Shown here piece after piece: positions 1 to 64,000 of a DNA stretch of 64,000 nt. Under the pieces are notes generated by a model. It was not told where the DNA came from, did no database searches, and saw nothing but the letters and a program-made list of their open reading frames with translations. This DNA comes from an uncultured Actinomycetota bacterium (GTDB lineage: Bacteria; Actinomycetota; Actinomycetes; JAHEKZ01), in NCBI GenBank assembly GCA_963743915.1, contig CAVURN010000001.1, positions 160,001-224,000 of the forward strand. The letters run 5' to 3'. The position numbers were made by a program, and so were the translations under genes. How positions within the stretch are numbered: position 1 is the first letter of the stretch; each line of letters begins with the position of its first letter.

Positions 1-1
1 C

Positions 2-373
2 GAGGCGCTCACCCCAGAGCTGCTCACGGTCGTGATCTCGGTCGCCGCGATCGTCGTCGGCGTGCTGGGCTTCGTGGCTGTGCGTCGCCGGCTGCTCGAC
101 ACCGCGGCCGAGCCGCTGCTGACCGGTGGCTTCGGCGTCGACGCGGCCTACCGCGTGCTCGTGGTCCATCCCTTCGAGCGACTCGTCCGTCTCACGTCGG
201 CGGTTGACTCCTCGGTCATCGGCCAGGGGGTGTCTGCCGTCGGCGGCGGCGTCATCGCAGCCGGGCGAGCCGCGCAACGGGTGCAGCAGGGCGACGTGCA
301 GCGCTATGTCTCCGTCGCCGCGGTGGCCACGCTGGTCGCGGTCGTCGTGATGCTGGTGGCGGTGGCCACGTGA
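2..373 (+). CDS. nuoL: NADH-quinone oxidoreductase subunit L, C-terminal part (5' truncated by window edge)
   Basis: Hydrophobic C-terminus with GFGVDAAY...VQQGDVQRY pattern typical of NuoL; stop overlaps nuoM start (GTGA). Confidence 0.8.
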   Translation, partial: EALTPELLTVVISVAAIVVGVLGFVAVRRRLLDTAAEPLLTGGFGVDAAYRVLVVHPFERLVRLTSAVDSSVIGQGVSAVGGGVIAAGRAAQRVQQGDVQRYVSVAAVATLVAVVVMLVAVAT

Positions 374-1876
374 CCTGGATCCTGCCGCTCGGCGCTCGCC
401 GTCCCAGCTGTCGGGAGCCCTGGTGCTGCTGGTCACCGGTCACCGGGCCGAGCGCTGGGCGACCTGGTTCGGCTTGGCGCTGCAGACCATCGGTCTGGTG
501 CTGGCGGTGGTGGCGCTGGCCGGCTTCGACACCGCACGTGCGGCTGAGCAGCAGTACGTCGTCGAAGCGGGCTGGGTCCCCGAGCTCGGAGTCGACCTGC
601 GTCTCGGCGTCGACGGCATCTCGCTCCCCCTCGTGGTGCTCACCGCCCTGCTCGGCTGGTCGGCCGCGGTGTACACCGTGAGGCGCGTCCCCGAGCCCGG
701 TCGCGCCCGCGGCTTCGTCGGCCTGCTGCTGCTGCTGCAGGTGGGCATGCTCGGCACCTTCATGGCGCTGGACCTCATCCTCTTCTTCGTCTTCTTCGAG
801 GTCGTGCTCGCGCCGATGTGGTTCCTGATCGCGTTCTGGGGGAGCGGTGAGCGTCGCCGGGCGGCGAACACGTTCATCCTCTACACGGTGCTCGGCTCGA
901 TCGTCATGCTGGCGGGGTTCCTGGTCGTGATCGTCGACACCGGCACGGGAGACATGGTGGCCCTGGCCGCCGGCCTCGGTGCGCAGATGTCCGGTGGTCC
1001 GCAGCTGCTCGCCGCGTTGCTGATCCTCGGCGGGCTCGCGGTCAAGACGCCCGATGTGGCCGTTGCACACCTGGCTGCCCGACGCCCACACCGCCGCCCC
1101 GACGGTCGGGTCGGTGCTGCTGGCCGGCGTCCTGCTCAAGATGGGCACGTACGGGATGGTGCGGATCGTCGTCCCGACCCTGCCCGACGCCATGGCCTCG
1201 ATCGCCCCGTACCTCGGTGCGTTCGCGGTCGTCGGCATCCTCTACGGCGCGCTGGCCAGCTACGGGCAGGACGACCTCAAGCGGGTCATCGCCTTCTCGT
1301 CCGTCGGGCACATGGGCTTCGTGCTGCTCGGCATCTCCACCCTGTCGGTGGTCGGGCTCAACGCGGCGCTGTTCGGCAACCTGGCGCACGGCCTGATCAC
1401 CGGCCTGCTGTTCTTCGTGGTCGGTGGCATCAAGCAGCGCACCGGCACCACCGACTTCGCCACGCTGCCGCGCGGCCTGTATGCCAGTGCTCCTCGACTC
1501 GGGTTCCTGCTCGGGCTTCGCTGCCGTCGCCAGTCTCGGCCTGCCGGGACTGGCCGGGTTCTGGGGCGAGTTCCTCGCGCTCGTCGGTGCCTACCACCCC
1601 GGCGTCCCGCACCGCTGGTTCTACCGGGTCCTGCTCGTGCTCGCCGCCGTCGGCATGGTGCTGACTGCGGCGTACTTCCTGCGGGTCCTGCGGCGCGTCG
1701 GTCAGGGTCCGGTCCCCGAGCAGCAGCTCGACGACGTCACCGCCGACGAGTGGGCGGCGTGGACGCCACTCGTCGTGCTCACCGTGGTGCTCGGCCTCGC
1801 ACCCGTGCTGGTGTTCGAGCTGACCGACGCACCGGTGCGGGCCATCCTCGAAGTGGTTGCGGGGGCGATGCCGTGA
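370..1876 (+). CDS. nuoM: NADH-quinone oxidoreductase subunit M (several frameshifts, probably sequencing indels)
   Basis: Fragments in successive frames: LGVDGISLPL, FFVFFE, WPLHTWLPDAHTAAPTVGSVLLAGVLLKMGTYG, ASLGLPGLAGFWGEF. Confidence 0.9.
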
Positions 1877-3374
1877 CCATCCAGTCGATCGACCTGTTGA
1901 CGCTGTCCCCGACCCTGGTGGTGGCGGGGACGCACTGCTGGCGCTCGTCGCCGACCTCCTGGTGCGCCGCGTCGTCCGTCGTCGTGGGGCTTGGCGCTCG
2001 TGGGCTTGGCTGCTGCGACCTTCCTGGCCCTGCTCGGCAAGGGCGCGACGCTCTGCACCGAGCAGGGCGGCGTGCGCGTACGTACACGGTGACCGTCTTC
2101 TCGGCCGCCCTGCAGCTCGTGGTGCTCGTCGGCACCGCTCGTCGTGCTGCTGATGGCCGTGCCGGACCTCACGGACCGCCGGGTCCCCGTCGGGGAGTTC
2201 GTCTTCCTGCTGCTCTCCTCGGCGTCCGGCGCAGTGCTCGTCCCGGCGACCACCGACCTCGTCACGCTGATCGTGGCGCTCGAGGTGGTCTCTCTGCCCA
2301 CCTTCGCCCTGATCGCCCTGCACCGGGGCGAGCCTCGGGCGGCCGAGGGCGCGATGAAGGCGTTCCTCTTCTCCGTCTCGTCGGTGGCGCGTCGCGCTCT
2401 ACGGCATCGCCCTGCTGTACGGCACCACCGGACAGGTGTCGTTCATCGAGCTGCGGCGCCGTCGGCATCCGCCTCCAGCCCCACGCCGCTGGCGACTGCC
2501 GGGCTCGTCATGCTGCTGGCGGTCGTCGCCTTCAAGGTGGCGGCCGTGCCCTTCCACGCCTGGGCACCGGACGCCTACCAGGCCGCCACCGTCCCGGTCG
2601 CCGCCTACCTGTCGGTGGTGTCGAAGACCGCCGGGTTCGCGGCGCTGCTGCTGATCGCGTCCACCTTCAGGGAGTGGACGCAGGTCTGGGCTCCAGTGGT
2701 CGCCGTACTGGCAGCGGTCACCATCCTGGTCGGCAACGTCGTGGCCCTGCGCCAGCGCGACGCCGTCCGGCTGCTGGCGTGGTCGTCGATCGCCCAGGCC
2801 GGCTACGTGCTCGTCCCGTTGGGCGCCCTCGCCGGCACGCTGGCCTGGAGCAGCGACATTGCCGCCGCCGTGGTCGGTTACCTGGTGGCGTACGCGGCGA
2901 TGAATCTCGGGGCGTTCGCCGTCGTGGCGATCGTCAGGCGTCGGGCCGGTCTGGTCAGCCTGGCCGACTACCGGGGACTGGCCTGGCGGTCGCCCTGGCT
3001 CGCGCGTGTCCTTGGCGTTCTTCCTGGCGGCGCTCGCGGGACTGCCGCCCGGGCTGATCGGACTCTTCGTCAAGGTGCGGGTGCTCGTCGTGCCCGTCGA
3101 CGGAGAGCTGTGGTGGCTGGTGGCCGCCATGGCGATCGGCACCGTGATCGGGCTGGCGTACTACCTCTACTGGGCGGCGCAGCTCTTCCGCCGGCCCGAG
3201 GGCGCGGTCGAGCAGCTCGACGTCGCGAGCTGGCCGGCCCGGCTCGCGGTGGCGATCACGCTCGCCGTCACCGTGGTTCTTTCGGTCGCGCCCTCCCTGG
3301 CGCTCGGGCTCACCGAGTCGACGGGCAGCCGAGATCACGCTCCTGGGGCGGTGAGCCCCGGCGTCCGGTGGTAG
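1873..3374 (+). CDS. nuoN: NADH-quinone oxidoreductase subunit N (several frameshifts)
   Basis: FKVAAVPFHAWAPDAYQ, RLLAWSSIAQAGY, LAGLPPGLIGLFVK motifs; GTG overlaps nuoM stop. Confidence 0.88.
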
Positions 3375-3384
3375 TAGTGGAGGC

Positions 3385-4251
3385 ATGAACCGCTACGTGA
3401 ACGGCATGAAGACCGCGTTCCTGCTCGGCCTGATGGCTGCGCTGATCATGCTCATCGGCGCGTGGCTCGGCGGCAGCCAAGGTCTCGTCATCGCCTTCGT
3501 CATCGCGCTCGGCATCAACGCGTTCTCGTACTGGAACAGCGGCTCGCTGGCGATCCGAGCGATGCACGCCAAACCCGTCACCCAGGCCGAGCAGCCCACC
3601 ATGCACCGCATCGTGAGCGAGCTGGCGGCGCAGCAGGGTGAGCCCATGCCGCAGCTGTACGTGTCGCCGACGATGGCGCCGAACGCCTTCGCCACTGGGC
3701 GCAATCCTGCGAATGCCAAGGTCTGCTGCACCGAGGGCATCCTGCAGCTGCTCGACGAGCGCGAGCTGCGCGGCGTCCTCGGGCACGAGCTGGCCCACGT
3801 CTACAACCGCGACATCCTCATCGCGTCGGTCGCGGCGACGATGGCCTCGGTCATCATGTTCGTCGCGCAGTTCGCCTGGCTGATCCCGATGGGAGGCGGC
3901 GGGCGCGACCGCGGCAACGCGCTCGGCGCGCTGCTGCTGATGATCCTCGGGCCCATCGCGGCGGCGCTCATCCAGTTCGCGATCAGCAGGTCGCGCGAGT
4001 ACCAGGCCGACCAGTCCGGCGCCGGCTACACCGGTGACCCGCTCGCGCTGGCGTCGGCCCTGCGCAAGCTGGAGCGAGGCACCCAGGCGGCACCACTGCC
4101 CAGGGAACCCGAGCTGGAGACCGCCAGCGCGCTGATGATCGCCAACCCCTTCCTCCCCGGCGGCATCAGCCGGCTCTTCTCGACGCACCCCCCGACGGCG
4201 GACCGGGTCGCCCGGCTGGAGGAGCTGGCCGGGCTCGCGGTGATTGACTAA
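3385..4251 (+). CDS. htpX: Zinc metalloprotease HtpX (M48)
   Basis: PNAFATGRNP, HELAH zinc motif, ISRSREYQAD, FSTHPP. Confidence 0.96.
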   Translation: MNRYVNGMKTAFLLGLMAALIMLIGAWLGGSQGLVIAFVIALGINAFSYWNSGSLAIRAMHAKPVTQAEQPTMHRIVSELAAQQGEPMPQLYVSPTMAPNAFATGRNPANAKVCCTEGILQLLDERELRGVLGHELAHVYNRDILIASVAATMASVIMFVAQFAWLIPMGGGGRDRGNALGALLLMILGPIAAALIQFAISRSREYQADQSGAGYTGDPLALASALRKLERGTQAAPLPREPELETASALMIANPFLPGGISRLFSTHPPTADRVARLEELAGLAVID

Positions 4252-4273
4252 CTGAACAGTCAGTCAATATTCT
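4243..4273 (+). promoter_or_regulatory. Housekeeping-type promoter (TTGACT-N18-TATTCT) overlapped by a 26-bp palindrome (TetR-like operator)
   Basis: ATTGACTAACTG-AA-CAGTCAGTCAAT at 4243-4268 (11/12 paired); -35 4244-4249, -10 4268-4273. Confidence 0.65.
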
Positions 4274-4298
4274 CGAGCCACTGACCTCGGAGGTGGGC

Positions 4299-5895
4299 AT
4301 GGCTCAGCGCTACGACGCCGTCGTCATCGGTGGTGGCCACAACGGCCTCGTCGCGGCGGCGTACCTGGCCAAGTACGGCAAGCGCGTGGTGGTTCTCGAG
4401 AAGCGGCACAAGACCGGCGGTGCGGCGGACACCAGCCAGCCGTGGCCCGAGGCGCCGGAGTTCAAGGTGACGACGCTGTCGTACACGATGAGCCTGATGC
4501 CGGAGTACATCCTCAAGGACCTCCAGCTCGCCCGGTTCGGGTACAAGATCAACCCGCTCGGGCTCGGATACACGCCGCTGTCCGACGGCCGCTCGCTGCA
4601 TCAGCGACGGCCCGAACATGTACGACTCGTACGCGGCGTTCTCCAAGAAGGACGCCGACGCGCACGACCCGTACTTCGAGTGGATCGGGCGCATCGCGGG
4701 CATCCTGCACCCGCTGCTCGACCGCACGCCGCCCGCACATGGGGTCGAAGAAGCTCGGCGACATCAAGGACCTCGGGATGCTCGCCTGGATGCTCCGCAA
4801 GGAGATCGACGAGCGCACGGTCGCCGACATCACCCGGCTCTTCACGATGAGCGCGGCCGACCTGCTCACCCGCTGGTTCGAGCACCCGGTGATCCTGGGC
4901 TCGCAGGCCGTCAACGGCATCATCGGCACCTGGGCCGGCCCGATGAGCCCCGGTACCGCCTACGTGCTCATGCACCACTCCGTCGGCGACGAGGCCGGCG
5001 GCAAGGTGTCGTCCTGGGGACAGCCGGTCGGAGGGATGGGTGCCGTCGCGGACGCCTGCCGCGCTGCCGCCGAGTCGTTCGGTGCCGAGGTTCGCGTGAA
5101 CGCCGGCGTCTCGCAGGTCACGGTGTCGAACGGCCGGGCCACCGGAGTGGTGCTCGAGGACGGTGAGGAGATCACCGCCGACCTCGTCGTCACGACGTGC
5201 CACCCGCAGATCACCTTCCTGAACCAGATCGACCGGCACCACCTGCCCGACGAGTTCGTCCACGACATCGAGAACTGGCGATCGCGGTCCGGCACGGTGA
5301 AGATCAACCTCGCGCTGGACCGGCTGCCCGAGTTCACCGCCGAACCCGGGCTTCGACCCGGACATCCACGGTGGCGCCATCAGCATCATGGACGACCTCG
5401 AGTACCTCGAGACCGCGTTCCAGGAGGCGAGGTCGGGCAAGGCCGCCACGCTGCCGTTCTCCGACCGCGAGATCCCGACGGTCTACGACAAGACACTCGC
5501 ACCCGAGGGCAAGCACATCATGTCGATGTTCACCCAATGGGTGCCCGAGTCGTGGAGCCAGGAGCGCAACCAGGACGAGCTGAACGCGTACGCGCAGCGG
5601 CTGTACGACCGGTTCGACGCGGTCGCGCCCGGGCTTCAAGGACTCGATCCTGCACGAGCAGGTCATCGGCCCGTGGGAGATGGAGCACGACTTCGGGCTG
5701 ATCGGCGGCAACATCTTCCACGGCGAGCTCACCGTCGACCAGCTCTTCCACATGCGACCCGCGGTCGGCTACGCCGACTACCGGACGCCGATCCACGGGC
5801 TGTACCAGGCGTCCAGCGCGACCCACGCCGGCGGAGGCGTCACGGGGATGCCGGCCCACCACTGCGTCCGTGAGATCAGGCGCGACAAGGCCTGA
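4299..5895 (+). CDS. Phytoene dehydrogenase-like FAD-dependent oxidoreductase (COG1233-type), frameshifted
   Basis: YDAVVIGGGHNGLVAAAYLA, TAYVLMHH, GGMGAV, GGNIFHGEL, YRTPIHGLY, THAGGGVTG in successive frames. Confidence 0.88.
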
Positions 5896-5920
5896 GCGCA
5901 CCGTAGCCGCCCACGGGTGG

Positions 5921-8593
5921 TCAGCCCGTGCGCTCCGCTCCGGTCGAGTGCTCGCGCGAGACCACCTCGAGAGGGGACACCGAGCTTTCGGTAGACCCGA
6001 CTCAGGTGGAACTCGACGGTCTTGACGCTGAGGAAGAGGGAAGCCGCCACCTCGGCGTTCGACATGCCGTCGACCACGGCCATGGCCACGCGAAGCTCCT
6101 GGGGGGTCAGCTGGCGCGCAGGCTGATGGGTAGCCGTGGGCGGGCGTTGTCCGGTGGCGCCCAGCTCCCTCCGTGCCCGTTCCGACCAGGGTGGAACACC
6201 GATCCGCTCGAACGCTTCGAGTGCCGCGCGGAGCGACTCCCTGGCGTCACGGACACGCCGGGTGCGACGAAGGTGCTCACCGTGCAGCAGCAAGGTGCGG
6301 GCCGCCTCGAACGGGTCATCTGTCTGCTCGTGGCTGTGCCAGGGCCTCGCGGTAGTGGTCGTCTGCGTCGTCGGGACGGGTCAGCGCGAAGCATCGCTGC
6401 ACCAGTGCCAGGCCGTGCGGGTCGATGATCCCGTCCAACCGCTGCGCCAGGCGATCTGCTACGTCCCGGGCCTGTCGACGAGACCGAGGGCCACCAGCGC
6501 CTCGGTGAGGTCCGCGGAGGCACCCGTGACCGCATCACGGCACCCACGGCCGAGGAAGGGAGAGGACACCACTCGCTGAAGCGGGACGATGGCCGGCTCG
6601 ACGTGACCCAGGGTCAGGGCGAGTGCACCACGTGCTTGATCTGCCCACGCCATCCGCTTCACTGAGGGGTCGGCCCGAACTGTGCTCCGCGGACGCGACC
6701 AGGCTTCTCGGTTCGCTGCTGACCTCGCCACGGTAGGAGGTGACAGCAGCCGCCAGGCTGACCTCGGAGACGGAAGGAGGGCAACTGCATCGCGCGGTCG
6801 AGATCGATGGCCTCAGTGAACAGTGACTCCGCTCGCTGCCAGTGTCCGTCGCGTCGCGCGTGCTCTGCGGAGAAGAAGGCCGCTGATGCGGTGAGAGCGG
6901 GTCGACCGCTGGCACGGAACCGCCGGGCCATGTACGCCATCCGCGCTGCGGAGATCCGAAACGTCCTTGCCGAGCCAGCCGGGGATCATCGCCCACAGCA
7001 GCAGCGGTTCACCGGCGAGAAGCTCAGGGTCGACGTCTGCGCTGAGCGCAACAGGCCTTGTTCAGCAGCGCGACCCCACGATCGTGGCGTCCCACGAAGG
7101 TGTAGGCCATCCCGAGAGCGGCCACCAGGTCCCATCGCGCGTTTGCATCGGGAGACGTCGAGCTCCTCGCCGAGCTGATCGAGTCGTGCGACGTCTGCAG
7201 CCGACATGGCAGTCCAGATGCGATTGACGTCGAGGCGCACCCTCAAGTTCCTCGTCCAGCGCAGCCAAAGGAAGGTCGGACAGCACAGTGTCGAGCTCGT
7301 CAGGGCCGACGCCGCGTGGTCCTTCGAGCCTGACGAGAACGGCCCTTGCTCGCAGGACGGGGTCACTGGTGCTTCCGTGACGCGGCCGGCGAGCTCCTCC
7401 ATGTGAGCGGCGTCCGGAGCCAGCTCGGCAGACAGCACCAGCCGGCGTAGACGGTCATGACGAGCAGGAGACAGGTCCGCGGCGCGCTCTGCCATGGTTG
7501 CGCCCTCGAGGCTGAGGCCCTGATCCGCCAGTCTCGCGGCCTCCCGCTCGAGCGCGGAGGCGAGATCCTCGTCGGGTCCTGTGCTCGCCTCGGCCAGGTG
7601 CCGAAGGCTTCGTTGGGGCTCACCGCGTGACGCGAACAGCTGCCCGAGGACGAGATGTGCGCTTCGACGCTCGGCGTGGGTCGCAGCGGCGTGAACCGCA
7701 GCCCGAGCCAACGGGTGGACGAATCGGGGCTCCGGTCCGAGCGTCAAGAGTCCATGACGCTCGGCGACCTCGAGGTCGGAGACGGAGACCCCGGCCGAGA
7801 CCCAGGCCTGATGGACCGCACTCGGGTCGCCGGAGTCGTCGGCCGCCATGAGGACGAGCCCGACGCGGGTGAGCGCCGGCAGCGCGTCGAAGCCGTGCGC
7901 GTACCGCTCCTGTACGGCCTGGCCGACGGGTATCGGTGAGGGCGGGACCTGGGACCCTCGAAGGACCTCCTCGGGCAGCAGGGACGGTGGCCTCGACCAG
8001 AGCCAGAGGAAGGCCACCGAGCGAGCGCACGATCTGCCGTCCAGCTCGGTCGGTCACCTCCGGGGTCACCGAACGGAGAAGTGCGAGTGCGTCGTCATCG
8101 GCGAGCGCCGGGATGTCGAGGCATGGCAGGTGGGCAAGAGGCTCGCTCCGGCCGATCTCGGGTCGTCCAGCCAGCACGATCGCCACTGGATCGGCGAGTA
8201 GGCGACGCGTGGCGAACACCAGGGCGCGGAGCGAGGGTCCGTCGAGCCACTGAACGTCGTCCACCGTCACGAGCAGCGGTTGTTCGGCACCGAGCCGACA
8301 CGAGAGCCTCGAGGACCTCGCCGGGCTCGGGACTCGGTCGAAGGTGGCATGTTCCTCCAGGTGCCCGAGCAGGAGGCCTGCGACGGCACCTGGCAGTCGG
8401 GACTCCACTTCCAACGCGGTCACCTGGGCCACGTGAAAGCCTCTGGGTGCGCCAGGCTTGCGACGGCTTCGATCAGAGCGGTCTTGCCGATCCCTGGTTC
8501 CCCCACGAGGCGGAGCACCGCGGACCTGCCTGCTTGGGCCTCGTCGAGCAGTGCAACGAGATGATCCAGCTCCACGTCCCGGCCGACCAGCAC
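5921..8593 (-). CDS. Large LuxR-family transcriptional regulator with N-terminal AAA ATPase (LAL-type), heavily frameshifted
   Basis: LVGRDVE...GEPGIGKT Walker A, VDDVQWLD Walker B, RFVHPL, C-terminal LTPQE...SNAEVAASLFLSVKTVEFHLSRVYRKLGV HTH; 3' end approximate. Confidence 0.85.
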
Positions 8594-8624
8594 CAGCCCA
8601 CTGTGCCACCGGTGTGCCCATGAA

Positions 8625-8640
8625 CTAGGGGTTTCCCGGA
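8625..8640. promoter_or_regulatory. Candidate LuxR-family operator
   Basis: CTAGGGGTTTCCCGGA in the divergent intergenic region; resembles the PimM-type CTVGGGAWWTCCCBAG box. Confidence 0.45.
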
Positions 8641-8719
8641 AGAGCACCACCGACCTCCGAGCCGACGATGTGCCTCAGACCCGGCTCACCGGGCCGGGCG
8701 TATCAGGAAGGAAACGCAG

Positions 8720-9213
8720 ATGAACCGCACCCGATCCATCGCTGCAGCCGGGCTGGCTGCGGTGCTCGTCACGGCGGGGCTGGCGGCCTCGACGGGCGGC
8801 GCCGCATCCGCGTCCGGCTGCGCCGGACCCAGCATCGCCGGCGCCTGGCGCATGACCATCGATCCCGACCCCAACCCGAACGGGGATCCACCTCCCTTCG
8901 CTTCCCGGGTCGCATTCGCCAGGGGTGGTGTCGTCACGGACACCACCAGCCGGTTCCCCCCGGCTACGTCGATGCCTCTGGAGGTGTCGGCGCCTGGAAG
9001 CAGTGCAACCGCAAGGTCACGTTCACGTTCGAGCGCTTCCTCTACGACGTCAACGGCTTCGCCGCCATCCAACGAGTGCAGGGAACCGCAACGGTGAGCT
9101 ACGACGGCAAGACGCAGGCCGGTCCCGCGACAGCCACCCTGTTGGCCGTGGACGGCCAGACGGTCCTGTCCAGCTTCGGGGTCCAGGCGTCCGGGACACG
9201 CATGACTCCGTGA
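8720..9213 (+). CDS. Secreted hypothetical beta-rich protein (one frameshift near 8955)
   Basis: RBS GGAAGGA, signal peptide ending ASA, SIAGAW and GVGAW motifs, ends ASGTRMTP. Confidence 0.7.
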
Positions 9214-9221
9214 GCCGGGTG

Positions 9222-9277
9222 CGGCGCGGGGGTCGGGCGGTCGGCGTAGGTCGGCCGCCCGAACCGCTCCCGCGCCG
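9222..9277. terminator. Bidirectional stem-loop between convergent genes
   Basis: CGGCGCGGG...TCGGGCGGTCGGC-GTAG-GTCGGCCGCCCGA...CCCGCGCCG. Confidence 0.55.
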
Positions 9278-9279
9278 AC

Positions 9280-9774
9280 TCAGCGGTAGTTGACGTACTG
9301 CAGCGCGACGTCGAGGTCCTTGCCGTCCAGGAGCCGCTGCACGGCCTGCAAGTCGTCGCGGCTCTTGCTGGTGACGCGCAGCTCGTCGCCCTGTATCAGC
9401 GGCTTGACGCCCTTCGGCCCCTCGTCCCGGATGATCTTGGAGATCTTCTTGGCGTTCTCCTGCGAGATGCCCTGCGACAGCGAGCCGGCGATCTTGTAGT
9501 CCTTGCCGGACGCCGCGGGCTCGCCGGCGTCGAGGTGCTTCAGCGAGACCTTGCGCTTGACCAGCTTGTCCTTGAAGACGTCGAGGGCGGCCTTGACCCG
9601 CTCCTCGGAGTTGGCGCGCAGCTCGACACCCATCTCGCCCTGCCACGCGATCGCGGCGCCGGTGCCCTTGAAGTCGAAGCGCTGGCTCAGCTCCTTGGCG
9701 GTCTGGTTCAGCGCGTTGTCGATCTCCTGACGGTCGACCTTGCTGACGATGTCGAACGACGACTCCGAGGCCAT
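9280..9774 (-). CDS. yajQ: YajQ family nucleotide/c-di-GMP-binding protein
   Basis: [33 protein letters not shown], ends QYVNYR. Confidence 0.95.
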
Positions 9775-9886
9775 CAGGACTCCTTCTGACGAGCGGGCGA
9801 ACAGCGTATGTGCGGGCGGAGGCACCTGCGGTTGGGCCCACCGACCTGCGGTATTGTGGCGCTCCGCTGCGACGAGCGGCAAACCT

Positions 9887-9968
9887 GGCAGGTTGCCCGA
9901 GCGGCCAAAGGGAGCGGACTGTAAATCCGTCGGCTCAGCCTACGTTGGTTCGAATCCAACACCTGCCA
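9887..9968 (+). tRNA. tRNA-Tyr(GTA)
   Basis: GGCAGGT/ACCTGCC acceptor stem, CTGTAAA anticodon loop, long variable arm, GTTCGAATC T loop. Confidence 0.96.
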
Positions 9969-9972
9969 CACC

Positions 9973-10002
9973 TCGGACCCCCGGCCCTGGCCGGGGGTCC
10001 GA
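9973..10002 (+). terminator. Stem-loop after tRNA-Tyr
   Basis: TCGGACCCCCGGCC-CT-GGCCGGGGGTCCGA perfect inverted repeat. Confidence 0.6.
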
Positions 10003-10087
10003 CTTGTCTCCGCAGCAGACGTCGAGGGCGATTTCGCCCCGTCGGGGCGGCACCTGTAGCCTGTGTGGGCTCGCCTCGCGTGAGCAC

Positions 10088-10160
10088 GCCCCAATAGCTC
10101 AGTCGGTAGAGCGTCTCCATGGTAAGGAGAAGGTCTACGGTTCGATTCCGTATTGGGGCT
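10088..10160 (+). tRNA. tRNA-Thr(GGT)
   Basis: GCCCCAA/TTGGGGC acceptor, ATGGTAA anticodon loop, GTTCGATTC T loop. Confidence 0.95.
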
Positions 10161-10214
10161 CGGGGCCTACGCCGACGGGTCTGCACCCGCAACCCGGCGG
10201 CGACAGGTTCGGAC

Positions 10215-10291
10215 GGCGGAGTAGCTCAGGTTGGCAGAGCAAGCGGCTCATAATCGCTGTGTCGCCGGTTCAAATCCGGCCTCCGCTACCA
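10215..10291 (+). tRNA. tRNA-Met(CAT), elongator type, CCA encoded
   Basis: GGCGGAG/CTCCGCT acceptor, CTCATAA anticodon loop, GTTCAAATC, ACCA end. Confidence 0.94.
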
Positions 10292-10333
10292 GCAGTCCAG
10301 CACCAATCGTCAGCAGCAACCCAAGGAGCTCCG

Positions 10334-10498
10334 GTGGCCAAGAGCGACGTCCGGCCGAAGATCACGATGGCCTGTGCGGACTGCAAGCACCGCAACTACA
10401 TCACCCGCAAGAACCGGCGCAACGACCCTGACCGCATCTCGCTGCAGAAGTTCTGCCCCAACTGCGGCAAGCACACCGAGCACCGCGAGACCCGCTAG
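10334..10498 (+). CDS. rpmG: 50S ribosomal protein L33 (Zn-binding C+ form)
   Basis: [30 protein letters not shown]...[15 protein letters not shown]; RBS AAGGAG. Confidence 0.96.
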
Positions 10499-10516
10499 TC
10501 GACGGTCGCTGAGGCA

Positions 10517-11345
10517 GTGAGCGTCCCGTCCGACGTGACGTCTCGGCTCGCCGGCCGGGTCGCCGTCATCACCGGTGCTGGACGGGGCATCGGCCGCGCC
10601 ACGGCTCGTCGACTCGCCGCCGAGGGTGCCTCGGTCGTCCTCGGAGACCTCGACCCCGAACCCCTCGCCGCTGTGGCGGAGGAGCTTGGGACACGCGCAT
10701 GTGCCACCGTCGTCGGCGACACGTCCGACCCGGCGGCCGCCCAGGTGCTGATCCACACCGCGACCGACACGTTCGGCGGGCTCGACATCCTCGTGAACAA
10801 TGCCGGCACCACACGTGACCGGATGTTCCACCACATCACCCCCGACGACCTGGACGCGGTGCTCGACGCCAACCTTCGCACTGCGTGGAACGCGACCCAG
10901 GCGGCGCTCGGCGTCATGCGTCCCGCAGCCAAGGCCGAGCTCGCTGCGTCCGGAGCCGTCCACCACCAGCGCAAGATCGTGTTCACCTCGTCGGTGGCGG
11001 CCCTGACGGGCAACCCCGGTCAGGCCAGCTACACCGCTGCCAAGGGCGCACTGATCGCACTGGTCCGCACGCTCGCGCAGGAGCTCGGGCCGTTGGGCAT
11101 CACGGTCAACGCGGTCGCCCCCGGCTTCATCGAGACGCGGCTCACCGCCGAAGAAGTCGGCGGGCGGCCAGCTCGGCATACCGCCCGACATCCGTGAGTC
11201 CATCCGCGGCATGATCGCCCTCGGACGGTTCGGCCAGCCCGAGGAGGTCGCCGCGGCGACGGCATTCCTGGTGTCGCCGGACGCCGACTACGTCTCGGGT
11301 GTCACACTCCCGGTCACCGGGGGCCAGTACGGAGGGATGGGGTGA
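10517..11345 (+). CDS. SDR family oxidoreductase (FabG-like), one frameshift near 11165
   Basis: TGAGRGIG, NNAG, YTAAK, NAVAPGFIET; C-terminus continues in another frame to YVSGVTLPVTGG. Confidence 0.88.
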
Positions 11346-11794
11346 GCATGGGGCTCAACACCGAGCTCGTCGGCAAGACGTACCCACCACAGGTGTACGA
11401 GGTCGGCCGCGAAAAGGTCCGCGAGTTCGCCTCGGCCGTCGGCGACCCGAGCCCGGCCTACCACGACGTGGACGCCGCGCGCGCGCTCGGTCACGCCGAC
11501 CTGGTCGCTCCTCCGACGTTCGCCGTCGTCGTCACCAGGGGTCCGCAGCTCGCAGTGATCGATGACCCGGAGCTCGGCCTCGACTTCAGCCGTGTCGTGC
11601 ACGGTGACCAGAAGTTCGCGTTCACCAGGCCCATCGTGGCCGGCGACGTCCTGCACACCACTGCGTCCGTGGCCTCAGCGCGCACCATGGCCGGAAATGA
11701 CATCCTCACGATCCGCAGCGACGTCACCGATGCAGGCGGTGCGGCTGTCGTCTCGGTGTTCGCGACGCTCGTCGCTCGTGCGGTGGAGTCCTGA
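11342..11794 (+). CDS. MaoC/HadA-like (R)-hydroxyacyl dehydratase subunit
   Basis: YEVGREKVREFA, APPTF, VVHGDQKF..RPIVAGD; usual position after rpmG in Actinobacteria. Confidence 0.9.
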   Translation: MSMGLNTELVGKTYPPQVYEVGREKVREFASAVGDPSPAYHDVDAARALGHADLVAPPTFAVVVTRGPQLAVIDDPELGLDFSRVVHGDQKFAFTRPIVAGDVLHTTASVASARTMAGNDILTIRSDVTDAGGAAVVSVFATLVARAVES

Positions 11795-11795
11795 C

Positions 11796-12224
11796 ATGGC
11801 AGCCACCGTCCGCCATGCCGAACTGGAGGTGGGGACCGAGCTCCCTCCCCAGGCCTTCACCCTCCACCGCGTCGACCTCGTGAAGTACGCCGGCGCGTCC
11901 GGAGACTTCAACGTCATCCACTGGAACGAGCGCGTCGCACGGGAGGTCGGTCTTCCGAACGTCATCGCCCACGGCATGCTGACGATGGCCGAGGCTGTCC
12001 GTGTGGTGACGGACTGGTGCGGTGATCCGGGTGCCGTTGTCGAGTACTCGACGCGTTTCACCAAGCCGGTTCCGGTTCCCGATGACGACAACGGCGCGAC
12101 GGTCGAGGTCGCGGGCAAGGTCATCGAGCTGCTCGACGACGCGCGGGTCAAGGTCGAGCTCACCGCCCGGTGCGACGACGCCAAGGTGCTCGGCATGGCC
12201 CGGGTCGTCGTCCAGCTGACCTGA
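11796..12224 (+). CDS. MaoC/HadB-like dehydratase
   Basis: YAGASGDFNVIHWN...IAHGMLTM hydratase-2 motif. Confidence 0.92.
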   Translation: MAATVRHAELEVGTELPPQAFTLHRVDLVKYAGASGDFNVIHWNERVAREVGLPNVIAHGMLTMAEAVRVVTDWCGDPGAVVEYSTRFTKPVPVPDDDNGATVEVAGKVIELLDDARVKVELTARCDDAKVLGMARVVVQLT

Positions 12225-13255
12225 TGCGCGAGCTCCGCGATGTTCCGCTGTCGACCCTGACTTCGCTACGGGTCGGTGGCCCGGCCGAGCGGTTGCTCGA
12301 GGCGTCCACCACCGACGACCTGATCGATGCCGTGCACGGTGACGGCCGGGACGGCTGCTTCGTCCTCGCCCAGGGGTCGAACGTGGTCTTCGGCGACGCA
12401 GGTGTGGAGGTGCCCGTCGTGGCGGTCCGCACCTCCGGCGTCGAGGTGAAGCGCACCGGCAGCGAGGTGCATCTCCAGGTCGCAGCAGGCGAGATCTGGG
12501 ACGACCTCGTTGCGCGTGCGGTCACTGAGGGCTGGAGCGGTGTCGAGAGCCTGTCGGGCATCCCGGGGTCGGTCGGCGCGACGCCGATCCAGAACGTCGG
12601 TGCCTACGGCCAGGAGATCGCAGAGGTCGTGACCGAGGTCGAGGTGTACGACCGGCTGACGGCGCGTGGACGACGGATGTCGCGTGCCGACTGCGCATTC
12701 ACCTATCGCGGCAGCGTGTTCAAGAGTGAGCCCGATCGCCTCGTCGTGCTCTCGGTCCACCTTCGGCTCCGTGTCGACGGGGAGGGTGCACCGGTGCACT
12801 ACGCCGAGCTGGCCACGAAGCTGGGCATCGAGCTCGGTGGCCGGGCGCCGCTGTCAGCCGTGCGTGAGGCCGTGCTCGACCTGAGGCGCGGCAAGGGAAT
12901 GCTGCTGGACGCCGCTGACCACGACACCTGGTCGGCAGGCTCCTTCTTCACCAACCCGGTGCTGCCGGCGGCCAAGGTCCCCGACGGAGCCCCGCGATGG
13001 GAGCAAGCGGACGGACGCATCAAGACCTCCGCTGCCTGGCTGATCGAGCAGGCGGGCTTCGGCAAGGGGTTCGGTGCCGAGCTCGGTACCGGCAGAGCGA
13101 CGCTGTCGACCAAGCACACCCTTGCGGTCACGAACCGGGGTCGGGCCACCACCGAGGATGTCCTGCTGGTGGCACGCACCGTGCGCTCCGGCGTCCGTGA
13201 GCGCTTCGGTGTGACGCTGCACCCGGAGCCGACTCTGGTCGGGGTCCACCTGTGA
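12224..13255 (+). CDS. murB: UDP-N-acetylmuramate dehydrogenase
   Basis: GSNV, GIPGSVGATPIQNVGAYG, SAGSFFTNP, SAAWLIE, KHTLAVTN. Confidence 0.96.
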   Translation: MRELRDVPLSTLTSLRVGGPAERLLEASTTDDLIDAVHGDGRDGCFVLAQGSNVVFGDAGVEVPVVAVRTSGVEVKRTGSEVHLQVAAGEIWDDLVARAVTEGWSGVESLSGIPGSVGATPIQNVGAYGQEIAEVVTEVEVYDRLTARGRRMSRADCAFTYRGSVFKSEPDRLVVLSVHLRLRVDGEGAPVHYAELATKLGIELGGRAPLSAVREAVLDLRRGKGMLLDAADHDTWSAGSFFTNPVLPAAKVPDGAPRWEQADGRIKTSAAWLIEQAGFGKGFGAELGTGRATLSTKHTLAVTNRGRATTEDVLLVARTVRSGVRERFGVTLHPEPTLVGVHL

Positions 13256-13701
13256 CGGTCGACGTGCGGGTGGCCGAGCAGGAGGACGCCGACGCCGTTG
13301 CCGATGTGCTGATCACCAGCAGGCGCGCGGCCTACCCGGCTGTCCCGGCGTCCGTGCACCCGGACGACGAGACGCGGACGTGGGTCCGCCGGCACCTGCT
13401 GGATGAGTGCGAGGTGTGGGTGGCGACCGCCGAAACAGCGGTGGTCGGCGTCCTGGCCCTGCAGGACGACTGGGTCGAGCAGCTGTACGTGCTGCGCGAG
13501 TGGTCGGGCAAGGGAGTCGGTGGCCGCCTGCTCGAGCGGGCGAAGGAACGGTCGCCAGGTGGCCTGCAGCTGTGGACGTTCGTCAGCAACGAGACGGCCA
13601 GGACCTTCTACGAGCACCGGGGATTCGTGGTCGTCGAGCAGACGGACGGCTCCGGCAACGAGGAGCACCAGCCTGACCTGCGGATGGTCTGGCGTCCCTG
13701 A
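13252..13701 (+). CDS. GNAT family N-acetyltransferase
   Basis: QLYV...GKGVGGRLL, LWTFVSNETARTFYEHRGF, GSGNEEHQPD. Confidence 0.9.
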   Translation: MTVDVRVAEQEDADAVADVLITSRRAAYPAVPASVHPDDETRTWVRRHLLDECEVWVATAETAVVGVLALQDDWVEQLYVLREWSGKGVGGRLLERAKERSPGGLQLWTFVSNETARTFYEHRGFVVVEQTDGSGNEEHQPDLRMVWRP

Positions 13702-13703
13702 CG

Positions 13704-14747
13704 TCAGGACCCGACCGGCATCGCCAGCCACGCCTCGATGCCGTCGAGCATGTGCCGTTTGTGCGGGGCCGGGGCGTAGGACGCCTCGACCGAGGACCGG
13801 GCGAGTGCCGCCAACGCCGCGTCGTCGAAGCCGTGCACCTCGCGGGCGATCACGTACTGCTCGGTGAGCCTCGAGCCGAAGAGCAGCGGGTCATCTGCGC
13901 CCAGTGCCACCCGCACACCGGCGTCGACCAACGTGCGCAGGGGGACCTCTGCAGCAGTGTCGAAGACACCGAGAGCGACGTTCGAGGCGGGACAGACCTC
14001 GAGTGGCACCCCGTCGTCCGCCAGGCGTTTGACGAGGTCGGGGTCTTCCACGCTGCGGACGCCGTGCCCGACCCGCGCGGCGCCGAGGACGTCGAGGCAG
14101 CCGCGGACGCTGTCAGCGCCGAGCAGCTCACCCCCGTGCGGGACGCCGACCAGGCCCGCCCGGCGCGCGATGCGGAAGGCGTCAGCGAAGTGCTCGGGCT
14201 TGCCGCGTCGCTCGTCGTTCGCCAGTCCGAAGCCGATCACCCCCTGGTCGGTGTACTGGGCTGCCAGCCGGGCGAGGGTCCGCGCGTCGAGCGGGTGCCG
14301 GGTTCGGTTGGCCCCGACGATCAGTCCGATGGCGAGCCCGGTGGACCCCGACGCCGCACGCACCGCGTCCAGGATGAGCTCGAGGGTCGCGGTGAGACCG
14401 TCGAAGCGGGCGGCGTAGCCGGAGGGGTCGACCTGGATCTCCAACCACTGCGAGCCGTCGGCGACCTCGTCCTCAGCCACCTCGCGCAGCAGGCGGAAGA
14501 GGTCCTCCGGCTCGCGCAGCACCGACCGTGCCGTGTCGTAGAGCCGCTGGAACCGGAACCAGCCGCGCTCGTCGGTGGCGCGCAGCTCAGGGGGCGTCTC
14601 GGCGGTCAGGGCCTCCGGCAGGTGGACGTGGTGGCGTCCAGCCAGATCGATCATGGTGGCGTGCCGCATCGCCCCGGTGAAGTGCAGGTGGAGGTGCGCC
14701 TTGGGCAGTCGGCGCAGGTCGCGGCCGCTGCTGCCGTCCCGCGTCAC
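13704..14747 (-). CDS. add: Adenosine deaminase
   Basis: LPKAHLHLHFTG, PHGGE, RVGHGVR, LEVCPASN, ADDPLLFG; start codon approximate. Confidence 0.92.
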   Translation of the reverse strand: MTRDGSSGRDLRRLPKAHLHLHFTGAMRHATMIDLAGRHHVHLPEALTAETPPELRATDERGWFRFQRLYDTARSVLREPEDLFRLLREVAEDEVADGSQWLEIQVDPSGYAARFDGLTATLELILDAVRAASGSTGLAIGLIVGANRTRHPLDARTLARLAAQYTDQGVIGFGLANDERRGKPEHFADAFRIARRAGLVGVPHGGELLGADSVRGCLDVLGAARVGHGVRSVEDPDLVKRLADDGVPLEVCPASNVALGVFDTAAEVPLRTLVDAGVRVALGADDPLLFGSRLTEQYVIAREVHGFDDAALAALARSSVEASYAPAPHKRHMLDGIEAWLAMPVGS

Positions 14748-14820
14748 CGAGCCTCCACCCGTCCAGGGTAGGGACCGGATGACCGGTTCGGGACCTTGGT
14801 CCCGAAGGGGAGAGGACTTC

Positions 14821-14836
14821 ATACCCTGGGGGGTAT
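14821..14836. promoter_or_regulatory. CsoR/CstR-family operator
   Basis: ATACCC-TGGG-GGGTAT: perfect 6-bp arms with central G-tract, about 80 bp upstream of sqr. Confidence 0.7.
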
Positions 14837-14918
14837 CCGCTCACGCTCCTACTGTGGGTCCTGGAAGTCCCCCACGGACCCAGTCCTGGTGGAGGTTCAC
14901 GAAGACTCGGGAGGGCTC

Positions 14919-16167
14919 ATGAAGCGCCTGCTCGTTCTCGGCGGCGGAACCGCCGGAACCATGGTCGTCAACAAGCTCCGTCCGCGACTGCCCCGCAATG
15001 AGTGGCAGATCACGGTCGTCGAGCAGCGCGACGTCCACTACTACCAGCCCGGCTACCTCTTCATCCCGTTCGGCGCGTACACCCCGAGCGAGGTCGTCAA
15101 GCCGGTGCAGAAGTTCATGCCCGACGGTGTGGACCTCGTCCACGGCGAGATCGACCGCGTCGACGCCGAGGCGAACCAGGTGCTGCTCACCGACGGCACG
15201 ACGCTCGGGTACGACCAGCTCGTCATCGCGACCGGCACCACGCCGCGTCCGGCCGAGACCCCGGGCATGGACGAGGGGGAGTGGCGCAAGAGCATTCACG
15301 AGTTCTACACCCATGAGGGTGCGACAGCGCTGGGCGAGAAGCTGAAGGACTGGCAGGGCGGACGCCTCGTGGTCCACATCGTCGACATGCCCATCAAGTG
15401 CCCGGTCGCCCCGCTGGAGTTCACCTTCCTGGCCGACTCGTTCTTCCGCGAGCACGGGATCCGGGACCAGGTCGAGATCGTCTACGTCACGCCGCTTCCC
15501 GGCGCCTTCACCAAGCCGATCGCCTCGGACCACCTCGGCGGCATGCTCGAGGAGCGCAAGGTCGAGGTCGAGTCCGACTTCATGGTCGAGAGCATCGACC
15601 CCGAGGCCAAGAAGCTGGTCTCGTACGACGAGCGCGAGGTGCCGTTCGACCTGCTCGTGACGATCCCGCTCAACATGGGCGCCGACTTCGTGGCGCGCTC
15701 GGGACTCGGTGACGACCTCAATTACGTGAAGGTCGACAAGCACACCTTCCTGTCCACGCAGTACGACAACGTCTTCGCCGTCGGGTGACGCCTCGAACAT
15801 CCCTGCGTCCAAGGCGGGCTCAGTGGCGCACTTCGCGGTGGACATCTTCACCCACAACTTCCTGCGTCACATCGACGGACTGCCGATGGACGAGAAGTTC
15901 GACGGACACGCGAACTGCTTCATCGAGTCCGGTGGCGGCAAGGGCCTGCTGATCGACTTCAACTACGACACCGAGCCCATGCCGGGCAAGTACCCGCTTC
16001 CCGGGATCGGCCCCTTCAGCCTGCTGAAGGAGACCGAGCTCAACCACTGGGGCAAGCTGATGTTCCGCTGGATCTACTGGAACGTCCTGCTCCCTGGCAA
16101 GGAGCTGCCGCTGCCGGCGCTCATGTCGATGGCGGGCAAGGAAGTCCCTGACGAGGTGGCGTCATGA
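14919..16167 (+). CDS. sqr: Sulfide:quinone oxidoreductase-like flavoprotein (type III-like), one frameshift at about 15785
   Basis: GGGTAG, HYYQPG, IKCPVAPLE, NVFAVG-DA, FDGHANCFIESG, NHWGKLMFRWIYWN. Confidence 0.88.
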
Positions 16168-16874
16168 CCGCGGTCACGACGCCCCTGACGACCGACGAGC
16201 GTCTCGAGCTGCTCACCGAGCAGGTCGCGATGATGGCCGAGGAGCTACGGACCCAGCGTGCCCAACGCGAGCGGTGGGCGGAACTCGTGACCGACTCCGC
16301 ACCCGTCGTCAGCGGCGCCATGGACATGGTGACGCGTGAGCTCGACACGCTCAGCGACGACGTCACGATCGAGGACGCCGCGCGACTGGCTCGCACGCTG
16401 GCCCGCGCCGTCCCCACGATGGAGGCGATGCTCGCCCAGCTGGAGTCGCTGCACTCGTTGACCCAGGATGTCGTGCCGTTGGCATCACCGGCGATGGCCA
16501 CCCTCACGACGGCGCTCCAGGAAGCCGAGGACAAGGGGTACTTCACCTTCGCCCGCGGCGGGTTCGAGATCGTCGACCAGGTCGTCACCTCGTTCGACGA
16601 GGACGACGTCAAGGCTCTCGGCGACAACGTCGTGCTGATCCTGAACACGGTCAAGGAGCTGACCCAGCCCGAGGTGATGGCGCTGCTGCAGCGCACCGCC
16701 ATCACGGCCCAGGAGGTCGACGACGAGTTCGCCGAGCCGCCTTCGATGTTCGCTCTGCTCAAGCAGATGCGAGACCCCCAGACCCGCAGAGGGCTTGGTC
16801 GTGTCATGACCATGCTCCACACCATCGGCGCCGAGCAGTCGGCGTCCCGCTCAACCCCACCAGAAGAGAGGTAA
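16164..16874 (+). CDS. DUF1641 domain protein
   Basis: Helical protein ending PPSMFALLKQMRDPQTRRGLG; ATGA overlap with sqr. Confidence 0.8.
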   Translation: MTAVTTPLTTDERLELLTEQVAMMAEELRTQRAQRERWAELVTDSAPVVSGAMDMVTRELDTLSDDVTIEDAARLARTLARAVPTMEAMLAQLESLHSLTQDVVPLASPAMATLTTALQEAEDKGYFTFARGGFEIVDQVVTSFDEDDVKALGDNVVLILNTVKELTQPEVMALLQRTAITAQEVDDEFAEPPSMFALLKQMRDPQTRRGLGRVMTMLHTIGAEQSASRSTPPEER

Positions 16875-16878
16875 GACC

Positions 16879-17193
16879 ATGCCAGTCACCACGATCAGCG
16901 GACGCGACATCCACGTCGACGACGAAGGATTCCTGACCGAGTACGACGAGTGGGACGAGAACCTGGCCAAGGTGCTCGCCACCAACATCGGCATCGACCT
17001 CACCGACGAGCACTGGCAGGCGATCCGGTTCGTCCGGGACGACTTCAAGGCTCAGGGCGAGACGCCGACCATCCGTCGCGTGTCCTCCGTCGGCGGCATC
17101 GACACCAAGAAGCTCTTCCAGCTCTTCCCCAAGAAGCCGGCCAAGAAGATGTCCTACATCGCCGGTGTCCCCAAGCCGCACGGCTGCGTGTGA
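16879..17193 (+). CDS. TusE/DsrC family sulfur relay protein
   Basis: DDEGFL, LTDEHW, LFQLFP, ends IAGVPKPHGCV with only the penultimate Cys. Confidence 0.92.
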   Translation: MPVTTISGRDIHVDDEGFLTEYDEWDENLAKVLATNIGIDLTDEHWQAIRFVRDDFKAQGETPTIRRVSSVGGIDTKKLFQLFPKKPAKKMSYIAGVPKPHGCV

Positions 17194-17222
17194 GCGCGGC
17201 GGACGAACGAGAGGAAACCACC

Positions 17223-17753
17223 ATGAGCACCGAGACCCAGACCCCCATCGTGCCCGCGTTCGACGACGAGGACACCGACCGCAAGCTCGCCATCATCTGC
17301 AGCAAGGGCAACCTCGACATGGCTTACCCGGCACTGGTGCTGGGCAACGCCGCCCTCGGCGAGGGCATCGAGACGCACCTGTTCTTCACCTTCTGGGGCT
17401 TCGACATGATCACGAAGTCGCGGATGAACGACCTGAAGTTCAGCCCCGTGGGCAACACCGCCATGCACCTGCCCGTCGGGGACGTACGCATCCCTCAGGC
17501 CCTGGCGCCCATGCCCGGCATGCAGCCCATGGCGACCAAGATGATCAAGCAGCAGATCGCCGAACTCGGCATCCCCGAGGTCCCGGAGTTCCTCGAGCAG
17601 ATCGTGGCCTCTGGCGGTCACCTGTGGGCGTGCCGCATGTCCGCCGACATGAACCACCTCACCGAGGAGGACCTCTACGACGGCGTCGAGGCGATCATCA
17701 ACGCCTCCGACTTCATCGAGATGACCGATGGCGCGCAGCTGCTGTTCATCTGA
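17223..17753 (+). CDS. DsrE/DsrF/DrsH-like (DsrE2-type) sulfurtransferase
   Basis: LAIICSKGNLDMAYP, FFTFWG, LWACRMSADM, ends LLFI. Confidence 0.88.
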   Translation: MSTETQTPIVPAFDDEDTDRKLAIICSKGNLDMAYPALVLGNAALGEGIETHLFFTFWGFDMITKSRMNDLKFSPVGNTAMHLPVGDVRIPQALAPMPGMQPMATKMIKQQIAELGIPEVPEFLEQIVASGGHLWACRMSADMNHLTEEDLYDGVEAIINASDFIEMTDGAQLLFI

Positions 17754-17837
17754 CCCAGGCATCGGATGGCCGGTCTGTGGTGGTACCGGTCACCCGAGCG
17801 CCGTCGCTGTGACCTGACTGGCGTCACGCGGCGGTTC

Positions 17838-17882
17838 GCGGCCCCGGCCGGCTCCGTGGGGGAGCCCTCCGGCCGGGGCCGC
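17838..17882. terminator. GC-rich stem-loop after the sulfur operon
   Basis: GCGGCCCCGGCCGG / CCGGCCGGGGCCGC perfect 14-bp stem. Confidence 0.6.
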
Positions 17883-17992
17883 ACCTTGCCGTCACTCGGG
17901 TCGAGCTGCTGGTGGCAGTGACGGCGTGGGCGACCCATCAATCGACACGCCTTGCAGATGGATTCCCCGCGGAGCCGGACGTCGATCGACGC

Positions 17993-18899
17993 TCATGACG
18001 TATCGAAGTAGCGTCGAAGCGACGATGCAGCCGTGGTCGCTCTGATGTCGGAGGGCGAAGCCCGCAAACCGCAGGACGGTCCGACTTGCCGTCATCAACG
18101 ACAACCGCGTTGTTCCGATCGAGGTCGTCGCACCAGCCGAGGCACATCCATGTGCTGCTGTCCGTCGATCTCCGCGACGAGGTCGTACTCGTCGAACACG
18201 GCGTCCAGGTACCGCAGCCGACCGGACGAATCGCGCCTCCGTACCTGCCGGGTGGGCATGGGAAGCCCGGTTCCCACGGCACAGTCGCAGGAACAGCATC
18301 TCGTACTCACTCAGCGAGCCTCCAGCCACGTCGCGGCAGGGTACTCGACGATCAGGGCGCGCCGGTGCTGGGAGCGTCAGCCGGGGTGCGATCGCCAGTT
18401 GAAGGGCCTCCGGCGCACGAGGCTTCTGCTGCACCGAGGCAGCCAGGATGCGCTTGGGTCTGTCAGTGGTGTGACGGCCCATGTCGGCAGCGTCGATGAT
18501 GGAGCGTTGGATCCGGGTGCGCCGCGGTAGGCGCACCGGGTGGATGTCCCGCTCGGAGAGTCGCTCCGAGGAATGGACCTTCACGCCCGGCATGGCGCGT
18601 GGATTGCGCGCCCCTGGGCACCAGGAGGTGCTGAGGTGGGGGTGCGGCGAAACCGCGAAAGGCCGTCGAGATCGGCTGCCGTGAGAGCCGGCGGTGGTGG
18701 CCTCGGGCCCATGTGCGATCAATGCGCACCACGAGCCGCTCGTCGTGGGTGAGCGGGTCCGGAGTGAAGGACGATCACGCCCTTGGAGCGGGCTCTGCCA
18801 CCGCGCTCGCTCGACCATCCACCGGACGTGCCCGCCGTCCGAACTGGGCGATGGCGCGTCACGACGGACATCACGGTGCACTGCGCAGCGACGGGACAT
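17993..18899 (-). pseudogene. DUF559/Vsr-like endonuclease domain protein with AbiEi-like N-terminus; many frameshifts
   Basis: Fragments GVIVLHSGP, RSIIDAA, GGSLSEYEMLF, GLPMPTRQVRRRD..GRLRYLD, LVAEIDGQQH, DDLDRNN, VLRF; boundaries approximate; breaks may be sequencing errors. Confidence 0.65.
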
Positions 18900-19030
18900 G
18901 GCCGAACCATCTGAGCGCCATGATCGTGGTGATGGCTGGCGAGTCCGGCAGATCCTCGGCGCGACGACGGTGTGGAGGGCGGAGTGCACCCGCAAGTGCT
19001 GTCAGGGCAACCCTTGCTGCGACAGCTCGC

Positions 19031-20248
19031 CTACTGGGCGTCGGCGAGCAGCTTGCCGAGGCGGGTGACGCCCTCGACGAGGTCGTCGTCACCGAGGGCG
19101 TACGACATCCTCAGGTAGCCGGGCGTGCCGAACGCCTCGCCGGGCACCACGGCCACCTCAGCGACGTCGAGCGCGACGTCGGCCAAGGAGAGTGACGAGT
19201 CGATCGCCGTTCCGTTGATGGTCTTGCCCAGCACACCTTTCACCGAGGGGTAGGCGTAGAACGCCCCCTCCGGCTCAGGGCAGGTGACGCCGGGGATGTC
19301 GTTGAGCATCGACACGATCGTGCGCCGACGCCGGTCGAACGCGACGCGCATCTCGGCCACGGCGTCCAGCGGTCCGGAGACCGCGGTGAGGGCGGCCACC
19401 TGTGCCACGTTGCTGACGTTGGACGTCGAGTGTGACTGCAGGTTCGCGGCTCCCTTGACGATGTCCTTCGGGCCGATCATCCAGCCCACCCGCCAGCCGG
19501 TCATCGCAAAGGTCTTGGCGACGCCGTTCACGACCACGCAGCGGTCGATGATCTCGGGCACCAGCGTCGGCAGCGAGCTGAACGTGGCGTCGCCGTAGAC
19601 GAGGTGCTCGTAGATCTCGTCGGTCATCACCCAGATGCCGTGCTCGACCGCCCATCGTCCGATGGCCTCGACCTCGGCGGGGGAGTAGACCGCCCCGGTG
19701 GGGTTCGAGGGCGAGACGAAGATGAGCATCTTCGTGCGCTCGGTACGGGCCGCCTCGAGCTGCTCGACCGTGGCCCGGTAGCCCGTGGCCTCGTCGGTGA
19801 CGACCGGTACCGGGATCCCGCCGAAGATGGACACCACCTCGGGGTAGGTCACCCAGTAGGGCGCCTGGATGATCACTTCGTCGCCGTGGTCGATGAGTGA
19901 GGCGACCGCGTTGAAGATCGCCTGCTTGCCTCCGTTGGTCACGAGCACCTGGGACGCGTCCACCGCCAGCCCGGAGTCACGGAGGGTCTTCTCTGCGATC
20001 GCCTCGCGCAGCGCAGGAAGACCTGCTGCCGGCGTGTAGCGGTGCCAGCGGGGGTCATGCGTGGCCGCGGCTGCCGCGTCCACGATGTAGTCAGGGGTCG
20101 GGAAGTCGGGTTCGCCGGCGCCGAAGCCGATGACAGGTCGTCCCGCGGCCTTCAGGGCCTTGGCCTTGGCATCGACCGCCAGGGTGGCTGACTCGGCGAT
20201 ACCCGCGACGCGAGCGGACAGGCGGGAGGGGGTCGGCGAGGCGTTCAT
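19031..20248 (-). CDS. aspC: Aspartate aminotransferase (PLP class I/II)
   Basis: [42 protein letters not shown]; usual position before tRNA-Trp. Confidence 0.93.
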
Positions 20249-20356
20249 GGGGCCATCCTCCCACCGCTTCTCAGATGGGGGAGGAGGGTGTTCCACGGCT
20301 CCGGGCAGCCTCAGGCCCGGGGTGGCGCCGTCGACTCCGAGCGCGCAGGCGGCGGT

Positions 20357-20386
20357 TCGACTCCGGCGCCTCGGACCCCGTACACT
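20357..20386 (+). promoter_or_regulatory. Promoter for tRNA-Trp-secE-nusG
   Basis: TCGACT-N18-TACACT. Confidence 0.5.
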
Positions 20387-20480
20387 CGACGGCCGGTGGC
20401 TTCTTGCCATGGTTTTGCCATGCCCGGGCGCCGGCGTGTCCCACGTCGCTCCCTGCACGGGCCTGGCAGGCGTCACCGGG

Positions 20481-20553
20481 AGGGCAGTAGCTCAATTGGC
20501 AGAGTCCCGGTCTCCAAAACCGGTGGTTGGGGGTTCGAGTCCCTCCTGCCCTG
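20481..20553 (+). tRNA. tRNA-Trp(CCA)
   Basis: AGGGCAG/CTGCCCT acceptor, CTCCAAA anticodon loop, GTTCGAGTC. Confidence 0.96.
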
Positions 20554-20625
20554 CGCACGACGGCGCCCGCCGTCGGCACGACAGGACGTCCGCTCCGGCG
20601 GACCGGAACGGGAAGGGTGAGGCTG

Positions 20626-20877
20626 GTGGCGGAGTCCCGCGGTTCGACGGCCACCCCTGAGCGCGGTCAGTCCCCCTCGGCGAGGAAGGGCCCGATCGCC
20701 AGGCTCCTGCTGTTCTACCGGCAGGTCGTGGCCGAGATGCGCAAGGTCGTGTGGCCGACCCGCAACGAGCTCATCACCTACACCGTCGTCGTGATCGTGT
20801 TCGTGGTCAGCTTCGCTGCCCTCGTCCTGTTGTTCGACATCGGCGTCGCCAAGGTCGTCGAATGGGTCTTCAGCTGA
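20626..20877 (+). CDS. secE: Preprotein translocase subunit SecE
   Basis: [17 protein letters not shown] then one TM helix. Confidence 0.95.
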
Positions 20878-20906
20878 CCCCCGCCCTACCGTCAGGAGTT
20901 CCTCCC

Positions 20907-21680
20907 GTGTCTGAGCTGGAAAACGGCGCCACCGTCGACGTCACTGACGACGTCACGGTCCAGGCGGCTGCCGACGACGCGCCCGTCGCCGACGAGGCTG
21001 CCGTCGTCACGGAGCCGCCGGTGGAGGAGCCCTCCACGGAGACGCCCGCCGACGACGGCGAGGGCTCGGGCGAGCCCGAGACGGACCCGCGCGAGGAGTT
21101 CCGTGAGCACCTGCTGAGCCTGCCCGGTGACTGGTACGTCGTGCACTCCTACGCCGGCTACGAGAACCGCGTGAAGCACAACCTCGAGAACCGCCGCGCC
21201 TCGCTGTCGATGGAGGATTTCGTCCACGACATCCAGGTGCCCCAGGAAGAGGTCATCGAGATCAAGCAGGGGCAGCGCAAGCAGGTGAAGCGCAACAAGT
21301 TCCCCGGCTACGTGCTCGTGCGCATGGACCTCACCGACGAGTCGTGGTCCACGGTGCGTCACACGCCCGGCGTCACCGGCTTCGTCGGTCACGCCCACCA
21401 GCCCACCCCGCTCACGCTCGACGAGGTCATCTCGATCCTCTACGTCGAGCCCGAGGCCGTGGCAGGAAAGCCGTCGGCCGGTGGCGCGGCAAAGGCCGAG
21501 GCCACCTTCGTCGACTTCGAGGTGGGCGAGTCGGTGACGGTCATCGACGGCGCATTCGCCACTCTCCCGGCGACGATCAACGAGATCAACCCTGATGCCC
21601 AGAAGCTGAAGGTCCTCGTCTCGATCTTCGGACGCGAGACCCCGGTCGAGCTCTCGTTCGACCAGGTCCAGAAGCTCTGA
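20907..21680 (+). CDS. nusG: Transcription termination/antitermination factor NusG, acidic N-terminal extension
   Basis: [46 protein letters not shown]. Confidence 0.97.
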
Positions 21681-21690
21681 CCTCCGGCCG

Positions 21691-21720
21691 CTCTCGACAA
21701 CCCTCGACAACCCTCGACAA
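21691..21720 (+). repeat. Tandem repeat, 3 x 10 bp (CCCTCGACAA)
   Basis: ctctcgacaa ccctcgacaa ccctcgacaa directly before the rplK RBS. Confidence 0.85.
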
Positions 21721-21732
21721 GAAGGACCAGCA

Positions 21733-22165
21733 ATGCCTCCCAAGAAGAAGGTCGCCGGTCTGATCAAGCTTCAGATCGAAGCCGGTCAGGCCAACCCTGC
21801 GCCGCCCGTGGGCCCCGCCCTCGGCCAGCACGGCGTCAACATCATGGAGTTCTGCAAGGCGTACAACGCGGCGACGGAGTCGCAGCGGGGGAACGTGATC
21901 CCGGTGGAGATCACGGTGTACGAGGACCGTTCGTTCACGTTCATCACCAAGACGCCCGCCGGCCGCCAAGCTCATCCTCAAGGCCGCTGGCCTGGACAAG
22001 GGCTCCGGCGTCCCCCACAAGGACAAGGTCGGCTCGCTCACCCGCGAGCAGGTACGGTCCATCGCCGAGCAGAAGATGGCTGACCTCAATGCCAACGACC
22101 TCGACGCCGCCGAGAAGATCATTGCCGGAACCGCCCGCTCGATGGGCGTGACGGTCACCGAGTAG
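21733..22165 (+). CDS. rplK: 50S ribosomal protein L11 (extra C at about 21956, probable sequencing error)
   Basis: [23 protein letters not shown]; continues in another frame to DLNAND...IAGTARSMG. Confidence 0.95.
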
Positions 22166-22176
22166 CAGTACCGCAC

Positions 22177-22210
22177 TGTGGGAGGGCCAGGCGCTGGCCC
22201 ACGCACCACA
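22177..22210 (+). promoter_or_regulatory. Candidate L1-binding autoregulatory hairpin upstream of rplA
   Basis: TGTGG/CCACA and GGGCCAG/CTGGCCC helices separated by an asymmetric GA / ACGCA loop. Confidence 0.55.
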
Positions 22211-22251
22211 CCTGACGCACCGGTCCCCGGTGCAGAACTGGAGTCAGCACC

Positions 22252-22965
22252 ATGAAGCGCAGCAAGGGTTACCAGTCAGCGGCGTCCAAGATCGACGCGG
22301 ACGCGTTGTACTCGCCGCTCGAGGCGGTTCGACTGGCGAGGGACACCTCGCCGATGAAGAACCCCGCCACCGTCGAGGTCGCGATGCGTCTCGGCGTCGA
22401 CCCCCGCAAGGCCGACCAGATGGTCCGCGGCACGGTCAACCTGCCGCACGGCACCGGCAAGACCGCCCGGGTCATCGTGTTCGCGGCCGGTGAGAAGGCC
22501 GACCAGGCACGGGCTGCGGGCGCCGACGAGGTCGGCTCCGACGAGCTCATCGAGCGCGTGGCCGGCGGATGGACCGACTTCGACGCCGCAGTCTCCACGC
22601 CGGATCTGATGGGCAAGGTGGGACGCCTCGGCAAGGTGCTCGGTCCGCGCGGTCTGATGCCCAACCCCAAGACGGGCACGGTGACGATGGACGTCGCCAA
22701 GGCGGTCGAGGACATCAAGGGCGGCAAGATCGAGTTCCGGGTCGACCGACACGGCAACCTGCACCTGATCATCGGCAAGACCTCCTTCAGCGAGGCGCAG
22801 CTGGTGGAGAACTACGCCGCTGCGCTCGACGAGGTGCTCCGGCTCAAGCCGTCGTCAGCCAAGGGTCGCTACATCCGGAAGATCGCGGTCAGCACCACGA
22901 TGGGCCCCGGGATCCCGGTCGACCCGAACCGCACCCGGAACGTGACCGCCGACGACGCGAGCTGA
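22252..22965 (+). CDS. rplA: 50S ribosomal protein L1
   Basis: [37 protein letters not shown]. Confidence 0.98.
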
Positions 22966-23006
22966 CGCCGCTGCCGGCGGCGGTGAGCCGCCGGCACAGC
23001 CCCGTT

Positions 23007-23036
23007 TTGACCCTCGGGCCGCCGGACCCGTACGCT
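23007..23036 (+). promoter_or_regulatory. rplJL promoter
   Basis: TTGACC-N18-TACGCT. Confidence 0.6.
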
Positions 23037-23044
23037 GGCGGCTG

Positions 23045-23140
23045 CCAAAGACCGCCGGTTGCCGACGGGCCAGCACGATCCAGATCGAACAGGCCCCGAA
23101 GCCGAAGGCTCCGCGACTGCGGACGACCCGCGTAGGTGAT
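23045..23140 (+). ncRNA. Ribosomal protein L10 leader
   Basis: CCAAAGACCGCCGG ... CCCGCGTAGG signature upstream of rplJ; bounds approximate. Confidence 0.7.
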
Positions 23141-23249
23141 CGAGAGTCCTGCCCGGACGCCATGCGCGTCCGGTCACGCCCCGAGCGCCTGCGCCGGGGC
23201 GTTCGTCGTTCCGGGCCGGGCCACGGCGCAGGACCAACGAAGGAGAATC

Positions 23250-23948
23250 ATGGCGCGGGCTGACAAGACAGCCGCCGTTGCGGACCTCGCGGACCAGTTC
23301 CGTGGCTCTGCGGGCGCCGTGCTCACCGAGTACCGCGGGTTGACGGTGAAGCAGCTCAAGGAGCTGCGCACCGCGCTCGGTGGGAACGCCACGTACGCCG
23401 TGGTGAAGAACACGCTGACGAAGATCGCGGCCAAGGACGCCGGGGTCGAGGGCCTGAGCGACATGCTCGTGGGCCCGTCCGCCATCGCCTTCATCACCGG
23501 TGACCCGGTGGAGACGGCGAAGGGTCTGCGCGACTTCGCCAAGACCAACCCCCAGCTGCTCATCAAGGGTGGGGTGCTCGACGGCAACCCGTTGACGCCC
23601 GCTGAGATCGACAAGCTGGCATCGCTCGAGTCGCGCGAGGTGCTCCTCGCCAAGCTCGCCGGTGCGATGAAGGCGTCGCTGTCCGGCGCCGCTGCGCTCT
23701 TCGCCGCTCCGCTGTCGCAGACGGCACGGGTGCTGGGCGCGCTGCAGGAGAAGGCACAGCAGGACCCGTCGGTCCTCGCTGGTGGAGCCGGTACGCCGGT
23801 TCCCACCGCAGCCGAGGCACCTGTCGACGAGGACACCGCAGACCCTGCGGCCCCCGCCGACGAGGCCGAGGCACCCGTCGAGCAGGCACCGGTCGCGGAG
23901 GCGCCAGCCCCCGCTGCTGAGGCCGAGGAGACGACCCCCGAGGGCTGA
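23250..23948 (+). CDS. rplJ: 50S ribosomal protein L10 with acidic Ala/Pro/Glu tail
   Basis: [20 protein letters not shown]; RBS GAAGGAG. Confidence 0.97.
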
Positions 23949-24009
23949 CCGCCCGGTAGGAACCAATTAGAGGGCCCTTCCGGGCCACCGACATGGAAGG
24001 ACGCCGATC

Positions 24010-24402
24010 ATGGCGAAGCTGAGCACCGATGAACTGCTCGACGCGTTCAAGGAGATGACCTTGATCGAGCTGAGCGAGTTCGTGAAGCAGTTCGAGGAGA
24101 CCTTCGAGGTCACCGCCGCCGCCCCCGTCGCCGTCGCTGCCGCGCCGGCCGCCGGTGGCGCAGCCGCCGGTGGCGAGGCAGCCGCCGAGCAGGACGAGTT
24201 CGACGTCGTCCTCGAGGCAGCTGGTGACAAGAAGATCCAGGTCATCAAGGAGGTGCGGACGCTCACCAGCCTGGGCCTGAAGGAGGCCAAGGACCTGGTG
24301 GAGAGCACCCCCAAGCCGGTCCTGGAGAAGGTCACCAAGGAGGCCGCCGACAAGGCCAAGGAGGCCCTCGAGGGCGCCGGCGCCACGGTCACCCTCAAGT
24401 AG
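24010..24402 (+). CDS. rplL: 50S ribosomal protein L7/L12
   Basis: [37 protein letters not shown]. Confidence 0.98.
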
Positions 24403-24415
24403 GACCCGAGCTCGA

Positions 24416-24451
24416 CGAACGGCCCGCCTCCGCGAGGAGGCGGGCCGTTCG
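24416..24451. terminator. Bidirectional terminator after rplL
   Basis: CGAACGGCCCGCCTCC-GCGA-GGAGGCGGGCCGTTCG perfect 16-bp stem. Confidence 0.8.
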
Positions 24452-24461
24452 GTTGTCTGCG

Positions 24462-24824
24462 TCAGTCGTCATCGTCGTCGCCCGGACCGTCGTCATCGTC
24501 GTCGCCCGGACCGTCGTCATCGGCACCGTCGTCACCACCGGCCGTCCCGCCGGTCGCGCCCCCACCGCCGCCGGTCGCGCCCCCACCGCCGCCGGTCCCG
24601 CCATCCCTGTCGTCCTTGTCGGCACCGGGATCGTCACCCTTCTTGTCCCGGTCGTTCTTGCCGTCTCCGCCTTGGCGGTCCTCGTCATCCTTGCGATCCT
24701 CCTCAGGGACGTCGACCGAGATCGTCTCGACGGTCGTGGTGGGTGGTTCACCCGTGAGCAGCTCGACGCCGACGAAGGTCGTGACCGCCAGGACTCCCGC
24801 GACCATCAGAGCTCGCCACACCAT
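24462..24824 (-). CDS. Small exported or membrane-anchored Asp/Gly-rich low-complexity protein
   Basis: RBS AGAGAGGAG, hydrophobic N-terminus, then GGGGAT and GPGDDDDD repeats. Confidence 0.7.
   Translation of the reverse strand: MVWRALMVAGVLAVTTFVGVELLTGEPPTTTVETISVDVPEEDRKDDEDRQGGDGKNDRDKKGDDPGADKDDRDGGTGGGGGATGGGGGATGGTAGGDDGADDDGPGDDDDDGPGDDDDD
24465..24597. repeat. Intragenic tandem repeats: 24-bp unit x2.4 (24465-24522) and 21-bp unit x2.4 (24547-24597)
   Basis: gtcgtcatcgtcgtcgcccggacc and ccgccggtcgcgcccccaccg units read directly. Confidence 0.8.
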
Positions 24825-24849
24825 GGAGTTCTCCTCTCTGCCGGGGCTG

Positions 24850-25515
24850 TCATGGCGCTACCTCGAGTCGGTAGCCCATGCCACGCACGGTGCTGATCAC
24901 GTCTGCCCCCAGCTTCCGACGCAGGTACCGCACGTAGACGTCGACCACGTTCGACTCGGGTGCGAAGTCGTAGCCCCACACGTGGCTGAGCAGCTGCTCG
25001 CGGCTGAGCACCTGACCCGGGTGTCGCATGAGCGTCTCGGTCAGCGCGAACTCGCGTGCGGTGAGCTCGACCGTCCGACCTCTGACGGATGCGCGTCGGG
25101 TGCGCAGGTCGAGAATCACCTCGCCCACCCTCAGGACGGTCATCTCGGCGGTCGGTTCCGTGCGCAGACGAGCCCGTACGCGGGCCAGTAGCTCGTCGAA
25201 CCGAAAGGGTTTGGTGACGTAGTCGTCGGCGCCACCCTCGAAGCCCGCGACGGTCTCCTCGACGGTGTCGCGTGCTGTCAGGATCACCACGGGGATCGTC
25301 TCGCCGCGTTCCCGGAGGCGGCGCAGCACCACCTGGCCGTCCATCTCCGGAAGACCCAGGTCGAGGATCATGAGGTCGAAGTCGTCCACCCGGGCCATCT
25401 CCAGGGCCTGCGTACCGGTTGTCACGACCTGGGTGGTGAAGCCGTTGGCGCGCAGACCACGCTCGAGAAACGAGGTGATCCTCTCCTCGTCCTCGGCGAT
25501 CAGGATGCGCGTCAT
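24850..25515 (-). CDS. OmpR/PhoB family response regulator
   Basis: ILIAEDE, ILDLGLP, GADDYVTKPF, LTAREF, SNVVDVYVRYLRRKL, TVRGMGY. Confidence 0.95.
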   Translation of the reverse strand: MTRILIAEDEERITSFLERGLRANGFTTQVVTTGTQALEMARVDDFDLMILDLGLPEMDGQVVLRRLRERGETIPVVILTARDTVEETVAGFEGGADDYVTKPFRFDELLARVRARLRTEPTAEMTVLRVGEVILDLRTRRASVRGRTVELTAREFALTETLMRHPGQVLSREQLLSHVWGYDFAPESNVVDVYVRYLRRKLGADVISTVRGMGYRLEVAP

Positions 25516-27017
25516 GACGTCACCTCCTGGGGCAGCTCGCGGGTCGCGTCGAGGCTGATGTCCTCGGGGACAGGTTCAGGTTCGCCGGCGGGGCGGACGG
25601 GAACGATGAGCGTGAAGCGCGCGCCCTGTCCGGGTCGGCTGTCGATCCGGACCCGCCCGCCGTGTGCGCGAGCGATCGCGCTGACGATCGCCAGGCCCAG
25701 CCCGGTCCCCTCGCGACCGGGTGCCCGGGTGTCGCGACCCCGACCGAAGCGCTCGAAGATGTGCTCCTGCTCGTCGAGGGGGATCCCAGGGCCGTCATCG
25801 CGAACCCAGAGGCGCGCCTCCTCGTCGACGACCGCGCTGCCGATGGCGATCAGGCCCCCTGGGCGGGTGTGCTGGACGGCGTTGGTCACCAGGTTCAGCC
25901 AGGCCTGAGTGAGACGCTCGGGGTCCGCCTCGATCACCGCATGGGAGACGTCGTCCACCTGACAGGTGCGGTCGGGGGCGAAGGACTCCGCACGAGACCG
26001 CATGCCGTCTGTGAGCTCGGTGAGGTCGACCGGTCCGATCCGGAGGAAGTCTGGCTTCTCGGCCTTGGCCAGCAGGATGAGCTCGGTGACGTAGCGATTC
26101 ATCCGGTCCAGCTCGTCGAGACAGAGGGCGAGCGTCTGCTCGCGTTCGACAGGGTCGTTCGGCAAGAGCTCGAGGTTGCCGCGGACGATGGTCAGGGGCG
26201 TGCGCAGCTCATGGCCGATGTCGTCGAGGAAACGACGTTGATCGGCGAACGCGTCCTCCAAGCGGTCCAGCATCGTGTTGAACGTTCGCGTGAGCTCGGC
26301 CACCTCGTCGTTCCCGGTGACGGGGATGCGTTCGGAGAGGTGCGAGTCGGAGATGTTCCGGGCCGTGGAGGTGAGACGCCGGATCGGGGCGACGACGCTG
26401 CCGACCGTCAGCCATCCGACGACCGACACGACGAGCATCATCACGCCGCTGATCAGTGCCATCAACCGCACCGCCTGGTTGATCTCGTCGAGCTCCGGTG
26501 CGAGGAAGTGCGTGGCGATGAAGGTGCCGGCAACTCGGTCCCGCTCGGTCAGGGGAACGGCGAGCCAACGCACGGGACCCGCCTGGGTGTCGATCTCACC
26601 GAACGCCGGCTCGGTCAGGGCCGCCCACTCGGCCACGAGCTCGGGCTGGTCGAGCAAATCGATCGGCGCGCCGCGGTCGGAGCCGTAGGGCTGCCCGTCG
26701 ACGAGGAAGAAGGATCCTTCGGTCGCCTCCGGGACATCCCCGGCGATGAAGTCGTCGAACATGGCCGGAAGGTCGGCTCCGTACGACTCCCCGGTCCGAG
26801 GGTTCGTTCCACCCGCGAACAGGGCCAGCTCGTCCGCCTCCTGGGTGAGGCTGGCATTGACCGACTCCTCCAGGCCGACCATCAGGAACTGTCGCAACGC
26901 CAGGACTGCCACAACCAGGGAGATCGCCAGCAACCCCAGGTACCAGAGCACCACCCGGGCGCGCAGGCCCGCAAAGCGGGAGGACAGGGCCGACGTCATG
27001 GTGTCAGCATCCGGCAC
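25512..27017 (-). CDS. HAMP-domain sensor histidine kinase
   Basis: Two TM helices, HAMP, HELRTPL H-box, NLVTNA, DDGPGI, GTGLGL; start approximate. Confidence 0.94.
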   Translation of the reverse strand: MPDADTMTSALSSRFAGLRARVVLWYLGLLAISLVVAVLALRQFLMVGLEESVNASLTQEADELALFAGGTNPRTGESYGADLPAMFDDFIAGDVPEATEGSFFLVDGQPYGSDRGAPIDLLDQPELVAEWAALTEPAFGEIDTQAGPVRWLAVPLTERDRVAGTFIATHFLAPELDEINQAVRLMALISGVMMLVVSVVGWLTVGSVVAPIRRLTSTARNISDSHLSERIPVTGNDEVAELTRTFNTMLDRLEDAFADQRRFLDDIGHELRTPLTIVRGNLELLPNDPVEREQTLALCLDELDRMNRYVTELILLAKAEKPDFLRIGPVDLTELTDGMRSRAESFAPDRTCQVDDVSHAVIEADPERLTQAWLNLVTNAVQHTRPGGLIAIGSAVVDEEARLWVRDDGPGIPLDEQEHIFERFGRGRDTRAPGREGTGLGLAIVSAIARAHGGRVRIDSRPGQGARFTLIVPVRPAGEPEPVPEDISLDATRELPQEVTS

Positions 27018-27033
27018 CTGGGCTCCGATCTCG

Positions 27034-27096
27034 ATGAGAGCGCCATGAGGGATCTCTCATGAAAGCACTCTCACGGGGAACTCACGAATCCTTCAG
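27034..27096. promoter_or_regulatory. Tandem 11-bp-period direct repeats (candidate OmpR-family boxes) on both strands
   Basis: ATGAGAG 27034 / ATGAGGG 27045; CTCTCAC 27068 / AACTCAC 27079 / CCTTCAG 27090; also CTCTCAT 27054. Confidence 0.6.
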
Positions 27097-27166
27097 GGCC
27101 GGCCGTGACGGTGGGAGGACGAACGGCACGCACCCTGCGGGCCGACGAACACCCCAAGGAGAAGTC

Positions 27167-27565
27167 ATGGGACGCATCTACCGGGCTCTGATCGCCGCCT
27201 TCGCGGTGCTCTTCGGCCTCGGCCTCGCACTGACGTCGGCGTCGGCCGCCAGCGCCGGTGAGGACGCCAAGCGCGAGGACGACGTCCGCGAGGTCGCCAC
27301 CGTCGAGTACGACGATGACGACGACGACAGCAACACGGGCAACACCAGTGTTGGTAGCCGGACCGGCAGCAACACCGTCAACAGCAACGACCGTTCCGGT
27401 GACAGCAACGACGGGACCAACAGCCGCAAGACGGGCGTGAGCCGCGACAAGGACCGCAGTCGCGGCGACCTGACCAAGGACTGGACGCGGGACGGTGCCG
27501 GTGACCGCACGCGCGACTGGTCGCAGAACCGCACCAACGACAAGTCCCGCAACGACACCCGCTGA
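27167..27565 (+). CDS. Secreted Asp/Arg/Ser/Thr/Asn-rich low-complexity protein
   Basis: RBS AAGGAG, signal peptide ending ASA, poly-Asp, C-terminal xDx[ST] tetrapeptide periodicity. Confidence 0.8.
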   Translation: MGRIYRALIAAFAVLFGLGLALTSASAASAGEDAKREDDVREVATVEYDDDDDDSNTGNTSVGSRTGSNTVNSNDRSGDSNDGTNSRKTGVSRDKDRSRGDLTKDWTRDGAGDRTRDWSQNRTNDKSRNDTR

Positions 27566-27585
27566 CGGGCTGAGGACGGTTGACC

Positions 27586-28467
27586 ATGGGAAGCTCATGG
27601 CTCGTGGGTGCCGGGGACGAGGTCGTCCCCGGCATCCGGGCCGAGCGCAAGCTCGGCGGTGGGGAGCGGTATGAGGCCTACCTCGGCTGGCACGAGCGGA
27701 TGTTCGCGCCCGTCGTCGTCAAGGTCGTGCGTCCGGACCTGGTGGACGACTCGGCGACGATGCGCGGCCTCCGGCGTGAGGTCGAGATGCTGCAGCGCCT
27801 GTCACACCCGGTGATCGTCCGCTCCTTCGACGCCGATCTTGAGGGGGAGCGACCGCACGTCGTCCTCGAGCATCTGGACGGCCCTCGGCTCTCCTCGCTG
27901 CTGCGCCGGTTCGGCCCACTGTCGATGGAGCAGCTGCTGCCTCTGGGACTCGAGCTGTGCTCGGCTCTCCACTACCTGTCCACCGAGCGGGTCGTCCACC
28001 TCGACGTCAAGCCGAGCAACATCATCATGGGGGCGCCGCCTCGGCTGATCGACCTCAGCATCGCGCGGTCGCTGGACGCAGCCGCCCGGCTCGACCATGT
28101 GACGGGAACCGACGCCTACCTCGCGCCGGAGCAGGCGGACCCGCCCCGCAGCGGCCGCCCCGGATCTCCTGCAGACATCTTCGGGCTGGGGGTGACCTTG
28201 TACGAGGGGCTCACGGGTGAGCGACCCTTCCGAAAGGGTTCACGCCACAAGGCCGCAGCCCCCGAGGACACCTGGCCCCAGCTGGTCGAGGCACCAGCAC
28301 CCCTGCCGGGGGACATCCCGGAGTTCGTGGCCTCCCCGATCCTCGCCTGCCTGGACCCCGAACCCTCGGGCCGACCGACCGCCGCCGAGCTGGCCGACCG
28401 ACTCCAGCCGCTGGTCGAGGCCCTGCCCCGACCCGTCCTGGGCGGGCTCCGGGCCAAGCTGCGCTGA
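27586..28467 (+). CDS. Soluble Hanks-type Ser/Thr protein kinase (non-RD, DLS instead of DFG)
   Basis: LGGG, VVVK, REVEML, HLDVKPSN, IDLSIA, GTDAYLAPEQ, DIFGLG; no TM segment. Confidence 0.9.
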   Translation: MGSSWLVGAGDEVVPGIRAERKLGGGERYEAYLGWHERMFAPVVVKVVRPDLVDDSATMRGLRREVEMLQRLSHPVIVRSFDADLEGERPHVVLEHLDGPRLSSLLRRFGPLSMEQLLPLGLELCSALHYLSTERVVHLDVKPSNIIMGAPPRLIDLSIARSLDAAARLDHVTGTDAYLAPEQADPPRSGRPGSPADIFGLGVTLYEGLTGERPFRKGSRHKAAAPEDTWPQLVEAPAPLPGDIPEFVASPILACLDPEPSGRPTAAELADRLQPLVEALPRPVLGGLRAKLR

Positions 28468-28522
28468 GCACGTGTCGCCCCGGCCCGCAGGGTGCAAACA
28501 GGTCACAAGAGCCCGGATGTGC

Positions 28523-28639
28523 TTGACGCGCCTGGGGTCTGCCCCGCATAGTCATCGCCAGCGTTTCACCCGCGGGTCCCCCGCAGGTGGCGTCTGAAGG
28601 AGGCGCGACTGGACAGCCGCGGCCGCATGCCGCTACGCT
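28523..28639 (+). promoter_or_regulatory. Two candidate rpoB promoters
   Basis: TTGACG-N18-CATAGT (28523-28552) and TGGACA-N18-TACGCT (28610-28639). Confidence 0.5.
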
Positions 28640-28803
28640 GTCGCTTTGCGCTGCCCTGACCCCTCGTCTGCGTGCCCTGAGCCAAGTCCGCGCGTGCCCG
28701 GAGCCTGCCCGTCCTCCGGTTCGCACCGCGGTGCCCAGCGGCGCGCTCGGCTCCCGGGGTCCGACCGGCCGCGCTGCGGTAGTCGAGCCCGGAAGGACGC
28801 CTC

Positions 28804-32274
<3,471 letters not shown>

Positions 32275-32359
32275 GGTCCTGCCGGCGTGAGCATGCTCGC
32301 GCCGGCCGGACCCCAGGCGGACCTGACGACGACTAGATCCAAGAAGGACTGGTAACCCC

Positions 32360-36227
<3,868 letters not shown>

Positions 36228-36232
36228 CCAGC

Positions 36233-36278
36233 ACGCACGAGGGGCCCGGTTCCGTCTGGAGCCGGGCCCCTCGTGCGT
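36233..36278 (+). terminator. rpoC terminator
   Basis: ACGCACGAGGGGCCCGGTTCC-GTCT-GGAGCCGGGCCCCTCGTGCGT. Confidence 0.8.
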
Positions 36279-36300
36279 CTGTCTCCAGTGGTGCGTTGCA

Positions 36301-36438
36301 CGCGATCCGGGGCCTGGTTCGGGTCTCGATCTGCATGCGGCGCACCACTCGGCGGTCCACGGCGGCTTCTACGACGCGGCCTACTGGATGCGGGTCGCCC
36401 TCGATGAGATCGCGTTCCTCGGCCACCATCTCGCCTGA
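36301..36438 (+). pseudogene. C-terminal remnant of a putative esterase/alpha-beta hydrolase
   Basis: Frame reads ...VHGGFYDAAYWMRVALDEIAFLGHHLA*, like the GGHDxxYW...LxFLG end of actinobacterial esterases; no start or catalytic core. Confidence 0.45.
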
Positions 36439-36457
36439 GATCGCACTAGCCAGCACT

Positions 36458-36492
36458 AGGAAGGCCCGGCTCGTCTGGAGCCGGGCCTTCCT
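36458..36492. terminator. Second stem-loop, diverged copy of the rpoC terminator
   Basis: AGGAAGGCCCGGCTC-GTCTG-GAGCCGGGCCTTCCT perfect 15-bp stem. Confidence 0.75.
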
Positions 36493-36504
36493 CATCAGGT
36501 CGTA

Positions 36505-37162
36505 CTAGTAGCGGGCTGCCCTCGCGTACTTCTCGAACTGTCGCGCGGTCAGCTTGCCGTTGATCTTGGGTCTGACGACGGTGGACTCGCGGTTGATGGA
36601 CCGGGTGACGATGAGCGCCCCGCCGGCCCTGCGGACCGCCAGAGCCTCGGCTCGCTTGACCTCGGTCTGCTCGGCCGAGGTGTAGATGGCCCACCTCAGC
36701 CGCATCTGCTTCACCTTCTTGAGGTACCTCGACGACACGGTCACCCGGTCGGGGAACTTGTACCCGAAGCTGGTCGCGTCACAGTTCAGATAGGTGCGCT
36801 TGAGGCGCTTGAAGGCCACCTTGCCGTCGTGGACTCGTCTGGTACTGCATGATCAGCGTGCGACCCCTGCGGTCACCCGCACGCCACTGCGCCTTGCGTG
36901 ACGCTGAGATCTTCTCGGTGCGGACGTACCCACACACCTCGACGTTGCCCTCGCCGCCGTTGCGGTAGAGAACCCTCGTGATGGCCGGGTCGATCCTCTT
37001 GATGACCTTCTTGGCGAGCCGGGCCTCGGCGACCGAGTCAGCCGGAAGGATGTGCCACGTCTTCTTGCCGGCGATGGCTGTGGTCGGAGCTAGTGTCGCG
37101 ACGAGCGCGGTGAGGATGATGATGACTGCGGCGCCGACGGCGCTGCGACTTGGCCTGAACAC
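36505..37162 (-). CDS. Secreted Lys/Arg-rich hypothetical protein (frameshift near 36825)
   Basis: Signal peptide ending AIA, two Cys; ORFs 36779-37162 and 36505-36819 join. Confidence 0.65.
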
Positions 37163-37269
37163 GAATTGGTCCCCTTTCCCCCATGCGGTGGGTCTTTCTT
37201 ATCACGGGCGGCACCGGCGCACCGGGGCCCTTGGTCCCGTCGGGGCCGGGCCGGACGCCATGGCGCACA

Positions 37270-37584
37270 ATGACGACCATGAGCGAGAGCCCGGACGGCG
37301 TCGACGTGCTGCAGGCCGGTGCCCTCGGCAGGCGTACCGAGGGCACCGCCGTGCTTGCCCTCGTGCTGGCCGTCGTCTCGTGGATCACCGTGCCCGTGCT
37401 GCTGGCTGTGGCCGCCCTGCTCGTGGCGCGGTCGGCGGAGCGCGCGATCGCAGCCGACCCCCAGGCCGGGGGTGCCGCGCTCGTCTCGGCGGCCCGCTGG
37501 GTCGCGTGGGTGCAGCTGCTGCTGGTGGGCATGGCGGCCACCTTCGTGGCCGCGTTCGTCCTCGCCCTGTGGGTGGTCCGGTGA
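37270..37584 (+). CDS. Small membrane protein (DUF4190-like)
   Basis: TEGTAVLALVLAVVSW, AERAIAAD...GGAALVSAARW, two hydrophobic segments. Confidence 0.65.
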   Translation: MTTMSESPDGVDVLQAGALGRRTEGTAVLALVLAVVSWITVPVLLAVAALLVARSAERAIAADPQAGGAALVSAARWVAWVQLLLVGMAATFVAAFVLALWVVR

Positions 37585-37607
37585 GGCCGGGGACGGAGGG
37601 CCCCGTT

Positions 37608-37637
37608 TTGACCGGTTGCGGGGCCAGTCGGTAGGCT
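37608..37637 (+). promoter_or_regulatory. rpsL (str operon) promoter
   Basis: TTGACC-N18-TAGGCT. Confidence 0.65.
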
Positions 37638-37795
37638 CAATCCCTGTGCCTGGGTGACACCAGGCTCCCGTGCGTGCCCGCACGTCTCACGGAGTGGCCC
37701 TCGTTGGCGGGAGCCCCTTCGGTGGAGACCGCAGGGCCTCGCATGGTCCCACGTACCGACCCTCCGACTTCGGGTGTCCGTGCTGCGCAAGCGGT

Positions 37796-37821
37796 GCGAC
37801 ACACCCGGCCGCGGGGGTGGG
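37796..37821 (+). repeat. 26-nt leader motif, copy 1 (rpsL leader)
   Basis: GCGACACACCCGGCCGCGGGGGTGGG, 25/26 identical to 42357-42382. Confidence 0.8.
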
Positions 37822-37881
37822 GCGCCCCGCCGGGACGCCTCGCCAGCAGCAGTCCGACGACCGAACGGGAAACACGCACCG

Positions 37882-38256
37882 GTGCCTACGATCCAGCAGC
37901 TGGTCCGCAAGGGCCGCAAGGACAAGGTCGGCAAGACCAAGACGCCCGCCCTGAAGGGCAGCCCGCAGCGCCGTGGCGTCTGCACGCGCGTCTACACGAC
38001 CACCCCGAAGAAGCCGAACTCGGCGCTGCGCAAGGTGGCCCGCGTCCGCCTGACCTCCGGGATCGAGGTCACCGCCTACATCCCCGGGGTCGGTCACAAC
38101 CTGCAGGAGCACTCGATCGTGCTCGTCCGCGGGGGCCGCGTCAAAGACCTCCCTGGCGTGCGGTACAAGATCATCCGTGGGGCGCTCGACACCCAGGGCG
38201 TGAAGAACCGCAAGCAGGCCCGCAGCCGCTACGGCGCGAAGAAGGAGAAGAGCTAA
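37882..38256 (+). CDS. rpsL: 30S ribosomal protein S12
   Basis: [32 protein letters not shown]. Confidence 0.99.
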
Positions 38257-38726
38257 TGCCCCGCAAGGGCCCAGCCCCGAAGCACCCGGTCGTCGCCGAC
38301 CCGGTCTACAACAACCCGATCGTCACTGCTCTGATCAACAAGATCCTGGTCGACGGCAAGCGCTCGACCGCGCAGAAGATCGTGTACGGAGCCCTCGAGG
38401 GCTGCCGTGCCAAGACGGGTACCGACCCGGTCGTCACGCTCAAGCGGGCCCTGGACAACGTCAAGCCCACCCTCGAGGTCCGCAGCCGCCGCGTGGGCGG
38501 TGCCACCTACCAGGTGCCGGTCGAGGTCAAGCCCGGCCGCAGCACCACCCTCGCCATCCGTTGGCTCGTCATGTACTCGCGCCAGCGTCGTGAGAAGACC
38601 ATGACCGAGCGCCTCATGAACGAGCTGCTGGACGCGTCCAACGGCCTCGGCGCCTCGGTGAAGCGTCGCGAGGACACCCACAAGATGGCCGAGTCCAACA
38701 AGGCCTTCGCGCACTACCGCTGGTAG
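38256..38726 (+). CDS. rpsG: 30S ribosomal protein S7
   Basis: [24 protein letters not shown]. Confidence 0.99.
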
Positions 38727-38787
38727 GCCGCCACCCTGGCAGCCGGCCCCCGCCCCTGATCCACTCGACCGACGGAGATCTGCGACC

Positions 38788-40890
<2,103 letters not shown>

Positions 40891-40963
40891 CGACCACAGT
40901 TCACCCACCCCATCCAGACCTACGTCGAACGGCGTAAGAAAACCAGTCCAGAGGAGGACTCCA

Positions 40964-42157
40964 GTGGCGAAGGCCAAGTTCGAGCGGACCAAGCCGCACG
41001 TCAACATTGGCACCATTGGCCACATCGACCACGGTAAGACGACTCTGACCGCGGCGATCACCAAGGTGCTGCACGACAAGTACCCCGACCTCAACCCCTT
41101 CACGCCGTTCGACCAGATCGACAAGGCCCCTGAAGAGCGCGAGCGCGGGATCACCATCTCGATCGCTCACGTCGAGTACCAGACCGAGAACCGGCACTAC
41201 GCGCACGTCGACTGCCCCGGTCACGCCGACTACATCAAGAACATGATCACCGGCGCGGCTCAGATGGACGGGGCGATCCTCGTGGTTGCCGCGACCGACG
41301 GCCCCATGCCGCAGACCAAGGAGCACGTCCTCCTGGCCCGCCAGGTGGGCGTCCCCTCGATCGTCGTGGCGCTCAACAAGTCCGACATGGTCGACGACGA
41401 GGAGATCCTCGAGCTCGTCGAGCTGGAGGTTCGCGAGCTCCTCAGCGAGTACGAGTACCCGGGCGACGACATCCCGATCGTGCGCGTCTCGGCGCTGAAG
41501 GCGCTCGAGGGCGACGCCGAGTGGGGCGACAAGCTCATGGAGCTGATGAACGCGGTCGACGAGTCGATCCCCACCCCGGTCCGGGAGACCGAGAAGCCCT
41601 TCCTCATGCCCGTCGAGGACGTGTTCACGATCACCGGTCGCGGCACGGTCGTCACCGGCCGGATCGAGCGCGGCATCGTCAAGGTCAACGAGGACGTCGA
41701 GATCGTCGGCATCCGGCCGGAGAGCACCAAGACGACGGTCACCGGCATCGAGATGTTCCGCAAGCTGCTCGACGAGGGTCAGGCCGGTGAGAACGTCGGC
41801 CTGCTCATCCGTGGCATCAAGCGTGAGGACGTCGAGCGCGGCCAGGTCGTCGTGAAGCCCGGCACCACCACCCCGCACACCAACTTCGAGGCGAACGTGT
41901 ACATCCTCTCGAAGGACGAGGGCGGTCGGCACACGCCGTTCTTCAACAACTACCGTCCGCAGTTCTACTTCCGCACCACGGACGTCACCGGTGTGGTGAC
42001 CCTCCCCGAGGGCACCGAGATGGTCATGCCGGGCGACAACACCGAGATGTCGGTCGAGCTGATCCAGCCCATCGCCATGGACGAGGGTCTGCGGTTCGCC
42101 ATCCGCGAGGGTGGACGCACCGTCGGCGCCGGCCGGGTGACCAAGATCATCAAGTAG
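40964..42157 (+). CDS. tuf: Elongation factor Tu
   Basis: [31 protein letters not shown]. Confidence 0.99.
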
Positions 42158-42356
42158 GCAATTCGCTCTACCCAGCCCCTTGGGGCTATCCTGTCCAGGT
42201 TGCTTGGGCAGGGTCCGGGCCTGACTGGTCGGTCGCGAGACCGACCGGGGCCCGGACCCTGACCCGGCGCCCGGCACCCGCCGGGCTCCGAACCCCCCGT
42301 CCCGAACCCTCCGGCCCTCCCGGCTGAAGGTCGTGGGACGTCTGTGTGCGCAGGCC

Positions 42357-42382
42357 GCGACACACCCGACCGCGGGGGTGGG
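42357..42382 (+). repeat. 26-nt leader motif, copy 2 (rpsJ leader)
   Basis: GCGACACACCCGACCGCGGGGGTGGG. Confidence 0.8.
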
Positions 42383-42471
42383 AGCATTCGAGCAGGGCGA
42401 CACCCGTCGTCCGCGCTCACCGGCTGCCAGCAGCGGCACCCACGGCTAAGAGAAGGATTTCGGGAAACGAC

Positions 42472-42780
42472 ATGGCGGGACAGAAGATCCGCATCCGGCT
42501 GAAGGCGTATGACCACGAGGTCATCGACTCCTCGGCCCGGAAGATCGTCGAGACGGCCACCCGCACGGGTGCGCAGGTCGCCGGACCGGTGCCGTTGCCG
42601 ACGGAGAAGAACGTCTTCGTCGTCATCCGGTCGCCGCACAAGTACAAGGACAGCCGCGAGCACTTCGAGATGCGCACGCACAAGCGGCTGATCGACATCA
42701 TCGACCCGACGCCGAAGACCGTCGACTCGCTCATGCGACTCGATCTTCCGGCGGGCGTCGACATCGAGATCAAGCTCTAG
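42472..42780 (+). CDS. rpsJ: 30S ribosomal protein S10
   Basis: [30 protein letters not shown]. Confidence 0.99.
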
Positions 42781-42794
42781 AGGGACGCGGAAGC

Positions 42795-43445
42795 ATGACT
42801 AAGAACGTGAAGGGAATCCTGGGCGAGAAGCTCGGGATGACCCAGGTCTGGGACGAGAACAACAAGGTCGTCCCCGTGACCGTCGTCAAGGCTGGGCCCT
42901 GTGTGGTCACCCAGGTGCGCTCGGCCGACGTCGACGGGTACTCCGCCGTCCAGCTCGGGTTCGGCCAGATCGACCCGCGCAAGGTCAACAAGCCCGAGGC
43001 CGGGCACTACGCGAAGGCCGGAGTGACCCCTCGACGTCATCTGGTCGAGCTGCGCACCGACGACGCGTCGGAGTACACGGTGGGCCAGGAGCTCGGTCCG
43101 GACGTCTTCGAGGCGGGTCAGACCGTCGACGTGGCAGGCACGTCGAAGGGCAAGGGCTTCGCCGGGACGATGAAGCGCCACAACTTCAAGGGCGTGAGCG
43201 CCAGCCACGGTGCGCACCGCAACCACCGCAAGCCCGGGTCCATCGGCGCCGGCTCCACACCGAGCCGCGTCTTCAAGGGTCTGAAGATGTCCGGCCGCAT
43301 GGGTGGTGACTCGGTGACCACCCAGAACCTGACCGTGCACGCCGTCGACACCGACAAGGGACTGCTCCTGATCAAGGGCGCCATTCCCGGGTCCGTGGGC
43401 AGCCTCGTCTTCGTCAAGACAGCCGCGAAGGGAGCCGGCCAGTGA
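42795..43445 (+). CDS. rplC: 50S ribosomal protein L3
   Basis: [24 protein letters not shown]. Confidence 0.98.
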
Positions 43446-44158
43446 CCACTCTCGACGTCACGACCCCCGCAGGCAGCAAGGCGGGCACCGTCGACCTCCC
43501 GGCCGAGGTGTTCGACGTACAGGTGAACATCCCGCTGATCCACCAGGTGGTCGTCGCCCAGCTCGCTGCCGCACGTCAGGGCACGCACTCGACCAAGACC
43601 CGCGGCGAGGTCGCCGGCGGTGGCCGCAAGCCCTACCGCCAGAAAGGCACCGGTCGCGCTCGCCAGGGCTCCATCCGGGCCCCCCAGTTCGCCGGTGGTG
43701 GTGTGGTGCACGGCCCCACGCCTCGCAGCTACGAGCAGCGCACTCCCAAGAAGATGAAGGTGGCTGCCCTGCGCGGCGCCCTCTCGGACCGGGCACGCGA
43801 CGGTCGGGTGCACGTCGTCAGCGCGGTCGTCGACGGTGAGACTCCCTCGACCAAGGCGGCAGCGGCGACGATCGAGCGGCTGTCGAGCCGCAAGAACGTG
43901 CTGGTGGTGCTCGAGCGCGGCAACGACGTCGCCTGGCTCAGCCTGCGCAACCTGGTCAACATCCACATCGTCACCCCTGACCAGCTCAACACGTACGACG
44001 TCCTCGTCAGCGACGACGTGGTGTTCACCCAAGCTGCGCTCGAGGCGCTGTTGGCCGGCCCCGTCCGTGGCAAGTCGGCGAAGGCCGTGGCGACCTCGAC
44101 CGAGGTGGCGCACGCCGAGCCTGTGGACGAGACAGCTGATGAGGAGGCCCCGGCATGA
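43442..44158 (+). CDS. rplD: 50S ribosomal protein L4
   Basis: [25 protein letters not shown]. Confidence 0.98.
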
Positions 44159-44463
44159 CCGCCGCCGTCCAGAAGGACCCACGCGACGTCCTGCTCAAGC
44201 CGGTGATCTCGGAGAAGAGCTACGGCCTGCTCGACGAGAACAAGTACACCTTCGAGGTGCACCCCGACTCCAACAAGACCGAGATCAAGATCGCGGTCGA
44301 GAAGGTCTTCGGGGTCACCGTCACCAGCGTCAACACCCTCAACCGGCAGGGCAAGCAGCGTCGGACGCGCTTCGGCATGGGTAAGCGCAAGAACACCAAG
44401 CGAGCCATCGTCACCGTGGCACCCGGTGACCGCATCGACATCTTCGGCGGTCCGGTCTCCTGA
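44155..44463 (+). CDS. rplW: 50S ribosomal protein L23
   Basis: [23 protein letters not shown]. Confidence 0.97.
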
Positions 44464-44493
44464 CCGGCCAGAGACAAGGACTGAGAACGAGTC

Positions 44494-45327
44494 ATGGGAA
44501 TCCGTAAGTACAAGCCGACAACGCCGGGCCGTCGTGGCTCGAGCGTGGCCGACTTCGTCGAGGTCACCCGCTCCGAGCCGGAGAAGTCGCTCGTGCGTCC
44601 GCTGCCCAAGAAGGGTGGCCGCAACGCGTCGGGCCGCATCACCGCCCGCCACCAGGGTGGTGGGCACAAGCGCGCCTACCGCGTCATCGACTTCCGGCGC
44701 GCCGACAAGGACGGCGTCCCGGCGAAGGTCGCGCACATCGAGTACGACCCCAACCGGACCGCACGGATCGCGCTCCTGCACTACGCCGACGGTGAGAAGC
44801 GCTACATCCTGGCGCCGAACAAGCTCAAGCAGGGCGACACCGTCGAGAACGGCGCCAGCGCCGACATCAAGCCGGGCAACTCGCTGCCTCTGCGCAACAT
44901 CCCGGTCGGCACCGTGGTGCACGCCGTCGAGCTTCGCCCGGGAGGCGGCGCCAAGCTGGCTCGCTCCGCCGGCTCGAGCATCCAGCTCGTCGCCAAGGAG
45001 GGGCCCTACGCACAGCTGCGTCTGCCGTCCGGTGAGATCCGCAACGTCGACGTGCGCTCCCGCGCCACCGTCGGCGAGGTGGGCAACGCCGAGCAGTCGA
45101 ACATCAACTGGGGCAAGGCCGGTCGTATGCGCTGGAAGGGCAAGCGCCCGACCGTGCGCGGTGTGGCCATGAACCCGGTCGACCACCCGCACGGTGGTGG
45201 TGAGGGCAAGACCTCCGGGGGTCGCCACCCGGTCTCGCCGTGGGGCCAGCCCGAGGGTCGAACCCGTCAAAAGGGCAAGGCCAGCGACAAGTACATCGTC
45301 CGCCGCCGCAAGAACAAGAAGCGCTAG
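44494..45327 (+). CDS. rplB: 50S ribosomal protein L2
   Basis: [30 protein letters not shown]. Confidence 0.99.
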
Positions 45328-45339
45328 GAGTCACCACCG

Positions 45340-45621
45340 ATGCCGCGCAGTCTGAAGAAGGGTCCCTTCGTGGACGACCACCTCGCCAAGAAGGTGGACG
45401 CCCAGAACGAGGCAGGCACCCGCAACGTCATCAAGACGTGGTCCCGGCGCTCGATGATCGTGCCGTCCATGATCGGGCACACGATCGCCGTGCACGACGG
45501 CCGCAAGCACGTGCCGGTGTTCATCACCGACGCGATGGTCGGTCACAAGCTCGGTGAGTTCGCGCCCACCCGTACCTTCCGTGGTCACGAGAAGGACGAC
45601 CGGAAGGGTCGACGTCGCTGA
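45340..45621 (+). CDS. rpsS: 30S ribosomal protein S19
   Basis: [23 protein letters not shown]. Confidence 0.99.
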
Positions 45622-45998
45622 TGCCTACGACTCCCACGACGCTCAGTGCCCGCAGCACCGCGAGGTTCGTCCGGATCACGCCGCAGAAGGCGCGCCGCAT
45701 GGTCGACCTGATCCGTGGCCTGCCCGCGGCTGAGGCGCAGACCGTTCTGCGTTTCGCCCCCCAGGCCGCCAGCGAGCCGGTGGGCAAGGTCCTTGCCTCC
45801 GCGATCGCCAACGCCGAGAACAACCACGGCATGAACACCGATGCGCTCGTCGTCAGTGCCGCCTACGTCGACGAGGGCCCGACGCTCAAGCGGTTCCGCC
45901 CTCGGGCTCAGGGCCGGGCGTACCGCATCCGCAAGCGCACCAGTCACATCACCGTCGTCGTGTCCGAGGACACGACGCCTGCAGGAAAGAAGGGCTGA
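45621..45998 (+). CDS. rplV: 50S ribosomal protein L22
   Basis: [31 protein letters not shown]. Confidence 0.98.
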
Positions 45999-46000
45999 CC

Positions 46001-46813
46001 GTGGGTCAGAAGGTCAACCCGCACGGGTTCCGTCTCGGCATCACCTCCGAGTACACCTCGCGGTGGTACGCCGACAAGGGCTACAAGGACTACATCAAGG
46101 AGGATGTGGCCATCCGCCGCATGCTCTCCACCGGCATGGAGCGGGCCGGCATCAGCCGGGTCGACATCGAGCGCACGCGTGACCGCGTCCGGGTCGACAT
46201 CCACACCGCGCGCCCGGGCATCGTCATCGGCCGCCGCGGCGCCGAGGCCGACCGCATCCGTGGCGACCTCGAGAAGCTCACGGGCAAGCAGGTGCAGCTG
46301 AACATCCTCGAGGTGAAGAACCCAGAGATCGACGCGCAGCTGGTGGCCCAGGGTGTGGCTGAGCAGCTCTCGAGCCGTGTCTCGTTCCGCCGCGCCATGC
46401 GCAAGGCGATCCAGAGCGCGATGAAGGCCGGCGCCAAGGGCATCCGCGTGCAGGTCAGCGGTCGGCTCGGAGGCGCGGAGATGTCCCGCACCGAGTTCTA
46501 CCGCGAGGGCCGCGTCCCGCTGCACACGCTGCGAGCCGACATCGACTACGGCTTCTACGAGGCGCGCACCACGTTCGGCCGGATCGGCGTGAAGGTGTGG
46601 ATCTACAAGGGGGACGTCACCGGCTCCCGCGCCGAGCGCGAGGCGGCCGCGGCCGCTGCTCGGATCAGCCAGCGCGGTGCGCGTCCGGCGCGCGGCACCC
46701 GTCCCGCGTCCCGCGGTCGCGAGGACGCCCCGGTCGCCGAGACTCCCGCCGAGGCTCCGGTTGCGGCTCCGGCCGCGACCCCAGCCACCGACGAGACCCC
46801 GACGGAGGCCTAG
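46001..46813 (+). CDS. rpsC: 30S ribosomal protein S3
   Basis: [33 protein letters not shown]. Confidence 0.99.
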
Positions 46814-46816
46814 ACC

Positions 46817-47236
46817 ATGCTCATTCCACGACGGGTCAAGCACCGCAAGCAGCACCACCCCTCGCGACGCGGCGTCGCCAAGGGCGGCACCAAGGTGACC
46901 TTCGGCGAGTACGGCATCCAGGCGCTCGAACCGGGCTACATCACCAACCGGCAGATCGAGGCGGCCCGAATCGCCATCACCCGCGCCATCCGGCGTGGCG
47001 GGAAGGTGTGGATCAACATCTACCCGGATCGTCCCCTGACCAAGAAGCCTGCGGAGACCCGCATGGGGTCCGGCAAGGGCTCACCGGAGTGGTGGATCGC
47101 CAACGTCAAGCCCGGTCGCGTCATGTTCGAGCTGTCCGGCGTGCCCGAGCCGCTGGCTCGACAGGCCATGCAGCGGGCGCAGCACAAGCTGCCGATCAAG
47201 ACCCGCTTCGTCAAGCGTGAGGCAGGTGAGCTCTGA
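46817..47236 (+). CDS. rplP: 50S ribosomal protein L16
   Basis: [18 protein letters not shown]. Confidence 0.98.
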
Positions 47237-47472
47237 TGGCAGTCGGAACCGCTGCGACGGAGTACCGCGGCCTGGAGACCGAAGAGCTGGTCGAGAAGCT
47301 GGGGGAGGCCAAGGAGGAGTTGTTCAACCTCCGCTTCCAGGCTGCCACGGGGCAGCTGGAGAACCACGGACGCCTTCAGGCCGTCCGTAAGGACATCGCC
47401 CGCATCTACACGGTGCTGCGCGAGCGTGAGCTCGGCATCACCTCGGTCGAGACACCGGAGGGTGCGGCATGA
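47236..47472 (+). CDS. rpmC: 50S ribosomal protein L29
   Basis: [19 protein letters not shown]. Confidence 0.97.
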
Positions 47473-47750
47473 GTGATCAGAAGGCGAGCATGAGCGAGCA
47501 GCGTTCCGCGCGCAAGGTCCGAGAGGGCCTCGTGGTCAGCGACAAGATGGACAAGACCGTGGTCGTCGCGGTCGAGGACCGTGTCAAGCACCCGCTCTAC
47601 GGCAAGGTCGTGCGGCGCACGAACAAGCTCAAGGCGCACGACGAGAGCAACTCGGCCGGCGTCGGTGACCGCGTGCTGCTGATGGAGACCCGCCCGCTGA
47701 GCAGGTCGAAGCGCTGGCGCCTGGTCGAGATCCTCGAGAAGGCGAAGTAG
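47469..47750 (+). CDS. rpsQ: 30S ribosomal protein S17
   Basis: [21 protein letters not shown]. Confidence 0.98.
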
Positions 47751-47762
47751 GGAGAAGCTGAC

Positions 47763-48131
47763 GTGATCCAGCAGGAGTCGCGGCTGAAGGTCGCCGACAA
47801 CACTGGTGCCAAGGAGATCTTGTGCATCCGTGTCCTCGGTGGCTCCGGTCGACGCTACGCGGGAATCGGCGACATCATCGTCGCCACGGTCAAGGACGCG
47901 ATCCCCGGTGGCAACGTGAAGAAGGGCGAGGTCGTCAAGGCTGTCGTCGTGCGCACCGCCAAGGAGCGCCGTCGGCCGGACGGTTCCTACATCAAGTTCG
48001 ACGAGAACGCCGCGGTCATCATCAAGGACGGTGGTGACCCGCGCGGCACGCGCATCTTCGGCCCGGTCGGCCGTGAGCTGCGCGACAAGCGCTTCATGCG
48101 GATCATCTCGCTGGCACCGGAGGTGCTCTAG
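47763..48131 (+). CDS. rplN: 50S ribosomal protein L14
   Basis: [30 protein letters not shown]. Confidence 0.99.
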
Positions 48132-48133
48132 AC

Positions 48134-48457
48134 ATGCACGTCAAGAAGGGCGACACCGTCATGGTGATCGCAGGCAAGGACAAGGGCGCCGTCGGCAAGG
48201 TGATCGCGGCCATCCCGACGCAGGACCGCGTCATCGTCGAGGGCGTCAACCTGGTCAAGAAGCACACCAAGATCGGCCAGACCAGCCGCGGCGCCAAGAC
48301 CGGCGGCATCATCACCCAAGAGGCATCGATCCACGTGTCGAACGTGCTGCCGGTCGTCAAGGTCGACGGCAAGGACGTCCCGACCCGGGTCGGCTACCGC
48401 GTGGACGAGGACGGCACGAAGGTCCGGATCGCCAAGCGAACCAACGAGGAGCTCTGA
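48134..48457 (+). CDS. rplX: 50S ribosomal protein L24
   Basis: [26 protein letters not shown]. Confidence 0.98.
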
Positions 48458-48458
48458 C

Positions 48459-49037
48459 ATGACGACCACTGACAGCTCCTTGGACGCACCAGCAGTGCCC
48501 CGGCTGAAGCAGCGCTACCGCGACGAGATCGTCCCCGCTCTCCGCGAGGAGTTCGGCTACAGCAACGTCATGCAGGTGCCCGGGGTCACGAAGGTCGTCG
48601 TGAACATGGGTGTGGGAGACGCGGCCCGCGACTCCAAGCTCATCGAAGGCGCGATCCGCGACCTCGCGACGATCACCGGTCAGCGTCCCGCGGTCACCAA
48701 GGCCCGCAAGTCGATCGCACAGTTCAAGCTGCGTGAGGGAATGCCGATCGGTGCCCACACGACGCTTCGCGGGGACTACATGTGGGAGTTCCTCGACCGT
48801 CTGCTGTCGGTCGCGCTGCCCCGCATCCGTGACTTCCGCGGCCTGTCGCCCAAGCAGTTCGACGGCAAGGGCAACTACACCTTCGGTCTCAACGAACAGA
48901 GCATGTTCCACGAGATCGATCAGGACTCGATCGACCGGGTCCGCGGCATGGACATCACCGTGGTGACCACCGCCACGACCGACGACGAGGGGCGCGCCTT
49001 GCTGCGCGCTCTCGGCTTCCCCTTCAAGGAGAACTGA
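48459..49037 (+). CDS. rplE: 50S ribosomal protein L5
   Basis: [30 protein letters not shown]. Confidence 0.98.
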
Positions 49038-49039
49038 GC

Positions 49040-49225
49040 GTGGCCAAGAAGGCGCTAGTCAACAAGGCGGCCCGCAAGCCGAAGTTCGGTGTGCGCGCCT
49101 ACACACGGTGCAGCGTGTGCGGTCGCCCGCACTCGGTGTACCGCAAGTTCGGTCTCTGCCGCGTGTGCCTGCGCAACATGGCGCACCGTGGCGAGCTTCC
49201 CGGCGTCACCAAGAGCAGCTGGTAA
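49040..49225 (+). CDS. rpsN: 30S ribosomal protein S14 type Z (Zn-binding)
   Basis: RCSVCGRP...[14 protein letters not shown], 61 aa. Confidence 0.97.
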
Positions 49226-49280
49226 CACCCATCCCCACGCCGTAGGTCCGCGGAAACCGCGGCGAGAGAGAGCACACACC

Positions 49281-49685
49281 ATGACGATGACTGACCCGAT
49301 CGCAGACATGCTGACGCGTCTGCGCAATGCCAACTCGGCGTTCCACGAAGACGTCGCCATGCCCTCGAGCAAAATCAAGCAGGGCATCGCGCAGATCCTG
49401 AAGGACCAGGGCTACGTCAAGGACTGGCGTGTCCAGAGCGACGAGGGCGCGCCCGGCGAGACGCTGGTGATCGACCTCAAGTTCGGTCCGCAGCGCGAGC
49501 GTTCCATCGCCGGTATCCGCCGCATCTCCAAGCCGGGGCTGCGCGTGTACGCCAAGGCGACCGCGATGCCACGGGTTCTCGGTGGTCTGGGGATCGCCAT
49601 CATCTCGACCTCCTCGGGTCTGATGACCGACAAGCAGGCGACCAAGAAGGGCGTGGGTGGGGAAGTCCTCGCCTACGTCTGGTGA
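49281..49685 (+). CDS. rpsH: 30S ribosomal protein S8
   Basis: [32 protein letters not shown]. Confidence 0.98.
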
Positions 49686-49697
49686 CGGGGGTCTGAC

Positions 49698-50237
49698 ATG
49701 TCACGCATCGGAAAGCTCCCCATCACCCTCCCCACCGGGGTCGACGTCGCCATCGAGGGCCAGGACGTGACGGTCAAGGGGCCGAAGGGGTCCCTGAGCC
49801 ACACGATCGCAGAGCCGTTGACGGTCGAGCGCACCGAGTCCGGCGATCTGCTGGTCAATCGTCCCAACGACGAGCGTCTGGCCAAGTCGCTGCATGGGCT
49901 CACCCGTACGCTCGTGGCCAACATGGTCACGGGCGTCACCGAGGGCTACGAGAAGAAGCTCGAGATCGTCGGCGTCGGCTACCGCGTCACGGCCAAGGGC
50001 AAGGACCTCGAGTTCGCCGTCGGCTACAGCCACCCCGTGGTCGTCACCCCACCAGAGGGCATCTCGTTCGCCGTGGAGAGCCCCACCAAGTTCTCGGTCG
50101 CAGGTATCGACAAGCAGCAGGTGGGCCAGGTGGCGGCGAACATCCGCAAGATCCGCAAGCCCGAGCCCTACAAGGGCAAAGGCATCCGGTACGCCGGAGA
50201 GCACGTCCGCCGCAAGGTCGGAAAGGCTGGTAAGTAG
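49698..50237 (+). CDS. rplF: 50S ribosomal protein L6
   Basis: [25 protein letters not shown]. Confidence 0.98.
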
Positions 50238-50239
50238 TC

Positions 50240-50620
50240 ATGGCCATCACCACCAAGCCAGGGCGCCGCACGGCACGGCAGGCGTCACGATCCCGTCGGC
50301 ACCTGCGGGTCCGCAAGAAGGTCGAAGGCACCACCGCGCGTCCGCGCATGGTGGTCAACCGTTCGGCCCGCCATGTGTTCGTCCAGGTGATCGACGACTC
50401 AGTGGGACGCACGCTCGCCTCTGCCTCGAGCATGGAAGCCGACCTGCGCTCGTTGGAGGGCGACAAGACCGCCAAGGCCCGCAAGGTGGGGTCACTGGTG
50501 GCCGAGCGAGCCAAAGCGGCAGGCATCGATGCCGTCGTCTTCGACCGCGGCGGCAACCGGTACACCGGGCGGGTCGCGGCGATCGCCGACGGCGCGCGTG
50601 AAGCCGGACTGAACTTCTGA
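50240..50620 (+). CDS. rplR: 50S ribosomal protein L18
   Basis: GTTARPR, VVFDRGG, AREAGL. Confidence 0.98.
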
Positions 50621-50651
50621 TCCCGACCATCGAAGAAGAGGAAGCATCCAC

Positions 50652-51245
50652 ATGAGCAGCGCACCATCGCGCCGCGGCAGTGCCGGGGGCAACGAGCGTC
50701 GCGGACGCCGCGGCGATGCCGCCGACAAGACGCCGTACGTCGAGCGCGTCGTCGCCATCAACCGTGTGGCCAAGGTGGTCAAGGGTGGTCGTCGGTTCTC
50801 CTTCACCGCCCTCGTCGTGGTCGGTGACGGTGATGGAACCGTCGGCGTCGGCTACGGCAAGGCCAAGGAGGTCCCGGCCGCCATCGCCAAGGGCGTCGAG
50901 GAGGCCAAGAAGAGTTTCTTCAAGGTTCCGCGGATCCAGGGCACCATCCCGCACCCGGTGCAGGGTGAGGACGCAGCGGGCGTCGTCCTGCTCAAGCCCG
51001 CCGCACCTGGTACCGGTGTGATCGCCGGCGGTCCGGTTCGAGCGGTGCTCGAGGCAGCCGGAATCCACGACGTGCTGTCCAAGTCGCTCGGGTCGTCCAA
51101 CGCGATCAACATCGTCCACGCGACCGTGACTGCGCTGAAAGGTCTGGAACGCCCCGAAGCAGTGGCCGCACGTCGCGGGCTGCCGCTCGAGGATGTGGCA
51201 CCGGAGGGTCTGCTCCGGGCTCGTGCCGCGGGGATGAGCTCCTGA
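50652..51245 (+). CDS. rpsE: 30S ribosomal protein S5
   Basis: [22 protein letters not shown]. Confidence 0.98.
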
Positions 51246-51427
51246 TGGGCCGGCTGAAGGTCACCCAGAAGAAGTCCACCATCGGCGGCACCAGCAGCCA
51301 GCGGCACTCGCTGCGGTCGCTGGGCCTGAAGCGCATCGGCGACGTCGTCGTCAAGGAGGACCGCCCTGAGATCCGGGGCATGGTCAACACGGTGTCGCAC
51401 CTCGTCACCGTCGAGGAGGTCGACTGA
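51245..51427 (+). CDS. rpmD: 50S ribosomal protein L30
   Basis: [20 protein letters not shown]. Confidence 0.96.
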
Positions 51428-51428
51428 C

Positions 51429-51869
51429 ATGACACTCAAGGTCCACCACCTGCGTCCGGCGCCCGGCGCCAAGACGCCGAAGACCCGAGTGGGTCGCGGT
51501 GAAGGCTCCAAGGGCAAGACAGCCGGCCGCGGCACCAAGGGCACCAAGGCCCGGTACCAGGTTCCCGCCAACTTCGAGGGTGGGCAGATGCCGCTGCACA
51601 TGCGGCTGCCCAAGCTTCGTGGCTTCAAGAACCCGAACAAGGTCGAGTTCCAGGTCGTCAACCTCGCCAAGCTCTCCGAGCTCTTCCCGGAGGGTGGCCA
51701 GGTCGGCGTCGCCGAGCTGGTGGCAGCCGGTGCAGTGCGCAAGGGGCGTCCGGTCAAGATTCTCGGCAACGGTGACCTCACGGTCGCCGTCGAGGTGACG
51801 GCGCACGCGTTCTCCGAGACGGCCAAGACCAAGATCGCCGCCGCCGGCGGATCCACCACCGAGCTGTAG
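51429..51869 (+). CDS. rplO: 50S ribosomal protein L15
   Basis: [30 protein letters not shown]. Confidence 0.98.
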
Positions 51870-51947
51870 GGCTCACCGGCAACCGATCCCGTCCGAGGTC
51901 GGCTGTTAGGGTCCCTGGCACGACCATCCGCGGGAGGACCAGCTGTG

Positions 51948-53240
51948 ATGCTGCGAGTGTTCGCTCAGGCGTTCCGCACGCCTGACCTGCGCAACAAGCT
52001 GTTCTTCACGCTGTCCATGATCGCGATCTATCGCGTCGGGTCGTTCGTGCCCACACCCGGAGTCGACTATCCCGCGGTGCAGCGTTGCCTCGATGCCGTC
52101 CAGGACGACAGCCTGTACGCGCTGATCAACCTGTTCAGCGGGGGTGCGCTGCTGCAGCTGTCGATCTTCGCGCTCGGCATCATGCCCTACATCACGGCGA
52201 GCATCATCCTGCAGCTGCTCACGGTGGTCATCCCGCGCCTCGAGACCCTCAAGAAGGAGGGTCAGGCGGGCACCGCCAAGATCACCCAGTACACCCGCTA
52301 CCTCACGGTGGGACTGGCGATCCTGCAGTCCACGGGCATCATCGCGCTGGCGCGTTCCGGCCAGCTGCTGCAGGGCTGCCCGGAGCCGATCATCCCCGAC
52401 GACTCCGTGACCATGACGATCTCGATGATCGCGATCATGACCGCGGGCACCTCGATCATCATGTGGCTGGGCGAGCTCATCACCGATCGTGGCGTCGGCA
52501 ACGGAATGTCCCTGATGATCTTCACCTCGATCATCGCCGGCTTCCCCGGTCAGCTCAGCGCCATCTACCAGAGCCGTGGTGCGTGGACGTTCCTCGTCGT
52601 CATCGTGGTCGGGTTGGCCGTGGTCGCCTTCGTCGTCCTGATGGAACAGGCGCAGCGCCGAATACCGGTGCAGTACGCCAAGCGGATGGTGGGGCGTCGC
52701 CAGTACGGCGGCTCGTCGACGTACATCCCGATCAAGGTGAACCAGGCCGGCGTCATCCCCGTCATCTTCGCCTCATCGATGCTGTACCTGCCGGTGCTCT
52801 TCGTCACCTTGAGCAACAACCAGGGGGCCATCAACACCTGGGTCCAGACCCACCTCGTGCGCGGCAGCGGCGCCTGGTACGCGGGGCTCTTCTTCGCCCT
52901 GACGGTCTTCTTCACGTACTTCTACGTGGCGATCACCTTCAACTCCAACGACATCGCCGACAACATGAAGAAGTACGGCGGCTTCATCCCGGGCATCCGT
53001 GCAGGGCGTCCGACCGCCGAGTACCTCGACTACGTGCTGAGTCGGCTGACCGCCGTCGGCTCGGTGTACCTGGCGGCCATCGCCGTGATTCCCATCGTCG
53101 TCTTCGCCAGTTTCGGCCAGGGTCAGAACTTCCTGTTCGGCGGCACCTCGATCCTGATCATGGTCGGTGTCGGGCTCGACACCGTGAAGCAGATCGAGAG
53201 CCAGCTGCAGCAGCGCTCGTACGAAGGGTTCCTGCGCTAG
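51948..53240 (+). CDS. secY: Preprotein translocase subunit SecY
   Basis: [39 protein letters not shown]. Confidence 0.98.
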
Positions 53241-53794
53241 TGCGACTCGTCCTCGTGGGCCCACCGGGGGCGGGAAAGGGCACCCAGGCGGCGGTGATCT
53301 CCGGCAAGCTCGGCGTCCCGCACATCTCCACCGGCGACATCTTCCGGGCGAACGTCGGCCAGGGCACACCCCTCGGTCAGCAGGCCCAGCAGTACATGGA
53401 TGCCGGCGAGCTCGTTCCCGACGAGGTGACCAACGCGATGGTGGCCGACCGCCTGGCGCAGCCGGATGCTCGGTCCGGCTTCCTGCTCGACGGCTACCCG
53501 CGCAACGTCGGGCAGGCCGACGTCCTGGCCGAGCTGCTCAGCGCCTCCGGTGCACATCTCGACGCCGTCGTCGAGATCGTGGTCGACACCGAGCACCTGC
53601 TCGAGCGCCTGCGCGCTCGCGGTCAGGGACGGGTGGACGACGCCGAGGACGTGATCCGGCATCGGCTCGATGTCTACGCGTCCGAGACCGCACCCCTCGT
53701 GGACTACTACCGAGCGCTCAGTCTGCTGCGCACGGTCGACGGCGTCGGCGCAGTCGAGGACGTCTCTGCCCGGATCCTCGACGTCCTGAGCTGA
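53240..53794 (+). CDS. adk: Adenylate kinase (short, LID-less form)
   Basis: [29 protein letters not shown]. Confidence 0.96.
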
Positions 53795-54618
53795 TGTTCA
53801 ACCGCAAGAGCTCGATCGAGATCAAGAAGCCCGAGCAGCTTCAGAAGATGCGGGCCGCCGGCCTCGTCGTCGCCGACACGCTCGCTGCGCTTCGCGACAC
53901 CGTCCGTCCGGGCATCACGACGGGTGACCTCGACGTCGTGGCGCGCGACATCATCGCCGCCGCGGGGGCGACGCCCTCGTTCCTGGGGTACCACGGCTAC
54001 CCGGCGGTCATCTGCGTCTCGGTCAACGACGAGGTCGTCCATGGCATCCCCGGTGCCCGGGAGATCGCCGCCGGCGACGTGGTCTCGATCGACTGCGGAG
54101 CCATCGTCGACGGTTGGCACGGTGACGCCGCCTTCTCGATGCTCGTCGGGGACGGAGACGAGAGCGGAGAGGTCGCCCGGCTGCTCGACGTGACCGAGAA
54201 CGCGCTCTGGCGGGGTATCGCACAGGCCCGGGCCGGAGGACGCCTCAGCGACATCGGCCACGCGGTCGAGGCGCACGTCCGCGCGTGCGGTGACTACGGC
54301 GTCGTCGAGGAGTATGTGGGTCACGGGATCGGGACCTCGATGCACATGGACCCGAGCGTGCCGAACTACGGCCAGCCCGGACACGGCCCCAAGCTCGTGG
54401 CGGGCATGGCGCTGGCCATCGAGCCGATGGTCAACCTGGGCAGCCGGCACACCCGGACGCTCGAGGACGACTGGACGGTGGTCACCCTCGACGGCCGGTG
54501 GTCGGCCCACTTCGAGCACACGGTGGCGATCACCCCGGACGGACCCTGGGTCCTGACCGCCCACGACGGGGGAGCGGAGCGGCTGCGCGCTCTGGGAGTC
54601 CCGACGCCCGCCGTCTGA
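53794..54618 (+). CDS. map: Methionine aminopeptidase type I
   Basis: SVNDEVVHGIP, IDCG...HGD, GHGIG, AIEPM, SAHFEHT. Confidence 0.97.
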   Translation: MFNRKSSIEIKKPEQLQKMRAAGLVVADTLAALRDTVRPGITTGDLDVVARDIIAAAGATPSFLGYHGYPAVICVSVNDEVVHGIPGAREIAAGDVVSIDCGAIVDGWHGDAAFSMLVGDGDESGEVARLLDVTENALWRGIAQARAGGRLSDIGHAVEAHVRACGDYGVVEEYVGHGIGTSMHMDPSVPNYGQPGHGPKLVAGMALAIEPMVNLGSRHTRTLEDDWTVVTLDGRWSAHFEHTVAITPDGPWVLTAHDGGAERLRALGVPTPAV

Positions 54619-54697
54619 CCCGCCGATTTCTACGCCAGAGCGCCACGATTACCCGTCCTGCGGCGTGACTGTGGCGCCCTGGCGTAGAGGGTGGTAT

Positions 54698-54773
54698 TCC
54701 CGAGTTTGACGATCGGGATTGCATGAGCGAGGGATCTGTGGCACCCTTTTCCTACTAAGTCACTAGGAAAAGG
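54698..54773. promoter_or_regulatory. Two related palindromes with 9-bp spacers (Rrf2/CymR-like operators)
   Basis: TCCCGA-N9-TCGGGA (54698-54718) and CCTTTTCCTA-N9-TAGGAAAAGG (54745-54773), the latter over the RBS. Confidence 0.6.
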
Positions 54774-54780
54774 TGTCAAC

Positions 54781-55698
54781 ATGTGGTTCTTCGCGATCTT
54801 CGCGCTCGCCGGCGGTGCTGCTCAGCTGGTCGACGGCACGCTCGGCATGGGCTTCGGCGTCACCTCCGCGACGATCCTGCTGTCCATGGGCGTGAGCGCT
54901 GCGGCGGCGTCGGCCGCCACCCACGCGGCGAAGCTGCCGACCACCTTCGTGAGCGGCCTCACCCACTGGCGGCAGGGGAACGTGGACAAGAAGACCCTTC
55001 TTCGTGTGGCGCTCCCCGGGGCGGTCATGGCGTTCATTGGCGCCGTTGTCCTCGTGAACATCAGCCTGTCTGCTGCCAAAGGCTGGATGTCCGGTCTGCT
55101 GCTCTTCTTTGGCCTGGTGATCTTCGTCCGATTCGGCTTCAACTACCGGCTGATCCCGGCCCCACGGAGCGGGCACACCGCCTGGTGGCTGTCACCGATC
55201 GGCGCGCTCGGGGGGCTGGTCGACTCACTGGGTGGCGGTGGCTGGGGGCCGGTGGTGACTCCGTCGCTGATGACGGTCACCGAGCACGAGCCGCGGAAGG
55301 TCGTGGGTAGTGTGAACGCGGCGGAGTTCTTCGTCGCGCTCGCCGCCTCGGCGGGCTTCCTCACCGGTGCCGAGCAGCTCGAGGCGGACATGCCCTGGTT
55401 CGCCGTCCTCGGTCTCGTCGCCGGGGGCGTGGTCGTCGCGCCGTTCGCGGCCCGCCTGGCCGGGCGCCTTCCGCACCATGTGATGGGGACTCTCGTCGGA
55501 GGGCTGATCCTGGTCGTGAACGGGCAGATCATCTTCCTGGCGCTGGGCCTGCCCCAGTCCCTCGGCTGGATCCTGCTGGCGTCGGCCCTGGTCGCGACCG
55601 GGGTGGTGGCCAAGGGCGCGTACGCGCACGACCGCGCCGAGCAGGCCCGTCGCAGCCACGACGACGGACAGGCGCCGGCCCTCGAGCACCTGCGGTAG
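54781..55698 (+). CDS. TauE/SafE family sulfite exporter
   Basis: AQLVDGTLGMGFGV, HWRQGNVD, GGGGWGPV, PRKVVGSVNAAEF. Confidence 0.92.
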   Translation: MWFFAIFALAGGAAQLVDGTLGMGFGVTSATILLSMGVSAAAASAATHAAKLPTTFVSGLTHWRQGNVDKKTLLRVALPGAVMAFIGAVVLVNISLSAAKGWMSGLLLFFGLVIFVRFGFNYRLIPAPRSGHTAWWLSPIGALGGLVDSLGGGGWGPVVTPSLMTVTEHEPRKVVGSVNAAEFFVALAASAGFLTGAEQLEADMPWFAVLGLVAGGVVVAPFAARLAGRLPHHVMGTLVGGLILVVNGQIIFLALGLPQSLGWILLASALVATGVVAKGAYAHDRAEQARRSHDDGQAPALEHLR

Positions 55699-55896
55699 CG
55701 ACTGCTGCAGCGCGGGCCGACCGAGCCGGGCCACACCTGATTGGCCATCCCCGGCCCCCCTCCCGTAGACTGCCGTGTCGGCTTCAAAGCCGCCGCTTCG
55801 TCGCGCCCCGCGGCTGGGACAGGCAAACCGAGGCGGTACTTCGGCCGATCGACCGAAACCACGACGCACAACGCCCGTGAGGGTGCGAAAGGAACC

Positions 55897-56118
55897 ATGG
55901 CCAAGAAGGAAGGTGCCATCGAGATCGAAGGCACCGTCGTCGAGTCTCTTCCCAATGCGATGTTCCGGGTCGAGCTCACCAACGGCCACAAGGTCCTCGC
56001 GCACATCAGCGGCAAGATGCGCCAGCACTACATCCGGATCCTCCCCGAGGACCGCGTGGTGGTGGAGCTGAGCCCCTACGACCTCACCCGCGGACGCATC
56101 GTCTATCGGTACAAGTAA
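55897..56118 (+). CDS. infA: Translation initiation factor IF-1
   Basis: [28 protein letters not shown]. Confidence 0.98.
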
Positions 56119-56190
56119 CCCGCCCTATCGCGTCCGGGACGGTGGCCTCACGGTCCACCTGCTCGGACACAAAGCCCCGGAGCACGCACG

Positions 56191-56304
56191 ATGAAGGTCA
56201 ACCCGAGCGTCAAGCCCATCTGCGACAAGTGCAAGGTCATTCGCCGGCACGGTCGCGTGATGGTGATTTGCGAGAACCTGCGCCACAAGCAGCGCCAGGG
56301 CTGA
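56191..56304 (+). CDS. rpmJ: 50S ribosomal protein L36 (absent from the ORF track)
   Basis: [37 protein letters not shown]. Confidence 0.97.
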
Positions 56305-56498
56305 CCCGGCGCGTTTCCGGCACCGACAACTGCACACGCACGACCTGTAGTCCCAGCACCCAAGGGCTGCATCCGACCCCTGCGGAGTCCCCGACCCCTG
56401 CAGGACGCCACCTCCGGACGAAGGCCGGAGACCGCGCGCCGGTAACGACGCTCGGACCGATGCGGCTGACAGACCTTCGCCAGTGAATGAGGAGCACC

Positions 56499-56879
56499 AT
56501 GGCTCGCCTTGTGGGCGTAGACCTCCCGCGTGAGAAGCGCATGGAGATCGCCCTGACGTACATCTACGGCATCGGCCGTACCCGCGCGAAGGAGACCCTC
56601 GCCGCCACCGGCGTCGACCCCAACATGCGGTCAGCAGACCTCACCGACGAGCAGCTGGTGAAGCTGCGCGACTGGATCGAGGAGAAGTACCAGATCGAAG
56701 GTGACCTCCGCCGCGAGGTGGCCGCCGACATCCGCCGCAAGGTCGAGATCGGCAGCTACGAGGGCCTTCGCCACCGCCGCGGACTGCCCGTCCGTGGGCA
56801 GCGCACCCACACCAACGCGCGGTCCCGCAAGGGTCCCCGCAAGGCTGTGGCCGGCAAGAAGAAGGTCACCAAGAAGTAG
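56499..56879 (+). CDS. rpsM: 30S ribosomal protein S13
   Basis: [24 protein letters not shown]. Confidence 0.98.
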
Positions 56880-56945
56880 CCGCACGTTCCGCAGCCCGCC
56901 CGGGCGCAACGATGCGGATCGACGACCTCCAGGAGTGGAAGAGAC

Positions 56946-57347
56946 ATGCCCCCCAAGGCAAAGACTGGCGCCAAGAAGGTGCGGCGCAAGGAGAAGAAGA
57001 ACGTGGCCCACGGCCACGCTCACATCAAGAGCACGTTCAACAACACGATCGTCTCGATCACCGACCCGACCGGTGCGGTGATCTCATGGGCGTCCGCCGG
57101 CCAGGTCGGCTTCAAGGGTTCCCGCAAGTCGACGCCGTACGCCGCGCAGATGACTGCAGAGGCTGCCGCCCGTCGCGCGCAGGAGCACGGGATGCGCAAG
57201 GTCGACGTGTTCGTCAAGGGCCCGGGATCCGGCCGTGAGACCGCGATCCGCGCCCTGCAAGCAGCCGGCCTCGAGGTCGGCTCGATCCAGGACGTCACCC
57301 CCGTCCCGTTCAACGGTTGCCGGCCGCCCAAGCGTCGCCGCGTCTGA
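56946..57347 (+). CDS. rpsK: 30S ribosomal protein S11
   Basis: [28 protein letters not shown]. Confidence 0.98.
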
Positions 57348-57377
57348 CACCCCTTCGAAGCAGGAGCAGAGACTTAG

Positions 57378-58004
57378 ATGGCCAGGTACACCGGAGCCGA
57401 CTGCCGCAAGTGCCGTCGCGCGAAGATGAAGCTCTACCTCAAGGGCGCCAAGTGTGACAGCGCCAAGTGCCCGTTCGAGGCGCGCCCCTACCCTCCCGGT
57501 CAGCACGGCCGGGGTCGCAGCAAGGACAGTGAGTACCTGCTGCAGCTTCGCGAGAAGCAGAAGGCGAAGCAGATGTACGGCATCTTCGAGCGGCAGTTCC
57601 GCGGCTACTACGAAGAGGCGAACCAGAAGAAGGGCAAGACGGGCGACAACCTGCTCCGCATCCTGGAGTCGCGGCTGGACAACGTCGTCTACCGCGCCGG
57701 CTACGCCAAGTCGCGCGACATGGGACGCCAGCTCGTGCGTCACGGCCACTTCCTGGTGAACGGTCGTAAGGTCGACGTTCCGTCGTTCCGCGTGTCCGAG
57801 AGCGACATCATCGAGGTTCGCCCCAGCTCGGTCGACCTCACCCCGTTCGTCGTGGCACGTGCCGAGGTGGGGGAGCGTGAGGTTCCTGCCTGGCTCGAGG
57901 TCATCCCCTCGAAGATGCGCATCCTCGTGCACTCGCTGCCGGTTCGGCAGCAGATCGACTCCCAGCTGCAGGAGCAGCTGATCGTCGAGCTCTACTCCAA
58001 GTAG
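57378..58004 (+). CDS. rpsD: 30S ribosomal protein S4 (Cys-containing Zn form)
   Basis: CRKCRR...KC...KC, QLREKQK, LESRLDNVVYR, IVELYSK. Confidence 0.98.
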   Translation: MARYTGADCRKCRRAKMKLYLKGAKCDSAKCPFEARPYPPGQHGRGRSKDSEYLLQLREKQKAKQMYGIFERQFRGYYEEANQKKGKTGDNLLRILESRLDNVVYRAGYAKSRDMGRQLVRHGHFLVNGRKVDVPSFRVSESDIIEVRPSSVDLTPFVVARAEVGEREVPAWLEVIPSKMRILVHSLPVRQQIDSQLQEQLIVELYSK

Positions 58005-58095
58005 GCACGACAACCCGCAGCGTGCGGCACCCGCCACGCGCTGTCCCTGTTCGAGGCGTCATATAGCGGGCGCCCTGATCTGGAGGTAGTGACAC

Positions 58096-59109
58096 GTGCT
58101 CATCGCACAGCGGCCATCACTGGCCGAAGAGGTCGTCAACGAGTACCGCTCCCGTTTCATCCTCGAGCCGCTCGAGCCCGGCTTCGGCTACACGCTCGGC
58201 AACTCACTCCGCCGCACCCTGCTCTCGTCGATCCCCGGTGCCGCGGTCACGTCGATCCGCGTCGACGGGGTGCTGCACGAGTTCACGACTGTTCCGGGTG
58301 TGAAGGAGGACGTCACCGACCTCGTCCTGAACATCAAGGAGCTCATCGTCAGCACCGAGCACGACGAGCCCGTCGTCATGTACCTGCGCAAGCAGGGACC
58401 CGGGGTGGTCACGGCCGCCGACATCGCACCACCGGCCGGTGTCGAGGTGCACAACCCCGAGCTCGTGCTCGCCACCCTCAACGGCAAGGGCAAGCTCGAG
58501 ATGGAGCTGACCGTGGAGCGCGGGCGCGGCTACGTGCGCGCTGAGCTGAACAAGCAGGCGGGTCAGGAGATCGGCCGGATCCCGGTCGACTCGATCTACT
58601 CGCCGGTGCTGAAGGTGTCGTACAAGGTCGAGGCGACGCGCGTCGAGCAGCGCACCGACTTCGACCGGCTCGTCATCGACGTCGAGACCAAGGCGTCGAT
58701 GCGTCCGCGCGACGCTGTCGCGTCGGCGGGCAAGACGCTGGTCGAGCTGTTCGGTCTCTTCCGTGAGCTCAATGTCGAGGCCGAGGGCATCGACATGGGC
58801 CCCTCTCCGGCAGATGCGGCGCTGGCCGCTGACATGGCGCTGCCCATCGAGGAGCTGGACCTCACCGTTCGGTCGTACAACTGCCTCAAGCGGGAAGGCA
58901 TCCACACCGTCGGTGAGCTCATCGGCCGGAGCGAGGCCGACCTCATGGACATCCGCAACTTCGGCGCCAAGTCCATCGACGAGGTGAAGGCCAAGCTCGT
59001 GGGCCTCGGCCTGGCACTCAAGGACAGCCCCCCCGGCTTCGACCCGTCCGCGATCGTCGAGGCCTACGGCGACGACGACGAGGGCTTCGTCGAGGACGAG
59101 CAGCTCTGA
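58096..59109 (+). CDS. rpoA: RNA polymerase subunit alpha
   Basis: [42 protein letters not shown]. Confidence 0.99.
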
Positions 59110-59142
59110 CCCCCGCCTGACTGATCGCAAGGAGAACGAGAG

Positions 59143-59760
59143 ATGCCAAGCCCCACCAAGGGCCCCCGTCTTGGCGGCAGTCCGGCGCACGAGCGGCTCA
59201 TGCTGGCGAACCTTGCCACCGCGCTCTTCGAGCACGGCCGCATCACCACGACCGAGGCCAAGGCCAAGCGACTCCGCCCGCTGGCGGAACGTCTGATCAC
59301 CTTCGCCAAGCGCGGTGACCTCGCCGCTCGACGGCGAGTCATGACCGTCATCCGCGACAAGGACGTCGTGCACGTGCTCTTCACCGAGGTGGCACCGATG
59401 TACGACAACCGCGCCGGTGGCTACACCCGGATCACCAAGATCGGTCCGCGCAAGGGCGACAACGCGCCCATGGCGGTGATCGAGCTGGTGGAGCGACTCG
59501 ACGAGAGCAAGCGCAAGACCCGGGCGTCGAAGCCGAAGAAGGAGGCTGCGGCGGCACCCGCACCGGCGCCTGCCGCGGCCGAGGAGGCGACCGAGGCACC
59601 TGCTGACGAGCCGATCGAGGCCGCCGAGGCAGATTCCGCAGACGTCGCCGACCAGGAGATCGAGGTCGACCCGGCTGAGGAGTCCGATGTCGATGCTGCC
59701 GCTGAGGCAGCGGAGGAGGCTGAGGGCACCGACGAGGCCCCCGAGGCCAAGGAGTCCTGA
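59143..59760 (+). CDS. rplQ: 50S ribosomal protein L17 with long acidic tail
   Basis: [32 protein letters not shown]. Confidence 0.98.
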
Positions 59761-59776
59761 CGGTTCCTGAGCACGT

Positions 59777-59812
59777 GCACGAGCCCGTTCCCCGGGGGGA
59801 GCGGGCTCGTGC
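59777..59812 (+). terminator. Stem-loop after rplQ overlapping the truA start
   Basis: GCACGAGCCCGTTCCC...GGGAGCGGGCTCGTGC. Confidence 0.6.
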
Positions 59813-60618
59813 GTTTGCGCCTCGACCTCGGCTACGACGGCTCGGCGTTCTCCGGTTGGGCCCGGCAGCCCGGACGTCGCACGGTCGAGCAGGTCCTCGA
59901 CGAGGCTCTCGCCAAGGCATTGAGACTGCCGGCAGGGCCTGGTCTGACCGTCGCGGGGCGGACCGACGCTGGCGTGCATGCGCGCGGACAGGTGGCCCAC
60001 TGCGACGTCCCACGGTCGATCTGGCAGGAGCACGGCTCGACGGTGCTGAGGCGCCTCCGCGGCGCCCTTCCGCAAGATGTCCGGGTCACCACGGCTGCGC
60101 CCGCGCCCGAGGGCTTCGACGCGCGGTTCAGTGCGACGTCTCGACGCTACTGCTACCGCATCTCCGACGACTCCACCGGTGTAGACCCGGTTCGGCGTGT
60201 GGATGTCCTCTGGCACCGACGTCCGCTGGACGTGGACGCGATGCGCACCGCGGCCCCCGCGCTGCTCGGAGAGCACGACTTCGCTGCCTTCTGCAGACGG
60301 CGAGAGGGGGCGAGCACCGTCCGCACCCTGCGTGAGCTCAGCTGGACGCGCGAGGACCACGGTCTGGTGGTGGCAACCGTGGTGGCCGACGCCTTCTGCC
60401 ACAACATGGTCCGCTCGCTGGTGGGCGCCTGCGTCGCGGTCGGGGAGGGCCGCCGTCCGGCTTCGTGGGTGGGTGAGGTGCTCGATTCTGCGGAACGGTC
60501 CTCGGACGTCACCGTGATGCCGCCCCACGGCCTGACGCTCGAGGAAGTGACCTACCCGCCGGACAGCGCGATGGCCAGCCGAGCGCACGAAGCACGAAGT
60601 CTCCGCACGCTCGGCTGA
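59809..60618 (+). CDS. truA: tRNA pseudouridine(38-40) synthase
   Basis: [35 protein letters not shown]. Confidence 0.97.
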
Positions 60619-60661
60619 CCGAGGTGGCGCCGACAGGAGTGAGGGCCGGCGCCTGCGGGGA

Positions 60662-61275
60662 TCAGCCGATCAGCTCGTCCACGATCGCGCAGAAGTCTGC
60701 GTCGAAGGTCTGCCAGTTGCCCGACGTCCTGACGAACTCCTCGGAGATGAACTCTCCACCGCCCGGTGCGCCGTCGCCGCCGGTGTCGAACACATACCGG
60801 AACACCAGGTTCCCGGTGCTGCGGTAGCGAACGGTGCCGGTGGAGTCACGAATCGTGTCCCACACGCCGCTCTCCTTGGTCTGATAGTCACGATCGGACC
60901 GTTGTCATCGACGATGGTCGCCGGCATCTCTCTGAAGTTCACGTGCCAGGCCGAGGTGAAGTAGTCACCCGTCTTCACATTGGTGAAAGTGCCCGAGTAC
61001 GCCGTCCTTTGGTGCACGCGGAAGAACTCACCGTTCGTCTGCTTGGTGCCCTGGCCGATCGTGTACCAGCCGACGAACCGCTCGTCGACGGCCACCGCGA
61101 AGCCGCAGTCTTCGAAGGTGAACGAGGCCTTGTCGTCGAACGTCCCCCGCTCGAGCATCGCGGCGCTCGCTGGTGAGGACAGGGAGACGGTCGAGATCAT
61201 GGCGACGAGAAGAGCCAGGGCCGTGCGCAGCATGCGACTGCGTGAGCGTTCGCGAGGTGGTGGATGGTGACTCAT
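60662..61275 (-). CDS. Secreted hypothetical protein (frameshift near 60885)
   Basis: RBS AGGAG, signal peptide ending ASA, DCGF near N-terminus and DFCAIVDELIG C-terminus (likely disulfide). Confidence 0.7.
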
Positions 61276-61287
61276 GGGTACTCCTGA

Positions 61288-62046
61288 CTAGTTGGGTGGT
61301 GGACTGGTCTGCAGCGACTGCAGCAGCTCGTCACGACCTGCCTTGAGGACGGGGTCGTCCGGGGTTGATGACCGGCTCGCCACGACCAGCGGGGGCGAGT
61401 CGGTGAGGTAGATGACGTCCCAGAGGAAGGTCTTGTCAGCGGCCTTGACACTCAGGGTGCTGAGATCTCGGTCAGTGGCCGGCTTGGGCACCAGAGGAAC
61501 CTTTGACATGTCTGGCTTCAGGGAGAGTGTCAGCTCGGTGCCGGTCCACGCGAAGCCTGGTCCGTCGAGGCCGAACTGATCGCTGACCTCGAGGTCGGGG
61601 TGAGTCGTCGTCCAGACGACCAGGTCCTCGCGGAGCGGCCGCAGCTGGTAGCCCGGAGGCTCGAAGACCATGACTGGTTGTCCCACGAGGGTGATGGACC
61701 TGTCGGACCTGTCCAGCGGACGCAGCTCGACCGCGCGGTCGTCCCGTCTCACTTCCCATCCCTCGGGAACCGTGAGCGCGACCGGGACCGACAACTGGGC
61801 GCCGACAACCACAGCCGGTCCGGAGTCGAGGGGTGGTGCCGACTGCTCGCCGCCGAACAGGTCGTGGCTCGCAAGCCACCCCACGACGACGACGGCGACC
61901 ACTGCGACGACCAGGATCGTGGCACTCACGGCCCGGCCGCGTCGGCGTCCAGCCAGTGCGCGCTGCAGCGAGCGTTCGACATCGACCTCGGACGCGGCTG
62001 CGTGCAGGTCCTGGGCGGCGAGGAGACCAAGCGTATCGAGGGACAT
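61288..62046 (-). CDS. Putative anti-sigma factor (short N-terminus, one TM, extracellular domain)
   Basis: ATG overlaps the sigma stop (TGATG); RRRGR then hydrophobic helix; LTVPEGW motif. Confidence 0.7.
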   Translation of the reverse strand: MSLDTLGLLAAQDLHAAASEVDVERSLQRALAGRRRGRAVSATILVVAVVAVVVVGWLASHDLFGGEQSAPPLDSGPAVVVGAQLSVPVALTVPEGWEVRRDDRAVELRPLDRSDRSITLVGQPVMVFEPPGYQLRPLREDLVVWTTTHPDLEVSDQFGLDGPGFAWTGTELTLSLKPDMSKVPLVPKPATDRDLSTLSVKAADKTFLWDVIYLTDSPPLVVASRSSTPDDPVLKAGRDELLQSLQTSPPPN

Positions 62047-62621
62047 CAGTCGACCTCCTCCGTCTCGGCGGCGTCCAGGCCGAGGCGCACGGCAAGCGTG
62101 CGGCGTCCTCGGTGCAGGTGGGTCTTGGTGGTGCCGGGAGCCATCTCCAACGTCTCGGAGATCTCTCCGACCGTCATGGAGTAGCCGTAGAAGAGGGCGA
62201 CGACCTGCGCCTGGCGCCGAGGCAGTCGACGCACTTCGGACCAGAAGGTCTCGGTGCCGTCGTCCAGGGCCGGGACGCTCCCCTGTGGCGTCCCGACGCG
62301 CAGCAGTGCCCGGGTCTCGGCCATCCGGCGGCGGATCCACGAGACCGCGAGGTTGGCACACGCTCGACGGACGTAGCCGGAGGGGTTGTCCACCGTCTCA
62401 CCGCGCTCCCACCGTCGGTGGATGCTGAGCAGGGCCTCCTGCGCGATGTCCTCGGCGGTCTCGCGGGAGCCGGTGAGCCCCCAAGCGATGGTGACGAGAC
62501 CGTGGAACTCGTTGCGGTAGAGCGTGGCGAAGGAGACGACGTCGGGAAGCCGCGCCGGTGCCCCGTCCGCCGAGGAGGCCTCCTCCGGGCTGTCCATCCG
62601 GCGCCCCTCCGTCTGCGTCAC
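62046..62621 (-). CDS. ECF RNA polymerase sigma factor (SigE-like)
   Basis: AEDIAQEA, YVRRACANL, LPRRQAQVVALFY, EISETL...GTTKTHLHRGR. Confidence 0.92.
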   Translation of the reverse strand: MTQTEGRRMDSPEEASSADGAPARLPDVVSFATLYRNEFHGLVTIAWGLTGSRETAEDIAQEALLSIHRRWERGETVDNPSGYVRRACANLAVSWIRRRMAETRALLRVGTPQGSVPALDDGTETFWSEVRRLPRRQAQVVALFYGYSMTVGEISETLEMAPGTTKTHLHRGRRTLAVRLGLDAAETEEVD

Positions 62622-62629
62622 ATCATCAT

Positions 62630-62657
62630 GTCGCGTGAACCCCCCTCATGGGTTGAC
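62630..62657 (-). promoter_or_regulatory. Candidate autoregulatory ECF promoter, possibly leaderless
   Basis: Minus strand GTCAAC-N18-CGAC-N8-GTG start. Confidence 0.4.
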
Positions 62658-62699
62658 ACCGATGTCGCACTTTCTTGCCAAGGGCCCCCGGCCAGACCG

Positions 62700-63596
62700 C
62701 TATCGGCACACGGTGCGGTGCAGTCCCGCAACCTCCACCGAGACCACCCGGCTCGGGTCGTCGCCCTCGCTCACCACCAGGATCAGCGAGTCATCGGTCG
62801 TGGCCGGTGGGCAGGGGTCGACCGGCTGCAGCTGGACGGATGCACTTGCGCCCGCCGGGATGCGGGCGATGCAGGTGGCGTCGCACACCGGTTGTGGCAC
62901 GACGACGGCGATCCCGGACGCGGAACCCACGGCATGGACTGTCAGGGTTCGGTCACCCTTCCACGACAACCGAGAATCGCCGTCGTCGGTCAGGACCCCG
63001 GACAGGCCGTCCAGACGTCCGGCGTCGGACCGGGCGCCGTCGCAGAGCGCCCGCGCCGTGTGCTGGGGCTCGTCGAGACGCGGGTAGCTGCGCGCCGCGG
63101 CGAGGAAGTCCGCCGGTGAGGGCCACTGGGCCGGCAGGACGTCCGGGCAAGCGGTGAGCCGGTAGCGACCGCGAACCGTGATGGCGCCCTCGGACGTCAG
63201 CGTGACCGGCTCGGTCAACGGTGCCGTGCGACCGTCCGGGGCGACCACGGCGGTGGCGAGCAGCTCGAGTCCGAGCGGTGTGGCGGTCGGAGGCGCCACC
63301 TGCACGGTCCCGCCCTCGACCAGGCGGGACGTCTCGAGCACCTCGACGACCGCCCCGTCGACGGTGACCTCCCGCTCGCTCTCGACGAGCAGGCCAGGGG
63401 ACACGGGCGGCGTCGGGGACACCGACGAGGCAGCGGGATCCGGCGCGTCGGAGGCTGTGTCCGTACGGGTCATCCACCAGGCGGTGCCGCCCACGACCAG
63501 AAGGACCGCGGCGGCACCGAGCACCGGCAGCAGCGTGCCGCGTCGCGGTGACCGCGCCGGGGGAGCGCGGTGGCGACCTCCGGCAGCGTGGGACAC
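62700..63596 (-). CDS. Hypothetical membrane-anchored protein with Cys-containing extracellular domain
   Basis: One TM helix, Pro/Ser linker, six Cys in the C-terminal part; start approximate. Confidence 0.6.
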
Positions 63597-63677
63597 CCCC
63601 ACAGTGTGCCGTCGAGCGGCCGACGCCGGGCGTCCAGGTGCGCACGACGAAGTGGTGAGGTGGGGCAGACTGCCCCC

Positions 63678-64000
63678 ATGCGACTCGTGGTGGCCCTCGG
63701 CGGAAATGCACTCCTCAAGCGTGGCGAACCCATGACGGTCGAGAACCAGCGGACGAACGTGAAGGTGGCTGCGGAGGCGCTCGCGCCCGTGGCGATGGAG
63801 CACGAGCTCGTCGTCACGCACGGCAACGGTCCGCAGGTCGGTCTCCTGGCGCTGCAGGGTGCGGCCTACCATCCGGACGAGGCGTTTCCGCTCGACGTGC
63901 TCGGTGCGGAGACGGAGGGCCTGATCGGCTACCTGATCGAGCAGGAGCTCGGGAACCTGCTGCCGTTCGAGAAGCCGCTCGCCACGCTGCTGACCATGGT
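63678..64000 (+). CDS. arcC: Carbamate kinase, 3' truncated by window edge (absent from the ORF track)
   Basis: [17 protein letters not shown]...[13 protein letters not shown]...[14 protein letters not shown]. Confidence 0.93.

Follow-up and report, generated by a model that had tools for sequence, protein, structure and literature searches.

A conserved operon of an acidic, predicted exported peptide and a soluble Hanks-type kinase next to a two-component system in actinobacteria

In a 64,000-nucleotide stretch of DNA from an uncultured Actinomycetota bacterium (contig CAVURN010000001.1, positions 160,001 to 224,000; hereafter the window), the genes for an acidic peptide and a Hanks-type kinase form one conserved operon and a dedicated pair. 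The pair makes up one half of a larger module with at most five genes; the adjacent two-component system, a second poly-Asp protein and a common promoter element had all been omitted from the original prediction, which was made from the sequence alone. The peptide-kinase operon is tentatively read here as the dedicated output of the adjacent two-component system, with an anchored poly-Asp protein completing the module, a reading that we prefer while giving it somewhat less than an even chance. The two-component system is probably autoregulated.

The peptide precursor, 132 amino acids long and predicted to be exported, is encoded on the + strand (27167..27565) behind an AAGGAG ribosome-binding site (27156..27161, + strand) that ends 5 nt before the ATG. 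Its N-terminus runs from MGRIYR through a 16-residue hydrophobic core to ASAASA, an AxA signal peptide that would comprise residues 1-27 or 1-30, followed by a KRED motif (residues 35-38), the poly-Asp run DDDDDD (residues 49-54; 27311-27328), a variable linker of N, T, S and G, and a conserved C-terminal module (residues 82-132; 27410-27562). Residues 100-131 of this module form eight xDx[ST] tetrads (GDLT KDWT RDGA GDRT RDWS QNRT NDKS RNDT), in which 15 of the 16 scored positions are [DN] in second place or [ST] in fourth. Shuffling the 32 tail residues 100,000 times never gave so high a register score, and no 32-residue window in 5,000 shuffles of the mature peptide reached it, so the periodicity first noticed in this signal-peptide-bearing peptide is real. 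The register was described as strict, which is true of the window's peptide but not of the family, where many homologs are one residue short at DG(x)GD; similarly, the two Trp of the tail are present here, but the second varies in homologs (N, L, R, F or H). The stated lack of Cys and His holds for the mature part, from which C, H, M, F, I and P are all absent. GC3 of the frame is 0.90, a value that cannot by itself choose the strand because an open antisense frame (27178-27558) has, by frame arithmetic, the same third positions; the + strand was chosen on account of the ribosome-binding site, the signal peptide, the operon direction and a stop position conserved throughout the family.

The peptide family comprises 874 matches at E<=0.01, and searches of Pfam and NCBIfam returned neither a family name nor a model for it. 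The n-region, h-region and AxA of the signal peptide are kept throughout the family, and the peptide is presumed to be exported via Sec and cleaved. Twelve mostly invariant Ser/Thr lie within the 50 residues of the C-terminal module, which is present twice in some peptides; fused forms of the module in longer proteins were not found at E<=0.001, a weak test. At least seven kinase-linked peptides bear quite different tails, all of them still rich in Ser/Thr. In one clade with TxNT-repeat tails, the P+1 loop of the kinase is also altered, with GSDEY for GTDAY, as a single evolutionary event. At the variant-tail loci, the kinase, the histidine kinase and the regulator are retained in 9 of 9, with the catalytic motifs of the kinase intact, including HLD, in all nine.

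The tetrad register had been taken to suggest a beta-solenoid or fibre, an idea that structure prediction does not support, since no confident repetitive beta fold appears. The AF2 model, built from an 18-sequence alignment, has a mean pLDDT of 53.2, contains the signal-peptide helix only and no strand, and places residues 29-132 mostly below 50, while the ESM Atlas model has a pLDDT of 0.32 and a pTM of 0.08. Look-alikes in the ESM Atlas are clusters of hypothetical proteins, and structure matches reach a TM of at most 0.35. The mature peptide is thus modelled as disordered, and a fold that arises only on binding of a metal or a partner is possible. A complex prediction for the sensor domain of the histidine kinase (residues 43-184, 30 rows) with the mature peptide (residues 31-132, 18 rows) gave scores of 0.00 and 0.00, to be read as "no answer".

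The kinase gene (27586..28467, + strand) encodes a soluble Hanks-type kinase of 293 amino acids, which Pfam and family conservation describe as a catalytic domain only. Pfam PF00069 (Pkinase) matches residues 21-272 at 9.8e-37, with 127.2 bits against a cut-off of 31.7, and covers profile positions 3-258 of 263; no other domain was matched, and no hydrophobic segment was seen on inspection. Its motifs include HLDVKPSN and LIDLS, the latter with DLS instead of DFG, and the key residues counted from the ATG are K46, H138-L139-D140, N145 and D156-L157-S158. Among 68 aligned family members, LGGG, VVVK, RGLxRE, HLDxKPSN, RLIDLS and GTDxYxxPEQ are conserved to at least 90%; the Gly-rich loop, the VAIK Lys, the alphaC Glu, the catalytic Asp and Asn and the metal-binding Asp are all found in the family, and such a sequence is that of a likely active kinase. 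Since HLD replaces HRD in the window, family-wide and at 9/9 variant-tail loci, the kinase is of the non-RD type. The earlier description of an atypical, non-RD, catalytic-domain-only Hanks kinase directly after the peptide is therefore borne out by the single Pfam domain, HLD and DLS. The start at ATG 27586 was preferred to TTG 27580 because GAGGA lies 8 nt upstream of it and the N-termini of orthologs agree. Two apparent kinase fusions, P0122 (kinase with histidine-kinase and response-regulator domains) and P0123, were set aside as frameshifted read-through of neighbouring genes; long Arg/Gly/Pro-rich stretches separate the recognisable parts in both. In P0124, a single case, a kinase of this subfamily is joined to an ECF sigma factor.

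Relatives of the peptide were found in 203 stretches when 185,579 species genomes were scanned, and 80 loci from these stretches were analysed, 78 of them testable. Among the matches listed, a kinase ortholog is present at 72 of the 78 testable loci, and at 70 it lies directly downstream of the peptide on the same strand after a gap of 6-252 nt (20 nt in the window); 6 of the 78 peptides in these matches have no kinase nearby. Within one family of 121 genomes, the kinase occurs in 35, kinase and peptide together in 33 and the peptide alone in none, and in a second family the peptide lies directly upstream of the kinase ortholog in 5 of 5. The kinase is thus not a protein that usually occurs without the peptide, because its orthologs nearly always accompany it (33/35 and 5/5), and the proposal of a dedicated pair is upheld by the 72 of 78 loci among the matches listed and by the 33 of 35 kinase genomes that bear both. 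A mirror-tree test indicated that all module genes co-evolve as a block, with r = 0.91 for kinase versus regulator, whereas the partial Mantel comparison of kinase versus sensor as partner of the peptide gave 0.30 versus 0.30 and 0.48 versus 0.44. Co-phylogeny, suggested as a check of the pair, consequently supports block co-evolution but prefers neither the kinase nor the sensor as the peptide's partner. Mean distances are smallest for the C-terminal module (0.21) and largest for the sensor domain (0.55), which are thus the most and the least conserved parts of the gene set. Weak support for the preferred reading comes from two metatranscriptome runs, in which contigs of close relatives (90-97% alike) represent both genes of the pair as well as their junction (27546-27657), although the runs contain small shares of the stretch only and may include DNA carry-over. 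A terminator scan of 24300-28900 found none.

On the opposite strand lie the other three genes. The sensor histidine kinase (25512..27017, - strand), identified by Pfam, comprises 501 amino acids when read from GTG 27017, and its true start may lie a few codons after this GTG. It is laid out as TM1, a sensor domain of ~140 amino acids, TM2, HAMP, HisKA and HATPase, and its best NCBIfam match, TIGR01386, is limited to the cytoplasmic part and below the cut-off (217.8 versus 292.55). The OmpR/PhoB-type response regulator (24850..25515, - strand; 221 amino acids) bears Response_reg (4.5e-28) and Trans_reg_C (1.9e-28) domains, and its best NCBIfam match, TIGR01387 of the heavy-metal subfamily, reaches 211.6 bits, below the cut-off of 279.2. 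A membrane-anchored acidic protein of 120 amino acids (24462..24824, - strand), recognised as an open reading frame 26 nt downstream of the response regulator, has an N-terminal hydrophobic segment, a Gly/Asp-rich tail and a poly-Asp end; Pfam, NCBIfam and PADLOC gave no match for it. Orthologs occupy the same position in G012 and G003, and among the matches listed 41 of 58 other loci have an acidic protein with these features immediately upstream of the histidine kinase, as called by a detector that fired in 2 of 510 control windows. The sensor domain occurs in only 4 of 41 relatives, namely G000, G003, G012 and G030, the same four genomes that hold the peptide. Among the matches listed, histidine kinase and regulator are found at 62 of 80 loci and, where the full 7-kb flanks are available, at 48 of 51. 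Arrangements differ, with 53 convergent, 3 divergent in addition to this window, 4 tandem and 2 with the system between peptide and kinase in these matches, and the gene set is maintained despite this. The recurrent families over the 80 loci, again among the matches listed, are only the kinase, the histidine kinase, the regulator, the peptide and the anchored acidic protein; the remaining neighbours are housekeeping genes.

A candidate regulator-binding element (27045..27085, + strand) sits between the divergent genes, 82-122 nt ahead of the ATG of the peptide. It reads ATGAGG-N4-TCTCAT here, followed by TCTCAC and CTCAC, while the family form, derived from words enriched upstream of 64 peptide genes, is ATGAGA-N4-TCTCAT followed by CTCAY twice in an 11-bp phase; the repeats are spaced by 14 and 11 nt here and by 11 and 11 nt in most relatives. 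The triple-repeat pattern was found at 54 of 80 loci among the matches listed, always just upstream of the peptide, and both the pattern and the PWM site occur once in the whole 2.9-Mb genome. PWM sites are present upstream of the peptide in 68 of 75 cases, a count that is partly circular because the PWM was built from peptide-upstream sites, and upstream of the sensor operon at 37 of 57 loci among the matches listed. The kinase gene stands apart from the peptide gene at L072 and L080, and there it has a PWM site ~100-150 nt upstream. These occurrences suggest that the regulator binds the element.

According to the mechanism that we propose, the histidine kinase, through its module-specific sensor domain, would detect an envelope cue, our guess being the state of the wall zone with respect to cations or charge. 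The phosphorylated OmpR-type regulator would then attach to the 11-bp-phased TCTCAT/CTCAY repeats and activate transcription of peptide and kinase; in most genomes it would activate its own operon as well. After export via Sec and cleavage behind AxA, the peptide would act extracellularly as a disordered and strongly acidic protein; cation binding, feedback on the sensor or both are possible roles, in which the anchored poly-Asp protein might take part. The cytoplasmic kinase would relay the same signal by Ser/Thr phosphorylation of targets, perhaps including the regulator itself. Peptide and kinase would accordingly be the extracytoplasmic and cytoplasmic co-expressed arms of one response rather than enzyme and substrate, which we put forward as a provisional view that falls a little short of an even bet. 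Several observations speak against it. The coupling of peptide and kinase is tighter than co-regulation alone needs; the 12 conserved Ser/Thr and the Ser/Thr-rich variant tails resemble modification sites; and a metal-system reading has to contend with two missed heavy-metal cut-offs and a peptide without His, Met or Cys ligands. The peptide as a ligand of the sensor domain fits poorly, since the module is conserved (0.21) and the sensor domain divergent (0.55); conservation of the C-terminus better fits binding to a very conserved partner, such as the kinase cleft or the ribosome tunnel.

The enzyme-substrate relation that the original prediction had placed between the two proteins would require the kinase to phosphorylate conserved Ser/Thr of the peptide tail while the precursor is still cytoplasmic, either ahead of Sec export or in the course of it, which we consider unlikely. 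Its outcome, an equally doubtful matter, would be an acidic phosphoprotein that is secreted or, alternatively, a phospho-switch for the dwell time of the precursor inside the cell, which would act as an export-stress sentinel. Near-perfect co-occurrence and same-strand adjacency favour this relation, as do a C-terminal module that is the most conserved element and holds the 12 Ser/Thr, the persistence of Ser/Thr in every variant tail and the single change of the P+1 loop in the TxNT-tail clade. D-x-T-x-D-W would also suit the preference reported for mycobacterial kinases, which is for acidic residues upstream and large hydrophobic ones at +3. The preference of the actinobacterial PknA and PknB for Thr, as described in the available part of PMC5845002, points the same way. 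On the other side, a conserved, cleavable Sec-type signal peptide would put the peptide outside and leave the kinase inside, the xDxT module is dispensable, the kinase is missing near 6 of the 78 peptides among the matches listed, and the partial Mantel values show no preference for the kinase over the sensor. The tie is weakened because the compartments differ and the kinase is kept at 9/9 variant-tail loci. The chance that the D-x-T-x-D-W/S array is a multi-site phospho-acceptor used before export is low. If it were one, a poly-acidic phosphoprotein would be secreted, a bacterial counterpart of secreted acidic phosphoproteins; if the sentinel were true, the kinase would meet the tail only when Sec export lags, and export stress would become a Ser/Thr signal under two-component control.

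An autoinducer circuit like agr or comCDE, in which the exported peptide or a fragment is sensed by the module's own histidine kinase and the regulator then induces more peptide together with the kinase as effector, is less probable still. The peptide gene does adjoin the histidine kinase and the regulator, phased repeats stand upstream of both the peptide operon and the sensor operon, and the sensor domain is restricted to genomes with the peptide; against this, no dedicated processing or export gene was found among the recurrent genes of the 80 loci (matches listed), the tail is replaceable by unrelated repeats, and a module at 0.21 with a sensor domain at 0.55 is the opposite of co-diversifying pheromone-receptor pairs. 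We find it improbable that the peptide is a secretion-monitoring leader in the manner of SecM, MifM or VemP, with the C-terminal 50 residues or the poly-Asp run stalling or destabilising the ribosome and translation of the kinase reporting export activity or Mg2+. The architecture of such a leader is present, with a signal peptide, a variable spacer and a conserved stretch that ends exactly at the stop codon, and the kinase starts only 6-252 nt after the stop among the matches listed. Negatively charged nascent chains are reported to destabilise ribosomes in the accessible portion of bioRxiv 10.1101/2021.02.02.429294. The downstream gene, however, is a kinase and not a Sec or YidC component, some peptides have the module twice, tails are replaceable, and some peptides lack a kinase. 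Moreover, the poly-Asp run comes only after ~48 residues, at a length where destabilisation by nascent chains is damped. Least probable of all, and barely worth entertaining, are a RiPP-like precursor with a modifying kinase, as had been suggested, and a kinase-based phage-defence gene with a small partner. The kinase gives below-cut-off matches to LanL (72.8 bits versus 650) and LanKC (33.8 versus 575), and PADLOC matches it to the PD-T4-6 and mad6 profiles at E values of 1e-40 to 3e-44, but such scores are expected of any Hanks domain, as Pfam Pkinase itself gives 1e-36; both sets of matches were dismissed as generic kinase-domain similarity. The RiPP proposal gains no support from gene context or peptide sequence either: whereas class III/IV lanthipeptide systems have a kinase fused to or beside lyase and cyclase domains and a precursor with Cys in its core, no lyase, cyclase, protease or transporter recurs in the 80 loci (matches listed), and the peptide lacks Cys and carries a signal peptide of the Sec type. 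A defence role is at odds with housekeeping neighbours and a module wired to a two-component system.

The module is widespread and occurs in many soil actinobacteria; among the matches listed, the named records with peptide relatives are mostly Nocardioides and other Nocardioidaceae, several of them from cultured strains. Literature searches found no paper on the peptide family or the module, which is not proof that none exists, and neither the peptide family nor the anchored acidic protein has a Pfam or NCBIfam model. Two-component systems and Hanks kinases are usually seen as separate routes with occasional cross-talk. Here, the gene of a soluble Hanks kinase appears to be hard-wired as a two-component transcriptional target and coupled to a disordered poly-Asp protein that is probably exported, in a compact system whose cis element is defined and which apparently has a single target locus in each genome. 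The system opens the questions of how envelope cues lead to Ser/Thr phosphorylation and what role conserved, disordered acidic proteins play outside actinobacterial cells.

Among known systems, CusRS, PcoRS and SilRS with PcoE and SilE resemble the module in that the best NCBIfam hits of both the regulator and the HAMP histidine kinase fall in the heavy-metal subfamily, and in that a small secreted protein stands under the apparent control of the regulator. Both proteins here nevertheless miss the cut-offs (217.8 versus 292.55 and 211.6 versus 279.2), the histidine-kinase match is limited to the cytoplasmic part, and the operon includes a Hanks kinase. His and Met abound in the disordered PcoE and SilE, whereas the module's peptide is Asp-rich and without His, Met or Cys, and it would therefore suit hard rather than soft cations. 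E. coli CusR, according to the available text of PMC11195947, binds a palindrome located between divergent operons; its regulon is very restricted, and pcoE is also under its control. The present element is likewise a partly palindromic site in a divergent intergenic region with a very small apparent regulon, and in our own comparison its TCTCAT agrees with the CusR half-site TGTCAT in 5 of 6 bases, but it has two extra direct repeats after the palindrome. In the HbpS-SenS-SenR system of Streptomyces, a secreted protein, a membrane sensor kinase and a cytoplasmic regulator form one pathway, according to the part of PMC4991794 consulted, and the module brings the same three kinds of protein together. 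HbpS, as characterised in an excerpt of PMC3754957, is a folded octamer that binds haem and iron. The module's peptide, in contrast, is modelled as disordered, has no family match and is accompanied by a kinase and a second acidic protein.

In the agr and comCDE systems, the gene of a small exported peptide lies beside a histidine kinase and a regulator, with repeats upstream of the peptide operon, an arrangement that is mirrored here; the predicted Sec signal peptide, the lack of a dedicated exporter or processing enzyme, the conservation of the peptide across genera and the kinase in the operon set the module apart. The GlnX-GlnH-PknG system of mycobacteria and corynebacteria likewise pairs the gene of a soluble Hanks kinase with that of an exported protein, and its kinase probably receives an external signal via a membrane partner. 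That system involves no two-component system, its GlnH is a folded lipoprotein of the solute-binding type, and PknG bears rubredoxin and TPR domains besides the kinase domain; homology to the module was found at the kinase domain only. PrkC-WalR and Stk1-CovR, among other pairs, likewise unite a Hanks kinase and a two-component system in one pathway, with a kinase that is a membrane receptor encoded elsewhere. Cross-talk between the two kinds of system is a general theme in the available part of a review (PMC6213207). Unlike PrkC and Stk1, the soluble kinase of the module is encoded by a gene that is itself the apparent transcriptional target of the regulator.

The acidic peptide precursor, 132 aa in length and predicted to be exported, is encoded on the plus strand at 27167-27565, with an AAGGAG ribosome-binding site 5 nt ahead of its ATG. 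The precursor opens with MGRIYR, a hydrophobic core of 16 residues and ASAASA, followed by GEDAKREDD, a short hydrophobic stretch, DDDDDD (residues 49-54) and a linker rich in N, T, S and G. The xDx[ST] periodicity of the original prediction is borne out, as residues 100-131 form eight tetrads in which 15 of 16 register positions fit, a score reached by 0 of 100,000 shuffles of the tetrad residues and, for the mature protein, by 0 of 5,000; the mature protein, as originally described, contains neither Cys nor His. An antisense ORF of 126 aa (27178-27558, minus strand) is open across the entire gene, and a similar ORF clustered in 22 of the 80 loci examined. Since frame arithmetic gives both frames the same third codon positions, the GC3 of the peptide frame (0.90) cannot pick the strand; the sense strand was chosen on the ribosome-binding site, signal peptide, operon direction and conserved stop position, and we take the antisense ORF to be a shadow of the sense gene, composition alone being insufficient to decide. 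Additionally, S-R-G-D at residues 98-101 (27458-27469) is invariant in an alignment of four orthologs and nearly so in one of 18 sequences; the host being a soil bacterium, the RGD triplet is probably incidental.

A profile of the four orthologs, with 8,000 candidates scored, yielded 874 proteins at E<=0.01, the named members of which (Nocardioides, Nocardioidaceae, Propionibacteriales and Herbiconiux) are all "hypothetical". The peptide had no match in Pfam or NCBIfam and, judged by sequence, belongs to a large family without a name. The 18-sequence alignment reveals a fixed architecture: a signal peptide with A28 invariant and AxA at its end in most members, K35-R36 and then acidic residues, a short hydrophobic segment, a run of Asp, a linker variable in both length and sequence, and a C-terminal module of about 50 residues up to the stop codon, DGTNSRxTxVSRDRDxSRGDLTRDWTRDG(x)GDRTRDWSxNxTNDRSRNDTR. 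This module carries 12 mostly invariant Ser/Thr and is present twice in some members; many members lose the strict four-residue register through deletion of one residue at DG(x)GD, and across the family the identity of the second Trp position is variable. At least seven peptides with a linked kinase retain the N-terminal part and end in TxNT repeats, SRDSVD repeats or a Gly/Ser/Asn-rich tail. Because kinase, histidine kinase and regulator are all present at the nine variant-tail loci, with the catalytic motifs of the kinase intact in 9/9, the xDxT module is unnecessary for the peptide-kinase partnership. A paralog type shares the signal peptide, KRDD and poly-Asp and carries a Gly/Asn/His/Thr-rich tail with TRTRTG repeats; it occurs at loci L039 (8013-8627), L107 (2472-3380, minus strand) and L106, and at L039 it adjoins a two-module peptide, the kinase being absent.

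The adjacent kinase (27586-28467, plus strand; 293 aa) consists of a Hanks domain only (Pfam 9.8e-37) and carries HLDVKPSN and LIDLS, which agrees with the catalytic-domain-only enzyme with DLS originally described; its non-RD character extends throughout the family. Family size is uniform, 289-299 aa in 64 of 67 members, and LGGG, VVVK, RGLxRE, HLDxKPSN, RLIDLS and GTDxYxxPEQ are each at least 90% conserved. The catalytic K, E, D, N and D are retained, so the kinase is probably active. Four kinases (L109, L110, L111 and L115) have GSDEY for GTDAY in the P+1 loop and VA(L/R)D for VARP after DLS, and the partner peptides of this clade end in TxNT repeats; as this is a single lineage, the co-variation of the P+1 change with the tail is a hint only. 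In a database protein of 730 aa, P0124, a kinase of the same subfamily (52% identity, HLDVKPDN, RLIDLS) is joined with an ECF sigma factor and a tail rich in Ser and Gly; this protein may be a read-through artefact or the same kinase wired differently.

Scanning one genome per species turned up 203 stretches with a peptide relative, the best 80 of which were examined; 78 were testable, their sequence extending at least 1,000 nt beyond the 3' end of the peptide gene. Among these best-scoring loci, a kinase ortholog is present in 72/78, on the same strand and 6-252 nt downstream of the peptide in 70/78, while at L072 and L080 the regulator and histidine-kinase genes separate the two. The six kinase-less loci are L025, L039, L074 and a small clade (L030, L036, L068) in which another small ORF and then a regulator come after the peptide. 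In the reverse direction, the kinase was found at E<1e-100 in only five of 41 relatives' genomes, G000 (the genome of the window), G003, G012, G013 and G030; all hold the peptide except G013, where the contig stops at the kinase. These tallies include the unpublished G025 and G033, both of which lack the module and bear no claim. The family of G030 has the kinase in 4 of 58 genomes, at five sites, with the peptide directly upstream at each. Within a Nocardioides-type family of 121 genomes, the kinase occurs in 35 and the peptide in 33, all within the 35; the two are directly adjacent on the same contig in 30 of the 33, and in the other three the kinase begins at a contig end. One of the two kinase-only genomes has a kinase truncated by the contig end, and in the other a peptide with the family N-terminal part and a different tail lies upstream of the kinase. 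The dedicated pairing that had been proposed thus holds in both directions (72/78 forward, 33/35 in reverse), and kinase homologs do not usually occur without the peptide, although the counts include related genomes and are not independent observations. Cut-offs for the kinase, histidine kinase and regulator were set by the authors, in bits.

The pair belongs to a larger gene module. On the minus strand, divergent from the peptide, lie a HAMP histidine kinase (25512-27017), an OmpR-type regulator (24850-25515) and a membrane-anchored acidic protein of 120 aa (24462-24824) whose N-terminus holds a hydrophobic segment and whose Gly/Asp tail finishes in poly-Asp. Genes for the histidine kinase and regulator accompany the peptide in 62/80 loci, and in 48/51 with complete 7-kb flanks; 53 arrangements are convergent, three divergent as in the window and four all in one direction, and in two the two-component system lies between peptide and kinase. 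Clustering of 890 ORFs from the 80 loci recovered the kinase in 67, the histidine kinase in 55, the regulator in 51 and the peptide in 49, other families reaching at most 31 loci each through local synteny. The anchored acidic protein was missed by clustering owing to its low complexity; a detector that fired in 2 of 510 control windows placed it directly upstream of the histidine kinase in 41/58 loci, whereas in G000, G003 and G012 its place is downstream of the regulator. The histidine-kinase sensor domain, found among the 41 relatives (G025 and G033 again included) only in the four peptide-holding genomes, is by sequence distribution specific to the module. The module genes co-evolve as a single block (kinase versus regulator, Mantel r = 0.91), conservation across the whole module being highest in the C-terminal module of the peptide and lowest in the sensor domain. 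In 5/5 relatives lacking the module, the rpoB start is about 350-510 nt beyond rplL, whereas in the window this distance is about 4.4 kb (24403-28803) with the module inside, which marks an insertion in the window's clade; no mobility gene is visible within it. The G030 locus (L018) has a gene context very unlike that of the window, with the module beside a heliorhodopsin gene (4840-5667, minus strand; Pfam 1.9e-102) and a beta-carbonic-anhydrase-like gene (5754-6248, plus strand). RNA evidence on the module is weak.

Upstream of the peptide genes lies the element ATGAGA-N4-TCTCAT followed by CTCAY-N6-CTCAC, three direct repeats with an 11-bp period, the first spacing being 14 in the genus of the window. 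By regular expression the triple repeat occurs in 54/80 loci, always just upstream of the peptide, with four extra matches in 960 kb on both strands, three preceding a second peptide copy and one a histidine-kinase operon; in the 2.9-Mb genome of the window it occurs once, at 27055. A position weight matrix found sites upstream of the peptide in 68/75 loci, a partly circular result since the matrix was built from such sites, and, independently of its training, within 1 kb upstream of the sensor operon (histidine kinase and regulator) in 37/57; in the window's genome it matched this locus only. At L072 and L080 the separated kinase gene has a site about 100-150 nt ahead of it. OmpR/PhoB-type regulators bind phased direct repeats, and from these sites we infer that the regulator would control the peptide-kinase operon and usually also its own. 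A second triple repeat lies between kinase and regulator at L023 (about 8324), L026 (about 8402) and L037 (8376-8789), where a second peptide paralog follows it. A sigma-70-like promoter (TTGACG, 18 nt, CATAGT) at 28523-28552 on the plus strand, about 250 nt upstream of rpoB, is the only such match in 24300-28900.

The reading tentatively favored, at somewhat short of an even chance, is that the two-component system senses an envelope cue and its regulator would turn on an operon with two arms, an acidic disordered protein exported to the outside and a soluble kinase in the cytoplasm. Cations or the charge of the wall zone might be cue, cargo or both; this guess is suggested by the two poly-Asp proteins, the heavy-metal subfamily being the best, though sub-threshold, match for both histidine kinase and regulator, and the parallel with CusR. 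The beta-solenoid once proposed found no support, as AlphaFold2 with a supplied alignment gave a mean pLDDT of 53, with the signal peptide as the sole helix and the remainder mostly below 50, and the ESM Atlas model reached 0.32; the peptide may fold upon a partner or metal.

Phosphorylation of the peptide by the kinase before export is rather unlikely, and is kept alive by the contrast between the conserved C-terminal module and the variable sensor domain, the 12 Ser/Thr and the very tight gene coupling. The same three facts leave some room for a leader peptide, a reading that seems very doubtful. A pheromone-type loop would fit the wiring but not the conservation pattern and is distinctly improbable. 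The suggested RiPP-type precursor and modifier found no support, as no lyase, cyclase, protease or transporter recurs in the 80 loci, and this and a defence role are extremely improbable.

No description of the module was found in the literature searched; it is compact, occurs widely and can be tested directly in cultured strains. Among the closest systems are CusRS/PcoRS with PcoE and HbpS-SenS-SenR (PMC4991794), both combining a secreted protein with a two-component system as here; cross-talk of Ser/Thr kinases with two-component regulators, as a general theme, is close as well. CusR recognizes a palindrome located between divergent operons and has a tiny regulon, and pcoE is under its control (PMC11195947). 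In the present module the histidine kinase and regulator score below the curated cut-offs of the metal subfamily, and the module differs from its closest counterparts in having neither soft-metal ligands nor a folded accessory domain and in adding a kinase as an apparent transcriptional target.
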